DNA from: an uncultured delta proteobacterium
GTDB lineage: Bacteria; Myxococcota_A; Polyangia; Polyangiales; Houyiibacteriaceae
Direction: 5' to 3'
Assembly: GCA_963699755.1 (NCBI GenBank)
Contig: CAVOVB010000008.1
Span: 1 to 64,000, forward strand
Length of the DNA: 64,000 nucleotides
Position 1 is the stretch's first letter; each line of letters begins with the position of its first letter. Under the pieces are notes generated by a model. It ran no database searches, was not told the origin of the DNA, and saw nothing but the letters and a program-made list of their open reading frames with translations. Made by a program: the position numbers and the translations under genes. Shown here piece after piece: positions 1 to 64,000 of the stretch.

Positions 1-1
1 G

Positions 2-527
2 CGACCCGTCGAAAAGGAAAAAGTCCTGGAGCTTTTGGATGTGGCCCGCTGGGCGCGAACGGTGCGAACCGTCAGGTGATCCACTGGTTCGTGGTCAGCG
101 ATCTGGCGAAGGTCCATCAGGTCGCCGAGATGACCATCGACTGGATGAAGGCCGTGAAGGAGAAGAACCCGGCTCTTTATGCGGAAGCCAATCTGGAGAT
201 GTTCGTCTCAGCGTGGGACAGCGGCACCGATCGCATTGCCCGGGGAGCGCCCTGCATCATCATGGCCTGTGCTCCGAAAGACGAGCGGACGGCCCCTCCG
301 GCGGCCATGATTGCCTTAGCCCACATTCAGATTGCGGCGCCCGGACTCGGTCTGGGAACCACGTTCACCGGCAGTATCAACACCGCTGGCCAGGGCTATC
401 CGCCCCTGACCAGGTTGCTCGGGATCCGGAAGGCTACATCCCGCATGGGACGTGCTTGATTGGATATCCAGCCGAGATGTACCATCGGATTCCCACGCCA
501 AAGCCAGCCCACGTAACCTGGTGCTGA
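2..527 (+). pseudogene. Nitroreductase family protein, 5'-truncated by the window edge, two frameshifts (~56 and ~425)
   Basis: Joining three frames gives RPVEKEKVLELLDVARWA[P]NGANRQVIHW...GAPCIIMACAP...GLGLGTTFTG...LLGI[P]EGYIPHGTCLIGYPAEMYHRIP, which are typical nitroreductase motifs; each junction needs one extra base; sequencing error is possible. Confidence 0.75.
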
Positions 528-617
528 GAGCCGTCCGTCTCGAACGGGCGACGAGTGTCACCGAATTCGAGACAGAAGGCACGCGGCTCGGGTAACCAGC
601 AGAGGAGTTCGGTCGGC

Positions 618-1294
618 CTAACGGATCTTGGGGAGCATCATCCTGTCTGGAGTGGGCGCGTACGTCCACGGTAGCCTCGAGTTCTTCCAACCATTCTTCA
701 TTCGTTGGCCCCGATACACGCTATCGGGATCGTGACCAAATCGCCCTCCATGCCGTCGGTGATGTTGAAGACGCGTTTGAAGCCGGCCTCGGCGAGCTGG
801 TTGACGGCCATCGCACTGCGGCCGCCCGACCGGCACATGACTAGGAGGGTGTCGCCTGGCTTGGCGATCTTCTTCACCTGGGAGATGAAATCGGGGTTCG
901 GCTTCATCGGAAACTTCCCCCGCTCTGCGTCCCACACGTAGGTCTGAAGAAAGAGGGGGACGTTCCACGCCATGGCCGCATGGCCAACAAAGAGAACCTC
1001 TTCAGGCGTGCGGACGTCGAGAACCGTCGCTTTCTTCGGCGCCGCCTTCCATTTCTCGTAGGCCTCCTTGGCCGTCACATAGAGCCCGAGGGTCGTCTGC
1101 TTCTCTTTCGGGAGCTCCGGTTTCGCTGCCCGCGAAGGGGGCTTTCTGTCGGTCTGCGCTTCGGCATACGGCGTGCCGACCGAGCCCATGAGCGCGACCA
1201 GGGCGATGAGGCACAGGAATTCCCCGGCGAGGGCTCGGCTTGATCTCACGAATCTTCGATTCCCCGAGTTACGTGTCTGTTCTTCTATCGGCAT
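618..1294 (-). pseudogene. Exported rhodanese-like sulfurtransferase, frameshift at ~733
   Basis: Signal-peptide-like N-terminus, VLDVRTPEE, active loop MCRSGGRS, GMEGD; C-terminus DPDSVYRGQRMKNGWKNSRLPW is in the adjacent frame (618..968 ORF). Confidence 0.75.
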
Positions 1295-1521
1295 GATGGC
1301 GGCGCTTCCATGCCCGTAGATCGAGGAGTCTCTGCTCCGGTGGCAATTCGAATTGGCGATCGGGCGACTACGCCAGGCTGGCATGCGCCGGACGCGACTT
1401 CTCGGCAATCTTCCTGACCGCTTGCCGCTCTCACGCCCGACTACCCAACGGGACTTGGCTAGTGAATCGGATGAGAACCGCCTTGCGGGAGGCGTCGATC
1501 GCGCTCGACGCTGGACCACCT

Positions 1522-3035
1522 TCAGCGCTGGCGCTCTTGATCGATCTCCAGACCGTGCTCGGCGACCATCTTCGTCAGTCGCTCTTGGACATCCCTGGAC
1601 CCGAGTAGGGTGACGCATTTCGTTCCGAACCGTTGCTTGGCGACCCTCACGAACTGTTCGAGCGCGTCATCCCGGGCCTCGCCAAGTAGCTCGATTGACC
1701 CTGCGGACTCTCGGAGGCGTACTCCACCTGGGAGGTTGTGAAGGATGCGGCCCTTACTCGTCGGCGACTGCGAACAGACAGGGTGCGAAGCTGCTTCTCA
1801 CCGCTTCGAATCGCCGGTCCTCGAAACTGCCGGTTGAGGCGTCGGAGTGCCCTCTGATCTCCGCGTGCGGCCCGTACGGCCAGAAACTGCTTCCAGGAGC
1901 CCGGGTGTGTGTCGACCGTTGCCGCCCGCCACCCCTCAATGGTCGCCCTCAGCCTGCGCTCGGCGCACTTCCTCTCGAACGAAAGCGTTTGGTACAGGCT
2001 GCGCTTGTCTCGCCCGGGGATGGGCATCGCCGCAATCGCGTGATGCCTCAATTTGAACCGCTCCCCATGCGTCGCGCGGGCTGCGTCGATCCTGCAGGTC
2101 ATCGCCTCGCGGAGCTCCGTGCGGTGAATCCGTGCGGCGTTGAGGGCCTCTCGGTACTCGCGCCAAAGCCCGACATCGAGCGTCCGTGCGAGCGGCTGCT
2201 CCTCGTAGACGTGGACTTGATCGCGTGCGATTTCGGCAGCGCCCGGGCCGGGCACGAAGTCGCCGTAGCGCTCGCAGAGCCGTTGCTTCGACCACCCACG
2301 TCCTAAGGCCGATGCCTTGCACGCTAAATTCGATCTCGTTGGATCCACGATCGCCAACCCGTTCCCGCGCGGCACCAAACGGACGCCGAAATTCTTCAGC
2401 TCTTCATGGAGAGCCGCCCAGGACGCAATGCCGTCAAGCGCCTTGGTCTCGCCGATGTTCCTCCGTGCCCAGCGAGGAAAACTCTCGATGCCCCGATGCG
2501 CCTCGAAGTCGCGGGCCCGGTAGCTCTGGGAACGACCTCTCGTTCGGTCGACGCGGTACAGGTCGAGCTCTTCTTCGAGGACGCTCGAAAGCGCCTGGAA
2601 CGCGCCGATAGCTTGATACGGGTGATGGATCTTCAGCGTTTGAGGATGAATCTTGTTGACCGCCACGTGAAGATGCTCGTGCTCCTGGTCGCTATGGCGA
2701 ACCGCAACGTATTGGTGCTCTCCGAGCCCCGCCGCCCGCACCGCGCGACGAACGACGTCCTCGAGCTCCGCAGAGCTGAGGCGCCGGTCCTCTGGGTGAA
2801 ACGAGATGACCAGGTGATAGGTCTTGTTGCCCTTGGCCCTCACGTTGCCCTCTTGGAGCAGTTCCATGACGTCGACTGCAAGCTCGGCGTCCTTCTGCCG
2901 ATCGAGGCCGTCCAGGTTCCCGGCCATGTACCAGGTGCATCGTTCCTCGCCCTTGCCTCGAAGCATGTACGGGACCAGCTTCGAGAGTCGGGAGACCGTG
3001 CTGTAATCCCTGGACTGTTTCGGCGTGATGATCAT
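1522..3035 (-). CDS. TraI/MobA(P)-family (MOBP) conjugative relaxase, frameshift at ~1763 before an LPD7-like C-terminal domain
   Basis: N-terminal Tyr (LVPYM), YHLVISF, HUH motif HSDQEHEHLHVAVNKIHP, KASALGRGWS; the shifted frame continues TSKGRILHNLPGGVRLRESAGSIELL...AKQRFG..VTLLGS..LEIDQERQR* to 1522. Confidence 0.85.
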
Positions 3036-3358
3036 CGGGAACGAACGAGGTGCGCGAGGACGCGCCTGAGCTCGGCCGCATTGCGTTCCACCTCGATCAG
3101 CGTGCGACGGAGTAAAACTTTCTCCTCTCGCTCGGTCAGCGCCTTCTTGAGCAAGCCACCAAGGCGGTTCTGCTCCCGTTGAATCCTCAAGAGATCTTGA
3201 ACCTCTTGCCGCGCACGCGCGCTTGGGATGTCCGCACTCAGAAGCGCGCGACGTAAGATTTCTCCGTGCGTGAATCCGGACGCTTCGGCAAGGGCGCGCA
3301 GACGGGCTACATGCTCGTCCCCTACGCGCACCCCGATGAAATGCCGCAACCCTCGCAC
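3032..3358 (-). CDS. Relaxosome accessory protein (TraJ/MobC-like, ribbon-helix-helix)
   Basis: IGVRV..E..RLRALAEASG...GEILRRALL and NRLGGLLK motifs; 4-bp overlap with the relaxase start. Confidence 0.8.
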   Translation of the reverse strand: MRGLRHFIGVRVGDEHVARLRALAEASGFTHGEILRRALLSADIPSARARQEVQDLLRIQREQNRLGGLLKKALTEREEKVLLRRTLIEVERNAAELRRVLAHLVRSR

Positions 3359-3439
3359 GAGCAGATAGAAAGCCGCACTCTAAGCTTGTCCAGCGCCGAT
3401 CTCGTTTTGCACGTACGAATAAGCCGAAGGCGTTGAGCA

Positions 3440-3760
3440 GTGCTAATCAAGTGCGGAGCGCGAACGTCGAAGACGTTCGCGCGCAGCGCTTGCAGTTTTG
3501 GTGTCTGCCAAAACTCTGCCTTGCCCTCCGGTAGCGTGTCCCTAACTGACGCTGGTTGTCGCCGGTGAATCACAACCTGGCGCTTTCAGTCACAACCGCG
3601 ACGCTCCCTGGCAAGAATGACAAGAAGTGACACCAAGTGTCGCGCGCGCGCCATCTAGTGTCGCGTTACGCCAACAGGTCGCGCGAGTGACAACGAGTGC
3701 ACTCCGAGCGCCAAGTAGCGACAAGTAGCGCCAAGTCGCGCCGAGCACGCGAGAGCCGGC
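3440..3760. other. Putative origin of transfer (oriT)
   Basis: Lies between divergent traJ-like and traK-like genes as in IncP; perfect inverted repeat GCGCGAACGTC-gaa-GACGTTCGCGC (3458-3482), IR AGTTTTGG/CCAAAACT (3494-3515), 10-bp phased direct repeats at 3711-3750; nic site not identified. Confidence 0.6.
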
Positions 3761-3856
3761 GTCAGGCCGTCGGAATTGCCGTTGGTTTTTCGCGTGCGAA
3801 AAAAAGATGCTCTGCCAGCGCAACTTTTCGGAGGGGCAAAACCGATAATAAGAGTG

Positions 3857-4274
3857 ATGGTCGACGATGAGAGATCTAATTTGGCCGGGCTGCGACGCAA
3901 GGCTGCCGAGAAAACGCCGTATCCGTACTTCCTTCAGCGACTCGAGGACATCGAGGCGTGGTTGAAGGCTGGCTTTTCCGTGAAGGAGCGTGTGGCGAAT
4001 CTACTCCGAAAAGAGCGTTCCGTTTCCAGGCTCCTATCGGTCGTTTCTTCGCTACTGCAAGGAGCACTGCGAGAGCGCTTCGGCTCCGAGACGCAAGGCT
4101 CCTGAGGTCAGGCGTTGCCCGAGCGACCCAACGAGACCGGGAAGAGACCGTCAGGGTCCTGGGCCAGGGCAAGCAGATTTATCCGCCGCCCGCGCACACG
4201 CCCGCCAGGCCTCACGCCAGAACAAATCCCAGTCGATGATGGACCCTGACCGCGACCTGGCCCCCAAGAGATGA
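3857..4274 (+). pseudogene. TraK-family oriT-binding protein, frameshift at ~3989
   Basis: Joining ORFs 3776..4105 and 3990..4274 gives FLQRLEDIEAWLKAGFSVKE-VWRIYSEK...SYRSFLRYCKEH, which resembles the IncP TraK core. Confidence 0.6.
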
Positions 4275-4376
4275 GCGACTCCTGTCGATTCCGATCGTCG
4301 CGACCAAGTCTGACCTCGGGGAGATCATTCGTGATGCCGTCAGCGAGGGGCAGCTTGCTACCGGAAGACGCACGTC

Positions 4377-4613
4377 GTGACGCAGATGGCTGTTGAGGGC
4401 GCGCCGTCATCGCGTCCGAGGTCCGATGAGCTTCCGCATGTTCTCACGGTCCCCGAGCTCGCCGAGTTTCTGCGCATCTCCGAAAAGAGCGTCTATGCGC
4501 TCATCTCCGGCAAGCATATCCCCCACGTTCGAGTGCTCCGCCGTGTCCGATTCCTGAAGACCGACGTGCTACGGTACGTCCAGGAAAACCGGGTGTCCGC
4601 ATCGGAGGAATAA
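4377..4613 (+). CDS. Excisionase-like HTH DNA-binding protein
   Basis: VLTVPELAEFLRISEKSVYALISGKHIPHVRV..RVRF; directly upstream of the integrase. Confidence 0.85.
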   Translation: MTQMAVEGAPSSRPRSDELPHVLTVPELAEFLRISEKSVYALISGKHIPHVRVLRRVRFLKTDVLRYVQENRVSASEE

Positions 4614-4619
4614 CCGACG

Positions 4620-5726
4620 ATGACGGTCATCAAACGAGACGGAAGATGGACGGTCGACTTCTGGTACGAAGGCAAACGCTACCGAAAGAAATCGCCGATC
4701 GATACGCAACGAGGCGCAAGGGAGTACGAACGGCTCCTCCTTCAGCGCGTGATGCAAGGCGAGCCGTTGACCCCTCAGACTGCGAAGTCCGAGGAGAGCG
4801 CCACTGCGCCCAGGTGCCAGTCCTTTCTCAGGGAATGGCTCGAGACGTATGCGAAGACGAACAACAAGCCGAGCGAGGTCTACTCGAAGGAGTTGATCAT
4901 CCGCTGTCACCTCTCGCCGTTTTTCGGCAAGCGGCGAGTCTCCGAAATCGGGGTTCGAGAGCTCGAGCGCTTCAAGAGCGCGCAACTCTCGAAGGGCTTG
5001 TCGCCGAAGACGATCAACAACCAGCTCTCGGTCCTTCGGAGGGCACTCCGCTCTGCTCAGGAGTGGGGCGTGATCGAGGTGGTGCCCACCATCAAGTGGA
5101 TGAAGGCGCCGAGAGCCGACTTCGATTTCCTCGATTTCGAGGAAGCCGAGCGTCTTTTCGACGCAACCGTCCCGGAGTACCGCCCGATGGTTGCGACCGC
5201 ATTGAAGGCCGGGCTCCGGCTAGGAGAGCTGCTTGCCCTGCGGCAAACGGACGTCGACCTGGTCAATGGCCAGATCTTCGTGAAGCGGTCCGTCTGGAAA
5301 AGGACCTTCGGGACTCCCAAGAATGGGCTCTCTCGACGGGTGCCGATTCCGCCGAGCCTGGTCCGGATACTGAGAGACCACCGGCACCTCCGCGGAGAGC
5401 TGGTGTTCTGTCAGGAGGACGGGTCTCTACTGACCGGCGACATGATCAAACGGGTGCTGCCTCGCGCCTGCCGAAAGGCGGGCCTCGACCGCACCATCCA
5501 GTGGCACGTGCTTCGACACACCTTCGCGAGTCATCTCGTGATGCGCGGCGAGCCGCTCAAGGTGGTTCAGGAGCTCTTAGGCCACGCCAACATCGAGGCG
5601 ACGATGATCTACGCTCATTTGAGCGAGTCACGACTCAAAGACGCCGTCGCCAAACTCGACGAACCGGCGCCGAGCCGACCCGACGATGGTCACTATTTGG
5701 TCACTCGCGATCGGCGGAATCGCTAA
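4620..5726 (+). CDS. Tyrosine recombinase / integrase
   Basis: N-terminal arm-binding beta domain; catalytic R (GLRLGEL), K (TPKNG), HVLRHTFAS, LGHANIEATMIY. Confidence 0.95.
   Translation: MTVIKRDGRWTVDFWYEGKRYRKKSPIDTQRGAREYERLLLQRVMQGEPLTPQTAKSEESATAPRCQSFLREWLETYAKTNNKPSEVYSKELIIRCHLSPFFGKRRVSEIGVRELERFKSAQLSKGLSPKTINNQLSVLRRALRSAQEWGVIEVVPTIKWMKAPRADFDFLDFEEAERLFDATVPEYRPMVATALKAGLRLGELLALRQTDVDLVNGQIFVKRSVWKRTFGTPKNGLSRRVPIPPSLVRILRDHRHLRGELVFCQEDGSLLTGDMIKRVLPRACRKAGLDRTIQWHVLRHTFASHLVMRGEPLKVVQELLGHANIEATMIYAHLSESRLKDAVAKLDEPAPSRPDDGHYLVTRDRRNR
5687..5705 (+). repeat. Direct repeat TGGTCACT x2, candidate integrase arm-type binding sites
   Basis: TGGTCACT at 5687-5694 and 5698-5705 (11-bp period), about 50 bp from the tmRNA 3' end. 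Confidence 0.5.
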
Positions 5727-5752
5727 CCTAAGCAATCACTTGTCTTAAGTAG

Positions 5753-6112
5753 TGGAGGCGGTGGGAATCGAACCCACGTCCGGAAATGGTCCAGAATGAC
5801 GTCTACATGCGTAGTTTGTGTTTTGAAATTCGCCTTGATTTGCGCCCACAAACAGGCTCGCACCAACGCTAGTGGTTCTTCATCTCGTCATTGCGCCGAA
5901 CCGCGACTCGCATAGACCAGCCCGTTCAAATGACGCCTCCGCTAGAAGCACAGGCAAGCTTCTAACTTCGACGGCTCCCTTGGCTTTACTTAGGCCGCGA
6001 GAGCAACTGCGTTATCGTTGGCAGTTGTACGTCCCAAACGTTTTTGCGTCGTGCTTGGGCCGACGGACACGCAACCAAACCTTCAACATCCCCGTCGAAA
6101 CCGGTCGCCCCC
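5753..6112 (-). ncRNA. ssrA: tmRNA; tag peptide ANDNAVALAA
   Basis: 5' GGGGGCGACCGGTTTCGAC, 3' T-arm and acceptor GTGGGTTCGATTCCCACCGCCTCCA with the Ala G:U pair; tag ORF gcc aac gat aac gca gtt gct ctc gcg gcc taa at 6022-5990; 3' CCA not fully encoded. Confidence 0.97.
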
Positions 6113-6220
6113 AGAATTTCAAAGACTTAAACACTATGAGGTCGCCCCCGGGGCAGCGCAACAGCGGCCCGAAAGGCTGGCGCTTTGGTTGGGTTCGCCG
6201 GGCGAGACTGATACGGTGCG

Positions 6221-7093
6221 GTGGCTTCGTTCATGATGGGATTTTCCTTCGGTGTCGCGGCGGCGCTTTGCTGGGCCGCACTCGATGTGGTTCGAAAGGC
6301 GCTGGCCGGGAAGGCCACCCCGTCTGCGCTTGCCGCCTTCCTGCTGCTTGGGCAGGTGCCGTTCCTGGGTGCATGGGCGGCTTGCGATCAGACCTGGGTA
6401 ACCGAAGCGAGCTATTGGCCGCCCGCTGCGGCCTCGATGACTATGAACGCCTTCGCCAACGTCTTTTTCATGCGTTCGGTGCAGCTCTCGCCGCTGAGTC
6501 GCACCGTGCCGTTCCTGTCGCTCACTCCCGTCTTCAGCGCGCTCGTGGCAATCCCGCTCCTGGGGGAGGTGCCTGGGCCAATGCACTGGGCCGGGATTAT
6601 TCTGGTCGTCCTCGGGGCTCTGGTACTCAACAGCGACCTCGGCGACTCCTGGTGGAAGTCGGTCACGCACGAGAGGGGCACCCCTTTCATGATCGCGGTG
6701 GCGGTGCTCTGGGCCTTATCCACTACCCTCGATAAGCGGGCCCTCCCGCATGCCTCGCCGGCCTCGCATTCTTTCCTTCTTTCCGCGGGGAGCGCCGCGA
6801 TTCTCGGAACTTGGATGCTCGCGCTTGGAAAACACCGTGAGCTCCCCAAGGTGTTTGAGGCGCCGAGGGGACTGCAGGTGGGCATGATCGCCTTTGCGGT
6901 CGCGGCCTTGGCCCTCCAGATGGTGGCGCTTCAATGGCTTTGGGTTGCCGTCATCGAAACTTTGAAGCGTGCTTTCGGGGTCTTCGGCAGCGTGGTGTTA
7001 GGCCGCCTCTTCTTCAATGAGCCAATTACGAGCCGGAAACTGACCGCCGTCGTCCTAATGGTGGCCGGCACGAGCATTCTGGCTCTGGCGTAG
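6221..7093 (+). CDS. EamA/DMT family transporter
   Basis: About 10 hydrophobic segments; SPLSRTVPFLSLTPVFSAL...LLGEVP and LFFNEP motifs of tandem EamA domains. Confidence 0.85.
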   Translation: MASFMMGFSFGVAAALCWAALDVVRKALAGKATPSALAAFLLLGQVPFLGAWAACDQTWVTEASYWPPAAASMTMNAFANVFFMRSVQLSPLSRTVPFLSLTPVFSALVAIPLLGEVPGPMHWAGIILVVLGALVLNSDLGDSWWKSVTHERGTPFMIAVAVLWALSTTLDKRALPHASPASHSFLLSAGSAAILGTWMLALGKHRELPKVFEAPRGLQVGMIAFAVAALALQMVALQWLWVAVIETLKRAFGVFGSVVLGRLFFNEPITSRKLTAVVLMVAGTSILALA

Positions 7094-7178
7094 TGGGCTG
7101 CTGGACCGACGCGCGGGGGACTGTGCCCTTTTTCAGCGCTCCGTGGCGAAGGGCTTCCGAATCCGCTAATGGTGTAGG

Positions 7179-7667
7179 GTGGCCGAAGAAGAGAAGCCCC
7201 TTCCGCCCAAGCTCGACGTCGCCCGCTACCTCCTCGCCCAGGGCAGCGTCTTCGTCCACCTCGATCCGCGGATGGAGACAGTGGCGGTGCCACAGTCATA
7301 CCGCTCAGAACCTCAGCTGGTTCTGCAGATTGGCTTTGATATGCCGGTACCTATTAGTGATTTAGAGGTCGATTCGGAAGGTGTCTACGGCACTTTGTCG
7401 TTCAACCGCACCCCGTTTACCTGCCAGGTTCCCTGGGAAGCTGTATTTGCTCTGGCCGGCGACGACGGCCGCGGAATGGTTTGGCCCGACTCCATGCCTC
7501 ACGAAATCACGGAGGAAATCGAGCGGGAAGCAGGTAGGGAGCCTCCGCCGGTGGTCGAGGAGCGTCCGTCACTGAGGGTCCTGCCCGCGGTGGACGAACG
7601 AGAGGCCAGACCCTCGAGCCCACCAAGACCAGGCGAAAGACCTTCGTACCTGAAGGTCGTGAAGTAG
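7179..7667 (+). CDS. sspB: ClpXP specificity-enhancing factor SspB
   Basis: VYGTLSFNRTPFTCQVPWEAVFAL and a C-terminal ClpX-binding tail RPSYLKVVK. Confidence 0.85.
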   Translation: MAEEEKPLPPKLDVARYLLAQGSVFVHLDPRMETVAVPQSYRSEPQLVLQIGFDMPVPISDLEVDSEGVYGTLSFNRTPFTCQVPWEAVFALAGDDGRGMVWPDSMPHEITEEIEREAGREPPPVVEERPSLRVLPAVDEREARPSSPPRPGERPSYLKVVK

Positions 7668-7740
7668 TCGCCGAGCGACGCTGGTGCGGGCACTGGCGCT
7701 GGCGTCGGCAATGACGCGGACGCCGTACGGCCCCGAGATT

Positions 7741-7780
7741 AAAAAGTAACGGCCCGAAAGGGGGGGCTTTCGGGCCGTTA
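7741..7780 (-). terminator. Rho-independent terminator (third hairpin of the candidate sRNA)
   Basis: Minus strand TAACGGCCCGAAAG-CCCCCC-CTTTCGGGCCGTTA followed by CTTTTT; perfect 14-bp stem. Confidence 0.85.
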
Positions 7781-7885
7781 GAGAGATGGCGGGTTGGATG
7801 AAGTGGGGGGAAACAAGCCAATCCGCCGGTCTAACAACACTACGGGGGACGTGGGGGGACGTCTTCGCCGCAGCATTTATGTCAC
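7741..7885 (-). ncRNA. Candidate small RNA with three C-rich-loop hairpins (Pxr-like architecture)
   Basis: Bounded by a sigma54 promoter and a terminator; three stem-loops each display CCCCCC; no credible ORF. Confidence 0.7.
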
Positions 7886-7895
7886 CCGGTATACA

Positions 7896-7912
7896 TGCTA
7901 CTACCGTGCCAA
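7896..7912 (-). promoter_or_regulatory. Sigma54 (-24/-12) promoter
   Basis: Minus strand TTGGCACGGTAGTAGCA versus consensus TGGCACG-N4-TTGC; exact GG-N10-GC spacing; predicted +1 about 7885. Confidence 0.8.
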
Positions 7913-8171
7913 GTTTCTCGGGCTTGGAATCATGAATGATCTCATAGGGATTCTCGGACACGTCCGATTGAACGTCGTTCAGATCTGAAAAGTTTTTGAA
8001 GTTCTGCGACTTTGACCCCTAAATTCAACCCGATCGACCGAAGGGGTGCTCCTAGATGTGGGGTGGATCACAGAAGACACAGCCCCCGAATGACCCTTAC
8101 AGATGAATTACAAGTGTATCTGAGCTGGACAGGCGTTAGGCAACTAACTTTTCAATTGTGAAATCACTTTT

Positions 8172-9091
8172 TCAAACATGCATCATCGGGAGTCCGTAAT
8201 CGAGCAGCATCCGATGGCTCTTCGAGATGAGGAGCTTGCTGGAGCGGCCTCCGGGAGGCTCGACGAACCGGAAAACCTGGGGCGAAGCGCCTGCGGTCTC
8301 CCGAGCGAGCTCCGCGATTTGATGTGACGTCCCTGATACCGACACCACCCCACCTGCACCCGCATTCCGTGCAGATTTGATTGCAGAGTTGAAATCCGTT
8401 GTGCCTGCAACCCGCGCCTCGCTATCGCCAGGCACGGACTTCAAATGAACCACAACCTGGTCGTGTCGGGGCTCGTAGGCCTGGCGCAGCGCCTGCGGTA
8501 GGTGGCTGTCGTCGTTGTGGGCGATCAGCTCGACCCGCTCGCCAGAGAACCGAAGGGTGGTGCGGCCGGTATTCCGCATCCGGCCGAGCGGCCAGGGGAA
8601 CCGGTCGCGAACCCCAAGGAGGCCCGAGAGGATGGCAGCGATGATACCGCCATGGGTGAATACGATTGCCCGGCCGTCCGCTGGGATCCGCCCGCGTAGG
8701 TCAGCCAAGGCGGCGTCCGCTCGCCGAAACACCTCCGGCCAGCTCTCTCCGCCGCCGATTGCAAAGGTCCGCCGGTCTTTCAAGGCTGCGATTTGCGCTG
8801 GGAAGCGCTCGACGACCTGCTCCATGGTCAGGCCCTCCCACTCGCCTACGTGGATCTCACGCCAGGCCTGATCGTGCTCTACATCGACGCCCACGGACTT
8901 GGCGGTGTCGGCGGCCCGGCTCAAATCGGAGCTGAGCACCAGGTCGTAACGTTCCCCGAGAAGCGCAGCGCCGAGCGCTTCGACCTGGGTGCGCCCCATG
9001 TCGCTCAGCGGAGAGTCCCCTTGACCCTGCCAGACACCGTTGGCGTTCGACACCGACTGCCCGTGCCGAACGAGGCAGACTTCAACCCCGC

Positions 9092-9095
<4 letters not shown>
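8172..9095 (-). CDS. Histidine phosphatase (phosphoglycerate mutase-like) family protein
   Basis: [36 protein letters not shown] overlaps the clpP stop (ATGA). Confidence 0.9.
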
Positions 9096-9715
<620 letters not shown>

Positions 9716-9790
9716 GTCCTGAACCTAGTCCCTCCAGCCCTAGCTGCAATCCGGATTTTGAGGAGCAGGGTTCGGCGCTATGTTGAGAAG

Positions 9791-10942
9791 ATGCTGCCGC
9801 CCTCCATCGACATGGTCCGCCAGTTGGTCGCGACGCCTTCGGTGAGCTCGCCGGATCAGCGCTTCGATCAGTCGAACCGCGGTGTCATCGAGCTGCTCGC
9901 AGAATGGGCTGCCGGCCTGGGCTTCGTGGTGCGGATCGAATCGCTGGCGGGGGACCCCGGCAAGGCCAACCTGATCGCCACCCTCGGCGAAGGCGAGGAT
10001 GGGCTCGTGCTTTCGGGACACACCGACACGGTTCCCTTCAACGCCGAGCGCTGGACCGACGACCCGCTCGTCTTGACGGAGCGCGAGGGAAAGCTCTTCG
10101 GGCTCGGCACGGCCGACATGAAGGGCTTCTTCGCTGCGGCGCTTCATGCGGTCTCGCGCTTCGATCCCACTGCGATTCGACGGCCGATCACGATTCTCGG
10201 CACGGCTGACGAGGAGAGCACGATGAACGGTGCGCGCGCCCTGGCCGAAAAGGGTGAGCGTCTTGGAAGGTATGCGATCATCGGTGAGCCAACGGGTCTC
10301 CGACCGATTCGCAAGCACAAGGGCGTGTTCTGTGTGCGGGTCACCGTGGGCGGCAAAGCTGGCCATGCCAGCAATCCTGCACTCGGTGTGAACGCCATCG
10401 AAGGGCTGCAGCGGGTGATCGCGGCTTTGCAGTCGTGGCGGGACAAGATTGGGGATCGCTATCACGACGAGGACTTCGAGGTTCCGACACCGACGCTGAG
10501 CTTCGGACGCATCAGTGGTGGCGACAGCCCCAATCGAATTTGCGCCGAGTGCACGCTCGAGGTTGACATTCGCTTGCTTCCCGGGATGGAGCGGCAAGCG
10601 GTGGTCGTCGAGCTTCGCGACGTCGTGGCGACCGCTTTGGCCGAAGGAAGCTGGACGTCCGATCTCCGCGCGGTCGGGGGCCATGCAGACGCGTTCTCGG
10701 GCCCTTCGGACGTCGCATTCACAGGCACCGTCGAGACCTTGTGCGGGTGTTCAGCCGAGAGTGCGCTCTTCGGAACCGAGGCGCCCTATCTCGCGGAATT
10801 GGGACTTCAGACGCTGGTTCTCGGCGCGGGCGACATTGCCGTGGCGCACCAGCCCGACGAATATGTCACGATTGCAGCAATTGAGCGTGCCACCGATTTG
10901 TACGCAAGACTGATTCAACGCTTCTGTACCGACGCGCCATGA
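9791..10942 (+). CDS. argE: Acetylornithine deacetylase (M20)
   Basis: LSGHTDTVP, GLGTADMKGF, ADEES, IIGEPT, AHQPDE; coupled to argA. Confidence 0.92.
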   Translation: MLPPSIDMVRQLVATPSVSSPDQRFDQSNRGVIELLAEWAAGLGFVVRIESLAGDPGKANLIATLGEGEDGLVLSGHTDTVPFNAERWTDDPLVLTEREGKLFGLGTADMKGFFAAALHAVSRFDPTAIRRPITILGTADEESTMNGARALAEKGERLGRYAIIGEPTGLRPIRKHKGVFCVRVTVGGKAGHASNPALGVNAIEGLQRVIAALQSWRDKIGDRYHDEDFEVPTPTLSFGRISGGDSPNRICAECTLEVDIRLLPGMERQAVVVELRDVVATALAEGSWTSDLRAVGGHADAFSGPSDVAFTGTVETLCGCSAESALFGTEAPYLAELGLQTLVLGAGDIAVAHQPDEYVTIAAIERATDLYARLIQRFCTDAP

Positions 10943-12258
10943 GCCCCAAAGTCGACCCATTCGTCCAACACTTCCGCGGAAGCGCGCCGTACATCCACGC
11001 GCACCGCGGGCGCACGTTCGTGATCATGTTCGGCGGCGAGGCCGTGGCTTCGAAGGACTTGCGGACCCTCCTCTATGACGTCGCGCTGCTGCATTCGCTC
11101 GGCGTGCGGATCGCGCTGGTCGCGGGCGCGCGCCCACAAATCGACGAGGCCTTGGCGCGGCGCGGTGCGGAGCCTCGTTTCGAGGGCGACCTGCGCATCA
11201 CCGATGAGCTTGCGCTTCAGTGTGTGAAAGAAGCGGTCGGTGCGACGAGGGTAGAGCTCGAGGCGCTTCTCTCGATGGGATTGCCGAACTCGCCGATGGC
11301 GGGCGCCCGGATGCGTGTCGCAACCGGAAACTTCGTCATGGCGCAGCCGATCGGCGTCGTCGATGGCGTCGACTACCAGTACACGGGCAAACCCCGACGA
11401 GTGGACGCCGAAGCGATTCGGCAGCGGCTCGATGACGGCGCTATCGTCGTGCTCACCCCTATCGGATACTCGTCGACTGGAGAGTGCTTCAACATCAGCA
11501 GCCACGATGTCGCTGCTGCGACTGCGATCGCGCTCGGTGCGGACAAGTTGATCGGCCTCCTCGAAGGGCAAGGAGTTATCGGCACGGACGGCTCGCACCC
11601 GTCTCAGCTCACCCCGCTCGAAGCCCAGCGTCTCCTGAGCTCGGGCCGCAATCTCGGCCATGACGTCGAGCGCCACCTGACTGCGGCCGTCGAGGCCTGC
11701 CAAGGCGGGGTGCCGCGCGCACATCTGGTTGCGCGACAAAGTGACGGCGCGTTGCTTCGTGAGCTGTTCACCCGCGACGGCGTCGGGACGATGGTGACCT
11801 CGGAGACCTTCGAAGGGGTGCGCGCGGCGGTCCAAGGCGACATCGGCGGCATCCTGGCATTGATCCAGCCGCTCGAAGACGCTGGAATCCTGGTGCGGCG
11901 TCCGCAGGCGATGCTGGAAAACGACATCGACAAGTTCACGGTGATCGAACGCGATGGCATGCTTATCGCTTGCGCCGCGCTCTACGCGTATCCGGACGAG
12001 TCGATTGCCGAGTTGGCTTGCCTCGTCGTGCATCCGGACTACCGCGCCGCGGGCCGTGGGGACCAGTTGCTGCAGTACCTCGAGCGCCAATGCGATGCTG
12101 AAGGGCTGCGCCGCCTCTTCGTCCTCACGACCCAGACGTCGCACTGGTTTCGGGAGCACGGCTTCGACAACTGCGAGCTCAACGAGCTTCCCGAGAGGCG
12201 GCGCTCGCTCTACGACCAAGGTCGCCAGTCGAAGATCCTGCTCAAGTCGCTCGACTGA
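10939..12258 (+). CDS. argA: Amino-acid N-acetyltransferase (AAK + GNAT)
   Basis: FRGSAPYIHAHRGRTFV, GALLRELFTRDGVGT, ELACLVVHPDYR, LFVLTTQTSHWF. Confidence 0.97.
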   Translation: MSPKVDPFVQHFRGSAPYIHAHRGRTFVIMFGGEAVASKDLRTLLYDVALLHSLGVRIALVAGARPQIDEALARRGAEPRFEGDLRITDELALQCVKEAVGATRVELEALLSMGLPNSPMAGARMRVATGNFVMAQPIGVVDGVDYQYTGKPRRVDAEAIRQRLDDGAIVVLTPIGYSSTGECFNISSHDVAAATAIALGADKLIGLLEGQGVIGTDGSHPSQLTPLEAQRLLSSGRNLGHDVERHLTAAVEACQGGVPRAHLVARQSDGALLRELFTRDGVGTMVTSETFEGVRAAVQGDIGGILALIQPLEDAGILVRRPQAMLENDIDKFTVIERDGMLIACAALYAYPDESIAELACLVVHPDYRAAGRGDQLLQYLERQCDAEGLRRLFVLTTQTSHWFREHGFDNCELNELPERRRSLYDQGRQSKILLKSLD

Positions 12259-12373
12259 CGTATCTCCTCTGAAGCACACTGCTTTCCGTTGATGCTTGGA
12301 TGGGATTGCGAATCGTGCTACTCGTCTCCGAATTCGCCCAAACAGGACTTGAATCGTCCTTGATACGCCCAAA

Positions 12374-14761
12374 ATGAAGCAGGCTGAGCTCAATCCAAGC
12401 CCCGAAGTCGGTGCTCCTCTGCAAGATGAGGAGATGGACGAAATCGTGGGTCAGGAGGAGAAGGTCCTCGCCCGCGTGCATCGAACCGCCGCGGCCAGGC
12501 GACCTTCGCACCGCGGTCAGCTCATCGACTACGATTCGGAGCTGATCGCGCTCCGGGACCAGATTCGTGAGGCGCGGCTCGAAGACATCCCGCCGCTGGT
12601 CGAGGAGATGGAACGGCTTCAGCAAGTGGCGCAGCGCCGGGCCAAGGTCAGCGAGGGCGTGGTCGACCAGATGTCGCCGTACTTCGGTCGAATGATCCTC
12701 GAAGAGGAGGGTCGCAAGCGCGAGATCTTGATCGGCCGCAGTACGTTTCTCGATTCGAAGACCGGCGTGCGCATCGTCGACTGGCGCGACGCGCCGGTTA
12801 GCCGAGTTTACTACCGGTACGAAGAAGGCGATGACTACGACGAGATATTTGGCGACCGGGCTGTTGAAGGTGAAGTGCTCCTCCGTCGCAACCTGTCGAT
12901 CACCGGTGGCAAGCTGCGTCGCATCGGCGCTCCGCAAGGTACGTTCCGGCGTTCGCGGGACGACGTGTGGAACCGCATCGCGGACCAGGCGACGAAGCTT
13001 TCCGGCGGGCAGGGCGCGGCGATGCGGCCGGAGTCGCATCATCGGCCTGGCGAGCTCGGTATTGGTGACGACGATCTACGCGAGGACAAGCATCTTTCCG
13101 AGATCACTGCGCTCATCGATGCGCGCCAGTTCGAGCTGATCAGCCAGCCCACTTCGGGTCTGGTCGTGATTCAAGGTGGGGCCGGCAGCGGCAAGACGAC
13201 GATTGGGCTTCATCGGCTCGCGTACCTCGCGTTCCAGGATTCGCAGCGCTTTCGCGCGGACCACATGCTGGTCATCGTTTTCAACGATGCGCTGGTTCGG
13301 TACATCTCGCGCGTCCTTCCGGCCCTTGGCGTCGAGGAGGTGCCGGTGCAGACCTTCCAGCGATGGGCCGAGCAGCAACGGCGCCGGCACATTCCAAAGC
13401 TCACCACGCGCTACGTCGAAGACACACCGACCTATGTCGTTCGCTTGAAAAAGCACCCGGCGATGCTCCGCGCGATCGAACAGTACGTCGCCGACCTCAC
13501 CGAGCGCGCCGAGGCCGAAATCCTCGACGAAGCCAAGCGAGGGGAGGGCTTTGATTCGGTAAGCAGAATTTGGCACGGCACGGCATCCGAGCCGCTCGGC
13601 GTCCGGCTCGAGCTTCTCTTGCAGTGGCTGCAGGAGGGCGGCGGGGAAGATCAACGGGTGTCGGTTGGCACCCGGCACGCGCTCGGGCGAATCTGCCATC
13701 ATTGGACTGCGCGCACGCGAGATGTCGTGACGGCCTGGGCGGATCTGGTGACCGACCGGGAGCGTCTCGTCAGTGCGTTCAAGCGGTGGGCGCCGGACGC
13801 TCTCACCGACAAGGAGATCGAATGGGCGCATTCGTGGTGCAGCCGGCATTCGACGGCGGTCCTTATGGCGTACGAGGAGTCGGCCGAAGAAGATGACGAG
13901 TCGCACCAGAGCAGCCTTGGCGCCGATGGCCTCGAGAACGATGAGCCGGCAGAGCTCGACCGGGAAGACGACGCGCTCCTCCTGCGAATCTTTCAGAATC
14001 TTCGAGGTCCGCTCTCGGGGTCTCGGGGTACGCTCGAATACGAGCACATCTTCATCGACGAGGCACAAGACATGAGCCCAGTCGAGCTTGCGGTCGTGCT
14101 CGACACAGCGACCGAGCAGCAGAGCGTGACGCTGGCGGGAGACGTAGCGCAGAAGCTTCACTTGGACAACGGCTTTAGCGATTGGCGGCACGTGCTCGAG
14201 GAGCTGAAGCTCGACCACATCGAAATCGAACCGCTCAAGCTCAGCTACCGCGCGACACACGAGATCCTCGAGTTCGCGACCGACGTCCTCGGGCCGCTCC
14301 GGAACGAAGTTTCAGGAGAGGCGATTCGATACGGTGCGCCGGTCGAGCTGTTCCAATTTGGCGGCAGCGGCGAAGCGGTCGGCTTCCTTTCCGAGGCGCT
14401 GCGCAACCTCGTCAGCTCGGAGCCCCTGTCCTCGATCGCCGTGATCGCCCGCTATCCCGAGCAGGCGGACGTCTACTACAGCGGCCTTCGGCATGGCGAG
14501 GTGCCGAATCTGCGCCGTATCGCCGAGCAGGATTTCCCCTTCCGGCCAGGGGTCGATGTCACCGATGTGCGACAGGTGAAGGGCCTGGAGTTCGACTACG
14601 TGGTCATCGTCGAGTGCAATCGGTCCTCGTTCCCAGTCGACGACGAGACCCGGCATCTGCTCCACATCGCCGCCACCCGGGCTGCGCACCAGCTCTGGGT
14701 CTTCTCAACGGGCCGTCCCTCGCTCCTGCTGCCCGAAGCACTGGTCCGGGCGTCTGAGTAG
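12374..14761 (+). CDS. HelD-like / UvrD-family SF1 ATPase
   Basis: SPYFGRM and IVDWRDAPVSRVYY (HelD N-terminal motifs), Walker A GGAGSGKTT, FIDEAQD, GDVAQ, KGLEFD, AATRA. Confidence 0.8.
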   Translation: MKQAELNPSPEVGAPLQDEEMDEIVGQEEKVLARVHRTAAARRPSHRGQLIDYDSELIALRDQIREARLEDIPPLVEEMERLQQVAQRRAKVSEGVVDQMSPYFGRMILEEEGRKREILIGRSTFLDSKTGVRIVDWRDAPVSRVYYRYEEGDDYDEIFGDRAVEGEVLLRRNLSITGGKLRRIGAPQGTFRRSRDDVWNRIADQATKLSGGQGAAMRPESHHRPGELGIGDDDLREDKHLSEITALIDARQFELISQPTSGLVVIQGGAGSGKTTIGLHRLAYLAFQDSQRFRADHMLVIVFNDALVRYISRVLPALGVEEVPVQTFQRWAEQQRRRHIPKLTTRYVEDTPTYVVRLKKHPAMLRAIEQYVADLTERAEAEILDEAKRGEGFDSVSRIWHGTASEPLGVRLELLLQWLQEGGGEDQRVSVGTRHALGRICHHWTARTRDVVTAWADLVTDRERLVSAFKRWAPDALTDKEIEWAHSWCSRHSTAVLMAYEESAEEDDESHQSSLGADGLENDEPAELDREDDALLLRIFQNLRGPLSGSRGTLEYEHIFIDEAQDMSPVELAVVLDTATEQQSVTLAGDVAQKLHLDNGFSDWRHVLEELKLDHIEIEPLKLSYRATHEILEFATDVLGPLRNEVSGEAIRYGAPVELFQFGGSGEAVGFLSEALRNLVSSEPLSSIAVIARYPEQADVYYSGLRHGEVPNLRRIAEQDFPFRPGVDVTDVRQVKGLEFDYVVIVECNRSSFPVDDETRHLLHIAATRAAHQLWVFSTGRPSLLLPEALVRASE

Positions 14762-14938
14762 CCCAGTTGCCAGGGGCTGGAGCTTGGAGTTGCAGGATTC
14801 TTACGGGTGTGTAAGATCCCCAGAGCGGCGGTTGCGGCCTACACCGGGATCCACGGTAGATCGAGCAACGGCGCCGCTAGGGGAAACGCGCAACCTGCGC
14901 AGCTCCGTATAGGTCCCGCTAGCCACCAACGTCATTCG

Positions 14939-17900
14939 ATGGCCGACACTGCGATCCAAGAAACGGTAGTAGACGAAGAAAGCGCTCCCGAAGCACTTCC
15001 TGAGGAAGCTGCGTCGAGCTGGCGCGAGCCGACGACTTCGGTGGGCAGGAAGCTCGCTTCGATGAGTGACCGCGCGATTCAACGGGTGACTGGCGGCAAT
15101 GCGTTTCTGCGCGGCCGTCTCTATGCGCGCCGCAAGGCGGTCGAGAATCTGCAAGAGGACGAGCACACCGTCCGCGGCCAAATCTCGGTCCGAACGGCTG
15201 ATGAGCCGTACTACACGGAGGCGACCTACAGGGAAGAAGGGGACGCCTGGGAGTCGAGCTGCACCTGTCCGGGTTGGCGCGGGCCCACCGGGCACTGCAA
15301 GCACGTCGCCGCCGTGATGGTGGCCTTGCGCGACGAGGTGCGGCCGCCAAGGGTCAAGGGCCCTCAACAACAGCAGAGCAAGAAGAAGAGTAAGACCGAG
15401 CCCGTGCACGTGCCCGGGACGGTTTCGGTCGGTGGAAAGAGGCGGCGCTCGCGGCGACGGCGGCGCGGCGCGGCGAATGCGGAAGCAGGCGTGCTCGAAG
15501 TCCTCTCGCCGCGTGAGCTTCAGGCCAAGCGCGGCGAAGCACGGGGGCCGATGGATGCTTGGCTACCTGCGGAGGCGCTGGACAAGCCGCTCGAGTTCGA
15601 ATACCGGATGACGGTCCGTCCGGCCTCCATCACGGTGACGCCGGTTCTGGCGGGCTCGCGGAGCGTCGTGCCGATCAACGACGCGCTTGGCGCGTTCAAC
15701 ATGGTGTCGATTGACGAGCGTCCACTGTTTCGGGCTCTCGCCCGGAACACGAACCGGGGGCAGGCCACGACCGCGGAGCTTCGCGGGGAAGATGCCGCCG
15801 AGGTGCTGGAAATGCTCAGCGACAGGCGTGTGCTGCTCGAGCCGGCCTCGATGGAGCTTCGCTTCGCGAACGAGGCGCTGAAGCCACGGATCGAGCTGGA
15901 CCCCGCCAACGGCGACAGTCTGCGCGTGCGGGTCGTGTTCTACCTCGAGAGCAACAAGCGACGCTTTGCGCTGTCAAACGGCGCCTGGTTCGAAGGAACG
16001 CCTGGCTGGCAGATCGACACCACCGAGGGTGTGGCGAGGCCCTTGAGCGAGCTGGTGACGCCGGCTTGGCTTCAGCGGCTCTATCGCTCGCCTGCGATGG
16101 TGCAGTCTCACGAGGACTTGCCGGAGTTGCTCGGTGAGTCGATTCCTCGAGTGGCCGCGCTGCTCGGTGCGGAGCTCCCCGACTTGAGCTCGGTGGCGGA
16201 CCTAGTCGATCAGAAACCGCGCTTCGAGCTCAAGGCCAACGGCGACATCATCGATGCGCGCGTTCGGCTCTACGTCCGCTACGAGAACCAGGAGTTCGAC
16301 GTGCCACCTGACGAATTTCCGTCGCCGCTGGCGTTCCTGCCTCCCAAGCGAGGGCAGGGCCGGCCGCGAGTGGTGCGGCGCGACGTGGGCGCGGAGATGG
16401 CGGGTATCCAGGCGCTTCTGAACCAGAACTTCGAGGTTTCGGAGTCCGGGGAAGAGCTGGTGGCTTCGGGCGACGACGCGATTGCGTTTTGGACGCACGG
16501 GATCGGTGAGCTCCCCGAGGACTGGGACCGCTTCATCCCCGATGATCTGGTGGATGTTACGGTCCGAGACGAGTCGGTGACCCCGCAGATGCGCGTATCG
16601 AGTGGAGTCGATTGGCTCAATCTCGACATGAAGTTCGAATCGGGCGGCGCGGTCGTCCGCGAAGAGGAGCTTCGAGCTTGCCTCGAGCACGGACGTCGCC
16701 TGGTTCAGCTCGAGGACGGCACCTACGCGCCGGTCGATCCTGAGAAGGTCGGTGAGGTGCTCACGCGCATGGCGGAGATCTATGCAACCGCTGGCGTGCG
16801 AGACAAGCTCCCGCTCTCGCAGGTGGGGCGTGTGCAGGACCTCCTGAAAATGGTCCAGAACGCAAAGGTGTCGGCCTCCGCCAAGACGCTCTTCCAGAAG
16901 CTCGAAGACATCGACGAGATTCCGGCTGTCCCGAAGCCGCGGACACTCAAGGCGGAGCTTCGCCCGTACCAGAAGGACGGATTCTCGTGGCTCGTGTTTC
17001 TCCACGAGCTCAACAGCGGCGGCATCCTCGCCGACGACATGGGTCTCGGCAAGACTGTCCAGACGATTGCGCTGCTGCTTTGGGCGAAGAGCAAATACAA
17101 GCGCAAGCTCAACCTGGTGATTGCGCCGACCTCGGTCGCTCCGAACTGGGAGCGCGAGATCAAGAAGTTTGCTCCAGGGCTCAAGACTGTCGTCTGGCAG
17201 GGTCCCAATCGCAGTCAGCTGGCACCCGAGCTCGAAAAAGCCGACGTGATGATCACGAGCTACGCGCTGCTTCGCCGCGATGAGGAGCTCTTGCAGGCGC
17301 TGGACCTCCGCTACGTGATCCTCGACGAGGCGCAGCACATCAAAAACCCCATGAGCCAGACCGCGCGCTCCGCCAAAAAGCTGTCGAGTGAGCGAAGGCT
17401 GGCGCTGACCGGAACGCCGATTGAAAACCGGCTGAGCGAGCTTTGGAGCATCTTCGACTTCGTCTCGCCGGGGCTTCTCGGGCAGCTCAAGGTTTTCGAG
17501 GAACGCATCGCGCGGCCGATAGACCGTGGGGACATGGACACGGCGCAGCGATTGCGGGCGACGATCAAGCCTTTCGTCATGCGGCGTTTGAAGAGTGATG
17601 TGGCAGCGGATCTGCCAGACAAGATCGAGCAAGAGATGATCGTGCCACTCGCCGAAGAGCAGGCCAAGCTCTATAAGCAAGTTCTGGGTCAGGTGCGCAA
17701 GAGCGTCCTCAGCGAGGTCGAGAAGAAGGGCGTCAGCAAGGCCCACATACAGATTCTCGCGGCGCTCACTCGCTTGCGACAGGTCGCCTGCGATCCACGC
17801 CTCATGAAGTTGCCGGACACCAACTTCGAAGCAGATGACAGCGGCAAGCTTGGCGCGCTTCGCGAGATCGTCGACGAGGCCATTGACGGCGGCCACCGCG

Positions 17901-18349
17901 TGCTCATCTTCAGCCAATTCGTGGAGATGCTCAATCACATCCGGGCCGCCCTCGAGACCGACGGCGTGCGATACGAATATCTAGATGGCTCGACGAAGGA
18001 TCGCCTCGAAAAGGTCGACAGTTTCAATGAAGACGCCAGTATTCCCGTCTTCTTGATCTCACTCAAGGCGGGGGGCACCGGCCTGAACCTCACCGGCGCA
18101 GACACCGTCGTGCATTTCGACCCCTGGTGGAACCCTGCTGTCGAGGATCAGGCGACCGACCGAGCGCACCGCATTGGACAGACGCGCAACGTCAACGTCT
18201 ATAAGCTCATCGCCGCCGGCACGGTGGAGGAGAAGATTCTGGAGCTCTCTGCCAAGAAGCGAGACCTGGTCAGCAACGTCCTTTCCACCGAAGGCAGCCC
18301 GCTGACGGGCCTCACCAAGGCCGACGTGGAAAACCTCTTTAGCGAATAG
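14939..18349 (+). CDS. SWIM zinc finger SNF2-family ATPase
   Basis: SCTCP...CKHVAA SWIM; LADDMGLGKT, LDEAQHIKN, ALTGTPIEN, QATDRAHRIGQ; start placed at the first ATG. Confidence 0.93.
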   Translation: MADTAIQETVVDEESAPEALPEEAASSWREPTTSVGRKLASMSDRAIQRVTGGNAFLRGRLYARRKAVENLQEDEHTVRGQISVRTADEPYYTEATYREEGDAWESSCTCPGWRGPTGHCKHVAAVMVALRDEVRPPRVKGPQQQQSKKKSKTEPVHVPGTVSVGGKRRRSRRRRRGAANAEAGVLEVLSPRELQAKRGEARGPMDAWLPAEALDKPLEFEYRMTVRPASITVTPVLAGSRSVVPINDALGAFNMVSIDERPLFRALARNTNRGQATTAELRGEDAAEVLEMLSDRRVLLEPASMELRFANEALKPRIELDPANGDSLRVRVVFYLESNKRRFALSNGAWFEGTPGWQIDTTEGVARPLSELVTPAWLQRLYRSPAMVQSHEDLPELLGESIPRVAALLGAELPDLSSVADLVDQKPRFELKANGDIIDARVRLYVRYENQEFDVPPDEFPSPLAFLPPKRGQGRPRVVRRDVGAEMAGIQALLNQNFEVSESGEELVASGDDAIAFWTHGIGELPEDWDRFIPDDLVDVTVRDESVTPQMRVSSGVDWLNLDMKFESGGAVVREEELRACLEHGRRLVQLEDGTYAPVDPEKVGEVLTRMAEIYATAGVRDKLPLSQVGRVQDLLKMVQNAKVSASAKTLFQKLEDIDEIPAVPKPRTLKAELRPYQKDGFSWLVFLHELNSGGILADDMGLGKTVQTIALLLWAKSKYKRKLNLVIAPTSVAPNWEREIKKFAPGLKTVVWQGPNRSQLAPELEKADVMITSYALLRRDEELLQALDLRYVILDEAQHIKNPMSQTARSAKKLSSERRLALTGTPIENRLSELWSIFDFVSPGLLGQLKVFEERIARPIDRGDMDTAQRLRATIKPFVMRRLKSDVAADLPDKIEQEMIVPLAEEQAKLYKQVLGQVRKSVLSEVEKKGVSKAHIQILAALTRLRQVACDPRLMKLPDTNFEADDSGKLGALREIVDEAIDGGHRVLIFSQFVEMLNHIRAALETDGVRYEYLDGSTKDRLEKVDSFNEDASIPVFLISLKAGGTGLNLTGADTVVHFDPWWNPAVEDQATDRAHRIGQTRNVNVYKLIAAGTVEEKILELSAKKRDLVSNVLSTEGSPLTGLTKADVENLFSE

Positions 18350-18382
18350 GGCACAGCTCAAACCAGAAGTGTTCTTGGGTGG

Positions 18383-19099
18383 CTAGCGCGTCCCTATGTG
18401 GCGGGCGAAGAAGTCGAGGAGCGCGGACCAGGCCTTGGCTTCGGTGTCGGGATCGTAGAAGGCGCGGATAGGGGTGTAACGGCCTAGTGGGGCTAGGCGG
18501 CCTTCGAGTTGGTTCATGAAGGAGTGGCCGACTTGTTCGTAGATGTGGACTTCATGCTCGATGCCTAGCTCTTCGAGGTGACGGGCGAGGCGCTTTGCGT
18601 GGGGCAGAAAGACGGTGTCCTTGGCGCCAAACTGCGCAATTGTGGGGCAGAGGCCCTCGAGGCGCGAAGCCTTGTTCGGGACCGCGCCGTAGAACGGGGC
18701 AGCGACGGCGTAACAATGATCGGCGGCCGCTAGTAGGGCAAAGCCGCCGCCCATGCAGAAGCCGGCTACGGCGATGCGGCTGGCATCGACATCGTCTCTC
18801 GCGGCCAGGGCTTTCCGGCTTGCTTCGATCACTTCGTAAGCGAAGCCCTTGCCCGTCGTCATCGATGTGAGTGTCTTGACGACGCAGCCCGGATGGCCTC
18901 CTTGATAGAGATCCGGTCCAATCGCGACGTATCCGGCGTCGGCAAATCGCCGGCAGTGCCGCTTGAGATCAGCCGTGAAGCCATAGATGTCGTGAATGAC
19001 GACGACGCCGGGGAAGGGCGCCGATCCCGTGCTGGGGATCGAGAGGGCCGCCTCATGGCTCTGTCCCGGAGCAACCGAGATGGAAATGGATTGCACCAT
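18383..19099 (-). CDS. Dienelactone hydrolase family protein
   Basis: GVVVIHDIYG, GFCMGG nucleophile, GHSFMN. Confidence 0.92.
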   Translation of the reverse strand: MVQSISISVAPGQSHEAALSIPSTGSAPFPGVVVIHDIYGFTADLKRHCRRFADAGYVAIGPDLYQGGHPGCVVKTLTSMTTGKGFAYEVIEASRKALAARDDVDASRIAVAGFCMGGGFALLAAADHCYAVAAPFYGAVPNKASRLEGLCPTIAQFGAKDTVFLPHAKRLARHLEELGIEHEVHIYEQVGHSFMNQLEGRLAPLGRYTPIRAFYDPDTEAKAWSALLDFFARHIGTR

Positions 19100-19149
19100 G
19101 CTCGCCGATCATGTGCCAGCGAAGCCCCGCGGTCGATTCGAAGCATCTA

Positions 19150-19563
19150 CTATTCGCGGTGCAAGCGCCAGCGTTGGTGGGATGCTGCGCGTCGCATTTC
19201 GTTTCGCCTCGCGATGGGATCTCGCAGTGGGGTGCTCCGCAGGCGATTGACTTCCTCGGCGGTGTACGCGGGGCTCGGCTTTTGTCCGGCGAACCGTTCG
19301 ACCAGCCAGTTCATCAGTGCGGCTAGTCGCGCATCCGTGAGTGGTGCCTGCGCGGCGCCGGGGACTCGTACCCAGTACGCGCGGGCGCCTGGCATCTCGC
19401 TGAGCTCCCTCATTCCACGCAACGAGGGGACGGCCCTCGATCCACTGCCGTCCATTCGGTGGCAGCCCGCGCAGTTCAACAGGTAGTCGTGCTCTTCGTA
19501 CGATTCCGCGCTGGCCGGCCGTGCCAGCAGCAAGAACCCAGTCAGCGCGAGCAGGCGCTTCAT
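19150..19563 (-). CDS. Periplasmic monoheme cytochrome c
   Basis: Signal peptide MKRLLALTGFLLLARPASA, CAGCH heme motif; ATG overlaps the mauA stop. Confidence 0.85.
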   Translation of the reverse strand: MKRLLALTGFLLLARPASAESYEEHDYLLNCAGCHRMDGSGSRAVPSLRGMRELSEMPGARAYWVRVPGAAQAPLTDARLAALMNWLVERFAGQKPSPAYTAEEVNRLRSTPLRDPIARRNEMRRAASHQRWRLHRE

Positions 19564-20099
19564 TTCTCCGGCTGCGCCTCTTTCGCGGCCTTCACGAGCA
19601 CGGCAGTCGAACAGCTGTAGGTTTGTGCTTTTGCGCCGCCGCACCAGTTGATGTCGTTGTTGCGGTACCAATGATAGAGCGGGCGCTCGCCCTCGTTCCG
19701 ATTGCAGATGCAGCGACCGCAGAACGTCTTTCCGCAGCAATCGTTGTAGGAGATGATGTAGTCCTTGCCGTCAGCGGGGTTTCGGCAGGTGCCAATCCAA
19801 GTCACCGGAGACATCTCGGTGCCCGGTGGGCAGGCCGTGTGCGAGCCGCCGCAGCAGCTGCAGAGGAAGCCGTCGATGGCGCAGTGGCGCCAGTACTCGC
19901 AGCGGGTCGGGTCACCTTCACGGCCTTTGACGCCGTCCTCGCCTACCCTGTGTTTCTCGGCCGCGCGCGCCACTGGAAGCAACGGCAAGGCGGCGCCGCC
20001 GACCAGGACTCCGCCGAAGCGAGACAACCAGCTGCGGCGCGACACGCGTCGAGCGGATTGGCGCGCCACGCCTTCGAACCAACGATCGAGCCGACTCAT
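19560..20099 (-). CDS. mauA: TTQ amine dehydrogenase small subunit (methylamine/aromatic amine dehydrogenase)
   Basis: Tat motif SRRSWL; CEYWRHCAIDGFLCSCCGG, VTWIGTC and NDINWC (two TTQ-forming Trp), YNDCCG. Confidence 0.95.
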   Translation of the reverse strand: MSRLDRWFEGVARQSARRVSRRSWLSRFGGVLVGGAALPLLPVARAAEKHRVGEDGVKGREGDPTRCEYWRHCAIDGFLCSCCGGSHTACPPGTEMSPVTWIGTCRNPADGKDYIISYNDCCGKTFCGRCICNRNEGERPLYHWYRNNDINWCGGAKAQTYSCSTAVLVKAAKEAQPEK

Positions 20100-20695
20100 T
20101 TGGCCTTCCCCGCCAAATACTCCTGAATGGAGGCGACACCGTGCCGCTCGGCTTCGAACAGGCTTTCGAGGTGCTCGCGCGTGTTGACCAGGCCCTGCGC
20201 TGCAACGATGCCGTCTTCGTCGATCAGGACGGCGTACGGGAGCTTGGCCACTCCGTATTTCATGCCCAGGGGTGCAGAAAGTACGTATGGAAGATGCGCG
20301 ATGCGCTTCTCGGCGATGAACGCGCGGTGCTCGTCCGGAGCGCCGTCACTGGCGAGGATTACCCGAACGCAGGGCACCTCGGTTCGGGCGACGCGCTCGA
20401 CCGTCGGTAGGAGCGTTTCGCAGACCGGGCACGTCGGCGAAAGAAAGAACAAGAGCGTTCGGCCTTCGTCCCTGGATGCGCCGCCGATCTGCAGGGGGCG
20501 ATCGTGGAGGTCGATCAGCGCGATCTCTGGGGCGGGATCGCCGACTTTGACTCTCGATTGAGGGCTGAGTGCGCCCGCCGGCGAGATTCGCTCGTGGAGC
20601 AAGCCGATTTGGCGCGTGAGCGCGAGGACCGTCAGCGCGAGACCGATGACCAGCAACCAGAGCAGGACATTGGAGAGGAGCAGGGCGTCGATCAT
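20096..20695 (-). CDS. mauD: Amine dehydrogenase accessory thioredoxin-like protein
   Basis: LTRQIGLLHERISPAG, SPTCPVC, LPYAVLID, GLVNTREHLESLFEA. Confidence 0.93.
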   Translation of the reverse strand: MIDALLLSNVLLWLLVIGLALTVLALTRQIGLLHERISPAGALSPQSRVKVGDPAPEIALIDLHDRPLQIGGASRDEGRTLLFFLSPTCPVCETLLPTVERVARTEVPCVRVILASDGAPDEHRAFIAEKRIAHLPYVLSAPLGMKYGVAKLPYAVLIDEDGIVAAQGLVNTREHLESLFEAERHGVASIQEYLAGKAK

Positions 20696-21231
20696 CGCGG
20701 CCCTCGCGAGTGCAGCAGGGCAGGGCCGGATTGGGCCAGTCGTTGCGCGGCCGCTGAGAGGAGCGAAAGCATGATAACGGCCGCGACGACGGTGAACAGG
20801 TCGACCCAGTTGAGCGATCGCGCCCCGATCGGCATGACTGCCAGAGCGGAAGCGCCGATCAAGGCCAGATTGCGGGCAATCAGCCAGGAGCTCAGCGGAA
20901 CGCGAAGGGCCGAAGCGAAGCAGCCGCAGTCGATTTCCCGCCGCCCCCGCGCGAGATTGACGGCAATGGCGCCGGTGTAGCCCGTCAAGAGCGCCATCGA
21001 GGCAAGGGCCGCGGGCGCCTGGCTCGGTGCACAGAGAAGGCCGATGGCGATGCAGCATTCAAGCGCGGGGAGAAACCGGGCGATGGGCGAAAGGAGCGCC
21101 CGTGGCAAGAGCTCATAGGCGCGTAGGGACGCGGCGAAACGCGTGCGGTCCGAAAGCTTGTGCCAGGCGGCAGCTGTGAAGAGGGTTGCCAGCCCGGCGC
21201 GCAGCGTGAGCTGGATGACGGGATCGATCAT
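20692..21231 (-). CDS. mauE: MauE/DoxX-family membrane protein
   Basis: AAWHKL, NLARGRREIDCGCF, LIARNL; lies between mauB and mauD. Confidence 0.93.
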   Translation of the reverse strand: MIDPVIQLTLRAGLATLFTAAAWHKLSDRTRFAASLRAYELLPRALLSPIARFLPALECCIAIGLLCAPSQAPAALASMALLTGYTGAIAVNLARGRREIDCGCFASALRVPLSSWLIARNLALIGASALAVMPIGARSLNWVDLFTVVAAVIMLSLLSAAAQRLAQSGPALLHSRGPR

Positions 21232-22457
21232 GGGACCCCCAGGAGCGTGCCCGAGAGGCCGGCTTCGTCGATGTCGCGAAGATGGTCGCCGCTCAGCGCG
21301 TCGAGCACGCCAAGCGCGCCAAGGTCGGCGTGGCGCATGAAGAGCAGCGGCTCACTGTCTTGGGTGACCGCGATGCTGTGCACACCCATGTTGGGCAGGA
21401 CGAAGTTGAGCACTTTGCCGATGGCTCCGGTCGCTTCGAAGCCAACCTGTGGACCGAGAAATGCGGCGATGAGATTGGGCGCATCGAACACGTCGACCTT
21501 CTTCTTGTTGGGAACGTCGTAGACCCAAATCTCGGCGCCCGGATCCTTGTGTGAGCCCGGTCCGCCCCGGTGCACCACGGAGTAGAGGCGTTTGCGAGCG
21601 CGATGGTACGCCAAGTGCTGCGCGCCGCCGATTCGCCAGCTTTCTTTGAGCTCTTGCTCGGTGAAGAGCGGCCAGGGCGACTTGGGCGCAGGGGTGTCGT
21701 TTTCGAAGTCCACTTCGTAGAGGAGGCCCTCGAACGAGGCGAACCACCAGGTCGAGCCGTCTCGAACGCCTTTTTCGGTGATCGGATCTCCCACGACATC
21801 GAAGAACGGGGCGCTGCGACGGATCCGGTCGAGCTCGCCGCTCTCTTTCAGGTGAATGGTGACTGCCGTTCCGTCGCCGCAGAGCATTCCGAACTGGGTC
21901 GGGCCTGCGGGAAACACCGCTGCGCAGCCGGCCGTTTGGATCTCGGCGACCATGCGTCTGGCTTCGACGTCGACGACGGACACGGAGGCCCCGGGGGATT
22001 GGTTGAGGATGAGAACGAAGCGATCGCCGTCCAGCATCCCAACCAAGGCGATGCCGGTCCCCGTGTCCGCTGCCTTCGGTGGAATCTCGACCTCGCCCTT
22101 CACCTCCAAGGTGCGTGAGTCGTAAATGACTAGGTAGTCGTGTCGCTCACCGCGGTGGCCCCGGGAGTAGATGGTGTCGACGTTGTAGATTTCGTTACGC
22201 GTGCGCGACCAGACCGGCGTCTTGGGGCTGACCTGCAAACCACTGTCGATCGCGCCGAGCATTCGGCCGCTGTCGCCGTCGAAGAGCACCGAATGGCGAA
22301 ACAGGCGGTCGGGCACCCAAACCCAATGCTCGCTCAGGGTTTCGGGCAGTCGCACGACCTGGCCGAGGTCCTCGGCTGGCAGCTCCGCGCTGGCGCGCGA
22401 TGCGAACAGACCTGAGAGGAGACAAAGCGCTGCGAGATGCTTGGCTCGGCGGGCCAT
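21228..22457 (-). CDS. mauB: TTQ amine dehydrogenase large (beta-propeller) subunit
   Basis: YSRGHRGERHD, NQSPGASVSVVD, GCAAVFP, MLCGDG, GSHKDPGAEIWVYD, SIAVTQD. Confidence 0.93.
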   Translation of the reverse strand: MARRAKHLAALCLLSGLFASRASAELPAEDLGQVVRLPETLSEHWVWVPDRLFRHSVLFDGDSGRMLGAIDSGLQVSPKTPVWSRTRNEIYNVDTIYSRGHRGERHDYLVIYDSRTLEVKGEVEIPPKAADTGTGIALVGMLDGDRFVLILNQSPGASVSVVDVEARRMVAEIQTAGCAAVFPAGPTQFGMLCGDGTAVTIHLKESGELDRIRRSAPFFDVVGDPITEKGVRDGSTWWFASFEGLLYEVDFENDTPAPKSPWPLFTEQELKESWRIGGAQHLAYHRARKRLYSVVHRGGPGSHKDPGAEIWVYDVPNKKKVDVFDAPNLIAAFLGPQVGFEATGAIGKVLNFVLPNMGVHSIAVTQDSEPLLFMRHADLGALGVLDALSGDHLRDIDEAGLSGTLLGVP

Positions 22458-22523
22458 GGCAGCGTCGTACCTGATCGGGCATTGTTCTGGCAATACCCAT
22501 CCAGACGCCGCCCGGGTCTCGGG

Positions 22524-25280
22524 CTACGCGGTTCCCTTCATCCCGCGTCTACGAAGCATCCCTACCATCCACAGGCCCAGGAGCCATCCGTCCCCGGCGC
22601 TCTCCGAGTCTCGGCTGACCGCGCAGCCACCTCCGCCGCGCCAGTCGTTCTCGAGGGTGCAGGACTCACCGCAGCCATCGCCGCTGAGAAGGTTGCCGTC
22701 GTCACAAACTTCATTGTCGTTGAGAACGCCGTTTCCGCAGCCGATCGGCACCGCGCAAACCGGGGCTGCCGCCATCGTATTGCAGACCCCACTCCCACAC
22801 TGCGTGCCGTCGGTGCATGGCCCGGCGCCGAGCTCAAAGAGGCACTCTGGGTCGCAGCTGTCCCCTGCCGACGTGTTTCCGTCGTCGCAGGCCTCACCCG
22901 CCTCGACCGCACCGTTGCCGCAGCTGTTGGCGGGCTCGCACAGGTTGCTGTCGGCGTTGTCACAGATCGTGCTTTCGCATTGTGCGTTGTCGGTGCAGGG
23001 TCCACCGTCTTCGAGAAGACACATGTTGCTGCAACCGTCCCCAGTCGTCAGGTTCCCGTCGTCGCAAGCCTCTGAGGCGTCGAGCACCCCGTTGCCGCAA
23101 GAACCAGCGGGCTCACAGACCGGAGGCGCCTCGTTCAGATCGCAGACGCCACTCGCGCATTCGTCGTCGGTGACGCACGGGTTTCCGTCTTCGATTTCGC
23201 AAGCCGCGGTGCACCCGTCTCCGCTGATGTTGTTTCCGTCGTCGCAGGCCTCGCCTGCTTCGAGCAAGCCGTTGCCACAGCCCAATGGGGGGGCACAAAC
23301 GGCTGGAATGGCGACCATGTTGCACAGATTGCTGGCGCAGTCCGTGTCGTCGGTGCAGGGCTCGCCGACTTCCAGGAGGCAGGCGGCGTTGCACCCATCG
23401 CCGGTGCTCAGGTTGCCGTCGTCGCAGACTTCGCTGGGATCGTTGACGAAGCCATCACCGCAAGTTGCAGAGACGGTCACCGTGATCACCTGCGAGGTCA
23501 GGGTGAGGCCGGTCACGACGCTGTTGCTGATCGTGTAGCGGTAGCCGCCGGCGTCTGCTGGGGTCACGCTACCGCCGCCAAGCGTGACGTCCAGATCACG
23601 GCTTGTGCCGTACGGGCCTGCGATTGGCGCGCCGTCTTTGTACCACTGGTATTGATCGTTTCCCGAAGGGTTGGCCGCGACCGCGGAAGGGAGAATCGCA
23701 GGCGCCCCGCTCGTGAAGTTCTCGGTGCGAGCGGCGTCGAGCGTCGCCTGCGGACTGTAACTGAAGGTTGCCGGCTCGCCGTCGCTATAGGCGACGAATT
23801 CGGTTTCGAAATCTGCAAATACGAAGGCGTTGCTTCCAAAACTAAGCGACGTCAGTGGCAACGCCGTTAAATCCGGGATGTCGCCCGTGAGCTGGTTGCT
23901 GGACAGCTGCAGCGTAGTCAGGCTCGAGAGGTTGCTGAGCTCAGCGGGAATCGAGCCCGTGAGCTGGTTGCCGTACAGGTACAGCGTTGCAAGGTTGCTG
24001 AGGTCGCCCAGCTCGGGCGGTATCGGGCCGGTAAGCTGGTTGCTGTGCAGATAGATCGAAGTCAGGTTGGCGAGATTGCCGAGCTCGGGCGGTATCGGGC
24101 CCGTGAGCTGGTTGTTGGATAGGTACAGCGTAGCCAGGCTGCTGAGGCTGCCAAGCTCGGGCGGAATTGGGCCCGTGAGATTGCTACTGGACAGGTGCAG
24201 CGTCGTCAGGCTGCTGAGGTTGCCGAGCTCGGGCGGTATCGAGCCGGAGAGCTGGTTGCCAGACAGGAAGAGGGAAACCAGGTTGGAGAGGTTGCCGAGC
24301 TCGGGGGGTATCGGGCCAGTGAGCTGGTTGTTGAGCAGGTAGATCGTAGTGAGGTTGCTGAGGTTGCCGAGCCAGGGCGGAATCGGGCCCGTGAGCTGGT
24401 TGCCGTATAGGTAGAGCGCCGTCAGGTTGCTGAGGCTGCCTAGCTCGGGCGGTATCGGGCCGGAGAGCTGGTTTCCGGCCAGATGCAGTGTAGCCAGGCT
24501 CGAGAGCTTGCCGAGCTCGGGGGGTATCGGGCCCGTGAGCTGGTTGCTGCCCAGATACAACCCGGTCAGGTTGGCGAGGTTGCCTAGCTCGGGCGGGATC
24601 GCGCCTGTGAGCTGGTTGTTGGAGAGGTGCAACGTCGCGACGTTGGCGAGGTTGGCGAGCTCGGGCGGTATCGGGCCGGAGAGCTGGTTGTTGAATAGGT
24701 ACGCCGTAATCAGGTTGCTGAGGTTGCCGAGCTCGGGCGGGATCGCACCCGAGAGCTGGTTATCGTGCACCCGCAGGTCAGTCACATTGCTGAGATTGCC
24801 GAGCTCGGGCGGGATCGCGCCCGTGAGCTGGTTTAGGTGCAGGTTCAGGATACGCAGGTTGCTGAGGTTGCCTAGCTCGGGCGGGATCGCGCCCGCGAGT
24901 TGATTGCTGTACAGGCGCAGGTCAGTCAGGTTGGCGAGATTGCCGAGCTCGGGCGGAATCGTGCCGGTGAGTCCGTTGGCAACGAGCGAAAGCCTTGTGA
25001 CCCGCCCGCCCGCTACGACCACGCCGAACCAAGTGCCGACCGCGCTCGCCGTGTCCCAGTTGCTGTTGTCGCTCCAGCCGGCTCCACCGGCGCCGAGGTA
25101 GAGCGCCATCAACGCTTCGCACTCGATCTGCGGGACCCCCGTCGTGCCTGTCGCCGAACAATCGACCTGTGCCTGAGCGACGCCTGCCGAACAACAAACG
25201 GCGACTGCCAGCAGCGCAACCCAGGTTGGCGTCTGCCGCCGCACTTGATGCCAGGCACGAGCGGAGACCGATCGAATCAT
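22524..25280 (-). CDS. Surface protein: signal peptide, 16 plant-type LRRs, Ig-like domain, 5 myxobacterial Cys-rich repeats, MYXO-CTERM
   Basis: LRR-NT cap (ECEALMALY...W...WFGV), 24-aa LxGxIPPELGNLxNLxxLxLxxNQ units, YQWYKDG..DAGGYRY, CGNG..E.CDDGN...GDGC, C-terminal GGGGCAV-hydrophobic-RRR. Confidence 0.9.
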   Translation of the reverse strand: MIRSVSARAWHQVRRQTPTWVALLAVAVCCSAGVAQAQVDCSATGTTGVPQIECEALMALYLGAGGAGWSDNSNWDTASAVGTWFGVVVAGGRVTRLSLVANGLTGTIPPELGNLANLTDLRLYSNQLAGAIPPELGNLSNLRILNLHLNQLTGAIPPELGNLSNVTDLRVHDNQLSGAIPPELGNLSNLITAYLFNNQLSGPIPPELANLANVATLHLSNNQLTGAIPPELGNLANLTGLYLGSNQLTGPIPPELGKLSSLATLHLAGNQLSGPIPPELGSLSNLTALYLYGNQLTGPIPPWLGNLSNLTTIYLLNNQLTGPIPPELGNLSNLVSLFLSGNQLSGSIPPELGNLSSLTTLHLSSSNLTGPIPPELGSLSSLATLYLSNNQLTGPIPPELGNLANLTSIYLHSNQLTGPIPPELGDLSNLATLYLYGNQLTGSIPAELSNLSSLTTLQLSSNQLTGDIPDLTALPLTSLSFGSNAFVFADFETEFVAYSDGEPATFSYSPQATLDAARTENFTSGAPAILPSAVAANPSGNDQYQWYKDGAPIAGPYGTSRDLDVTLGGGSVTPADAGGYRYTISNSVVTGLTLTSQVITVTVSATCGDGFVNDPSEVCDDGNLSTGDGCNAACLLEVGEPCTDDTDCASNLCNMVAIPAVCAPPLGCGNGLLEAGEACDDGNNISGDGCTAACEIEDGNPCVTDDECASGVCDLNEAPPVCEPAGSCGNGVLDASEACDDGNLTTGDGCSNMCLLEDGGPCTDNAQCESTICDNADSNLCEPANSCGNGAVEAGEACDDGNTSAGDSCDPECLFELGAGPCTDGTQCGSGVCNTMAAAPVCAVPIGCGNGVLNDNEVCDDGNLLSGDGCGESCTLENDWRGGGGCAVSRDSESAGDGWLLGLWMVGMLRRRGMKGTA
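23860..25000 (-). repeat. 72-bp coding tandem repeat (16 LRR units)
   Basis: Recurrent blocks such as GAGCTCGGGCGG..ATCG and GAGCTGGTTG every 72 bp. Confidence 0.9.
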
Positions 25281-25481
25281 CCGCGCCTCGTTCCTCTGTG
25301 GATCGCGGTTGAAGAAGAATGCACAAATTCCATTCACAATGTATTCATATATTATAACAGTATGAAGTGCGTCAGGACGGTAATTTTACAATAATGTGAG
25401 CCAGGTATGATTGTTTCTTGGAGCTCGATTTCCGCGTCGGCGCGGGCGAGGCAAGCAGCCCGCCGAGCACAGCGGAGCTCC
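25281..25481. promoter_or_regulatory. AT-rich divergent promoter region between the LRR receptor and the OmpA/TraB-like gene
   Basis: Markedly AT-rich stretch 25320-25410 (e.g. ATGTATTCATATATTATAACAG) in a high-GC background. Confidence 0.5.
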
Positions 25482-27197
25482 ATGAAGTTGCTGCTCTTGC
25501 TCACCGCTCTGCCCAGCGTCCTGGGGCCGAGCAGCGATGGGCAGGCGCAGCAGTTCGACCTCAACCAGTTTCGTGCCTCCGAAACGACTCAGGATGGCTT
25601 CGCTGTGAGCACGGCAGCCGACCAGGGCCATCTTCGCTTCGGCGCGCAAGTCTACTTGGACTACTCCGATGACCCTCTGCTCTTTGCCGGCTCGAAGGTC
25701 GTTCATCAGCAACTCACCGGCGAGCTCATCGCGTCTTTGGGGCTCTGGGATCGGCTGGTGGTCTTTGCCGGGCTTCGCTATCACTTCATGCTTCGGGGCG
25801 ACACGAGCGGTCTACCGCTTGGAGCGCTGCAGGCGCTTGCGCCAGCCGGCTCTGGTCTAGGGGATCTGCGGCTTGGAGCGCGGGTTCGCGCCTGGGGCGA
25901 AGAGAAAGATATCGTTCGAATCGCTGCGCAGGGTGCGCTCTATGTTCACACCGCGTCCATGACCGACGGCGATCAAGACTACCGTGGCGGCCTGAATGAC
26001 AGCCCACGTCTCGGTGGCGACGTCGAGCTACTCGCCACGTTCAATGCGACCGACGACCTGCATCTGTCGATGAACCTGGGCTATCTGTTTCGCAGGGACG
26101 TCGTCCTGCCGCCCGATGCACAGGTTGGTGATGCGTTCACGTTTGGTTTTGGCGCAATCGGGGAGCTACTGGATGACCGACTCGCACTAATCGCCGAATT
26201 CACCGGCAGCACCGGGTTTGGAGGCCGGGAGGAAACGCCGCTCGAAGTGCTCGTCGGCGCAAAGTATCATCACAAGGTCGGCTTCACCGCGGGCCTGGGC
26301 GGTGGCGCTGGCGTGTATGGTGGCATTGGTGCGCCAGACTACCGGCTTCTCGGCATGCTTGGCTACACGATGCCCGAAAAGGTCAGGCCGCCCCGGGTCA
26401 AAGACCACGACGAGGACGGCCTGCCCGACGGCGACGACCCCTGCCCCGAGGCGTCGGAGGACTTCGACGGCTTCGAGGACGACGATGGCTGTCCTGATCC
26501 GGACAACGACCAAGACGGCATCCTCGATGCCGATGATCGCGCTCCGAACGAAGCGGAGGACCGGGACGGCTTTGAAGATGAAGACGGCGTACCCGACTAC
26601 GACAACGACGGTGATGGAATCCTCGACGTGGATGATCGCTGTTCCAATGAGCCCGGCGCCGCCGTCACGAAGGGCTGTCCGGATCCGGACACCGATGGGG
26701 ACGGTGTGCCCGACCGCATCGACAACTGTCCGAACGAAGCCGGGCTTCGTGTGAACATGGGTTGTCTCAAGCCGCAGTTGGTGGAAATCCATTACGACCA
26801 TCTCGCGATCAGCAAGAAGGTCTACTTCTCAACGGGCAAGAGCCGCATTCAGCAGCGCTCCCACGAGCTGCTCGACAACATCGCGGAGGTCTTGCAAGCC
26901 CATCCGGAGATTCTCCTGGTCGAAGTCGAAGGACATGCCGACCCGCGCGGCAGCGAGGCGTTCAATCTGAAGCTGTCTCATCGGCGAGCGGTGGCCGTGG
27001 TGACCTACCTGGTGCGGAGAGGCATCGCCGAGGATCGACTGATCGCCAAAGAACGCGGAGAGGCCGCGCCCGAACGACCCGATGCTGTCACGGACCAGGA
27101 GCACGAGGCGAACCGCCGTGTGCAGTTCAAGATCTTCGCCCGCACGACCGGCCAGGTCGAACAGGTCGGCGACCCAACCCAACAGGGCGTGTACTGA
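25482..27197 (+). CDS. TraB-like outer membrane protein: beta-barrel, TSP3 repeats, OmpA C-terminal domain
   Basis: Signal peptide, amphipathic strands ending PDYRLLGMLGY, DxDxDGxxDxxDxCP repeats, VEGHAD..GSEAFNLKLSHRRA..V..YL, NRRVQF; alternative start 25407. Confidence 0.9.
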   Translation: MKLLLLLTALPSVLGPSSDGQAQQFDLNQFRASETTQDGFAVSTAADQGHLRFGAQVYLDYSDDPLLFAGSKVVHQQLTGELIASLGLWDRLVVFAGLRYHFMLRGDTSGLPLGALQALAPAGSGLGDLRLGARVRAWGEEKDIVRIAAQGALYVHTASMTDGDQDYRGGLNDSPRLGGDVELLATFNATDDLHLSMNLGYLFRRDVVLPPDAQVGDAFTFGFGAIGELLDDRLALIAEFTGSTGFGGREETPLEVLVGAKYHHKVGFTAGLGGGAGVYGGIGAPDYRLLGMLGYTMPEKVRPPRVKDHDEDGLPDGDDPCPEASEDFDGFEDDDGCPDPDNDQDGILDADDRAPNEAEDRDGFEDEDGVPDYDNDGDGILDVDDRCSNEPGAAVTKGCPDPDTDGDGVPDRIDNCPNEAGLRVNMGCLKPQLVEIHYDHLAISKKVYFSTGKSRIQQRSHELLDNIAEVLQAHPEILLVEVEGHADPRGSEAFNLKLSHRRAVAVVTYLVRRGIAEDRLIAKERGEAAPERPDAVTDQEHEANRRVQFKIFARTTGQVEQVGDPTQQGVY

Positions 27198-27215
27198 GCT
27201 CGGGGCTCTGCGCTC

Positions 27216-29048
27216 TCAATCCACGTCCAGCGAAATCGTCTTCGTCGCATTGGCGACGACCTCGACCGGAAGGGTCATCGATTCGCCGCTTTCCGTCGAC
27301 TTGAGTCTCAGCTTGTGCCTGCCCGCGGGCAACGTGAGTAGCGCCGGCGCCCTGCCGAGCAGCCTGCTGCCCTCGTAGATTTCGACCGAATGGCCTTTGG
27401 TCACGATCTTCACATGACCAGGAAGCCCGGATGCAGCCGGCTCCGCCTGAATTGCTTGACTTGGCTTCTTGCGAGAGCGGGGCTTTCTGGGGACAATCCT
27501 CAGCTGGGAAGGCTTGGCCGCCGCTGCCGCAGCCTCCGCGCCCCGAGGTGTCGCGGCCTCGGGCTGGTCCGTCTGGATTTTCTCGCTTGCAGCCATCTCG
27601 GCCTTTGGCGCCGCAGCCTCCGCGCTGTTGCCGCGCAGCTCTTGCGCATCCGATGGGAGCGGTTTCACCAATGTCGGTTCAACTGGCGCGACGACCGGCT
27701 CCACCACGGAGCGAACGGCATTTGAAGGCGGCGGCTCCGGCGCCGATGCTTGAAGACCCCAGACGGCCGTGATCGCAACGAGGAGTACTCCCAGCGCAAT
27801 CATGGGGCCCACCGATTTCGACTTCCGCTTCGCGGTGGCCTCGCTGATCGTCGCCTCGCCGGCAGTCCCCCGAGTTGCAGGCGGTTCGGTCGAGGCCCCG
27901 CGCGCCGCAATTGCCGACTCGATGTCCCCTGCGACCGTTCGGGCTTCGGTGGCATCCAGGCCCCTCTCTGTCAAGTCTGGTCGAGCCCGAAGCGTCTGGG
28001 TCATCGCGAGCTCCATGATCTCGCGCTGTCGCGTTTCTCCCTCCGGAAAGATCTTCTCCATCCACTCGGACAGGTCCGCCGCGCCAACATCCGCGGATCG
28101 GTCCGTCGCGAATTCGCGCAGGGCCTGACCCATCTCTCGGGCGGTCCGCCAACGTTTCTCGGGCTCGCGTTGCAGCGCCTTCATCACGATGGCGTCGAGC
28201 TCAGGCGGGATACCTGGGCGCCGCGCCGAGGGCGTTGGAATGTCGTCCATGAGCACCGCGTACATCGATTCGACTTCCGTTTCACGACGGAAGAGCCGCT
28301 CGAGCGTCAACAATTCCCAGAGCACGACGCCCAAGCCCCAAATGTCGACGCGTCGATCCACCTGGCCGCCGCGCACTTGCTCGGGAGCCATGTACGGAAC
28401 GGTGCCCTTGAGCTGGCCGGTCGACGTTTGGTGCACGCGTTGCTTCGCGCTTGCAATGCCGAAGTCCACGACCTGAACTGCCCCGCTGTAGGTGATGAAT
28501 AGGTTTCTCGGAGTCACATCGCGGTGAACGACGTTGAGGGGTTGGCCCTTGGTGTCTTTCGATTCGTGCGCTGCGTGCAAGCCCTCACAGGCTTCTTCGA
28601 TGACCTTGGCGACCTTCAACGGGAAGAGCAGGGACTTGCGTTGCTCGGGGCTCACCCCGGCCCGCCGCCACAACCTAGCCAAAGGTTCTCCGACGAGGTA
28701 CTCCATCGCTAGGTAATACTCGCCATTGAACTCGCCGAAATCGAACACGCTGCAGACGTTGGGATGCGTGATCCCGGATGCAATCCGCGCCTCATCGAGA
28801 AACATATTTAGATAAGAGCGGTCGCTGACCAAGTGTGGATGGATCCGCTTGAGAGCAACGATCTTCTCGAAGCCATGTATCCCATCCATTCGAGCGAGAT
28901 ACACCGTGGCCATTCCGCCGGACGCGAGCTCGTAGCAGAGTTGATAGCGTCCTAGCCTCGTCAGCTCCATTTCTTTGGGCGATTGGGAGTCGCGCGGAAG
29001 CGAACGATTGCCCGTCGCTTGCGACGTATCTGTGGAGAACCCCGTCAT
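27216..29048 (-). CDS. Membrane Ser/Thr protein kinase with C-terminal PEGA-like domain
   Basis: LASGGMATVY, VALKRI, HRDVTPRN, DFGIA, YMAPEQ, DIWGLG, one TM helix, LLGRAP..LTLPAGRHKLRL. Confidence 0.95.
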   Translation of the reverse strand: MTGFSTDTSQATGNRSLPRDSQSPKEMELTRLGRYQLCYELASGGMATVYLARMDGIHGFEKIVALKRIHPHLVSDRSYLNMFLDEARIASGITHPNVCSVFDFGEFNGEYYLAMEYLVGEPLARLWRRAGVSPEQRKSLLFPLKVAKVIEEACEGLHAAHESKDTKGQPLNVVHRDVTPRNLFITYSGAVQVVDFGIASAKQRVHQTSTGQLKGTVPYMAPEQVRGGQVDRRVDIWGLGVVLWELLTLERLFRRETEVESMYAVLMDDIPTPSARRPGIPPELDAIVMKALQREPEKRWRTAREMGQALREFATDRSADVGAADLSEWMEKIFPEGETRQREIMELAMTQTLRARPDLTERGLDATEARTVAGDIESAIAARGASTEPPATRGTAGEATISEATAKRKSKSVGPMIALGVLLVAITAVWGLQASAPEPPPSNAVRSVVEPVVAPVEPTLVKPLPSDAQELRGNSAEAAAPKAEMAASEKIQTDQPEAATPRGAEAAAAAAKPSQLRIVPRKPRSRKKPSQAIQAEPAASGLPGHVKIVTKGHSVEIYEGSRLLGRAPALLTLPAGRHKLRLKSTESGESMTLPVEVVANATKTISLDVD

Positions 29049-29181
29049 CTCATCCCCAGTTGCCAGTCTATTGGAACAGTGCGGGCCGATGCACATCTGT
29101 CGGGAATTCTTCGTCGCCGGCAAATGTGAGAATTAATTCAATTCGAGGAGACCATCTGATCAGCACCAACGCTCCGCGGCC

Positions 29182-29502
29182 CTACGCCAAGGAGATCCCG
29201 GCGTCCCTGCGGAACTCCAAGCACTGCCGGCCGCCCCTTTCGAACTCGCGACACGTCGTTCCGCGAATCTCATAGATTTGGCAAGCGTTCGGGCTCTCGT
29301 CGGTGCCCAGATGGACGCAGGCGCCATCTTCCCTCGTGGCGAACCCCGGCATTCCAAAGTGCCCTGGCTGTATCGCTTCGGCGATGTCAGCACGGCCGAG
29401 CGTTCGCCAGCGAACTAAGTCCTCCGCTGGGATCAGGATGCGCCCGTCGCTGCCCGTTCGGCAGCAGGCCCCGCAGCTCAGGCAGTCTAAGTCTTCGGAC
29501 AT
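29182..29502 (-). CDS. YkgJ-family cysteine cluster protein
   Basis: CLSCGACC...CVHL...CQIYEIRGTTCREF..G..QC. Confidence 0.85.
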   Translation of the reverse strand: MSEDLDCLSCGACCRTGSDGRILIPAEDLVRWRTLGRADIAEAIQPGHFGMPGFATREDGACVHLGTDESPNACQIYEIRGTTCREFERGGRQCLEFRRDAGISLA

Positions 29503-29580
29503 CGTTTGTGGGAGTATGGCGCGCGCGGCCGCGGGTGCACACGGTGGACTTCGCGACTGAAGCGTGATCTATTGCGTCGA

Positions 29581-30072
29581 ATGCGGATTTCAATCCTCTG
29601 TGTGGCCGTGCTGCTGGGCTGTACTCCCACCGGGCGGAGCGAAGCCGTCGCATTGCCGAAGGTCACGCCGGATACCGTCGTCGTCTCCTGGAGCGTGATC
29701 AGCCGGAGCGCAGATCGTCGAAGCACTCATGTGGTGCTCGAGGCGAGTCGCGATCTGACTACGACGACCCGGTCACCGGACGGCACGATGATGACCGTCA
29801 GCGGCATCGTCTCCGAAGAGCGCTATGCCAACCTCGTGGGGCGGCTGCGGGAGCTGGACTGCTGCTCGCTGCCATCGACTTCGGAAGAACGCTCCTATCC
29901 GAGCGAGGCCAAACCGGAGCTCGAGATCAATTTCGGTGACATGCGATGCGAGATTGCGCTCTGGGATAGAGAGTGGCGCCAGGGGCCGGCCAAGGAGTGC
30001 GCATTCGCGTTCGCGCAGCTTCACCGCCGCGGCTTCGTGCCCGATTCGCCGGTCGACGAGCCATCCCCCTAG
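29581..30072 (+). CDS. Hypothetical lipoprotein
   Basis: MRISILCVAVLLGC lipobox-like N-terminus; fills the gap between neighbouring genes. Confidence 0.65.
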   Translation: MRISILCVAVLLGCTPTGRSEAVALPKVTPDTVVVSWSVISRSADRRSTHVVLEASRDLTTTTRSPDGTMMTVSGIVSEERYANLVGRLRELDCCSLPSTSEERSYPSEAKPELEINFGDMRCEIALWDREWRQGPAKECAFAFAQLHRRGFVPDSPVDEPSP

Positions 30073-30089
30073 CCCTATGCTCGCGCGCC

Positions 30090-31661
30090 ATGTCCTCGAA
30101 GTATTTCTGCGCACACTGCGACCAGGAGTTCATCCTCGAAGAACTTGAGGCGAAGCCACGCTGCCCCAGGTGCATGCGCCGAGGTGGCATAGAACCGGTG
30201 CGGGCAGCTCCTGACGAAACTGCAGTGCGCCGCCCGTGGATCGCTCTTGTGGCGCTCCTGATCATCGCCGCCGGGATCGGATACGGGGTCTATCGCGCGA
30301 CGGCGGTAACGCTCGAGGAGACCCCTCCGCTGCGCCCGCTCGAGCCGGCGGAGCTCGCCGCTTACCTCGAGCGCGATCAGATTCAAGTTGGGGCTTTCCG
30401 GTCCATGATGATCCTGAGCGGAAGCGTCGAAGACTGGCCCGAGAGCGCGGCAGAGATCGCAGCGAAGATGCACGGAAAGTCGATGCGCTGGTCACTCGAA
30501 CGTCCGTTGCCGCGCGAGGTGCTCGATGCCGATCAAGCCCTTGCGACGCTCGACTCACACGAGGAGCGCGTGAAGCTCTATCCTCTCGAGATGGCGACGG
30601 CCATGACCGCTCTCTTGCGCGCTCGCGGCGCAAAGGCGATGGTGGCGGAGACCTGGGAGCTCGAGGGCGCACGCGCGCCTGCCGATCCATCGGGTACGCT
30701 GGGGTACTTCGTCACCGCGGTGTATGCGTCGAATGCTTCTGTCGAGCCATCTGGGTACTTCGATCCTTGGGGAAGCGGCGGGGAAGTCGAGCTCTCATCG
30801 GCGCGCGTCCTTCGGGACACGGAAGTGCTCGGTGCTGCTCTGGGCACCGAGGCGATGCGCATTTTCGCTCGGTCCGGTGATGGGACAAAGGCCCTGCCAA
30901 TGAGTGAGGCGGCGCTTCGGCTCGATCCTGTCTCGCCATCGCTTCGAGGGGTGAGCGCGATGATCCTGCTCGAGTCCGGCGGCATCGAGCAGGCGGTGCA
31001 GGAGCTCGAGGCTGCGGTCGAGCTCCGACCAGACGGGCCCCGCAAGCTCAACATGGTACAACTTCATCTCGCCCAAGCGGGCATCTTGGCGATGAACGGC
31101 GAGCAAGCGGCCGCCGAAGCCGCGCTCAACCAGGCTGGCGGCCTCGTTGGAGACGTCATCGAGCGTTGGCCGCGGTACGCCCGTGCCCACGTGCTTTTGG
31201 CGTCGGTCTTTCTGGCGACGGACGAGTCCGAGCGAGCCCGCCTCGAGCTCGAGACCGCCGAAGGTCTCAGCCCCGAAGCGCCGCTGCTCTGGTCGATCTG
31301 GGCGCAGTACGACCTGTCCGCAGACGACCCCATCGGCGCTGCCTCCAAGATGAAACGCGCTGTGAAGCTGGACCCCGAGAACTGGCAGCTTCGGCTGCAA
31401 GCGGCGCGGGTTCTGCAAGGCGCCGGCGATGACGATGGCGCAAAGGAGAACCTCGCGGCAGCAATGCAAATGGTGCCGCCCCAGAGGCAAGCCGAGATTC
31501 GGAGCTTCATCGAACGGATGCTGGGGCGGGAGGCCGTGGGCGATCCAACGCCGCCAGCCGGTGAGGAGACGCCTAGCGATCCGGCCTTGAGGCTCGGCGA
31601 TCCGTCGAACCTACGCCTCCGTGACCCGGGCGAGAGCTTGAAGCTCGAGCTCGAGGAATAG
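30090..31661 (+). CDS. Zinc ribbon, TM helix, transglutaminase-like and TPR domain protein
   Basis: CAHC..CPRC, hydrophobic helix, ALLRARG...YFDPW, C-terminal TPR-like helices (LRLDP, VKLDPEN). Confidence 0.75.
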   Translation: MSSKYFCAHCDQEFILEELEAKPRCPRCMRRGGIEPVRAAPDETAVRRPWIALVALLIIAAGIGYGVYRATAVTLEETPPLRPLEPAELAAYLERDQIQVGAFRSMMILSGSVEDWPESAAEIAAKMHGKSMRWSLERPLPREVLDADQALATLDSHEERVKLYPLEMATAMTALLRARGAKAMVAETWELEGARAPADPSGTLGYFVTAVYASNASVEPSGYFDPWGSGGEVELSSARVLRDTEVLGAALGTEAMRIFARSGDGTKALPMSEAALRLDPVSPSLRGVSAMILLESGGIEQAVQELEAAVELRPDGPRKLNMVQLHLAQAGILAMNGEQAAAEAALNQAGGLVGDVIERWPRYARAHVLLASVFLATDESERARLELETAEGLSPEAPLLWSIWAQYDLSADDPIGAASKMKRAVKLDPENWQLRLQAARVLQGAGDDDGAKENLAAAMQMVPPQRQAEIRSFIERMLGREAVGDPTPPAGEETPSDPALRLGDPSNLRLRDPGESLKLELEE

Positions 31662-31665
31662 ACGC

Positions 31666-32289
31666 TCAGCCTGGTGCCTTGCCGTCTGGTCGCTCGATGC
31701 TGCTCACGGTCAAGATGCGCTTCCAGAGCGTCTCCCGCCCGTCGCCATTCACCGAGCTATAGGCGATCAGAGGCCGGCCGAGCGCGCGTCGTAGCGCTGC
31801 GACGGCAGGCTTTCGCTTGCTCGACGGCAGCTTGTCGATCTTGGTGGCGACGAGAATCGGAGTGACGCCGACGCTGTCCAGGAACTCGAGCAGTTGCAGG
31901 TCATCGTCTTGCGCGCCTCGCCGGATGTCGATGATGACCACCGCACCCCGAAGGCCTGGACGTTCGCTGAGAAAGCCTTCGATTAGCGGCCCCCAGGATC
32001 GGCGTTCGGCCTTGCTGCGCTGCGCGTAGCCGTAGCCAGGCAGGTCGACCAGGTCGAGATGAGCCTCCTGTTCGTTCGAGCGGAGGCGGACGCGAAAGAT
32101 GTTGATCGCTCGCGTGCACCCGGGCGCGCTGCTCGTCCGCACGAGCTTCTTTCGTTGGAGGAGGCTGTTGATCAGGCTCGACTTGCCCACGTTCGAGCGG
32201 CCCGCAAACGCCACCTCGGCAAAGGTCGGCGCAGGCAGCTGTCCGAGCACCGTGGCGCCGGCCACAAACGCGGCGTCGAGCACATCCAT
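31666..32289 (-). CDS. engB: GTP-binding protein EngB/YihA
   Basis: GRSNVGKSS, PGCTR, DLPGYGYA, TKIDK. Confidence 0.97.
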   Translation of the reverse strand: MDVLDAAFVAGATVLGQLPAPTFAEVAFAGRSNVGKSSLINSLLQRKKLVRTSSAPGCTRAINIFRVRLRSNEQEAHLDLVDLPGYGYAQRSKAERRSWGPLIEGFLSERPGLRGAVVIIDIRRGAQDDDLQLLEFLDSVGVTPILVATKIDKLPSSKRKPAVAALRRALGRPLIAYSSVNGDGRETLWKRILTVSSIERPDGKAPG

Positions 32290-32316
32290 GGAGGGCGTTG
32301 TAGCGCCCCTTGGGAG

Positions 32317-33909
32317 TCACGCACGCGCGCGTCGGCGGATCGCCGCCTGTAGATCGCGAAGCTCCGGCGATCCGAGTGCGGCAGCCACGCCGAGGTAGCT
32401 CAGAAGCCCAGCGACCGCGGTTGCGCCGAATATCGCCAGGTTGAGCGGGTCATTGCCACCCAACTCCCAATGGCCGTGGCCTGCGCACGCCCAAAGGACC
32501 AGGCCCATGACGGTACTGGCGACCAGGATGCGAAGGACGCTGGCGCTCACCTCTCGCAGCCCGAGGTGCCCGGACCGTCGCCGCAATAGCCAGAGGAGCG
32601 CGAAGAGCTGGGTCACCGCCGCAGCAGTCGTGGCAGCGGCGAGACCCGCGTGTTGCATGGGTCCCATCAAGAGGAGGCTGAGGCTCACGAAGGCTACCAA
32701 GTTGAGAGCGCTTGCAATTACAGGAGTTCGAGTGTCGTTGTGCGCGTGAAACATCGGAACGATGGTACGGACCGAGGCGACCGCCCAAATTCCCGCTGCC
32801 TGCCAGACCAGAGAGCGCCTGGTCTGTTCGACCGCCGCTGCGTCATATCGGCCGCGGCCGAAGAACACCGCGGCAGCCGGTTCCGCCAGGACGACCAACG
32901 CCACAGCAGCGGGAATTGCGACGAACAAGCAAAGACGAAGTGCATGGCGAAAGAGCCGCTTGGCCTCCTCTTCATCGCCGTGGGCCACGGCATGACTCAA
33001 GGACGGCAGCGCGGCTGAGGCGATCGCCAGCGCGAACATGCCTTGTGGGATCTCCGTCAATCGTTGCCCGTAGTAGAGGTAGCTCACGCTCCCGGTCGGT
33101 AGAAAAGACGCGAAGAGCCGCGAGAGCAGCACATTGACCTGGTAGACACCGAGGCCCGCGAGTAGTGGGACCATCAAGCGTCCGCACTTGCGGACGTAGA
33201 TGTCGTCGAAGCCGATCTTCGGGCGGACCAGCAGACCCTCTTTGCGAAGGGCCGGGAGTTGCGCGATGACCTGGAGCCCGCCTCCGGCCAAGGCGCCAAG
33301 TGCCAGCGCGAAGATCGCCGGCCAACCAAACTGGCGGAACACTGGTGCCAGCAGTAGCGCTGCGGCAATGAGTGAGATGTTGAGGAGCGCAGGAGCAAAG
33401 GACGATGCCGCGAATCGCTTGCTCGCGTAAAGCGCGCCCATCATCAGTGCCGAGATTCCCATCAGGAAGATGTAGGGGAAGAGCATCCGGGTGAGCGCGA
33501 CCGTGGTTGCGAAGAGCGCCGCGTCACGCTGAAAGCCCCAGGCGTAGGCTTTGACAATCCACGGAGCCCCGAGGACGCCGATCGCGGAGACCACCAACAG
33601 GACGACAGACATGGCGCCGATCAACTTCGCGAAGAACGCTTTGGCGCGGTTCATGCTCTCGCGTTCACGCACCTCGGTAAACACCGGGACGAACGCTGCT
33701 GAGACTGCACCTTCGCCGAGCAGCACGCGAAGGGCATTGGGAATGGTAAACGCGAGCCAGAATGCGTCGGTGGCCGCTAGGGCAAAGACCGCGGCCACGA
33801 CCGCGTCGCGAACCGCCCCCAAGATCCTGGAGGAAAAGGTGCCTGCTGCAACGACTCCCGCCCGGCGAACGATTTCGCCTCCGGACGTTCTAGCTGGCTT
33901 CACGGACAT
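32317..33909 (-). CDS. murJ: Lipid II flippase
   Basis: SRILGAVRD, AFTIPNALRVLLGEGAVSAAFVP, SYLYYGQRLTEIPQG, DTRTP. Confidence 0.96.
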   Translation of the reverse strand: MSVKPARTSGGEIVRRAGVVAAGTFSSRILGAVRDAVVAAVFALAATDAFWLAFTIPNALRVLLGEGAVSAAFVPVFTEVRERESMNRAKAFFAKLIGAMSVVLLVVSAIGVLGAPWIVKAYAWGFQRDAALFATTVALTRMLFPYIFLMGISALMMGALYASKRFAASSFAPALLNISLIAAALLLAPVFRQFGWPAIFALALGALAGGGLQVIAQLPALRKEGLLVRPKIGFDDIYVRKCGRLMVPLLAGLGVYQVNVLLSRLFASFLPTGSVSYLYYGQRLTEIPQGMFALAIASAALPSLSHAVAHGDEEEAKRLFRHALRLCLFVAIPAAVALVVLAEPAAAVFFGRGRYDAAAVEQTRRSLVWQAAGIWAVASVRTIVPMFHAHNDTRTPVIASALNLVAFVSLSLLLMGPMQHAGLAAATTAAAVTQLFALLWLLRRRSGHLGLREVSASVLRILVASTVMGLVLWACAGHGHWELGGNDPLNLAIFGATAVAGLLSYLGVAAALGSPELRDLQAAIRRRARA

Positions 33910-33960
33910 CGGCGAAAGGATGCGCACGAGGCGTTGATCCCGGCAAGAAAGCCGGACCGA

Positions 33961-34821
33961 TCAGCTCGCGCTCAGCAGGCCTTGAAGTTGGGCGATCTCG
34001 ATGGTGTACGACTTGCCGCAGTAATCGCAACCGATGCTCAGCGGCTCGCCTTCCGCGACGAGCTCCTGAATGTCGGTGCGATTCAAGACACTGAGGGTCG
34101 TCATCACCCGGACTTGGCTGCAGTGACAGCCAAAGCGAATGTCGCTGCTTTGCAACCAGGTGAACGGCATGCCCTCGAAAATTTGCTCGACCAAGTGAGA
34201 GGGCGAGGCGTCGGAGCTTTGCAGGCGGTCTCGGATCTCGACGAAGTCTTCGAGGCGCTTGGTCATGGTCATCAGCGCGGTCTCGGCCTCTGAGGCTTCG
34301 GGCAGGAGCTGCACGACGTAGCCGCCCGCCGTCGGGCTCGGCCCCCCGACTCGCGAACCCAACGAAATCATCGATACTATTTGCTCCGATAGCTGCATGT
34401 AACGCATGAAGGCTTCGGAGAGATTCCCGCTTTCGGGCACCTCGACGACGCCGCGATGAAGGTCGGAGTTCGGGAGCGTCCTCATCATTTGCAGCGTTGC
34501 CCGAGTCTTTCGGACGTCTGGGGGGGCCTCGCCGGACCCCTTTTGCAGAAGGCCGCGGGTCCAGCCGTCGGGATGTGAGTCGGCGACCAGCTGTCCCGCC
34601 CCCTGGTCGAAGCGCACGATGCACTGCACGCGGAGCGAGGGAGCCATGGTCTCGCGGTACAGCACCGCGGTGGTCAGCAAATCCGCCATATCGTGAGCGA
34701 TTCGCCCGGATAGCGCCTGGGCTTCAATCACGGCCTGAGCGATCCCGGTCGTGCGGGCGGCGACGATCCGAAAGGCTCCATCGTTGGTCATCGCTCGCAC
34801 TACCGAGTCAGAGTCGGACAT
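33961..34821 (-). CDS. hslO: Redox-regulated chaperone Hsp33
   Basis: YMQLSEQ, AGGYVVQLLP, C-terminal CHC...CDYC zinc motif. Confidence 0.92.
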   Translation of the reverse strand: MSDSDSVVRAMTNDGAFRIVAARTTGIAQAVIEAQALSGRIAHDMADLLTTAVLYRETMAPSLRVQCIVRFDQGAGQLVADSHPDGWTRGLLQKGSGEAPPDVRKTRATLQMMRTLPNSDLHRGVVEVPESGNLSEAFMRYMQLSEQIVSMISLGSRVGGPSPTAGGYVVQLLPEASEAETALMTMTKRLEDFVEIRDRLQSSDASPSHLVEQIFEGMPFTWLQSSDIRFGCHCSQVRVMTTLSVLNRTDIQELVAEGEPLSIGCDYCGKSYTIEIAQLQGLLSAS

Positions 34822-34884
34822 GTTTCCTCTTGAAGCGCATTGGCGATCCTTTGGCAAGCGCTAACCTTGGGCCGGGAGCAGCAG

Positions 34885-35916
34885 ATGACAAAGCATCGAA
34901 TCGTACTCATCCCGGGCGACGGAATAGGCCCGGAAGTAGCCGCGGCGACGACCCGTGTGCTCCGGGCAGCCGGGGCGCCGCTCGAATGGGTCGAGCACCA
35001 TGCAGGTGTTGCCGCGCTCGAAACGAGCGGCGAGGTCTTGCCCGTGGAGACGCTCGATGCGGTTCGCGAGCACGGGCTGGCCCTCAAGGGGCCGTGCACG
35101 ACTCCGGTGGGCAAGGGCTTCACCTCAGTCAACGTGCAACTCCGAAAGCGGCTCGACCTGTACGCCGCCGTGCGTCCGGTTCGAAGTCTACCGGGCATCC
35201 AGACGCGGTATGAAGACGTCGACCTCGTCGTGATTCGCGAGAACACCGAGGGGCTCTATAGTGGTATCGAGAACGAGGTGACCAAAGGTGTCGTCACGAG
35301 CCTCAAGGTGGCGACCGAGGCGGCGTCGCGGCGCATCGCGCACTGGGCTTTTCGCTACGCGCGCGATCGTGGCCGCCAGAAGGTGACCGTGATGCACAAG
35401 GCCAACATCATGAAGATGACCGATGGGATGTTCATTCGCTGCGCCCGCGAGATCCGAGAAGAAGAGGGTTTCACCGACATCGAATACCAAGAAGTCATCA
35501 TCGATGCGGGCTGCATGAAGCTGGTCCAGGATCCAACTCAGTTCGACGTGCTCTTGCTGGAGAACCTCTATGGCGACGTGCTGAGCGACCTTTGCGCTGG
35601 CTTCGTTGGTGGCCTCGGCGTGATTCCTGGCGCGAACATCGGAGATGAATTCGCGGTTTTCGAGGCGGTGCACGGCTCGGCGCCGGACATCGCGGGTAAG
35701 GGTGTTGCCAATCCACTGGCCCTGCTCATGTCGGCCGTCATGATGCTCAATCACATCGCGGACACCCGCGATGACGAGAGCTGCCGGGAGTCCGCCGTTC
35801 GAATTCGAGAAGCCTACAACCAGGCCTTGTCCGATGGGCGGAAGACGGGGGACCTCGGCGGAACACTCGACACCGAAGGATTTGCCTCAGCGGTCATCGA
35901 ACGAATGGCGGGCTAG
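34885..35916 (+). CDS. Isocitrate/isopropylmalate dehydrogenase family, likely NAD-dependent IDH
   Basis: IPGDGIGPEV, LKGPCTTP, SVNVQLRK, RENTEG, HKANIMK, NLYGDVLSD, EAVHGSAPDIAG. Confidence 0.9.
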   Translation: MTKHRIVLIPGDGIGPEVAAATTRVLRAAGAPLEWVEHHAGVAALETSGEVLPVETLDAVREHGLALKGPCTTPVGKGFTSVNVQLRKRLDLYAAVRPVRSLPGIQTRYEDVDLVVIRENTEGLYSGIENEVTKGVVTSLKVATEAASRRIAHWAFRYARDRGRQKVTVMHKANIMKMTDGMFIRCAREIREEEGFTDIEYQEVIIDAGCMKLVQDPTQFDVLLLENLYGDVLSDLCAGFVGGLGVIPGANIGDEFAVFEAVHGSAPDIAGKGVANPLALLMSAVMMLNHIADTRDDESCRESAVRIREAYNQALSDGRKTGDLGGTLDTEGFASAVIERMAG

Positions 35917-38507
35917 CCGTCGAGCTCGCGAACGCCGCCGCTTCCACCCGCGACGCGGAGGAGCGGCGGGAGGACGAGCAGGGTGGCCACCAGGCATCCG
36001 CCGATCGTGATTGCGATCAGCTCGCCGAAGTTTCGGACCGGAACGAACGAGCTCAGGAGCAGCACCGAAAACCCGGCCATCAGGGTCACGCATGAGATGA
36101 CGATGGCTCGGCCAGTCCCACGAGCGGCCCTGACCAAGGCGGCTTCGCGTCCGATGCCATGGTGCATCTCCTCGCGGAATCGGGCGAGGACGTGAATGGT
36201 ACCGTTGACCGCGAGGCCGAGGCTGATCGAGAAGATGATGACCGTGGAAACGTTGAGCGGGATTTCGCGCCAGACCATGTAGGCCATCGTCGCCACCAAA
36301 GGGATCAGGTTCGGCGGGATGCTCAACAGGCCGAGCCGGACGCTTCGGAAGAAGAACGCCAGCAAGAGGAAGATGATGACGACCGCGACAAGAAGGCTTC
36401 CGAGTAGGTCGTTGACGACCGCGGCTTGCCCGCGCGAACCCGTGTAGGCCTCTCCGGTGTACGAGACCGACACCGTGCTCTCGCCTTCGAGAGTGGCGTC
36501 GATCTCGTCCTCGAGGTCATCGAGGAAGCGCATCGTCGCTTGCGCGCCGACGTCTCGTAGCTTGAATTGGATGCGCGCCTTTTTTCCGTCTTCGGTGAGC
36601 CATTCGCTCAACGGGCTGGGCTTGCGCTGGCTCATCATCGTGACGAGACCCTTGACCTGCTTCTTGCTCTTGAAATTCTCTGAGCGGACCGTCGGATCGT
36701 CGGCCAGGAGCGCATAGGATTCCCGCAGCATGTCGCCGTAGCTCAGACTTCGGATGACTTCCGGGCGGAGCGCCGCCCAGTTCCGGATGCTCTGGATCTT
36801 CTCCACCATCGCTGGGTCCGTGAAGTGGTCTTCATCGGTGCTGACGAGTACGACCTCGAGCGGCCGGACTCCCGCGAGCTTCTCTTCGATCAGCAGCGTG
36901 GTTGTATAGACCGGGTCGGTTTCGTCGAACTGGTCGAGCAGCGCATGATCAACGGTAATCTGACTGGCGACGTAGCCAGCGCCCAGGGTGAACAAAGCGG
37001 TGATCCCGAGCACTGCCCAGCGCCAACGCAGCAACCTGGCAACGAGGCCACTGGTCACGTTGGTAAACATGCTGGTGCGTTCTCGACGAACGTCTGCACG
37101 CTTGGGGGGCGTGGCCCAGCTGAGGACCGCAGGCACGAACGTGATGATGATGACGTACGAAACCATTACGCCGAGGCCGGCGGTGAGACCGAAGTGTCGG
37201 AGCATCACGGTTTTCGAGACGACGAGCGAGCCAAGGCCTACCGCGGTCGTCGCGGAGGTGAGCAGGCAGGCCACGGCGATCGCACGCACCGTACGGCGTC
37301 CGGCCGCCTGTCGGTCCGGCTCTTCATCGTCCTCGGCATGCACTTCGTCCCGATAGCGTTGAATTAGGTGGGTCGCATCGCTGATGCCGATGATGATCAG
37401 CAGGGGCACGATCACGTTGTTGAGGATGTTCATGGGCTCGCCAAAGAGCCCCATTCCCCCAACGGTCACCAGCGCCGTGATGGCCACCGCGGCGAGTGGA
37501 AGCAAAACGCCCGGCGCCCAGCGAAACGATAAGGTCAGCAGAATTAGGCAAACCAAGACGGTCAGTGGAATCAGGCGCAAGTTGTCCGCGCGCATCTTGC
37601 TCACGATGACGCTGCGGAGGTAGGGCAGGCCGCCGACATGAACCTCGATGTCTTGGAATTCGGGGCGTTCGAGCGAGTCGCGGAGGTCGTCCATCGCCTC
37701 GCGCATCTCTTTGGGGCCGAGCTCCGGCAGTTGAAGGGCAATGCCTGCTACCGTATGGTCCTCGTCGATCAGCCGGCCGACCAGAAGCGGGTTGCTCGTG
37801 ATCGCTTCGGCGAGCTCGGATGCTTCGGCCTCGGTCACCTCGGTCCCTTTGACGATCGGATCGGTCCGAAGCTCCACCAACAAAGCGGGACCCAGCTTGC
37901 GAATGCCGTCTGGAAAGCGATCGGGGTCGCTTTCGATGATGTCGAGAAGCGCGTTGAAGACTGGATCTTCGGGTTTGCTCTCGGCATCGGGTCTGTCTTC
38001 GGGCTCATCGAGGGAATCGAGGTCGTCGAGGTCGTCGAGGTCGTCGAGATCGCCTTCCTCGTCCGGCCCTCCGACCTCTTGCAAGCCGTCAAGGTCGTCG
38101 AGGCCGTCGAGATCGCCCCCGTCTTCGTCCACGACGCCTTTGACTCGCCGTGGGATGCTGAGCGTCGTGATGCTGGCGACCTTCTCGACCCAGGGCTTCT
38201 CGGCAAAGTAGAGCGAAATGTCTTGGACCCGCTGAAGCGTATCCCGGGAAAGAACGTCGTCCGCCTCGACTAGGAGCAGAACCGCTTCACGTCGTTTCCC
38301 GAACCACTGCTCGAAGTGCTGCTGGATGAGCGCGTACTCTTCCCCCTCGAAAGAGGAGAGGAGGCTTTCCGGCGCCGGATCGGCCGTCAATTTCGGAATC
38401 TGGGTCGCGAAGGCGAGCGTCACGAGGACCGAGACCCAAACGACGAGCTTTCGGCGCTCCGTGACGAGCCTGGCCAGCCAATCCAAGATTTGTTGGCGTC
38501 GGGACAC
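35913..38507 (-). CDS. MMPL/RND-family transporter with acidic low-complexity insert
   Basis: Two TM repeats with GISDATHL and GLAVNGTIH, LLTSATTAVG, SSFVPVRNFG. Confidence 0.9.
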   Translation of the reverse strand: MSRRQQILDWLARLVTERRKLVVWVSVLVTLAFATQIPKLTADPAPESLLSSFEGEEYALIQQHFEQWFGKRREAVLLLVEADDVLSRDTLQRVQDISLYFAEKPWVEKVASITTLSIPRRVKGVVDEDGGDLDGLDDLDGLQEVGGPDEEGDLDDLDDLDDLDSLDEPEDRPDAESKPEDPVFNALLDIIESDPDRFPDGIRKLGPALLVELRTDPIVKGTEVTEAEASELAEAITSNPLLVGRLIDEDHTVAGIALQLPELGPKEMREAMDDLRDSLERPEFQDIEVHVGGLPYLRSVIVSKMRADNLRLIPLTVLVCLILLTLSFRWAPGVLLPLAAVAITALVTVGGMGLFGEPMNILNNVIVPLLIIIGISDATHLIQRYRDEVHAEDDEEPDRQAAGRRTVRAIAVACLLTSATTAVGLGSLVVSKTVMLRHFGLTAGLGVMVSYVIIITFVPAVLSWATPPKRADVRRERTSMFTNVTSGLVARLLRWRWAVLGITALFTLGAGYVASQITVDHALLDQFDETDPVYTTTLLIEEKLAGVRPLEVVLVSTDEDHFTDPAMVEKIQSIRNWAALRPEVIRSLSYGDMLRESYALLADDPTVRSENFKSKKQVKGLVTMMSQRKPSPLSEWLTEDGKKARIQFKLRDVGAQATMRFLDDLEDEIDATLEGESTVSVSYTGEAYTGSRGQAAVVNDLLGSLLVAVVIIFLLLAFFFRSVRLGLLSIPPNLIPLVATMAYMVWREIPLNVSTVIIFSISLGLAVNGTIHVLARFREEMHHGIGREAALVRAARGTGRAIVISCVTLMAGFSVLLLSSFVPVRNFGELIAITIGGCLVATLLVLPPLLRVAGGSGGVRELDG

Positions 38508-38613
38508 GGGCCTGTATGCCTCTTCGATGCCGGACTCGCAAGGTTCCTGCGACCGGCTTGACAGGCCCCTCGTGCAGGGCTAACACCCGCGTCCCTACGG
38601 GGAGGAATCTAGA

Positions 38614-38880
38614 GTGGCCAACCACGCCTCAGCAAAAAAGCGAGCCCGCCAGACGATCAAGCGAACCGCGCGCAACCGTCACATCCGCACCAACGTGCGT
38701 ACACTGGTGAAGCGTGTTCGGACCGCCATCGAGACAGGCGATGCTGCGACAGCGAAGAAAGCGCTCAGCGAGGCCGTGAGCCGCATCGACGGCGCGGTTT
38801 CCAAGGGCATCTACCATCGCAGGACCGGGTCCCGGTACATCGCCAGGCTGACCCAGCAGGTCAACGCGCTCCAAAGCTGA
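38614..38880 (+). CDS. rpsT: 30S ribosomal protein S20
   Basis: MANHASAKKRARQ..KR..RN, KGIYHRRTGSR; SD GGGGAGG. Confidence 0.98.
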   Translation: MANHASAKKRARQTIKRTARNRHIRTNVRTLVKRVRTAIETGDAATAKKALSEAVSRIDGAVSKGIYHRRTGSRYIARLTQQVNALQS

Positions 38881-38913
38881 GCTTTGCCGCCGCGTCGCTT
38901 TGGTTCGATCGAA

Positions 38914-39915
38914 TCAAGACGCGTCTGCGCAGAGCCCAAGCACGGCTTCTTGCAGGATCACGTCCGGCGGGCGCCTGCTGCTCTTGAGCGCGCGGTCGGT
39001 TTCCGCGAGGAGCGTGAAGGCTTTCCCGAGGCTCTCGGCGGTGAATCGCCGAGCGGACTCCGTCAGGTCGCCAGCTTTGAAGGGGGGGGCGCCGGCGCGC
39101 TTTGCTGCCTCTTGAGGACGTAGGCCCTCCGAAAGCGCTTCCCGCATCCGGGCGACGATTCGGAGCTGTCGAGCCACCATGGCGAGAAGCCGAAGAGGCG
39201 GCTCGCGGTTATCGAGCAGCGACTGCGCGGCGGCGATCCCTTTGCGGCGGTCCTTGAGCCCGATCGCATCGACCAGGCTCCAAATCGATTCCACCCGAAT
39301 GCGTGTGACACAGGTCATCACGGCATCGACATCGATGCGCTGGCCCGCACCGACGAAGAGCGAAAGCCTTTCCAACGCGTCGTCGATTGCAGCGAGGTCG
39401 TCGCCCACCGCATCGAGCACGGCTTCGATGGCTTGGGGCGCGATGCTGTGTTCGCGAGAGGTGGCCTCTGCCCGGACGAAGTCCCGAAGCACGGCCCCCC
39501 GTAGCGGCTTCACCTCGATGAGATAACCCTTCTTTTTTGCTGTCTTGGCGAACGGGGAGCGTCCATCGAGCTTGTCTGCTGTCAGGACGGCGCAGCAGGA
39601 GTCACTCGGGTCCTCCAGGTAGGGGACGAGATTCTTCAGCTCGCTTGGTGTCATCTCATCAGCGTGGCGCAGTAAGACGAGGCGCTTGTCCGCCATCATG
39701 GGAAGCGTTCGAGCGGCCGATATCACGCGCGCAGCATCGAGCCCCTTGCCGTCGAATAGCTCGATGTTGAAACCTGGTGCGCCCATTGAATCGACCGATT
39801 TGCGCACGGCATCGACCGCGCGCTCGATCAGCAAACGTTCGGTCCCGACCAGGACGTACACGAGGTCGAGCGAGCCTTTTTGGGCCCTCTTGATGACGTC
39901 TTTGAGGCTTGGCAC
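38914..39915 (-). CDS. holA: DNA polymerase III delta subunit
   Basis: VYVLVGTERLLI, TLPMMADKRLVL, LERLSLF, IWSLVDAI, LAETDRALKS; convergent with rpsT (common synteny). Confidence 0.93.
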   Translation of the reverse strand: MPSLKDVIKRAQKGSLDLVYVLVGTERLLIERAVDAVRKSVDSMGAPGFNIELFDGKGLDAARVISAARTLPMMADKRLVLLRHADEMTPSELKNLVPYLEDPSDSCCAVLTADKLDGRSPFAKTAKKKGYLIEVKPLRGAVLRDFVRAEATSREHSIAPQAIEAVLDAVGDDLAAIDDALERLSLFVGAGQRIDVDAVMTCVTRIRVESIWSLVDAIGLKDRRKGIAAAQSLLDNREPPLRLLAMVARQLRIVARMREALSEGLRPQEAAKRAGAPPFKAGDLTESARRFTAESLGKAFTLLAETDRALKSSRRPPDVILQEAVLGLCADAS

Positions 39916-39918
39916 TGT

Positions 39919-40455
39919 TCAGCGGGCTTCGTCATCCGAGAAGGTGACTTCGCCGCTGTGTTGTACCCTGTCCCCGAGAATTTGAAAGCGGTAACGGCCG
40001 ACCTCCTGTCGACGCACCGTCACCACCATCTCAAGCCTTCGGTTGGGCTCGAACTGCGGGCGCTTGAGCCTCAGCTTGTGCACGATCGTCCGCTGATTGC
40101 TGTCATTGACGAAGACCGTCATGGCGGGAGCGATGAACTTCCGCTCCGCCGTTTGGATATCGTAGAACAGCACTTCGAACTCCGAGTCCCCGAGGGGAGC
40201 GTTGAAGTTCGCAACCAGAGTGGCGTTCCACTGGCGTTCCTCGACCGGGACGTCGACATTTTCTCGTAGATGGGTCGCCTTGTTCGACTGAGCAAAGCGA
40301 ATGACGCCAGACTCTGAAAGGGTGCGAGGCACACCTTTTTGCGTGAGGAAAATCCTCGCGCGAAGGCCCTGTGCGGCGTCGGCTCCCTGCCACGGACTCA
40401 CCGAGGAAACGATGCCTGCCAATGCAGTGGTGACGAGTGCGAGGCGTGGATTCAC
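39919..40455 (-). CDS. Hypothetical exported protein
   Basis: GTG start with AGGAG SD, signal-peptide-like N-terminus, beta-rich body; 3 bp from the holA start. Confidence 0.7.
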   Translation of the reverse strand: MNPRLALVTTALAGIVSSVSPWQGADAAQGLRARIFLTQKGVPRTLSESGVIRFAQSNKATHLRENVDVPVEERQWNATLVANFNAPLGDSEFEVLFYDIQTAERKFIAPAMTVFVNDSNQRTIVHKLRLKRPQFEPNRRLEMVVTVRRQEVGRYRFQILGDRVQHSGEVTFSDDEAR

Positions 40456-40623
40456 AGCTTGCTCCTGGCTTGGGTCCTCGATCAGGCTAACAAGTGAAAC
40501 TTTACAGTGACAGGGTGATAGGGTGCTCAAATGTAGGTTTTAGGCATTCATCTTTGATACAGCCCGCCGAAAAGTTGTGCCCCAAGGCGGTGACGGCTAA
40601 CTCCGACCCAGGAACGGAGCTCG

Positions 40624-43065
40624 ATGACTACGGTCAGTGGGGGTGTGAAAGGACTGGTCGCGCGCGCGCAGCGCGAGGCGCAGAGGCGGGCGCAGAGCCC
40701 TTCGACGGCTTACCTCCTGCTGGTGATGCTGCAGACGGGGGGCCAGATGGGGAGGCTCCTATCCGGCCTCGGAGTGAAGGAGAGCGATCTGCTGAGCGCG
40801 ATCCGCGTCGTAGATTCGGAGCCGACGAGCGCGCTCGAGCGCGCGGTGGAGCGTGCCTACCGGCTCGCAAAGGCCAGCTCGGCGCCGCAGGTGCTGCCGG
40901 CTCATCTGCTCTTGGCGATCGCGCGGGACACGAGGAGCGCCGCCCACCGGAGCCTGGAAGTGATGGGCACCGGCTCCCGTCGCGTTCAGGAGGCGGTGCA
41001 CGAAGTGCTCGGCCCCGGAGATGCGCCTGCCGCGCCGAGTTCTTCGTGCATCAGACCCACCGTTTCATTCTCCTCGACCGGTCTTCCAGCCAAATCGTCG
41101 CGTCCCTCCGCGCGGAGGAGCGCCGAACAGGCGCCGTTGATAGAGCTACGGGTTGAGCAACTCGAGGAAGAGGAGATTCTAATCGAGGCCCCGATCGGCG
41201 CTCCGGTCGCCCAGCCAATCGCGGAGTCAGAAGACGAGATCATAGTTCCTTCGTCGTCGCCGTTCAGTCTCGACGCACGCAAATATCCGACCCTTGCCAA
41301 GCTCGGTCGGAACCTGACCGAGATGGCTTCCCTCGGGTGCATCGACGAAGTCATCGGTCGTGATGACGAGATCGAGCGGCTGCTCGACGTCCTGGCACGC
41401 AGGCGCTCCAACAATCCGATCCTGGTCGGTCCGCCAGGCGTCGGCAAGACCGCTATCGTCGAAGGTCTCGCGCGTAGACTCGCAGGGGGGGGAGAAGGCG
41501 TGCACGGTCTCGAAGGTACGATCCTGGTCGAGCTTTCTGCCGGCGGCTTGGTCTCAGGCACCGGGGTTCGCGGCGCGCTTTCCGAGCGAATGCGCCGTCT
41601 GCAGTTTGAGGTCAAGCGAGCGAAAGGAAAGATCGTTCTGTTCATCGACGAGGTCCACACGCTCTTCATCGGAGGTGAGTCGCCCGACGATTTGGCGCAC
41701 GAGCTCAAGGCGTCCCTTGCCCGGGGCGAGCTTCCTTGTATCGGCGCCACGACCGACGTTGAGTATCGCAAGTACGTCGAACGTGATGCCGCCCTGGCCC
41801 GCCGCTTCTCTCCAATCCACGTGGCCGAGCCGAGCGCTGAGGATGCAATCGAAATCCTCATGGGGATCGCGCCCCGCTACGAGGTGCATCACGGCATTGC
41901 GTACGAGCCCACAGCCGTCGAATCCGCGGTCGAGCTGTCGGTGCGCTACATGTCCGAGCAGACCCTGCCCGACAAGGCGATAGGGCTTCTCGATTTGGCC
42001 GGAGCGCGCACGCGTCGCAGGGGCGGGGCCATCGTCGATCGCGAGGCCGTTGCGCTAGTCGTAGCGGAGAAAGTGCAGGTTCCCGTCGAGCGCCTTTTGG
42101 TGACCGATTCGCAAAAGCTTCTCGACCTCGAGCGGCACCTCGCAGAGCATGTCGTCGGCCACACCGAGGTGATGCGCCGAATCTCCGATGCCCTTCGCAA
42201 AGGGGCCGCCGGCTTTCACGGACAGCGTCCGCTCGCGACCTTCCTGTTCTTGGGGCCGACCGGCGTTGGAAAGACCGAGACGGCTCGCGCGCTGAACGAG
42301 CTTTTCTTCATGGGCTGCCCGATGACTCGCATCGACATGAGCGAGCTGAGCGAATCGCATGCGGTGGCGAAGTTGGTTGGCGCCCCTCCTGGCTACATCG
42401 GTCACGACACCGGTGGTCAGCTCACCGAAGCGATTCGCCACCGGCCCTACCAACTGGTCTTGCTCGACGAGATCGAAAAGGCCCACATGGACGTGCTCCA
42501 GTCGCTCCTGCCGCTTCTCGAAGACGGACGGCTCACCGATGGCAAGGGCAGAACCGTCGACTGCACGCACACGATCGTCGTCATGACGTCGAATCTCGGG
42601 GGCCAGCACTCGAACCGCAGCCAGAGCTCGATAGGGTTCAAGGATGCATCGGCCGGCGATGGAGACGGCTTCGATGCAGCCCTGACCGCGGCGCGACGAG
42701 CGCTGCCGCCCGAGCTTTGGAACCGCATCGATGAACCGCTGTTCTTCGGTCCGCTCAGCCGCGACGAGGTTGGCGAAATCGCACGACGCATGATGGCGGG
42801 CGTCATCGAGCAGCTTGGCGATCGGCAGGGGGTCCATCTCTCGGTAGAGTCAAGTGCGATCGACTCACTGGTTGCACTCGGCGGATATGACGTCGAGCTG
42901 GGCGCGCGACCGATGCGTCGTGCGATTGGGCGGATGGTCGAGGCACCCTTGGCAGCCGCCATCCTCGGAGGAGAGTTCCGGCGAGGGGACCGCGTTCTCG
43001 TGCTCGGCGAGACGCAGGGGATCCGCTTCGAGCGTACCGCAGGCTCCGTCGAAGCCGCGGAATGA
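40624..43065 (+). CDS. ClpA/ClpC-family AAA+ ATPase
   Basis: Clp_N repeats, GPPGVGKT and FIDEVH, GPTGVGKT and LLDEIEKAH, GAPPGYIG, GARPMRR; no long ClpB middle domain. Confidence 0.93.
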   Translation: MTTVSGGVKGLVARAQREAQRRAQSPSTAYLLLVMLQTGGQMGRLLSGLGVKESDLLSAIRVVDSEPTSALERAVERAYRLAKASSAPQVLPAHLLLAIARDTRSAAHRSLEVMGTGSRRVQEAVHEVLGPGDAPAAPSSSCIRPTVSFSSTGLPAKSSRPSARRSAEQAPLIELRVEQLEEEEILIEAPIGAPVAQPIAESEDEIIVPSSSPFSLDARKYPTLAKLGRNLTEMASLGCIDEVIGRDDEIERLLDVLARRRSNNPILVGPPGVGKTAIVEGLARRLAGGGEGVHGLEGTILVELSAGGLVSGTGVRGALSERMRRLQFEVKRAKGKIVLFIDEVHTLFIGGESPDDLAHELKASLARGELPCIGATTDVEYRKYVERDAALARRFSPIHVAEPSAEDAIEILMGIAPRYEVHHGIAYEPTAVESAVELSVRYMSEQTLPDKAIGLLDLAGARTRRRGGAIVDREAVALVVAEKVQVPVERLLVTDSQKLLDLERHLAEHVVGHTEVMRRISDALRKGAAGFHGQRPLATFLFLGPTGVGKTETARALNELFFMGCPMTRIDMSELSESHAVAKLVGAPPGYIGHDTGGQLTEAIRHRPYQLVLLDEIEKAHMDVLQSLLPLLEDGRLTDGKGRTVDCTHTIVVMTSNLGGQHSNRSQSSIGFKDASAGDGDGFDAALTAARRALPPELWNRIDEPLFFGPLSRDEVGEIARRMMAGVIEQLGDRQGVHLSVESSAIDSLVALGGYDVELGARPMRRAIGRMVEAPLAAAILGGEFRRGDRVLVLGETQGIRFERTAGSVEAAE

Positions 43066-43074
43066 TCTCTGCGC

Positions 43075-43872
43075 TCAGCGTTTCGTCGTGCGAAGGATCT
43101 TCGAGGCCTGAGTTTGGCCGAGGCCCGCGGCTCGCGCGCAGCGTACGATGACCGGTACGAGCGCGTCGTAGGCGGAGAGAGCCTCGCGATTCAGACGGCG
43201 AAGCGCGCTTCGGTGTTTCGCGATTGCCTCAGCCTCGCCTCGGGCGATCGGGCCGGTGAGCGCGGCGGGAACTCCAAGGCTTTGCACGTTCTCGCCCACG
43301 CTTTGGAGCAAGCCCCCGATCGCGCGTTCGGCGGCACGTTTGTCGAAACCCAGCCGCTTTAGGACGCCAACCGAGACGAAAGCCAAAGCCACCGCGCCGT
43401 TGGCGGTCAAGGCGGCGGCCGCGTGGTACCCGGCGTCGCCGGTCTGGGCCACGACGACACGCGCGCCGCAAGCTCCCCCGATCCGTCGGCTCACACCAAT
43501 GGCACGAGGCGAGCCGTGCACCGTGAACGTCGTTCCACGAAGGCTCGGATTGCTCCGCTTGCCCGGGAACGAGACGAGCGGGTGCATGACGCCAACCGCG
43601 GCACCAGTTTCTTCGCAAGCGATCAGCTCGTCGGTGCCGCGAGCGCCTGCGCAATGGAGCACCGTCGCGCCGCGTTGCAGGTGCGGGGCGATGGCCCGCG
43701 CGACGCTTGCGATCGAGTCGTCCGAGACCGCGAGGAGGATTGCATCGGCGGCCGTCACGCTCGAGGCCTTGTAGCGTCGACCTTCCGCTCTGACCTCGAG
43801 GAGACCGCTCGCCTCGATCGACCGCATCAAAGCATTCCCGACTCGGCCGCGGCCGATGATCAGGAGCTTCAT
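43075..43872 (-). CDS. Rossmann-like/DUF2520 oxidoreductase (PanG-like)
   Basis: IIGRGRVG, LAVSDD, HCAGA, MHPLVSF, YHAAA, ALTGPIARG. Confidence 0.88.
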   Translation of the reverse strand: MKLLIIGRGRVGNALMRSIEASGLLEVRAEGRRYKASSVTAADAILLAVSDDSIASVARAIAPHLQRGATVLHCAGARGTDELIACEETGAAVGVMHPLVSFPGKRSNPSLRGTTFTVHGSPRAIGVSRRIGGACGARVVVAQTGDAGYHAAAALTANGAVALAFVSVGVLKRLGFDKRAAERAIGGLLQSVGENVQSLGVPAALTGPIARGEAEAIAKHRSALRRLNREALSAYDALVPVIVRCARAAGLGQTQASKILRTTKR

Positions 43873-44432
43873 CCTTCACCTTGGTAGAGGCCGCGTGCTC
43901 GAATGTGCGCGATGACTGCGCTGGGCACGATGCCGGAAACGTCCGCCGCGTTCGACAGGCCGGCTCGGATGTCGGTAGAGCTGATGTTGGGTATCGAGAT
44001 CGGACAGCCCTCGGGAACGGGATAGCCCTGACGACCGATCACGAGCGGCGGGGCGATCCTGACGACCTCCTCCCAGCGGTACCAACGATCGGTGGTCGGA
44101 AGAACATCGGCACCAATCAGCAGCCGGAAGACGGCGTTTGGATTCTCCTCTTCCAGCGCTTCGAGGGTCTCGAACGTTCGGCTGACGCCGCCGAGACGAC
44201 GCTCGATGTCGCAGACTTCCACGCTCCGAAACGGAGAGAAGGCCAGCACGCACATCGATTGGCGTTCCTCGAACGAGGCGCCGTGCTGCTTGTCGAACAC
44301 GTGCTTCCAGGTCGGGACGATCCAAAGCGCGTCGATGTCGGCTGCCGAGATGGCCCAGGCCACAGAAAGCACGTGCCCAAGGTGAGGTGGATCAAAGCTG
44401 CCCCCGTAGATCGCAATCCGCCTCGTCGTCAT
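43869..44432 (-). CDS. nadD: Nicotinate-nucleotide adenylyltransferase
   Basis: GGSFDPPHLGH, LIGAD, ISSTDIR. Confidence 0.95.
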   Translation of the reverse strand: MTTRRIAIYGGSFDPPHLGHVLSVAWAISAADIDALWIVPTWKHVFDKQHGASFEERQSMCVLAFSPFRSVEVCDIERRLGGVSRTFETLEALEEENPNAVFRLLIGADVLPTTDRWYRWEEVVRIAPPLVIGRQGYPVPEGCPISIPNISSTDIRAGLSNAADVSGIVPSAVIAHIRARGLYQGEG

Positions 44433-45022
44433 GGCGCTACCATGACCTTCGCACCGCGACCTTGAATTGGCTCGTTCCAGCAAAGCTCGCCGCCAGCCTT
44501 GATCGCGGTCAGGACGACTCCTCCGGTTTCGGATTGGTCATCGAGCAGGCCGAGGTGCCCTGCCTCGAGAGGCCCCGGGCTGAAGAAGCAACGTGGTCCG
44601 AATCTCTTGAACATCAGTTCCTTCGCGTCACCATACACGACGATATTGGAGTTGATGACGTCTTCTTCTCCAATAGTCGATTTGTTTCGGACGATCAGGG
44701 CGATGCGATCGTCGAGCATCTCCACGGCGCGCTTCGGGGGCGGAGGTGCAACGCGGAGCTTACGAAGGTAACGCGCGCCGCGAAGCTTGCGCAGCACCTC
44801 TTCGACCTGCTCCATGCTGCCATGTGTTGCGACTTCTGCGACCTGCTGATCGAGCGTGAAATCATTGGGATCCGACTCGTGCTTTGCCACGAACTCTCGC
44901 AGGGCGGCGTCTTCGGCGAGGTAGACGGCCGCGTCGACCTCGAGCTCACAGATCAGGAGCTGGGCCGCCTGCTCGAGGGCGGCCGCGTCGCTTTTCGCCG
45001 GACCGATGAAACCTAATCGCAT
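44429..45022 (-). CDS. Hypothetical protein, degenerate metallophosphoesterase-like fold
   Basis: Translationally coupled to nadD; pattern MRLGFIG..ALE..VD..VYL.ED and FFSPG. Confidence 0.7.
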   Translation of the reverse strand: MRLGFIGPAKSDAAALEQAAQLLICELEVDAAVYLAEDAALREFVAKHESDPNDFTLDQQVAEVATHGSMEQVEEVLRKLRGARYLRKLRVAPPPPKRAVEMLDDRIALIVRNKSTIGEEDVINSNIVVYGDAKELMFKRFGPRCFFSPGPLEAGHLGLLDDQSETGGVVLTAIKAGGELCWNEPIQGRGAKVMVAP

Positions 45023-45026
45023 CGTC

Positions 45027-48000
45027 TTAACGGTCTACACCAGCTTGGGCCCGAGCTTCAAAATGTGCGTCGCTAATCGCGAATCGAACAAGGCCCCAGG
45101 CCTCGGGGGTCTCACGAATCGCGCTGAGGCGACCGTCTACGCTGGCTGGTACCTCGTGCCCGGCCATCTTGAGCAGGGCGTCTACCGCCGCGGGGACGTC
45201 TCCCGTAAGGGTCAGGGCCGCCCGGTTGCCGAGCTCGGCGATCGCGAACGAAGCGGTTCGTGTAGCGAAGTCGGCGTTGCCTTTGAGCTCCAGCACCAGG
45301 CTATCGACCTCGTCGCGCGAGCGGCGTGGCACGACCTTGAGCAACCTCTTGCGGAGGTCTACCATTGCGACTGTCGCCGTGTCCGCGGCTCGACCTCCCG
45401 CGTGACCTTGGAGCAGCGCAAGCAAGGCGAGGTCCAGGTCATGAGGACTGGCCCGAAGCGCCGGCGCCAAATGGTTCGCTGCGACCTTTAGGGCCCGTGC
45501 AAAGAGGAACACACGCTCCCGGGGGCTCGTGAGCTGATGAAGGTTGCCGCCGACGACGATGGTTGGGGGGTCTCCGGAGACTGGCATGCACGCCCCAGGC
45601 GCAACATATGTGATCTTCAAGCGAGGTTCACTGATTCCGAGCACTTCGGCGACTGCGCCCAGCTCTTCGACGAGGCTTCGGTGCTCGCTGGATGCGCGGC
45701 GCAGGCGCCAGCCGCCGGGATCGAACGGCAACACCTTGTCGAAGGCGTGCTCACACAAAGCGAAGAGCCTACGAGCGGTTTCTGGCAAACCTTCCGGAGC
45801 CACGACGACATCGACGAGGCTCCGGAAGGGAACCTCGGGCTCGCCGAGGGCTTCACCGCCGCGGCTCACGTCTCCCTCGAACAGTGATGCAGGATGGCCG
45901 ACCGCAATGGCCGCGCTCGCTGCACAGGAGGCCGGGCCGGGACCATGGCGCCGCTGGAGCACGCGCACCAGGGTCGTCCACAAGGCTTCACTGCCCGGGT
46001 CGGCATCGATGGCGGTCCTCAGGTCGCGGAGAGCTCGGTTGAGGTGCATCGCCTCGGCGGGTCCGGCGCCCTGCCGACGGTAGTAGTCGGCCAAGGCGAG
46101 GATGACGTCGGGCTCGGTCGTCTGTTCGGAGCGAAGATTCTCCAAAATTTGCTCGGCCTCTCGTTGCCTGCCCACTGACTCGGCTGCGCCGGCCAGGCGA
46201 ATTCGGTAGTCGCGGTTCTCGGACTCGCTGCCTGCTCGTCGGACGAGCTCTTCGAGCAGTTTTCCAGCTTCATGGTCCTTCCCTTGCCGGCTCATCACCG
46301 ATGCTAGGCGATCGAGGGTTTCGAGGTGAGTGGGAGCGAGTTGGATCACGCGCCGGAGCGATGCTTCGGCACGCGGGAGGTCTTGGAGGTGCACGTCGTA
46401 GAGCGATGCGAGTTCGGAAAACGCCCAGATCTGCTCTTCGGTGCTTCGCTTCAAGCGCGCGATTCGAATCAAGGACTCGGCGGCACCCTTCCAATCGTCC
46501 AAAGCGCGTTGTGTGTCGACCAGCTCTCGGAGCGCAGCGAAGTGAAGAGGGTCGAGCTCCAAGCACTCGTGCAATGTGTCGATGACGCCTTTGAGGTCGC
46601 CGCGCTCACGACGCTCGCGCGCCTTCTGAACCAGCAGGCCAACCAGGGTCGGCGTATCGGCGCCAGCATCGATGCGTGCGTCAGTCAGCGCTGCGAGCTC
46701 ATCGAGTTGGCCGCGGCTTTGGTAGAGCGCGGCAAGTCTCCGATACACGTCGAGGTACCGGATGTCGCATTTGGAAGCGGCTACCCAGGCATCGATGGCG
46801 CGTTTCTGGTCTCCAAGCTCCCGTTCGAAGATACACGCGGCCTCACGCCACAAGGACGCCGCGCGGTGGCTGTCTTTGGCCAGGCTCGCTGCGTCTTGAT
46901 ACACGATGGCTGCGCCTTCCCACTGCTTGGCTGCACGCAGGAGCCCCGCTTCGGCTTCGCGGGCCAGCGGATGGCCTCGGGCCGCGTCCAAGAGCTCGAG
47001 TGCGTTTTCCGGTGCCCCCATCCTCTGGAGCACCCGAGCGGCGTCCAGGGCGATGGCGCCGCGTTCGAGCTCGTCATCGAGCGCGGCTTGCAGTGCGAGG
47101 AGCGCCTGGAGGCTGATCATCGGATCGCCCTTCGAGTACGCCGCACCCAGGACCTGCCTAGCCAAGCCTGGGTCCGCTGCAAGCGCGTCGTCGATCCCGC
47201 GGAGCGATCGATCGAGGTCGGATTGCAGGATCTCAGGGTCGGCCCTGAGGACCTCGAGCCCGAGGCGCTGCCTCGCCAATCGGTCGACCGAGTCCTCTGG
47301 CAGGGCCTGCAAGAGACGTCGAGCGCTAGAACGGATGCGCTCGGTGTCGTTCTCCCGAAGCGCATCCCACTCGAGGGCTCGTGCGGTCGGGATGTGGTCG
47401 GGACGAAGCTCCGCGATCGATTGAAGCGACAAGCGCGCACTCTGCATGTCGTGACGCGCGAGCCGATCGACTTCTGCCATGGCCGAAAACGCACAGAGGC
47501 GTTCTGCCTCGTCGCTGGCTTTGCGCGCTCGGTTCATCAACCCATCGGCGAGCCGCGCGAATTCCGATGCTTGAAGCTCGGCCTCCTTTTGCTGAACGCG
47601 AATCATCTCGTCGTCTGGATTTTGGGACGAAGCTTCCCGGAGCAGCTTTGCGGCCCGCGCGGGAAGTCCCGCGGCCCGATACGACGCGGCGGCGCGCTCC
47701 AAGTAGGACGATGAGCCGAGGCGTCGTCCAGCGAGCTCCATGAGCTCACCGGCGGCCTCGCTTGTGCTACCGGCCAAGTCCACAAGATGCTCGACCAGCA
47801 GAGGATCGGGAGCGTGCCGGTTCAAGGCCGCTTCCGCATACGCCAAACGGTCGCCTCGGGAGGGCGCCCAGATCGATGCGCGGAGCAGGCTCGGGACTTC
47901 GTCCGCCCGAGAGAGCTCTGCCTGCCGCGACGCGCTGCTCGCCCGTTCTCCGTCCGAGCCGAGCCTATCCTCAAGCTCCCAGAGGGCGGGCAGATAGTCG

Positions 48001-49733
48001 GCTTCCCGCGCGATCGCCGCTTCGCACGCCCCGACCGCTTCGCGGGACCCTGGCTCGGCGAGCCGAGCGGCCATCGTGAAGGCGAAGGCGCTCCGCGTGC
48101 CACGCGTCGCATGTCCCTCAGTGGTCCACCGTCGTGCGTTCCGCAGCGGATCGTCGTCAGCGAGCAGAAGCGCTCGGCCGATGATCGGGTCGCCCTGGAT
48201 CCGTTCCTCGGCGACGAGCAAGGCCGGTAGCCGCTCTCGATCTCCGCATGCCTCCGCCAGCTCAGCGACGGCCAAGCTGGCGCCCGCGGCGAGCCGATCC
48301 GGCGCCTCTTCGATCTCCGCCTCGAGAGCGGCGAGGAACCGTGGCCCGTCTCCTCTGTGCGCGGCGTCGTCTGCAGACAGTATCCTCGATGCAGCGCTCG
48401 TCTGTTTCCCAGGCATCGTTTCGAGCAGATGCGGCAGCTCGTCTTCACATTCGGCGTTCGTCTCCATCAGCTGTTTCGAGGCCTCGAGGTATGGCTGCAA
48501 GCGCGGTTCTCGTTGTGCGTCCAGCGAGGCTCTATCGAAACCTGCTCGCTCGCCCCGTTCGGCGTGAAGACGTGCGCGACGTCCGGCGGCCAGCGCCTGA
48601 ATCTCAGGCGTTTGATCGACTGCGCTCGTGGCGAGCGCTTCGATCGTTCTTTGCGTGTCCCCAAGAAGCGCTTCGGCTTCAGCAAGTGTCCACAGAGACG
48701 CCGTATCCTCCGCGTTGTCGAGCACCGCGACGGCCGCCTCCGGCGAATCTGCTCGCTGGTTGATGATCGCTGCGATTCGGCGAAGCGCGGCCGCGAACGG
48801 ACCTGGGGCATGTTCCGCAGCGGCAAGCAGTGCTGCGCTTGCCACGTCGTCTTCCCCCAGCTCGCGGCTCGTGCGAATCGCTCCGAGATGCGCTGCGAGT
48901 TGTGTGGGTTGAAGCTCGAGCGCGCGTTGGTACCTGCTTCTGGCCGGCTCGAGTGCGCCGGCGCCTTCCATGAGCTCCGCTGCGTGCAAGAGCAACACTG
49001 CTTTGGCTTCGGATTGCGGCCAGCACTCGGCAGCCGCCGTGAGCGCCTCGGCAGCTCGCTCCGAATCGCCGCGCGCGAGCCGCGCCGAGGCCAAGAGGAC
49101 GCGCGCAACGAAGTCGTCCGCTCGCAGCTCGGCTGCGTGCGCGGCCGCCTGCTCGGCAGCGGCCGGGTCGTGGAGCTTCGAAAGCTGAATGCGCGCGAGC
49201 AGATTGAGCGCTGATGCTCGCTCGGCTGGGCTGAGCCCGAGCGCCGCTTCTCTCTCCAGGACGTCTGCCACCGCGCTCCAGTCACCGTGTCGCATCGCGA
49301 GCCGTCGGAGCGAACGCAGAACGACGACGTCGCGCGCGTCCGCGGAGAGCGCTCGCGCGTAGTTGCGCCCAGCGGCCTCGTCGTCTCCGACTTGCTCGCA
49401 GAGCTCGGCGGCCGAGGTGAGCAGTCGCGCGCGTGCCGAGCCGACCGCGCGTTCTCCCAGCGCCTCGAGAAGCGTGATGCGTCGCTTCTTCCTCTCTGGC
49501 GTTTCACCGACCAGGGGTAGAGACTCCTGTCGGGTGCTCTGCTCGAAGACGGTGCGTTGTGCCGTGAGCGCTCCCGCGTCCGATGGGTTGCAAGGACGAC
49601 TGCTGCGCTTCGTTGTCGCGCCGGTTTGCATCTCGACGAAGGAGTCGAGCAGCGTGCTGATCGCGTCATCGTCGATGTCAAACGACGGCGGGTTCGACGT
49701 GCCGCTTGCGGGAGAGATGTCGTCCTCAGCCAT
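45027..49733 (-). CDS. Giant TPR-repeat protein (1568 aa)
   Basis: Uninterrupted Ala/Leu/Glu/Arg-rich helical ORF with TPR-like turns (ELQP, ELDP, QLAP); operonic spacing. Confidence 0.85.
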   Translation of the reverse strand: MAEDDISPASGTSNPPSFDIDDDAISTLLDSFVEMQTGATTKRSSRPCNPSDAGALTAQRTVFEQSTRQESLPLVGETPERKKRRITLLEALGERAVGSARARLLTSAAELCEQVGDDEAAGRNYARALSADARDVVVLRSLRRLAMRHGDWSAVADVLEREAALGLSPAERASALNLLARIQLSKLHDPAAAEQAAAHAAELRADDFVARVLLASARLARGDSERAAEALTAAAECWPQSEAKAVLLLHAAELMEGAGALEPARSRYQRALELQPTQLAAHLGAIRTSRELGEDDVASAALLAAAEHAPGPFAAALRRIAAIINQRADSPEAAVAVLDNAEDTASLWTLAEAEALLGDTQRTIEALATSAVDQTPEIQALAAGRRARLHAERGERAGFDRASLDAQREPRLQPYLEASKQLMETNAECEDELPHLLETMPGKQTSAASRILSADDAAHRGDGPRFLAALEAEIEEAPDRLAAGASLAVAELAEACGDRERLPALLVAEERIQGDPIIGRALLLADDDPLRNARRWTTEGHATRGTRSAFAFTMAARLAEPGSREAVGACEAAIAREADYLPALWELEDRLGSDGERASSASRQAELSRADEVPSLLRASIWAPSRGDRLAYAEAALNRHAPDPLLVEHLVDLAGSTSEAAGELMELAGRRLGSSSYLERAAASYRAAGLPARAAKLLREASSQNPDDEMIRVQQKEAELQASEFARLADGLMNRARKASDEAERLCAFSAMAEVDRLARHDMQSARLSLQSIAELRPDHIPTARALEWDALRENDTERIRSSARRLLQALPEDSVDRLARQRLGLEVLRADPEILQSDLDRSLRGIDDALAADPGLARQVLGAAYSKGDPMISLQALLALQAALDDELERGAIALDAARVLQRMGAPENALELLDAARGHPLAREAEAGLLRAAKQWEGAAIVYQDAASLAKDSHRAASLWREAACIFERELGDQKRAIDAWVAASKCDIRYLDVYRRLAALYQSRGQLDELAALTDARIDAGADTPTLVGLLVQKARERRERGDLKGVIDTLHECLELDPLHFAALRELVDTQRALDDWKGAAESLIRIARLKRSTEEQIWAFSELASLYDVHLQDLPRAEASLRRVIQLAPTHLETLDRLASVMSRQGKDHEAGKLLEELVRRAGSESENRDYRIRLAGAAESVGRQREAEQILENLRSEQTTEPDVILALADYYRRQGAGPAEAMHLNRALRDLRTAIDADPGSEALWTTLVRVLQRRHGPGPASCAASAAIAVGHPASLFEGDVSRGGEALGEPEVPFRSLVDVVVAPEGLPETARRLFALCEHAFDKVLPFDPGGWRLRRASSEHRSLVEELGAVAEVLGISEPRLKITYVAPGACMPVSGDPPTIVVGGNLHQLTSPRERVFLFARALKVAANHLAPALRASPHDLDLALLALLQGHAGGRAADTATVAMVDLRKRLLKVVPRRSRDEVDSLVLELKGNADFATRTASFAIAELGNRAALTLTGDVPAAVDALLKMAGHEVPASVDGRLSAIRETPEAWGLVRFAISDAHFEARAQAGVDR

Positions 49734-52700
49734 CGCTCCCCCAAATCGGAGAGGCCGCGTCGAGCCAGAAGCGGAGGAGGTCGAGGCCGCGTGAAGAGGT
49801 CTTCAGCACATCGAGGCTCACCCGTCCCCTCAGCAACACCGTGAGCGCAGCGGCGATCTCTCCCGATGCCAGTAGGCCGGCTCGGTCCGCGCTTTGCTGA
49901 AGGCTCCTGGCGTATTCGAGCAAGGATGTCGCACTGGGGTTCGCGCTCCCGACGGCTTCTTGCACTGCCCTGCGCGCAGCGCGCTTGAGCTTGACGTTCG
50001 CCGCAGGTAGCGGGGGATCGCCCGCCAGGACCTCGCAGCCTGAGACTAGGAGAACGGCCAGAACTGTCCCCGCGGCCTGTTCTAGGGAGCCATCGAGCAG
50101 CAGCGCGCCTCCTTTTGGCGCCGCCCAAGCGAGGCGACCGGCCAAGAAACGCCCGACCGCATCGAGGCTATCGTGCGTCCCTTCGGGCACGATCCAATGG
50201 ATTTCCCCTTCGCGCCCAGCCCGCGCGGCCAGCCTCTCGATCCGGTCTGAGATCTCGACGGAGCCGGCGCGTGCACCAAAGCGCTGAGATAGGCGATCAA
50301 GCTCCGCGGCGATTGGAGCGTTCTGCGCAACCTTCCTTGCGCGCAGGCGGTCTTTGGAGAGGGCAGGGCCGGCGCGACGCATGACCTCCTGCAGAACCGG
50401 GTCGGCCTCCGAATCCCAAAGCGCGTCGACGGCCACTTGGCTGAGGTCTCCGCTCTTCTCGTCGACACGCGGCGCAAGCCCGAGCGCCCGCTGCACGGCC
50501 GACGTCGCCTCGGCACGCGCATCGTGCCCCCGCCATCTCGCGGCAGCTTTCAACCCTTGGAGAAGTGAGGCGTCGAGCTCGCCCGCGTCGATCCTGGCCC
50601 AGATGGCGGTCTCGTAGCGCGCGACGGTGGCTTCCAACTCTGCGCCGTCGAGAAGCTCGACGAGTCCAGAGATCGCGACCGCGCTGGCCGGCGCCTCTTC
50701 GAGCGCGCGGGAATACGCGTCGAGTGCAGCTTCTGGGTGTCCTACCTCGCCTTCGAGCGCGCCGATTCGTGTCCAGATTTCGGCGTCGGCAAGCCCCAGC
50801 GCTTCGACCGCCCGCAGCTCTTGGAGGGCCTCGTCTTTGGCGTCGAGCTGGGATTCGAGAAAATCCGCAGCGCCAAGGTGGGCGACGCGTCGCTGCTCGT
50901 CGGGGATGCTCGCCCGAGATAGTCGCCGCAAGCAGTCGACTGCCTCGGCCCATTGTTCGAGTGAGACGTGCACTTCCGCCGCCAGTGCCAGGGCTCCCGC
51001 ATGGTTTCGATCTGTCGCAAAGAGCTCGCCGAGCACTTCGAGCGCGCCCGGCCGATCGCTGAGACCTCGAAGAAGGCGCGCGCGTTCGTAGAGCAATTCG
51101 GGTCGCTCCTTTGGGCCGCCGAGGGCCAAGCGCTCCGACACGAGCGCTTCGAGCGCTTCGGCATCTTCGTGCGCGACGAGCAGGTCCCGGAGACGGCGAA
51201 ACGCGACCTCCCGCGCCGGGTCTTCTTCGAGTGCGCGTCGAAAAAGGTCTTCTGCTTGTTGGTATTGCTGGAGGCGATCCATTCGCACGACGCCGGCCTC
51301 TTCCAAGAGGTCGCCGCTCAGCGAGCCATCGACGAAGGGAGCAAGACGCTCGCAGGCTTGCGCCACGAGGGGCCATTCCCCGGCCTGACGAGCCGCGCTC
51401 CGAAGCGTCTCCCACAAGGCCAGGTCGTCGGGCCTTTCGTCGACCGCGGCGATGAGAAGGGCAACCGCCTCCGCACCCCGATCGGCTTCGACCAGCGCGC
51501 GGCAATGTGCCGCGTCGAGCGCCGCCCGTCCGATGGAATCGCTGTGTTGCAGCTTCCGCTCGAGGGCATGGACGCGCATCGCAGCGTCGTCCGATGGGGC
51601 GAGCGCCTCGTCGATCGCCACCGCAGCGTCCGGATGGAGTGCAGACAGACCCTCGGCTTGCTGTGCGATGATGAAGAGCTCGTCAGCCATTTCGGTTCCG
51701 TGCGCAACTGCAGTTGCACGAAGTCCCTGAAGCAGCGTCGCAGCTTGCAAACCGTCGGTCGGCGCCAACGCAGACAAACGAAGCCATGCGTTGCCGGCGG
51801 AAGCGTCTTTCTCGCCGAGCGACACCCGTAGCGCACCGTAGGCGGCCGCGAACTCATTCGTGTCGTCGGCGGGGATCGCTCCGCCCCCCTCAAGATACTC
51901 CTCGGCGGCCAAACGTTGGTCGGCATCGCTGAGGCGCACGGGCAAGGAAAGCAGCGCGATGGCCGCTGCCGGGCCCGTGCACGGGTGCCCAAGCGCTCGC
52001 TCGTAAGCCCGGCTGGCTCCGATGCCATCGCAAGCGGCTAGGGCGTCTGCCTGAAGCAGGGCGCAGAGCTCAGGCACCCCTCCGCCGAGGTCGCTGTCGG
52101 AAAGCGATGCATAGGCATCCACTGTCGCCCGCGGATCAGCTTGACGTCGTGCGATATCGAGCATGGCAAGCGCGGCGGAAAGCGAGCTCGGTGCTTCCAC
52201 GAGGGCCTGCTCGTAGGCGTGGCGAGCCCCCGTCAGGTTCCCGCTGCGCTCGGCGGTGGCCCCCGCGAGCAAGAGCGAGAGCTCGCCGAGCGCAGCCCTC
52301 GAATCGCTTTGGGACTGCTCGCGGGCCAAAACGACGATGTCCTCGGGTCGACCTGCTTCGCGCAACACCGCATCGAGCAGAGAGACGACATAGCGGTCGT
52401 CGGGAGCGGCGTCCAAGGCCAGCCTGAGGACGCGTTCGGCTGCTTCCCAATTCCGGCTTCGCGCATACGCCTGGCCGGCCGCGCAGAGGTGCCCAAAGCG
52501 CCGGTCGCCTGAGGCGATCTCGGCGATCGCTTCGTGGGACTGGGCCAGCAAAGGCGCGTCGCCCGACCATGCCGCCTGCGCTCGGGCGAGTTGCGGAGCC
52601 CAGCCACGGTGGTCGGGGTCGATGAGGGCGTCCCGAAGGAGCTGCTGAGCTTCGTCGTCCGCGCGCAGGGCACGCCGCGTGAGCTCGTATTTGGAAAACG

Positions 52701-54147
52701 CGAGCGTCGCTCGCTCAGCGGGCTCGATGTCGGCGCGTATCAGCTCGTCACAGCGTTCCACAGCCGCATCGATGCGCTTGGCCAGTATCGCGGCGCCCAG
52801 CGCCTCGCGAACGATTGCGGTCTTCGAGCGCGTAGAGGTTCCGATGGCTGCGCTGTAGAGCGCTTGCGCCTCGTCCGCGGCTTTCGGGTCAGCGCTGCGT
52901 AGCTGCGCTGCCCGCCAATTGAGTCGAGCTTGTTCCTCCCCCTCGGCGCTTTGCGCGCGGGTGCGGAACGCTTCGGCGCGATCGGAGTGTGCCTCTTCGC
53001 GGATTCGAGCGACTTCGAGCGCCGCCCCAACAAAGTCAGAATCCGGGAATCGCGTTGCCAGAGCGAGGAGTGTTTGCCGAGCTTTTGGGTGGTCGTCGCT
53101 CGAGATGGCGAGCCTCAGCTCCTGCGCGACGAACGCTGTATCATCGGGGGCGACTGCTCGAAACCATTCCGACGCATCCTTGAGGGCCGCTTCGTCGCCA
53201 CGGTGCGCTGCGAGCCGGAGGGCCTCCAATCGAGTCAGCGGACGGTCAGGGAACAACCGTATCGCCGAGTCGAGGTGGCTGGCCGCCGCGTCCGCGTCTT
53301 CGAGACGCGTGGCGCTGCAGGTCGCAGCCTCCTCCCAAAGGTGCGCTGCCAGCGGAAGACGTTCGTCCTTGGGGACCGAAAGGCCGAGCGGGTCTTGTGC
53401 ATCGCTCCGTTCGACGGCCGCCTCGAGTAGGCATGCCATCGAAGTCACCGCATGCACGAATACTTCCCACCGCCCGTGCTCACGGGCTATGCGAGCTTGG
53501 AATGACCTGGCCTGCCAGACAAGCGCTTCGGACTCGCAAGCGCGTTCGAGCGCCGCAATGGCCTGGTCTGTGCGGCTCGAGCCGATCTCGAGCAGAGCGA
53601 GGTCCACCCAGAGTGCCGCCCTCAGATCGGAGTCCTGTGCGTGCTCTGCCTGGGTTTGCAGGGCAATCCGCACGCTGTCCTGATCTCCCTTCGCCTCGGC
53701 CAGCCATTCGAGGATGAGCGCGGGGACCGCTGGTTCGGGCGAGCGGGCGATCGCTTCTCGCAGAAGTGATGCCCAGTCCTCCGAATGCAGCGCCAGGTCC
53801 AGGAGGGCGGCCGCGCCCATCGCGGGGCTCGTGGCTCTCGCGACCTGCTCCGAACGAAGAGCCGCCGCGTCGCTGCCGTTCCCGGAGCGTTCCGCGATTC
53901 GGAGTCGAGCGATCAGGGCCGGATGGAAATCGGGGGCGACCTCGCAGGCTCGTGCGTACTGCGCCATCGCGTCGGATACCTGCTCGAGCTCGTGCTCGTG
54001 AAGCGCCCCCATCTGATAGAGGATCGCTGCTTGAAGTCGAGGTTCGGGTTCCGCGTCGAGCTCACAACGCAGGTTGGCGATGTGCAACTCCACCAAGTCG
54101 CGTCTGCGCGCGGCCTCCGCAAGACCCATGGCCGGCTTCTCGATCAT
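49726..54147 (-). CDS. Giant TPR-repeat protein (~1470 aa)
   Basis: As above (EEDPA, EEAPA, DAAPDD); 8-bp overlap with the downstream paralog. Confidence 0.85.
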   Translation of the reverse strand: MIEKPAMGLAEAARRRDLVELHIANLRCELDAEPEPRLQAAILYQMGALHEHELEQVSDAMAQYARACEVAPDFHPALIARLRIAERSGNGSDAAALRSEQVARATSPAMGAAALLDLALHSEDWASLLREAIARSPEPAVPALILEWLAEAKGDQDSVRIALQTQAEHAQDSDLRAALWVDLALLEIGSSRTDQAIAALERACESEALVWQARSFQARIAREHGRWEVFVHAVTSMACLLEAAVERSDAQDPLGLSVPKDERLPLAAHLWEEAATCSATRLEDADAAASHLDSAIRLFPDRPLTRLEALRLAAHRGDEAALKDASEWFRAVAPDDTAFVAQELRLAISSDDHPKARQTLLALATRFPDSDFVGAALEVARIREEAHSDRAEAFRTRAQSAEGEEQARLNWRAAQLRSADPKAADEAQALYSAAIGTSTRSKTAIVREALGAAILAKRIDAAVERCDELIRADIEPAERATLAFSKYELTRRALRADDEAQQLLRDALIDPDHRGWAPQLARAQAAWSGDAPLLAQSHEAIAEIASGDRRFGHLCAAGQAYARSRNWEAAERVLRLALDAAPDDRYVVSLLDAVLREAGRPEDIVVLAREQSQSDSRAALGELSLLLAGATAERSGNLTGARHAYEQALVEAPSSLSAALAMLDIARRQADPRATVDAYASLSDSDLGGGVPELCALLQADALAACDGIGASRAYERALGHPCTGPAAAIALLSLPVRLSDADQRLAAEEYLEGGGAIPADDTNEFAAAYGALRVSLGEKDASAGNAWLRLSALAPTDGLQAATLLQGLRATAVAHGTEMADELFIIAQQAEGLSALHPDAAVAIDEALAPSDDAAMRVHALERKLQHSDSIGRAALDAAHCRALVEADRGAEAVALLIAAVDERPDDLALWETLRSAARQAGEWPLVAQACERLAPFVDGSLSGDLLEEAGVVRMDRLQQYQQAEDLFRRALEEDPAREVAFRRLRDLLVAHEDAEALEALVSERLALGGPKERPELLYERARLLRGLSDRPGALEVLGELFATDRNHAGALALAAEVHVSLEQWAEAVDCLRRLSRASIPDEQRRVAHLGAADFLESQLDAKDEALQELRAVEALGLADAEIWTRIGALEGEVGHPEAALDAYSRALEEAPASAVAISGLVELLDGAELEATVARYETAIWARIDAGELDASLLQGLKAAARWRGHDARAEATSAVQRALGLAPRVDEKSGDLSQVAVDALWDSEADPVLQEVMRRAGPALSKDRLRARKVAQNAPIAAELDRLSQRFGARAGSVEISDRIERLAARAGREGEIHWIVPEGTHDSLDAVGRFLAGRLAWAAPKGGALLLDGSLEQAAGTVLAVLLVSGCEVLAGDPPLPAANVKLKRAARRAVQEAVGSANPSATSLLEYARSLQQSADRAGLLASGEIAAALTVLLRGRVSLDVLKTSSRGLDLLRFWLDAASPIWGSDG

Positions 54148-54160
54148 CCGCCTCCCACGA

Positions 54161-54922
54161 CTACGTAATGGTCCAACCGCCGTCGATGACCATAACATCT
54201 CCTGTGACGTAATCCGATTCGTCCGACGCCAAGAAGACTGCGCCCCCTGCAATGTCTCTCGGTTGACCGATCCGTCCTAGGGCTGTCTTGCTCACGATGC
54301 TGGAGCGGATCTCGTCGTTATCTACCAAGACTTGCGCAAACCTGGTTTCGATCAGGCCCGGTGCGATGGCATTGACGCGGATGCCCGAAGCGCCGAGCTC
54401 CATCGCCAAGGTCCTCGTCATCGAGATCACCGCAGATTTGGTCATCGCGTAGACGCCCTGCATCGGCGCGCCCATGAGCCCGACCACACTCGCGATGTTG
54501 ACGATGGACCCTCTTGCTTTGCGCTCCTGTAAGTGCCCCGCGACCAGTTGAATCATTCCGAAGTAACCCTTCACGTTGACCTCGAAAATCTTGTCCCAGG
54601 CCCTCTCGTCGGTGCTGAGCATCGGGCCGAAGTGCGGGTTCGTCGCGGCATTGTTCACGAGGATGTCGACCTTCCCATAGACTTTCAACGCCTGGTCGAG
54701 CATGTCTTCGCGCTGTTTCGACTGGCCGACGTGGCAGGCAATCGGCGTCGCGTCGCCGTCGCGGCTCCGTATCTCATCCGCCACAGTTTGCAGCCCATCG
54801 ATCTTTCGCGATACCAGAACGACCTTGGCCCCCTCTTCGGCCATGTAGCCTGCGATGGCGGCGCCGATTCCTCGGCTCGCTCCTGTGACGATCGCGACCT
54901 TGTCCCTTAGGCGCTCACCCAT
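54161..54922 (-). CDS. SDR family oxidoreductase (DHRS4/FabG-like)
   Basis: TGASRGIG, NNAATNP, YAMTK, VNAIAPG, IDGG. Confidence 0.95.
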   Translation of the reverse strand: MGERLRDKVAIVTGASRGIGAAIAGYMAEEGAKVVLVSRKIDGLQTVADEIRSRDGDATPIACHVGQSKQREDMLDQALKVYGKVDILVNNAATNPHFGPMLSTDERAWDKIFEVNVKGYFGMIQLVAGHLQERKARGSIVNIASVVGLMGAPMQGVYAMTKSAVISMTRTLAMELGASGIRVNAIAPGLIETRFAQVLVDNDEIRSSIVSKTALGRIGQPRDIAGGAVFLASDESDYVTGDVMVIDGGWTIT

Positions 54923-55054
54923 CCTATCCCCTCCTCTTCGTCCGTCACGTATAGCGCTCCGCGGGGTGGTTTTGCCAGCGCGATCTGCACGGGGCTTGCA
55001 CCCTCGCGCTCTTGAGCAAGACTGCGCCCTCCTCGTTTCGCCGAAGAGGTTCGT

Positions 55055-56038
55055 CTGACGCTGTTCTACCCCATCACCGCGATCATCGTGGGTTTCGTCG
55101 CCGTGGTCTGGGGAGCCGATCGTTTCGTGTATGGCGCAGCCGGCCTGGCCAGTAACTTGGGGATCAGTCGGCTCGTGATCGGACTGACGATCGTCGCCTT
55201 CGGCACCTCCGCGCCGGAGATGTTGGTCTCCGGCATGGCCGCCCTCTCTGGCAGCCGGGAAATCAGCATAGGAAACGCAGTTGGCTCCAATATTACGAAC
55301 GTGACCCTAGTCCTTGGCGCGGCGGCGCTAGCTGGCCCACTCAGCGTCCACTCCCGCTTGCTGATGCGAGAGATTCCCATCTTGTTCTTGACCATGGCAG
55401 TGGCCTGGGCATTTCTCTGGGATGGAGTGCTCAGTCGGCGGGAGGGCCTCCTCCTGCTTACGGGCATGTTCCTTTTCATGATCTGGATTGGCGTGGAGGG
55501 CCGACGCGCGCAGGGGGAAAGCGCCGAGCTCCCCCCAGGAGGCTTCGAAGACGACAGCATTCCGGACTCGCTGCCGACCGGCAAAGCCGTCGTGCTGTTT
55601 TCGATCGGCCTGCTCTGCCTTCTCATCGGCTCCCGGGTTCTGGTCTGGGGCGCCATCGAGCTCGCCATCGACCTCGGGGTCAGCGAGCTGATCGTCGGTC
55701 TCAGCTTAGTCGCTCTCGGGACGAGCCTTCCCGAGTTGGCGGCCTCGGTGGCCGCCGCGCGCCGCGGGGAACAAGACATCGCCGTTGGAAATGTGGTCGG
55801 GTCCAACATGTTGAACTTGCTCGGGGTGCTCGCGCTACCTGGAATCATCTCCCCCGGCGAAGTAGACCGTGTAGTCATCCTCCGAGATTTCCCGATCATG
55901 GTCGGCGTGACCCTGCTCTTGCTCATGATGGCCGTGAATGAGAAGAACTACATTGGCCGCAAACGAGGGATCGCGCTCATTCTGGTGTTCATTGGCTATT
56001 TCGTGATGCTCTTCTGGAACCCGTCGCTGCCCGGGTAA
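55055..56038 (+). CDS. Ca2+/Na+ antiporter (YrbG/CaCA family); start codon uncertain
   Basis: GLTIVAFGTSAPE, GNAVGSNI, ALGTSLPE, GNVVGSN alpha repeats; first canonical start is GTG at 55088. Confidence 0.92.
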   Translation: MTLFYPITAIIVGFVAVVWGADRFVYGAAGLASNLGISRLVIGLTIVAFGTSAPEMLVSGMAALSGSREISIGNAVGSNITNVTLVLGAAALAGPLSVHSRLLMREIPILFLTMAVAWAFLWDGVLSRREGLLLLTGMFLFMIWIGVEGRRAQGESAELPPGGFEDDSIPDSLPTGKAVVLFSIGLLCLLIGSRVLVWGAIELAIDLGVSELIVGLSLVALGTSLPELAASVAAARRGEQDIAVGNVVGSNMLNLLGVLALPGIISPGEVDRVVILRDFPIMVGVTLLLLMMAVNEKNYIGRKRGIALILVFIGYFVMLFWNPSLPG

Positions 56039-56043
56039 TCCAT

Positions 56044-56643
56044 CTAGGTGAGCCGTCTCCAGATCAGCGTCATGTTGTTTGCTGGCATGGGGACGCGTTC
56101 GGTCAGCGCGAAACCGGTTCGTCCAGCGAGCTCCTTCAGCTCGTCGATGTCTCGGACACCCCAGCGCGGGTTGCGAGAGCGAAGACTTTCATCGAAGGCG
56201 GCGTTACTTGCTGAGCTGTGCGTGCCGTGGATCCGATAGGGACCGTAGGTAATCAGCGGGGCTGCGGCGGCTAGCACGGCGCTCGCGCCCTGAAACAAGG
56301 CTTCGGAGGCTTCCCATGGTGAAATGTGGATCATGTTGATGCATAGCACGGCGTCCGCTTTCGCGATCGGCCATCGCGCCGTGCGCACATCGAGCTCGAC
56401 CGGAGGACAGAAGTTTTCGCGGGCGGCTTCGTCGACCCGGGAGGCAATGCTTTCCAATGCTTGCGCTGAGGCATCGCTCGGTTGCCAGTGGAGTCGCGGG
56501 AGCTGCTCCGAAAAGAAGTCCACGTGCTGCCCCGTCCCGCTTGCCACCTCCAGCACCAGCCCCTCTGCCGGCAGCACGCGCCGGAGCACGTCCAAGATTG
56601 GTTGCCGATTGCGTTCAGCCGCCGGCGCAAAACCCTTTACCAT
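56044..56643 (-). CDS. DUF938 SAM-dependent methyltransferase
   Basis: APAAERNRQPIL, LEVASGTGQH, WQPSD, NMIHISPW, YGPY, MPANN. Confidence 0.93.
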   Translation of the reverse strand: MVKGFAPAAERNRQPILDVLRRVLPAEGLVLEVASGTGQHVDFFSEQLPRLHWQPSDASAQALESIASRVDEAARENFCPPVELDVRTARWPIAKADAVLCINMIHISPWEASEALFQGASAVLAAAAPLITYGPYRIHGTHSSASNAAFDESLRSRNPRWGVRDIDELKELAGRTGFALTERVPMPANNMTLIWRRLT

Positions 56644-56648
56644 CGCGA

Positions 56649-58901
56649 TTGCATAGCTCATATCTTCCCGTCATCGAAACGAAGCGAGAGGACCGGAGGG
56701 CAAGGTGGGGCTGGGGGCTCATCGTCGCCTTGTGCCTCGTCACGCCCTGGCTGACCCGCGGGATGCTTCTATACGAGAAGCGCCTTGCCTTCGCGCCGAT
56801 CGATTTGCGCGGTGCCTTGGCCGACGCGTCCGTCGGCCTCGTGCTGATTGGCTTGCTGGGGGGCCTCTTGGCATCGAAGAGCTTCTGGGGCCGTGCACTT
56901 GCTCTACTGGTCCTGGTGGCCTTCGTTTTCCTGAGCTTCGCGATCTACGAGTTCATCTCGGTGTTCGATTCCCTCTACGCGCTCAGTCACATTGGTTTCC
57001 TATTCGATTCCACCTTCGTTGGCGGCTCGGCTCAGCACGCGCAACATCCACAACTGGTCCTATCGTTGGGGATCTTGGCGGCCGGCGCGACGCTCTTCGC
57101 GCGCCCGCCCGCTTCCCCTTGGTGGGCCTGGTGGGGCCTGGCCCTCGGGGCATCCGTATTCGGCCAGGTAGCCATTCCCGTTTCGTACACGCACGAGGAA
57201 TGGCGCGAACGTCATGCGATAGAGGCCAATCTCGCGATCTTTCCTCATTCCGACCGCAGGGAGCTGGCAACGATTGACGCCGAGGTCCGAGACGTCTTTC
57301 GGGGTGATTTGCAGGGCGAGCGCTGGGTCGGACCCCTGTCCGACAGGCCCAATCTGCTTCTCATTCTGGTGGAAGCAGCGTCGGGCGCGTACCTGCCCTC
57401 GCTCGCAGCGACCGAAGGTGTTCGGAGCAGAACGAGCATGCCCAAGCTGGACGAGCTCGCTCGGCACCACATCCTCTTCACACGCGTGGTTTCCCACCAG
57501 CGTCAGACCAATCGCGGGGAGTACGGAATCCTGTGCGGGGACTATCCGAAGCTGCTCACCGATCAGTCCAAGATGACCGAGCAGGTCTACGGCCCGGCGC
57601 ACCGATGCCTCCCGGAGGTCCTGCGCGAGCAGGGATACGCGACCGCATACATTCAGTCTGCCCCACTGGGTTTCATGCTCAAGGACCAGTTCATGAAGAA
57701 GGCCGGCTTCGAGGAGCTCATCGGCGACTCCTGGTTCACGCAGAGTTATGCGCGCACCGACTGGGGGGTCGATGACAAGGCCTTCTTCGAGCAGTCGCTC
57801 CGGCGAGTGATCGAGCTTCACGAAGCGGAACGGCCGTTCTTCGCGACACTCTTGACCGTCGGCACACACCATCCATACACGATTCCGGAAACTGCTGCAG
57901 CCGATGGCGCGCGGACCCGCCAGGAGCGCGCCTTCCGCTGGGCTGACGATGCGCTTTCGGCGTTTGTGGACGAGCTCGAACGGCGCGGGGTGCTGGATGA
58001 CACGGTCGTGATCATCACTTCCGACGAATCGGCAGGGTTGGCGCATGCTGCAAGCGCCACCCAGCGACTGTTGTCGCAGAGTTGGTCGTTCGTCGTGGTC
58101 ATGCTTCCCGAACCGCAGGCGAAGCGCGTGGACAGGCTCTACGCACACGTCGACACCGCCCTTTCGGTGACCGATCTCCTCGGCTTGGAGCAAGAGGACG
58201 AGGGTTTCGTCGGCCGGAGCTGGTTTCGCGACTACCGCACGACGCGTCCGGTTTTCGCCGCGAACACCTATGCCCGAAACGTGATCATGTTCGAACCCTC
58301 CGGTAGCGCTCTCATCTGTGACGAATCGTTCCGGCGTTGTTCGCGCTCCGTCCCGGCGGACGGCCTGCCATTTGAGCCCAAGCGCGTGAGCGAGCCAGCG
58401 ACTCCCCGCGATTGGCAACTCCTCACCGAGGTGGCGCGGCTGACACGCTCGGGACGCGAGGACATGACGCAAGCCGGGTCGCTTCAATTGCTGGCCGAAG
58501 AGCAGGTGTCGGTGCCCGCAGCAGATGGAAAGAAGCTGCTGATCGGAGGCCAGTATCTCAGGGTGCCTCGCAGCACGATCCTGCGGGTGGACCTCGACAT
58601 CGAAGTCCTTGGCGAGCAGTCGGTGATCGAGCTGCATCAGGACGTATTCCTGGACGGCTACGTGAAGTTCGAGCGAAAGGACTTCACAGTCAGAGGCGGC
58701 GAGCGCTGGCGCTTGAGCTATCAGATCGGCGTTCCACGCGACGCCAGCCAGCTCGTGGTTCAGCTCTACGCGACGACGGTTTCGGGTGACGTAGCGACGC
58801 TCCGTTTCCGCGACGCCCGGCTCTCGATGAGGGCTGGCCCCGTGCATTCCGACGATGCGGTCCTCATTCGCGACGAGTTGTCCCGGGCCGATCGTCGCTG
58901 A
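56649..58901 (+). CDS. LTA-synthase/sulfatase-superfamily membrane transferase; start uncertain
   Basis: N-terminal TM bundle, PNLLLILVEA, QTNRGE (Thr), LTVGTHHPY, ITSDE. Confidence 0.85.
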   Translation: MHSSYLPVIETKREDRRARWGWGLIVALCLVTPWLTRGMLLYEKRLAFAPIDLRGALADASVGLVLIGLLGGLLASKSFWGRALALLVLVAFVFLSFAIYEFISVFDSLYALSHIGFLFDSTFVGGSAQHAQHPQLVLSLGILAAGATLFARPPASPWWAWWGLALGASVFGQVAIPVSYTHEEWRERHAIEANLAIFPHSDRRELATIDAEVRDVFRGDLQGERWVGPLSDRPNLLLILVEAASGAYLPSLAATEGVRSRTSMPKLDELARHHILFTRVVSHQRQTNRGEYGILCGDYPKLLTDQSKMTEQVYGPAHRCLPEVLREQGYATAYIQSAPLGFMLKDQFMKKAGFEELIGDSWFTQSYARTDWGVDDKAFFEQSLRRVIELHEAERPFFATLLTVGTHHPYTIPETAAADGARTRQERAFRWADDALSAFVDELERRGVLDDTVVIITSDESAGLAHAASATQRLLSQSWSFVVVMLPEPQAKRVDRLYAHVDTALSVTDLLGLEQEDEGFVGRSWFRDYRTTRPVFAANTYARNVIMFEPSGSALICDESFRRCSRSVPADGLPFEPKRVSEPATPRDWQLLTEVARLTRSGREDMTQAGSLQLLAEEQVSVPAADGKKLLIGGQYLRVPRSTILRVDLDIEVLGEQSVIELHQDVFLDGYVKFERKDFTVRGGERWRLSYQIGVPRDASQLVVQLYATTVSGDVATLRFRDARLSMRAGPVHSDDAVLIRDELSRADRR

Positions 58902-60888
58902 GTTGAAGCCGGCACTGGATGCGCCGTAGCTGCGCCTGCTCCCAGCGCTCCAGCTCGCCTCGAGCTTGTCGTCGGGCGTTCTGATCTGACGACTCGACAC
59001 CCGGATCCTCGTGGGGATTGCTTTGGTGGTCGTAGAAGAACGTCGCGTCGGCGCCGCGATGATGGATTAGGCGATACCGGTCGCCGCTGATCCCGCCCTT
59101 GGGCTCGTATCCTTTGCTCGAGACGCGAATGCTGCGCAGCCTTGCGCGAATCGTCGCATCGTCGAGCGCGGGTAGACGAAAGCTATCGAAAAGCTGCCGT
59201 CCGCGCACGGGGAACGCTTCGGAAAAGGTTGCGCGGTCCGCTTGGTTCGGATCCAACGTGAAGACGCTCTGCGCGGCGATGTCCGAGGGCAGGGGGAGTC
59301 CGAGAAAATGCAAGACGCTCGGCGCGACGTCGGCAAGCCCGACGCCCACCTGAGGCTCCGCAGGCGCGAACGCCGCGTGCCAGAGCACTAGCGGAACGTC
59401 GACCATCCACGCGTTCAAATAGACGTGATGTCCCCAATAGGAGCTCTCCCCCAATGCTTCGCCGTGATCCGAGAAGAAGATTACCAGGCTGTCATCGAGC
59501 CATCCGTCTTCTTCTAAGTATTCCATCAGGCGGCCGAGCTGCTGATCGAAATAGGCGACCTCACTGAGGTATGCGTTCTTCCTTCCGCTCCCGAACGGAA
59601 ATGCCTGATGCGGCTCATATGGGTCGTGAGGCGAGTAGTAGTGGACCCAGGTCATGACCGAGGCATCGGCTTGGCGCGCGAGTCGGAGGTGTGTGACCAG
59701 CACGTCGGTGGCGTCGGCGTCCGTCTCTGCGTACACGGTTTCAACACCAGGAGCGAGGAACTGCTCTACGATCGGAAGACGAAACCAACCGACCTCTGGC
59801 AGGATGGCGAGTTGCCGGTCGACGTGTGCGCGAGCGCGGGTGAAGATGGTTTCGGGCAAGGACGGCGAGAGGTAGAGCTCCGCTGGACTCAGTCCGGTGA
59901 ACGCGCTGCCCATGGCAAAGAGGGTTGCTGGATAGGTCGAGGTCGCGTTGCTGAATGACACCCCCCTTGCGGCGAGTCGCGAGAGCTCCGGGGTCACGGG
60001 ACGTCCAGCGACTTCCGTGCCCACGACGTCTTTCCGCAGGGCGTCGACGGTGATGATGATCACGTTGCGGCGCCCGGCCGGCGGGATGCCAATCGGCGTG
60101 TCCTCGATGACGGGTGTCGTCTCCCCACAGCCGGCGTCGCTGCCGAACCAACTCGCGTCGCCGCCAACATGAGGAAGTACGTACAAGGTCGCAAGCGCAC
60201 CGGGCCGGCTCTGCGCGATCACTTCGCGTTGACCGGTCGCGACCAGCGATGGCGATAGGCGCGTTCCAGCGCCGAAGAGCAAGCATGCCAATGCAAGACC
60301 GAGTGAGATGCGTGGCTCGGGCGACTCGCGAAGGAGCAGGTAGATTATTCCGCTAACCAGAAGTCCCGCGGGAAAGACGAGCTGTGCCGTCGAGTAGTCG
60401 TAGGCGCGATAGCGGAAGATCGCAGCGGTGAGCAGAGCGACAGCGGCCAAACTGACGGCGATCCACCCCGCCGTGGCAAGTCGGCCACGCACACGGGCGC
60501 CAAGAATCAGCCAGTCCCAGCACGCTCCGGCGAGCAAGCCGAGCGCGACCAGCATCGACAGCCACAGAAGTCCGCCCCGCTGCTGATCGAGCCACTGCGG
60601 TCCGGAGAGCAGGAAGTCGACGTGATCCGCGCCAACGGCCATCGTCGATACGAGCACTGCAAGAGTGGATGCCACGATCACGGACCGCGAGGCGCGAGCG
60701 GACCGATAGCTTGCGGCCAAAGCCAGGGTCGTCGGTATCGAGCCGATGAGCGCGAGCCAGGCAAGCTGGGCGAGCAACCCGATCGAAACACTGCCGCGGG
60801 GGAGCAGACTGGCCAGCAAGAAGAAGGCGGAGCCGAGGTAGGCCGAAGACCAGAGAGTCAGTATCGGGGCAAGCGACCTATTGGGCAT
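58864..60888 (-). CDS. Sulfatase-like membrane hydrolase/transferase
   Basis: TM bundle, RNVIIITVDALR, TPEL, HYYSPHDPY, FSDHGE, VPLVLW. Confidence 0.85.
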   Translation of the reverse strand: MPNRSLAPILTLWSSAYLGSAFFLLASLLPRGSVSIGLLAQLAWLALIGSIPTTLALAASYRSARASRSVIVASTLAVLVSTMAVGADHVDFLLSGPQWLDQQRGGLLWLSMLVALGLLAGACWDWLILGARVRGRLATAGWIAVSLAAVALLTAAIFRYRAYDYSTAQLVFPAGLLVSGIIYLLLRESPEPRISLGLALACLLFGAGTRLSPSLVATGQREVIAQSRPGALATLYVLPHVGGDASWFGSDAGCGETTPVIEDTPIGIPPAGRRNVIIITVDALRKDVVGTEVAGRPVTPELSRLAARGVSFSNATSTYPATLFAMGSAFTGLSPAELYLSPSLPETIFTRARAHVDRQLAILPEVGWFRLPIVEQFLAPGVETVYAETDADATDVLVTHLRLARQADASVMTWVHYYSPHDPYEPHQAFPFGSGRKNAYLSEVAYFDQQLGRLMEYLEEDGWLDDSLVIFFSDHGEALGESSYWGHHVYLNAWMVDVPLVLWHAAFAPAEPQVGVGLADVAPSVLHFLGLPLPSDIAAQSVFTLDPNQADRATFSEAFPVRGRQLFDSFRLPALDDATIRARLRSIRVSSKGYEPKGGISGDRYRLIHHRGADATFFYDHQSNPHEDPGVESSDQNARRQARGELERWEQAQLRRIQCRLQLSDDRPGTTRRE

Positions 60889-62584
60889 CGAGCTCCGCTA
60901 CCTTTTCATCGAGAGACTGCTCGACTCCAATCATCCGTCGCGCTCTCATGGGCGGCTCGAACGCGCTGTGCAGAAGCCGCCACTGGGGACTGTACTCAAC
61001 CGGGGTAAGGCCCCAGACCTCTATGTCACGGCCCTCATGCCGCAGGTCCAGCATGAAGTAGTCGCCGAACTGCCGGTACGGATGACGCGACGCGAACGCT
61101 GCCCGCGCCTCTTCGGGGAACGCGTCGACTGTCGCGATGAACACCCAGCCCGTCGCTCCTTGCTCATTTGGAATCTCTGCGCGCGGGCTTTGTGACCAGC
61201 GGTGGGTTACCCGGTCGAGCGTGATGTCGAACCGGGGCTCGAGACGAAGTGGCTTGAGGCTCGTGTGGAGTTGGACGCCCGTCTCGCGATCGGTCCAAGC
61301 CTTGACGCGCCGGGCGAAGCGGAGCTCGGGGCGACCGGAGTCGTACTCTTCGATCCTGCCCCGGACTGGGGTGAAGAACCACATCGACCCGCCCACATAG
61401 CGCCCCGTCGGAACGATTTGAACGACGCGAATCACGAGGGGAACCAGCAAGAGAAGGACGGAGAAGCTCGACACCAGCCCGGCGCGCGCGCGAATCCAGC
61501 GGGCTGTTTCGAAGAGCGAGGTCGTGACGGCGATCGCGACCGCGGGGAGCACGGGCCATGCCCAGTAGGAATGCACGATGGCGCTCCAGCGAAACGTCCA
61601 GTAGTGCACCATCCCGGCGAACAGAAATGCGACCGGGATCAAGTCACGTACCCTTGCGGTGCCGCGAACCACACGGATGACCCAGAATGCGACCCAGGCG
61701 AGGCACAGCGCGAGAATCGGTGCCGTGAACATCAGCTCCGGGACGACGAGCAAATGTGTTCGAAACCGAGTCCATGAGAGGGCCCTGCGGGAATTGAACG
61801 CTCCTCGGAGATCATCGAGATTCCCAGCGACCCATTGCACCAAGACGAAGTGCCCCACGAACAAGAGCAGAACCCAAGCGCAGAATACGAGCAGCTGCTG
61901 TCCCGACCCGCTGGCCTGCTCCCGGCTGCGGGGGCTGTAGAGGGTCCAGAGCCAATGAACCGCGATGGCGAAGGCGATGTAATACGCCGGCCAGTCCCAG
62001 GTGGCTGCAATCGCGAAGCTGACGAGAAAGAAGGAGAAGCTCGAGGCGCGCCAGGCTGGAGCGCGGCTCGCGCGGACGTAGAGATAGAGCGCGAGCAGGC
62101 TCCAGAAGATGAAGCCAGCCGAGTGGTTGGCCATGTTCGTATAGATAGCGTTGATCGGTAGCGCGACATAGATCGCCGAGGCGGCGAGGGCATGCCCGTC
62201 GTCCCAGAGTCGCCTCACTACCATGAAGAGCATGCAGAGAGCAGCCACGCTCCAGAAGCCCGCCACGAGGCGGATCGAAAGCTCACGGTCGCCGAACAGC
62301 TTCAGGCTAACGACGTCGTTCAGGTGCAAAGCGAGCGGCGCGTGTGTATAGAGCTGTTGCGGGTCCGGCGGGCGGTTGGCCGTCTCATACTGGAGCGGGA
62401 AAAGAACCCCCCAACGCAAGGTGTTCCGGGCGGCGTTGTGGTAGGCAGCACCGTTCCAACCGTTGTGGCCGCGCGTCCATTGATCGGCCACACCCAACAC
62501 CGCCAGGAAGACCTGCAGCGCGAGCAAAATGGCAAAGGCGATGCGAACCGGCCTTCGCCCGTCGCCGACGCGATCAGGCCTCAT
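60878..62584 (-). CDS. GT-C fold glycosyltransferase (ArnT/PMT-like)
   Basis: YTHAPL, LFGDRELSIRL, many TM helices, DWPAYY. Confidence 0.8.
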   Translation of the reverse strand: MRPDRVGDGRRPVRIAFAILLALQVFLAVLGVADQWTRGHNGWNGAAYHNAARNTLRWGVLFPLQYETANRPPDPQQLYTHAPLALHLNDVVSLKLFGDRELSIRLVAGFWSVAALCMLFMVVRRLWDDGHALAASAIYVALPINAIYTNMANHSAGFIFWSLLALYLYVRASRAPAWRASSFSFFLVSFAIAATWDWPAYYIAFAIAVHWLWTLYSPRSREQASGSGQQLLVFCAWVLLLFVGHFVLVQWVAGNLDDLRGAFNSRRALSWTRFRTHLLVVPELMFTAPILALCLAWVAFWVIRVVRGTARVRDLIPVAFLFAGMVHYWTFRWSAIVHSYWAWPVLPAVAIAVTTSLFETARWIRARAGLVSSFSVLLLLVPLVIRVVQIVPTGRYVGGSMWFFTPVRGRIEEYDSGRPELRFARRVKAWTDRETGVQLHTSLKPLRLEPRFDITLDRVTHRWSQSPRAEIPNEQGATGWVFIATVDAFPEEARAAFASRHPYRQFGDYFMLDLRHEGRDIEVWGLTPVEYSPQWRLLHSAFEPPMRARRMIGVEQSLDEKVAELDAQ

Positions 62585-62617
62585 ATCGGGGCAGTATGGC
62601 GCCTTGGGCCCTATGCG

Positions 62618-64000
62618 TCAGCTTTCGAGAAGCCTACGCGCAACGACATGTGCCTGAATCTCGTTGGCACCCTCGAAGATGCTGAGGACTCGCGCATCAA
62701 CCAGGAGCCGGGAGGCGACGTACTCTTCGGCATATCCGTTTCCACCATGAATTTGCACATTCGCATCGGCGGACTCCCATGCAGAGCGGGTCGCCAAGAG
62801 CTTTGCCATGCCCGCTTCGAGGTCACAGCGCTTCTCTTGGTCCTTCTCGCGGGCGCTGAAGTAGGTGAGCTGCCGGCCCGCCTCGATGCGGCAGATCATG
62901 CGGCCAATCTTCCGAGCGACACGCGGGAACTGGAAAATCGGTCCGCCGAACTGCTCGCGCTCGGTCGCGTAGAGGATCGCATCCTCGAGTGCGGCCTGTG
63001 CCACGCCGACACCGCGCGCCGCGGTCTGAATGCGCGCGCTTTCGAAGGTGCGCATCAGTTGCTTGAACCCCGCGCCCTCTTCTCCGCCCAGCAGCGAATC
63101 GGCGGGGAGCTCGAAGTCTTCGAAGCCGAGCTCGTACTCCTTCATACCTCGATAGCCGAGCACCTTGATCTCGGTCCCGGTCAGGCCCTCGTCGACGAAT
63201 TCCGCTTCGCCGTCATCGCCAGTGCGACGCGTCTTTTCGGCGAGGAACATCGACAGGCCTTTATAGCCAGGTTCGTCCGTGTTGGTGCGAGCGAGCAGGG
63301 TCATCAGATCGGCGCGGACCGCATGTGTGATCCAGGTCTTCGATCCATTAACCACGTAGCTGCCGTCGTTCTGCTTCACGGCCCGAGTTCCGAGGTGGGC
63401 GAGATCGGAGCCGGTGTTGGGCTCGGTGAATACCGCCGTGGAAAGGACTTCACCCGCAGCGAGCTTCGGGAGCCACTTCTTCTTCTGCTCCTCGGTGCCG
63501 CCGCCCATGATCAGCTCCGCAGCGATTTCGGAGCGCGTGCCGAGCGAGCCAACCCCGATGTACCCGCGCGAGAGCTCCTCCGTGACGACGCACATCGCGA
63601 CCTTGCTCATTCCGAGTCCGTCGTACTCCTCGGGGATGGTGAGCCCGAAGACACCGAGCTCGCTCATCTGGTCGATGATGTCCATGGGGATGAGGATGTC
63701 GTTCCGGTGGATGTCCTGCGCGCGCGGAATGACCTCTACATCCACGAACTTCGAGAACTGCGAGCGGATCTCGTCGAGCATCTCGTCGCCGAGGCCCGGA
63801 TTCGGAAATCCGTGATCCCGGGCGTGCTCCGCGAGCTCGAGGTAGACTCGGCTGTTCGAGTGCTCGTCGGAGAACGCGGTGACATCGGGCTGAAGAAGCG
63901 TTTCCCGCAGGTCCCCCTGGCTGATGCCGAGCTCGCTGAGGCTAATGTTTTCGCAGGCTCCGAGGTCTATGCCGCCGACGACCGTGCGCGCGACCTCGCC
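62618..64000 (-). CDS. mcd: (2S)-methylsuccinyl-CoA dehydrogenase-like acyl-CoA dehydrogenase, 5' end beyond the window
   Basis: EELSRGYIGVGSLGTRSEIAAELI, TAVFTEPNTGSDL, VLGYRGMKEYE, FESARIQTAAR, IFEGA; frame stays open to the window edge, giving the N-terminal extension typical of Mcd. Confidence 0.8.
   Translation of the reverse strand, partial: GEVARTVVGGIDLGACENISLSELGISQGDLRETLLQPDVTAFSDEHSNSRVYLELAEHARDHGFPNPGLGDEMLDEIRSQFSKFVDVEVIPRAQDIHRNDILIPMDIIDQMSELGVFGLTIPEEYDGLGMSKVAMCVVTEELSRGYIGVGSLGTRSEIAAELIMGGGTEEQKKKWLPKLAAGEVLSTAVFTEPNTGSDLAHLGTRAVKQNDGSYVVNGSKTWITHAVRADLMTLLARTNTDEPGYKGLSMFLAEKTRRTGDDGEAEFVDEGLTGTEIKVLGYRGMKEYELGFEDFELPADSLLGGEEGAGFKQLMRTFESARIQTAARGVGVAQAALEDAILYATEREQFGGPIFQFPRVARKIGRMICRIEAGRQLTYFSAREKDQEKRCDLEAGMAKLLATRSAWESADANVQIHGGNGYAEEYVASRLLVDARVLSIFEGANEIQAHVVARRLLES

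Follow-up and report, generated by a model that had tools for sequence, protein, structure and literature searches.

A gene for a small RNA (sRNA) lies on the minus strand of the window analysed here, that is, the whole stretch of 64,000 nucleotides of contig CAVOVB010000008.1 (contig C8), and by comparative criteria this RNA gene is real, single-copy and conserved across its genus. The sRNA is probably a divergent relative of Pxr, predicted to be driven by sigma-54 and a PxrR-type activator and to pair its C-rich loops with G-rich ribosome-binding regions. We read the sRNA and its candidate activator together as a divergent module of the Pxr/PxrR type that lies beyond the group in which Pxr was described. 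Among myxobacterial sRNAs, Pxr has been studied most and has become a textbook example in social evolution; it blocks fruiting-body development, and its long form is processed into a short one. A preliminary description had proposed an unannotated sRNA gene at this locus. Comparative criteria support that proposal, the gene belongs to no Rfam family, and the promoter, the three hairpins with C-run loops and the terminator were all recovered at the minus-strand positions first given for them, 7912-7741 (Table 1).

Table 1. Coordinates of the sRNA, its regulatory elements, its neighbours and its candidate activator (window positions unless a contig is named).
Feature	Position	Strand	Remarks
sspB	7179..7667	+	Convergent neighbour of the sRNA; Pfam SspB
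Predicted sRNA transcript	7741..7885	-	About 145 nt; predicted +1 near 7885, 3' end in T-run 7745-7741
SL3, terminator hairpin	7747..7780	-	C7 at 7766-7760; stem base CGGCCCG/CGGGCCG, then T5 at 7745-7741
SL2	7788..7827	-	Stem and large loop with near-invariant CCCCCACUUC; C6 at 7810-7805
SL1	7836..7877	-	Long stem; invariant inner stem GACGU/ACGUC; C6 loop at 7858-7853
Sigma-54-type -24/-12 promoter	7896..7912	-	TTGGCACGGTAGTAGCA; read in the sequence
Conserved GAGATCATTCATGATTC	7927..7943	-	Between proximal box and promoter, about -58 to -42
Proximal activator box	7978..7989	-	TTCAGATCTGAA, perfect palindrome; 78 nt upstream of TGGCAC
Distal box pair	8151..8182	-	20 bp apart; -271 and -251 from TGGCAC
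Histidine-phosphatase-family gene	8172..9749	-	Upstream, same strand as the sRNA; Pfam His_Phos_1
Candidate activator	G000 contig C4:205149-206525		Unlinked to the sRNA; REC-AAA-HTH_8

The host is an uncultured Polyangiales myxobacterium. Public records assign its genus to Polyangiales, Polyangiaceae or Myxococcota, which bears out the earlier suggestion that the RNA comes from another myxobacterial lineage. Its genome contains one full-length copy of the sRNA, the remaining BLAST matches being 34 nt or shorter, and a CM search of the 5.35-Mb genome at E<=10 returned a single match of 181.1 bits. A REP-like or multi-copy repeat, named beforehand as an outcome that would count against the gene, is ruled out by this one BLAST copy and one CM match. 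Two samples of the genus encoded the sRNA in 20 of 24 and 18 of 18 genomes, and it is present in 31 of 35 distinct genomes. The other four (4 of 35) also had no match to SspB at E<=1e-10, and their lack of the sRNA is therefore uninformative. Within the genus, sspB stands beside the sRNA in 34 of 38 loci, the remaining 4 being among the short loci, and the histidine-phosphatase-family gene is found in 37 of 38, where the similarity of relatives starts at about residue 110 of the ORF. An open reading frame at 7569-7961 on the minus strand was considered as a coding sequence and rejected: Pfam gave nothing for it, and a reading frame is excluded because relatives carry single-base indels that disrupt any frame.

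The consensus of sigma-54 promoters is TGGCAC-N5-TTGCW. At the promoter of the sRNA, TTGGCA and GCAT are invariant in 21 aligned relatives, one of which has TTGGCAT (T replacing the last C of TTGGCAC), and the 5-6 nt spacer and about 10 nt after the promoter are variable, with conservation back at about 7884. The conserved stretch begins about 12 nt past the -12 GC and stops at the T-run. A loose sigma-54 pattern is not rare by itself, with 46 matches in the 5.35-Mb genome, close to a hand estimate from base composition, so the case for the promoter leans on conservation; a C6 run follows the pattern at only 1 of the 46 matches, namely the sRNA promoter. A promoter/terminator scan of positions 7000-8600 found no sigma-70-like promoters. 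GG and GC elements with their spacing, a single rpoN gene in the genome, an upstream site and a candidate activator are all present at the level of sequence. Transcription of the sRNA from the sigma-54 promoter is predicted, and the transcript would span about 7885 to 7741.

Folding and covariation support an RNA with three stem-loops. The 151-nt stretch folds with -59.5 kcal/mol as opposed to -34.9 +/- 3.0 kcal/mol in 200 shuffles (z -8.15), none of which was as stable. Across 36 distinct sequences, 99.2% of cells in the whole RNA are paired and compensatory both-side changes occur at 15 of 43 pairs, a figure that 0 of 500 shuffles matched and that stands against 1-5 such pairs in slid controls. 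By hairpin, both-side changes affect 8 of 16 pairs in SL1 (98.6% of cells paired), 4 of 9 in SL2 and 2 of 14 in SL3. The three C-run loops are near-invariant across relatives while the stems covary, and the promoter is conserved as well. In the SL2 loop, CCCCCACUUC is invariant in the 21-sequence alignment, and SL1 and SL2 have the loop motif CCCCCCAC in common. The terminator scan recovered the SL3 hairpin with its T-run; the CGGCCCG/CGGGCCG stem is near-invariant across the 36 sequences, and its combination with a T-run is unique in the genome.

Upstream of the promoter are three 12-bp boxes of the form T[TG]CA-N4-TG[AC]A (-271, -251 and -78). The proximal box, TTCAGATCTGAA, is unique in the 5.35-Mb genome and is kept at the same distance in those relatives whose promoter was located by script. 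Of the distal pair, the outer box, overlapping the stop codon of the gene upstream, is degenerate here (TGCATGTTTGAA); in relatives, position -271 holds TGCAGATCTGAA or TTCAGATCTGAA, and the second box stands at -251. Among further promoters of the genome, none with the same box at <=2 mismatches looked related. A tandem CAGATCTG pair on contig C1 proved to be a simple duplication. In the GAGATCATTCATGATTC region, all 21 relatives keep GAGATCA and GATTC unchanged, and in two other genera (loci L045 and L049) AGATCATT occurs about 10 nt upstream of TTGGCAC, with GATCATTGA in L112. The element may resemble the consensus of an IHF site and is possibly a site for a DNA-bending protein. A conserved RNA structure in the 260 nt upstream of the promoter was considered and rejected, RNAalifold energies being only -5 to -7 kcal/mol. 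DNA sites are the likelier nature of the conserved blocks in that region.

A candidate for the protein that binds the boxes comes from true Pxr loci. For comparison, the published Pxr probe was used to retrieve 11 loci from metagenomes, and in 7 of them a C-terminal fragment of PxrR (81-157 residues) could be read upstream of pxr. All seven fragments had the same gene as their best tblastn match (50-99 bits; runner-up, where there was any, 53-87), the REC-AAA-HTH_8 gene on contig C4. The DNA-recognition helix TTLWRKMKRL is present in 7 of 7 PxrR fragments and in 1 of the 24 sigma-54 activators compared from the genome, again the C4 one. In 28 of 30 relatives from the genus the C4 activator has a single ortholog, and its gene has no histidine kinase gene beside it. 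The preliminary description had seen no enhancer-binding protein gene in the window, and indeed PF00158 was unmatched on the entire contig C8; every described pxr adjoins pxrR. We infer that the C4 activator would bind the boxes at about -78, -251 and -271 and then activate sigma-54 polymerase at the sRNA promoter.

The relation to Pxr was examined from both directions. With the Rfam Pxr model (RF01812; gathering score 80 bits), the 11 true Pxr loci served as a positive control and all scored 91-129 bits, and the sRNA went undetected (no match in 7650-8000 even at E<=10). On the Rfam check suggested at the outset, the sRNA is thus outside Rfam Pxr as defined, and 20 other C-loop loci had no match at E<=1 either. 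Surveys with RF01812 gave matches in 0 of 151 genomes of the phylum, where the control was blank too, and none at cut-off in sets of 41 or 19, and the Pxr probe pattern occurred in 0 of 401 genomes, results that say nothing on the range of Pxr. In the opposite direction, a model built from this genus only (R1) locates the Pxr gene correctly, in position and strand, in 10 of the 11 loci, with low scores (13.6-19.1 bits, E 7e-5 to 3e-3 in 15 kb), aligning SL1 on SL1 and SL3 on SL3 with the middle part deleted. Boxes of the T[TG]CA-N4-TG[AC]A type are found in 8 of the 11 Pxr loci (promoter located by script) at about -150, -110/-120 and -91/-100, with CAGATCTG inside one box in 5 of 11; the form TTCAGATCTG[AC]A, a frequent form of the box, is common to the Pxr loci and the sRNA genus.

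Single RNA elements can be matched as well. The C-rich loop of Pxr SL1 is the site of an inactivating C-to-A change. The preliminary description had placed a critical C-run in SL3 of Pxr, which proved to be mistaken: by the Rfam consensus and PMC5684412, the C-run sits in the SL1 loop, and what is critical in SL3 is a stem of 8 bp. The essential SL3 segment is GCGGCCCG/CGGGCCGC (primers GV611 and GV683; PMC5684412), and 7 of its 8 bp are identical at the base of the sRNA terminator hairpin, CGGCCCG/CGGGCCG. The Pxr SL1 loop reads UU-C7-A in the Rfam consensus and SL2 of the sRNA reads UUU-C6-AC-UUCA; in both SL1 and SL2 of the sRNA the C-run is flanked by U(U) and AC, although the stem sequences differ from Pxr SL1. 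As a bridging form, locus L064 reaches 27.1 bits with the Pxr model, in an alignment that includes all three elements, and 22.3 bits with R1. Three weak Pxr matches (L171, L175 and L176) were left out of the comparison; L176, with 30.6 bits on Pxr, is the end of a coding gene with its terminator.

The preliminary description had left two options, distant homology to Pxr and a new family that is only analogous to it, and distant kinship with Pxr is now the better-supported option. The sRNA could instead be an independent, analogous C-loop RNA whose likeness to Pxr reflects convergence or the recruitment of a PxrR-like activator. Several observations fit such an origin, among them the missing Rfam Pxr match, the different neighbourhood with an activator gene that is not adjacent, the differing middle hairpin and the two additional C loops. 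A further such observation is that unrelated C-loop families give weak matches of comparable size: in an Rfam scan the best match of the sRNA was 6C (RF01066; 29.5 bits, E 0.038, 7744-7827; gathering score 47), and ar7 reached a sub-threshold 18 bits. Moreover, Actinomycetota loci built on the same general plan reach 25-34 bits with R1, which shows that architecture alone earns scores of this size. The R1 scores of Pxr are low (14-19 bits), and the motifs held in common with Pxr are short, GC-rich and spotted after the fact. An independent origin is nonetheless unlikely, since four independent features (box type and pair spacing, recognition helix, SL3 core and loop flanks) match Pxr loci and an intermediate form exists in L064.

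As a divergent Pxr relative, the sRNA would bind G-tracts at or near Shine-Dalgarno sites through its C6/C7 loops and without Hfq, as reported for Pxr and 6C RNA. A preprint on M. xanthus, which lacks Hfq, reports several mRNAs that Pxr binds close to their Shine-Dalgarno sites (10.1101/2025.09.11.675593), and 6C RNA is described in another study as pairing with mRNAs through its C-rich loops, chaperone-free (PMC6486639). Hfq was not found in the genome. Candidate target leaders would combine a G5-6 hairpin loop with a G5-6 tract immediately ahead of the start codon, and two C loops may grip one such leader simultaneously. By this pattern the candidate targets are a tolQ/exbB-like gene at C2:414419-415138 and an outer-membrane-like protein (OMP-like) gene at C7:164049-164966, and the paired G-tracts in both leaders are conserved in the genus. 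Pairing energies of <=-12.5 kcal were obtained for only 4 of 19 leaders of tolQ and 2 of 18 of the OMP gene, and high scores were also obtained with G-rich shuffles of the latter. Enrichment in genome-wide target screens was weak: G6 tracts within -25..-1 occur at 38 of 4144 predicted starts versus 10 internal control windows, and duplex energies <=-20 kcal in 853 5' regions versus 572 internal controls, the latter being a weak screen. The gene caller behind the target screen is crude and missed the His_Phos gene, and most of 14 'G-G-start' matches were internal to genes by Pfam coordinates. The rpoN mRNA was rejected as a target: its leader ranks first of 3111 here, yet the pairing is not conserved in relatives (median -3.2 kcal, shuffle-like; 1 of 19 at <=-12.5 kcal).

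The repetition of the motif in three loops, the invariance of the SL1 inner stem and the SL2 loop well past structural need, and the failure to find an Hfq-type chaperone would also suit an RNA whose three C-rich loops sequester an RNA-binding protein, in the style of a CsrB sponge, without pairing to mRNAs. This is quite improbable, given that Pxr and 6C are reported to pair with mRNAs and that conserved G-tract leaders exist.

Public RNA-library runs bear on the Pxr-like sRNA as a transcript. These are Logan contigs from relatives, and the strand and ends of a transcript are therefore unreadable in them; the sRNA contigs have depths of 2-22 and some include promoter DNA. Depths of 350-2350 for tmRNA show that these runs contain real RNA. 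In run X18, a metatranscriptome contig of 196 nt covers 7737-7858 and has 24 further letters in the 5' direction, to about 7882, and about 50 nt beyond the terminator; contigs in runs X15, X16 and X19 (depth 2-5) cover the promoter and upstream DNA as well. Unproven expression and a hairpin located between convergent genes could suggest that the region makes no functional transcript and consists of conserved DNA sites plus a terminator for the neighbouring genes, an extremely improbable reading in view of compensatory changes in three separate helices, a promoter exactly one promoter-length ahead of resumed conservation, a T-run on the minus strand only, and an sRNA-only contig of depth 22.4 in X18, where sspB had none.

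According to the accessible literature, pxr is said to have arisen at the base of Cystobacterineae. If the kinship proposed here is true, a Pxr-type module in uncultured Polyangiales would imply an earlier origin of the module and would detach it from fruiting-body control. A wider scenario, which we put forward tentatively and consider somewhat unlikely as a whole, is that Pxr/PxrR did not originate with the fruiting Cystobacterineae and is one branch of an old Myxococcota-wide sigma-54 sRNA switch, whose RNA, in small-genome sediment Polyangiales, became separated from its activator gene, acquired C-run loops on all three hairpins and would clamp leaders with two G-tracts, thereby controlling cell-envelope genes such as tolQ and an outer-membrane protein gene and not development. 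The analysis supplies parts that can be tested, namely a 12-bp box, one candidate activator among 24, three candidate seed loops and two conserved G-tract leaders, and it contributes a family that is missing from RNA catalogues and is well supported by strong covariation among 36 distinct sequences.

Among known systems, Pxr is the closest in several respects. Both RNAs have three stem-loops and myxobacterial hosts, with a length of 109 nt for Pxr and about 145 nt here. Pxr has the promoter TTGGCAC-N5-CTGCTAA, and the sRNA likewise has a sigma-54-type promoter directly upstream; each set also has three boxes of the same type, one pair of them about 20 bp apart, although those of Pxr lie mostly at about -91 to -152 from the promoter and those of the sRNA at -78, -251 and -271. 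The two RNAs differ in the middle, where the short SL2 of Pxr (GGUGAGUCACC in the consensus) has no counterpart and the sRNA has a 40-nt, large-loop C-run hairpin, and in their C-runs, which Pxr has in one loop, with none in the SL3 loop, whereas the sRNA has them in all three. Pxr is encoded immediately downstream of pxrR (nla19), whereas the sRNA has a His_Phos_1 gene upstream and sspB as its other neighbour, and the PxrR-like gene, which adjoins pxr in the case of PxrR/Nla19, is here on a different contig (C4 vs C8). In the accessible literature the hosts of Pxr are M. xanthus and other Cystobacterineae, while the sRNA occurs in uncultured Polyangiales outside that suborder; M. xanthus is described there as being without Hfq, and Hfq was not found in the sRNA host.

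The 6C RNA of Actinobacteria, a different phylum from that of the sRNA host, has two hairpins with C6-7 loops that align to SL2 and SL3 of the sRNA, leaving SL1 as an extra third. According to PMC5014011, the Corynebacterium 6C promoter is SigA/SigB-dependent, in contrast to the sigma-54-type promoter of the sRNA. Nearer in taxonomy are two-hairpin sigma-54/C-loop RNAs of other Myxococcota (L045, L047, L049, L064, L067, L070, L074, L093, L105, L112 and L129), of which no description was found in the searched literature. Like the sRNA, they combine a TGGCAC-N5-TNGC promoter, C6-C9 loops and a terminator; L047 and L049 have the stem ACGGCCC/GGGCCGU in common with it, L045, L049 and L112 have a GATCATT element in common with the sRNA region, and L064 and L112 have in common a TTTC(A/G)GATC(T/C)GAA box. 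They differ in having two hairpins instead of three and other neighbourhoods, and they score only 11-37 bits on R1; no activator gene was found adjoining L045, L047 or L049. Exposed C-rich loops that act on G-rich ribosome-binding sites are likewise a feature of RsaE/RoxS, sX13 and CcsR/cuckoo, C-rich-motif sRNAs that target Shine-Dalgarno sites, a likeness of general logic. The pairing of a sigma-54 activator with an sRNA as its main output is known from the dedicated LuxO-Qrr pair, whose activator-sRNA logic is alike; the phyla and regulators are different, and no sequence relation is claimed.

The preliminary description had claimed a sigma-54-dependent sRNA with three C-loop hairpins. The promoter, the hairpins, and the terminator can all be read in the sequence (see feature table), the gene stands as real when relatives are compared, and its sigma-54 dependence is a prediction from promoter sequence. 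The 151-nt stretch holding the sRNA folds at -59.5 kcal/mol (z -8.15); its 200 dinucleotide-shuffled versions reach -34.9 +/- 3.0 kcal/mol, and none was as stable. A consensus scan recovered the SL3 terminator, and a consensus scan of 7000-8600 detected no sigma-70-like promoter.

Features of the sRNA gene, its upstream boxes, and its neighbours (negative single values are distances from the promoter)
Feature	Position	Strand	Basis or remark
Sigma-54-type -24/-12 promoter, TTGGCACGGTAGTAGCA	7912-7896	minus	sequence reading
SL1, long hairpin; inner stem GACGU/ACGUC, loop CCCCCC at 7858-7853	7877-7836	minus	sequence reading
SL2; large loop UUUCCCCCCACUUCAU, C6 at 7810-7805	7827-7788	minus	sequence reading
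SL3, 14-bp terminator hairpin; C7 loop at 7766-7760	7780-7747	minus	sequence reading, terminator scan
CUUUUU 3' of SL3 (T-run)	7745-7741	minus	sequence reading
Proximal box TTCAGATCTGAA, perfect palindrome	7989-7978 (-78)	minus	unique in genome
Distal box pair upstream of sRNA	-271 and -251		motif count; fixed places in genus
Tyrosine integrase gene	4620-5726	plus	neighbour
tmRNA	5750-6112	minus	neighbour; Rfam
EamA transporter gene	6221-7093	plus	neighbour
sspB	7179-7667	plus	converges on sRNA gene
Histidine-phosphatase-family gene, ORF	8172-9749	minus	upstream of sRNA, same strand

The loose sigma-54 pattern matches the 5.35-Mb genome 46 times, near a hand estimate from base composition, and a C6 run lies downstream at the sRNA promoter only. 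Since the pattern is uninformative alone, the case for the sRNA depends on comparison with relatives. A protein-coding reading of the region is ruled out by single-base insertions in relatives. A many-copy REP-like repeat, named beforehand as an alternative, is contradicted by BLAST, which detected one full-length copy in the genome, and by R1, a covariance model made solely from the genus of the source genome, which returned a single match (181.1 bits, E<=10). BLASTN recovered the sRNA from 20 of 24 genomes of the genus (73-97% identity), and R1 recovered it from 18 of 18 in a second sample, or 31 of 35 distinct relatives when the samples are pooled. SspB was likewise unmatched (E<=1e-10) in the four negative genomes, which are 86-97% complete, and absence there is therefore given no meaning. 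Of 38 loci in the genus, 37 retain the histidine-phosphatase gene and 34 retain sspB; the loci in which a neighbour was missed are the shorter ones.

In the promoter alignment, the TTGGCA core and GCAT are constant, with one relative having TTGGCAT, while bases between the cores and in the ~10 nt downstream vary freely. Constant sequence starts again at TGACATAA, 12 nt past the -12 GC, which would place +1 near 7885, as had been predicted. The proposed covariation check gave compensatory changes in 14 of 43 pairs among 21 sequences (RNAalifold on a MAFFT-based alignment). In a set of 36 distinct sequences, pairing holds in 99.2% of cells, and both sides change in 15 of the 43 pairs; fitting this second alignment to the model biases it towards the structure, and the MAFFT-based count agrees with it. 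As controls, 0 of 500 shuffles reached this level, and sliding partners by 1-3 columns left 1-5 such pairs. The C-run loops and an SL2 loop segment, CCCCCACUUC, are constant or nearly so. The anticipated conservation of promoter, stems, and C-loops is thus borne out by constant cores, covarying stems, and near-constant loops, and the sRNA gene is very probably real.

Expression is weakly hinted at by metatranscriptome contigs. Six runs match small parts of the stretch, and five were examined; all contigs derive from relatives, and strand and ends are therefore unreadable. In run X18, a 196-nt contig (depth 22.4) covers 7737-7858 and extends 24 letters 5'-ward, to about 7882, and 50 letters beyond the terminator; in that run no contig covers sspB, and depth is ~9 at the phosphatase gene and >1000 at tmRNA. 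Contigs of depth 2-5 in runs X15, X16, and X19 also include promoter or upstream DNA.

Upstream of the promoter, between the proximal box and the distal pair, 7995-8150 contains several conserved non-coding blocks (e.g., ACACTTGTAATTCATCTGTAAGGGT, TTGTGATCC, and TCGGTCGATCGGGTGCAATTTAGGGG) that have no convincing RNA structure, which suggests that further DNA-binding factors may act there. On the far side of tmRNA from the sRNA, 24 nt separate the end of the integrase gene from the tmRNA 3' end (4620-6112). Such an arrangement is typical of an island that has integrated at ssrA.

By comparative criteria the gene is real, and it is missing from Rfam: tmRNA is the sole match in the window at gathering thresholds. 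The best match of the sRNA at E<=10 is the 6C RNA (RF01066; 29.5 bits across SL2 and SL3, where the family requires 47), and the cmscan search for Pxr homology (RF01812) gave no match even at E<=10. In the paper library searched, literature on Pxr in Polyangi- groups, on Sorangium and myxobacterial small RNAs, and on sigma54 yielded no description of the sRNA. A scan of species genomes for the promoter boxes plus two C6 runs gave at least 120 stretches. R1 assigned nine of the 80 loci listed, all metagenome-assembled, to the genus (122-183 bits); these are placed in Polyangiales, Polyangiaceae, Myxococcales, Myxococcota, or (delta)proteobacteria, and the suggestion of another myxobacterial lineage is therefore correct.

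Beyond the genus, R1 gave weak matches (22-37 bits) in 6 of 132 other genomes sampled from the order, one of which (G143, unpublished) was left out of further use. Three of these matches (L045, L047, and L049) carry a two-hairpin version of the design, as do some ten more Myxococcota loci among those listed from the pattern scan: TGGCAC-N5-TNGC precedes a pair of hairpins whose loops are C6-C9, and the second hairpin is a terminator. The stem ACGGCCC/GGGCCGU is common to SL3, L047, and L049, and a GATCATT element lies directly upstream of the promoter in L045, L049, and L112. Gene neighbourhoods differ among the two-hairpin loci, and those examined have no adjoining activator gene. Behind a TGGCAC-N5-TTGC(T/A) element, ten Coriobacteriia/Actinomycetota MAG loci, also among the matches listed (L052, L053, L057, L061, L063, L071, L081, L099, L119, and L124), carry a pair of hairpins whose loops are of the CCUCCCCCC type, then a terminator; judged by sequence, they are in effect a 6C-like RNA after a sigma-54-looking promoter. 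Five of the ten score 17-29 bits with R1, and none of 13 loci of this type reached any Rfam gathering score.

Two of the three exposed C-runs of the sRNA sit in a common context, CCCCCCAC. The three runs would mimic the C-rich anti-Shine-Dalgarno sequence and pair with G-tracts. A 2025 preprint describes Pxr in Hfq-less M. xanthus as binding several mRNAs close to their SD (10.1101/2025.09.11.675593), and a 6C study describes mRNA binding via C-rich loops without chaperones (PMC6486639). Hfq had no match in the source genome. The target search was exploratory: its gene set came from a rough caller based on GC3, which overlooked one real gene or more. A G6 tract occurs at -25..-1 of 38 of 4144 predicted starts versus 10 control windows, a figure inflated by start choice favouring GGGG, and duplex and cofold screens separated 5' regions only weakly from controls. 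The rpoN mRNA ranked first of 3111 leaders, yet was rejected as the pairing is not kept in relatives; its leader (contig C6:132480-132560; L177/L178) has, in the source genome alone, a 12-bp pairing with the SL1 3' half (GGGGGCGUGGGG against CCCCACG-U-CCCCC).

Two leaders with genus-conserved features stand out as candidate targets. The first precedes a tolQ/exbB-like gene (Pfam MotA_ExbB) and contains a small hairpin whose loop is UGGGGGG, then GUGGGGGG 14 nt before the AUG; it is a short intergenic region (C2:415139-415190; L209/L240) with two G6 tracts, the first in the hairpin loop, both kept in most of 29 genus sequences. The second precedes an outer-membrane-like gene (C7:164967-165080; L208/L210) and contains a 9-bp hairpin that covaries and has GGGGGU in its loop, then GGGGGA ahead of the AUG; more divergent relatives have a GGGG...CCCC stem in place of the G loop. 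The label of this second gene rests on a signal-like N-terminus and a C-terminal Phe read from its sequence, the protein having no Pfam match. With each relative's own RNA, median predicted binding was -9.8 kcal (tolQ) and -10.1 kcal (outer-membrane-like), around the best 5% of source-genome leaders; 4 of 19 and 2 of 18 leaders, respectively, reached the best-1% level, and shuffled G-rich outer-membrane-like leaders score well too. The promoter of the outer-membrane-like gene has a genus-conserved upstream inverted repeat, GTTCCG-N7-CGGAAC. A second, TGA-interrupted copy of this gene (C1:1836958-1837864) has a leader near-identical to that of genome G023, and an identical 442-aa gene lies on two contigs (C3:789538-790866 and C9:11406-12734); both fit the 9% contamination reported for the assembly, or strain mixing.

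According to PMC5684412 and PMC5568312, pxr immediately follows pxrR (nla19, which encodes an NtrC-like activator), has a predicted sigma-54 promoter and enhancer region, encodes an RNA of three stem-loops, and originated in Cystobacterineae. The earlier placing of a critical C-run in Pxr SL3 was inexact: the inactivating C-to-A change is located in the SL1 loop (UU-C7-A in the Rfam consensus), and accumulation needs an 8-bp segment of the SL3 stem, GCGGCCCG/CGGGCCGC by primers GV611 versus GV683 (PMC5684412), with which the Rfam consensus agrees. The published Northern probe sequence retrieved 11 loci from metagenome contigs, all Pxr by the Rfam threshold (91-129 bits).

In the eight of these loci where the promoter was located by script, three 12-bp boxes, T[TG]CA-N4-TG[AC]A, lie at about -150, -110/-120, and -91/-100 from TGGCAC, and CAGATCTG occurs within one box in 5 of the 11 (e.g., TTCAGATCTGCA). 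The loose box pattern is expected ~0.01 times per 300 nt (hand estimate, base composition). The sRNA family also has three boxes of this type, at constant positions (-78, -251, and -271). The -271 box is TGCAGATCTGAA or TTCAGATCTGAA in relatives and is degenerate in the source genome, where it overlaps the upstream gene's stop codon; it lies 20 bp from its partner at -251, the same spacing as between the two promoter-proximal boxes of pxr.

The source genome has one rpoN gene and 26 sigma-54 activator-domain matches, none on the window's contig, which extends the earlier observation that the window lacks an enhancer-binding protein gene. The 3' end of the gene upstream of pxr, readable in 7 of 11 loci (81-157 residues), ends ...LG(V/I)SSTTLWRKMKR(L/I)...; PxrR tails from the other four were excluded (wrong frame in three, fragment too short in one). 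For all seven fragments, the best tblastn match in the source genome was contig C4:205149-206525 (50-99 bits versus 53-87 for the runner-up, where one existed). Of 24 listed activator C-terminal tails, TTLWRKMKRL occurs in this one only (...LGLSPTTLWRKMKRLRLEWP), and the remaining 23 have other recognition helices. The gene encodes a 458-residue REC-AAA-HTH_8 response regulator, has a single ortholog (76-95% identity) in 28 of 30 sampled genus relatives, and neighbours an HD-domain gene and a solute-binding-protein gene, with no histidine kinase gene among its neighbours. That box type and reading helix are both alike is the strongest argument for a putative PxrR-type activator at the sRNA promoter, which it would serve by binding the boxes.

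When R1 was run over the 11 Pxr loci (15 kb searched), 10 gave a match at the position of the Pxr gene and on its strand, at 13.6-19.1 bits (E 7e-5 to 3e-3), with SL1 on Pxr SL1, SL3 on Pxr SL3, and SL2 skipped. At the foot of SL3, CGGCCCG/CGGGCCG is identical to seven of the eight pairs that are essential in Pxr, and a hairpin with this base and a T-run occurs once in the genome. L064, from an uncultured-proteobacterium MAG, has tandem C-loop sRNA units (30-160 and 274-386). It includes a sigma-54 promoter, a pair of C7 loops, and an unchanged 8-bp Pxr stem, scores 27.1 bits with Rfam Pxr (all three elements aligned) and 22.3 bits with R1, and shares the box TTTC(A/G)GATC(T/C)GAA with L112; the exact stem core and the 27.1-bit score belong to the downstream unit. 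L064 is a possible intermediate between the Pxr and Polyangiales forms. Although the Rfam Pxr model does not recognise the sRNA and linkage to pxrR is missing at its locus, it has in common with Pxr the boxes for an activator, the kind of activator, the core of the essential stem, and, at the sequence level, the setting of the C-run loop. The sRNA is likely a diverged form of the Pxr/PxrR module, with three C-loops, in a lineage without reported Pxr.
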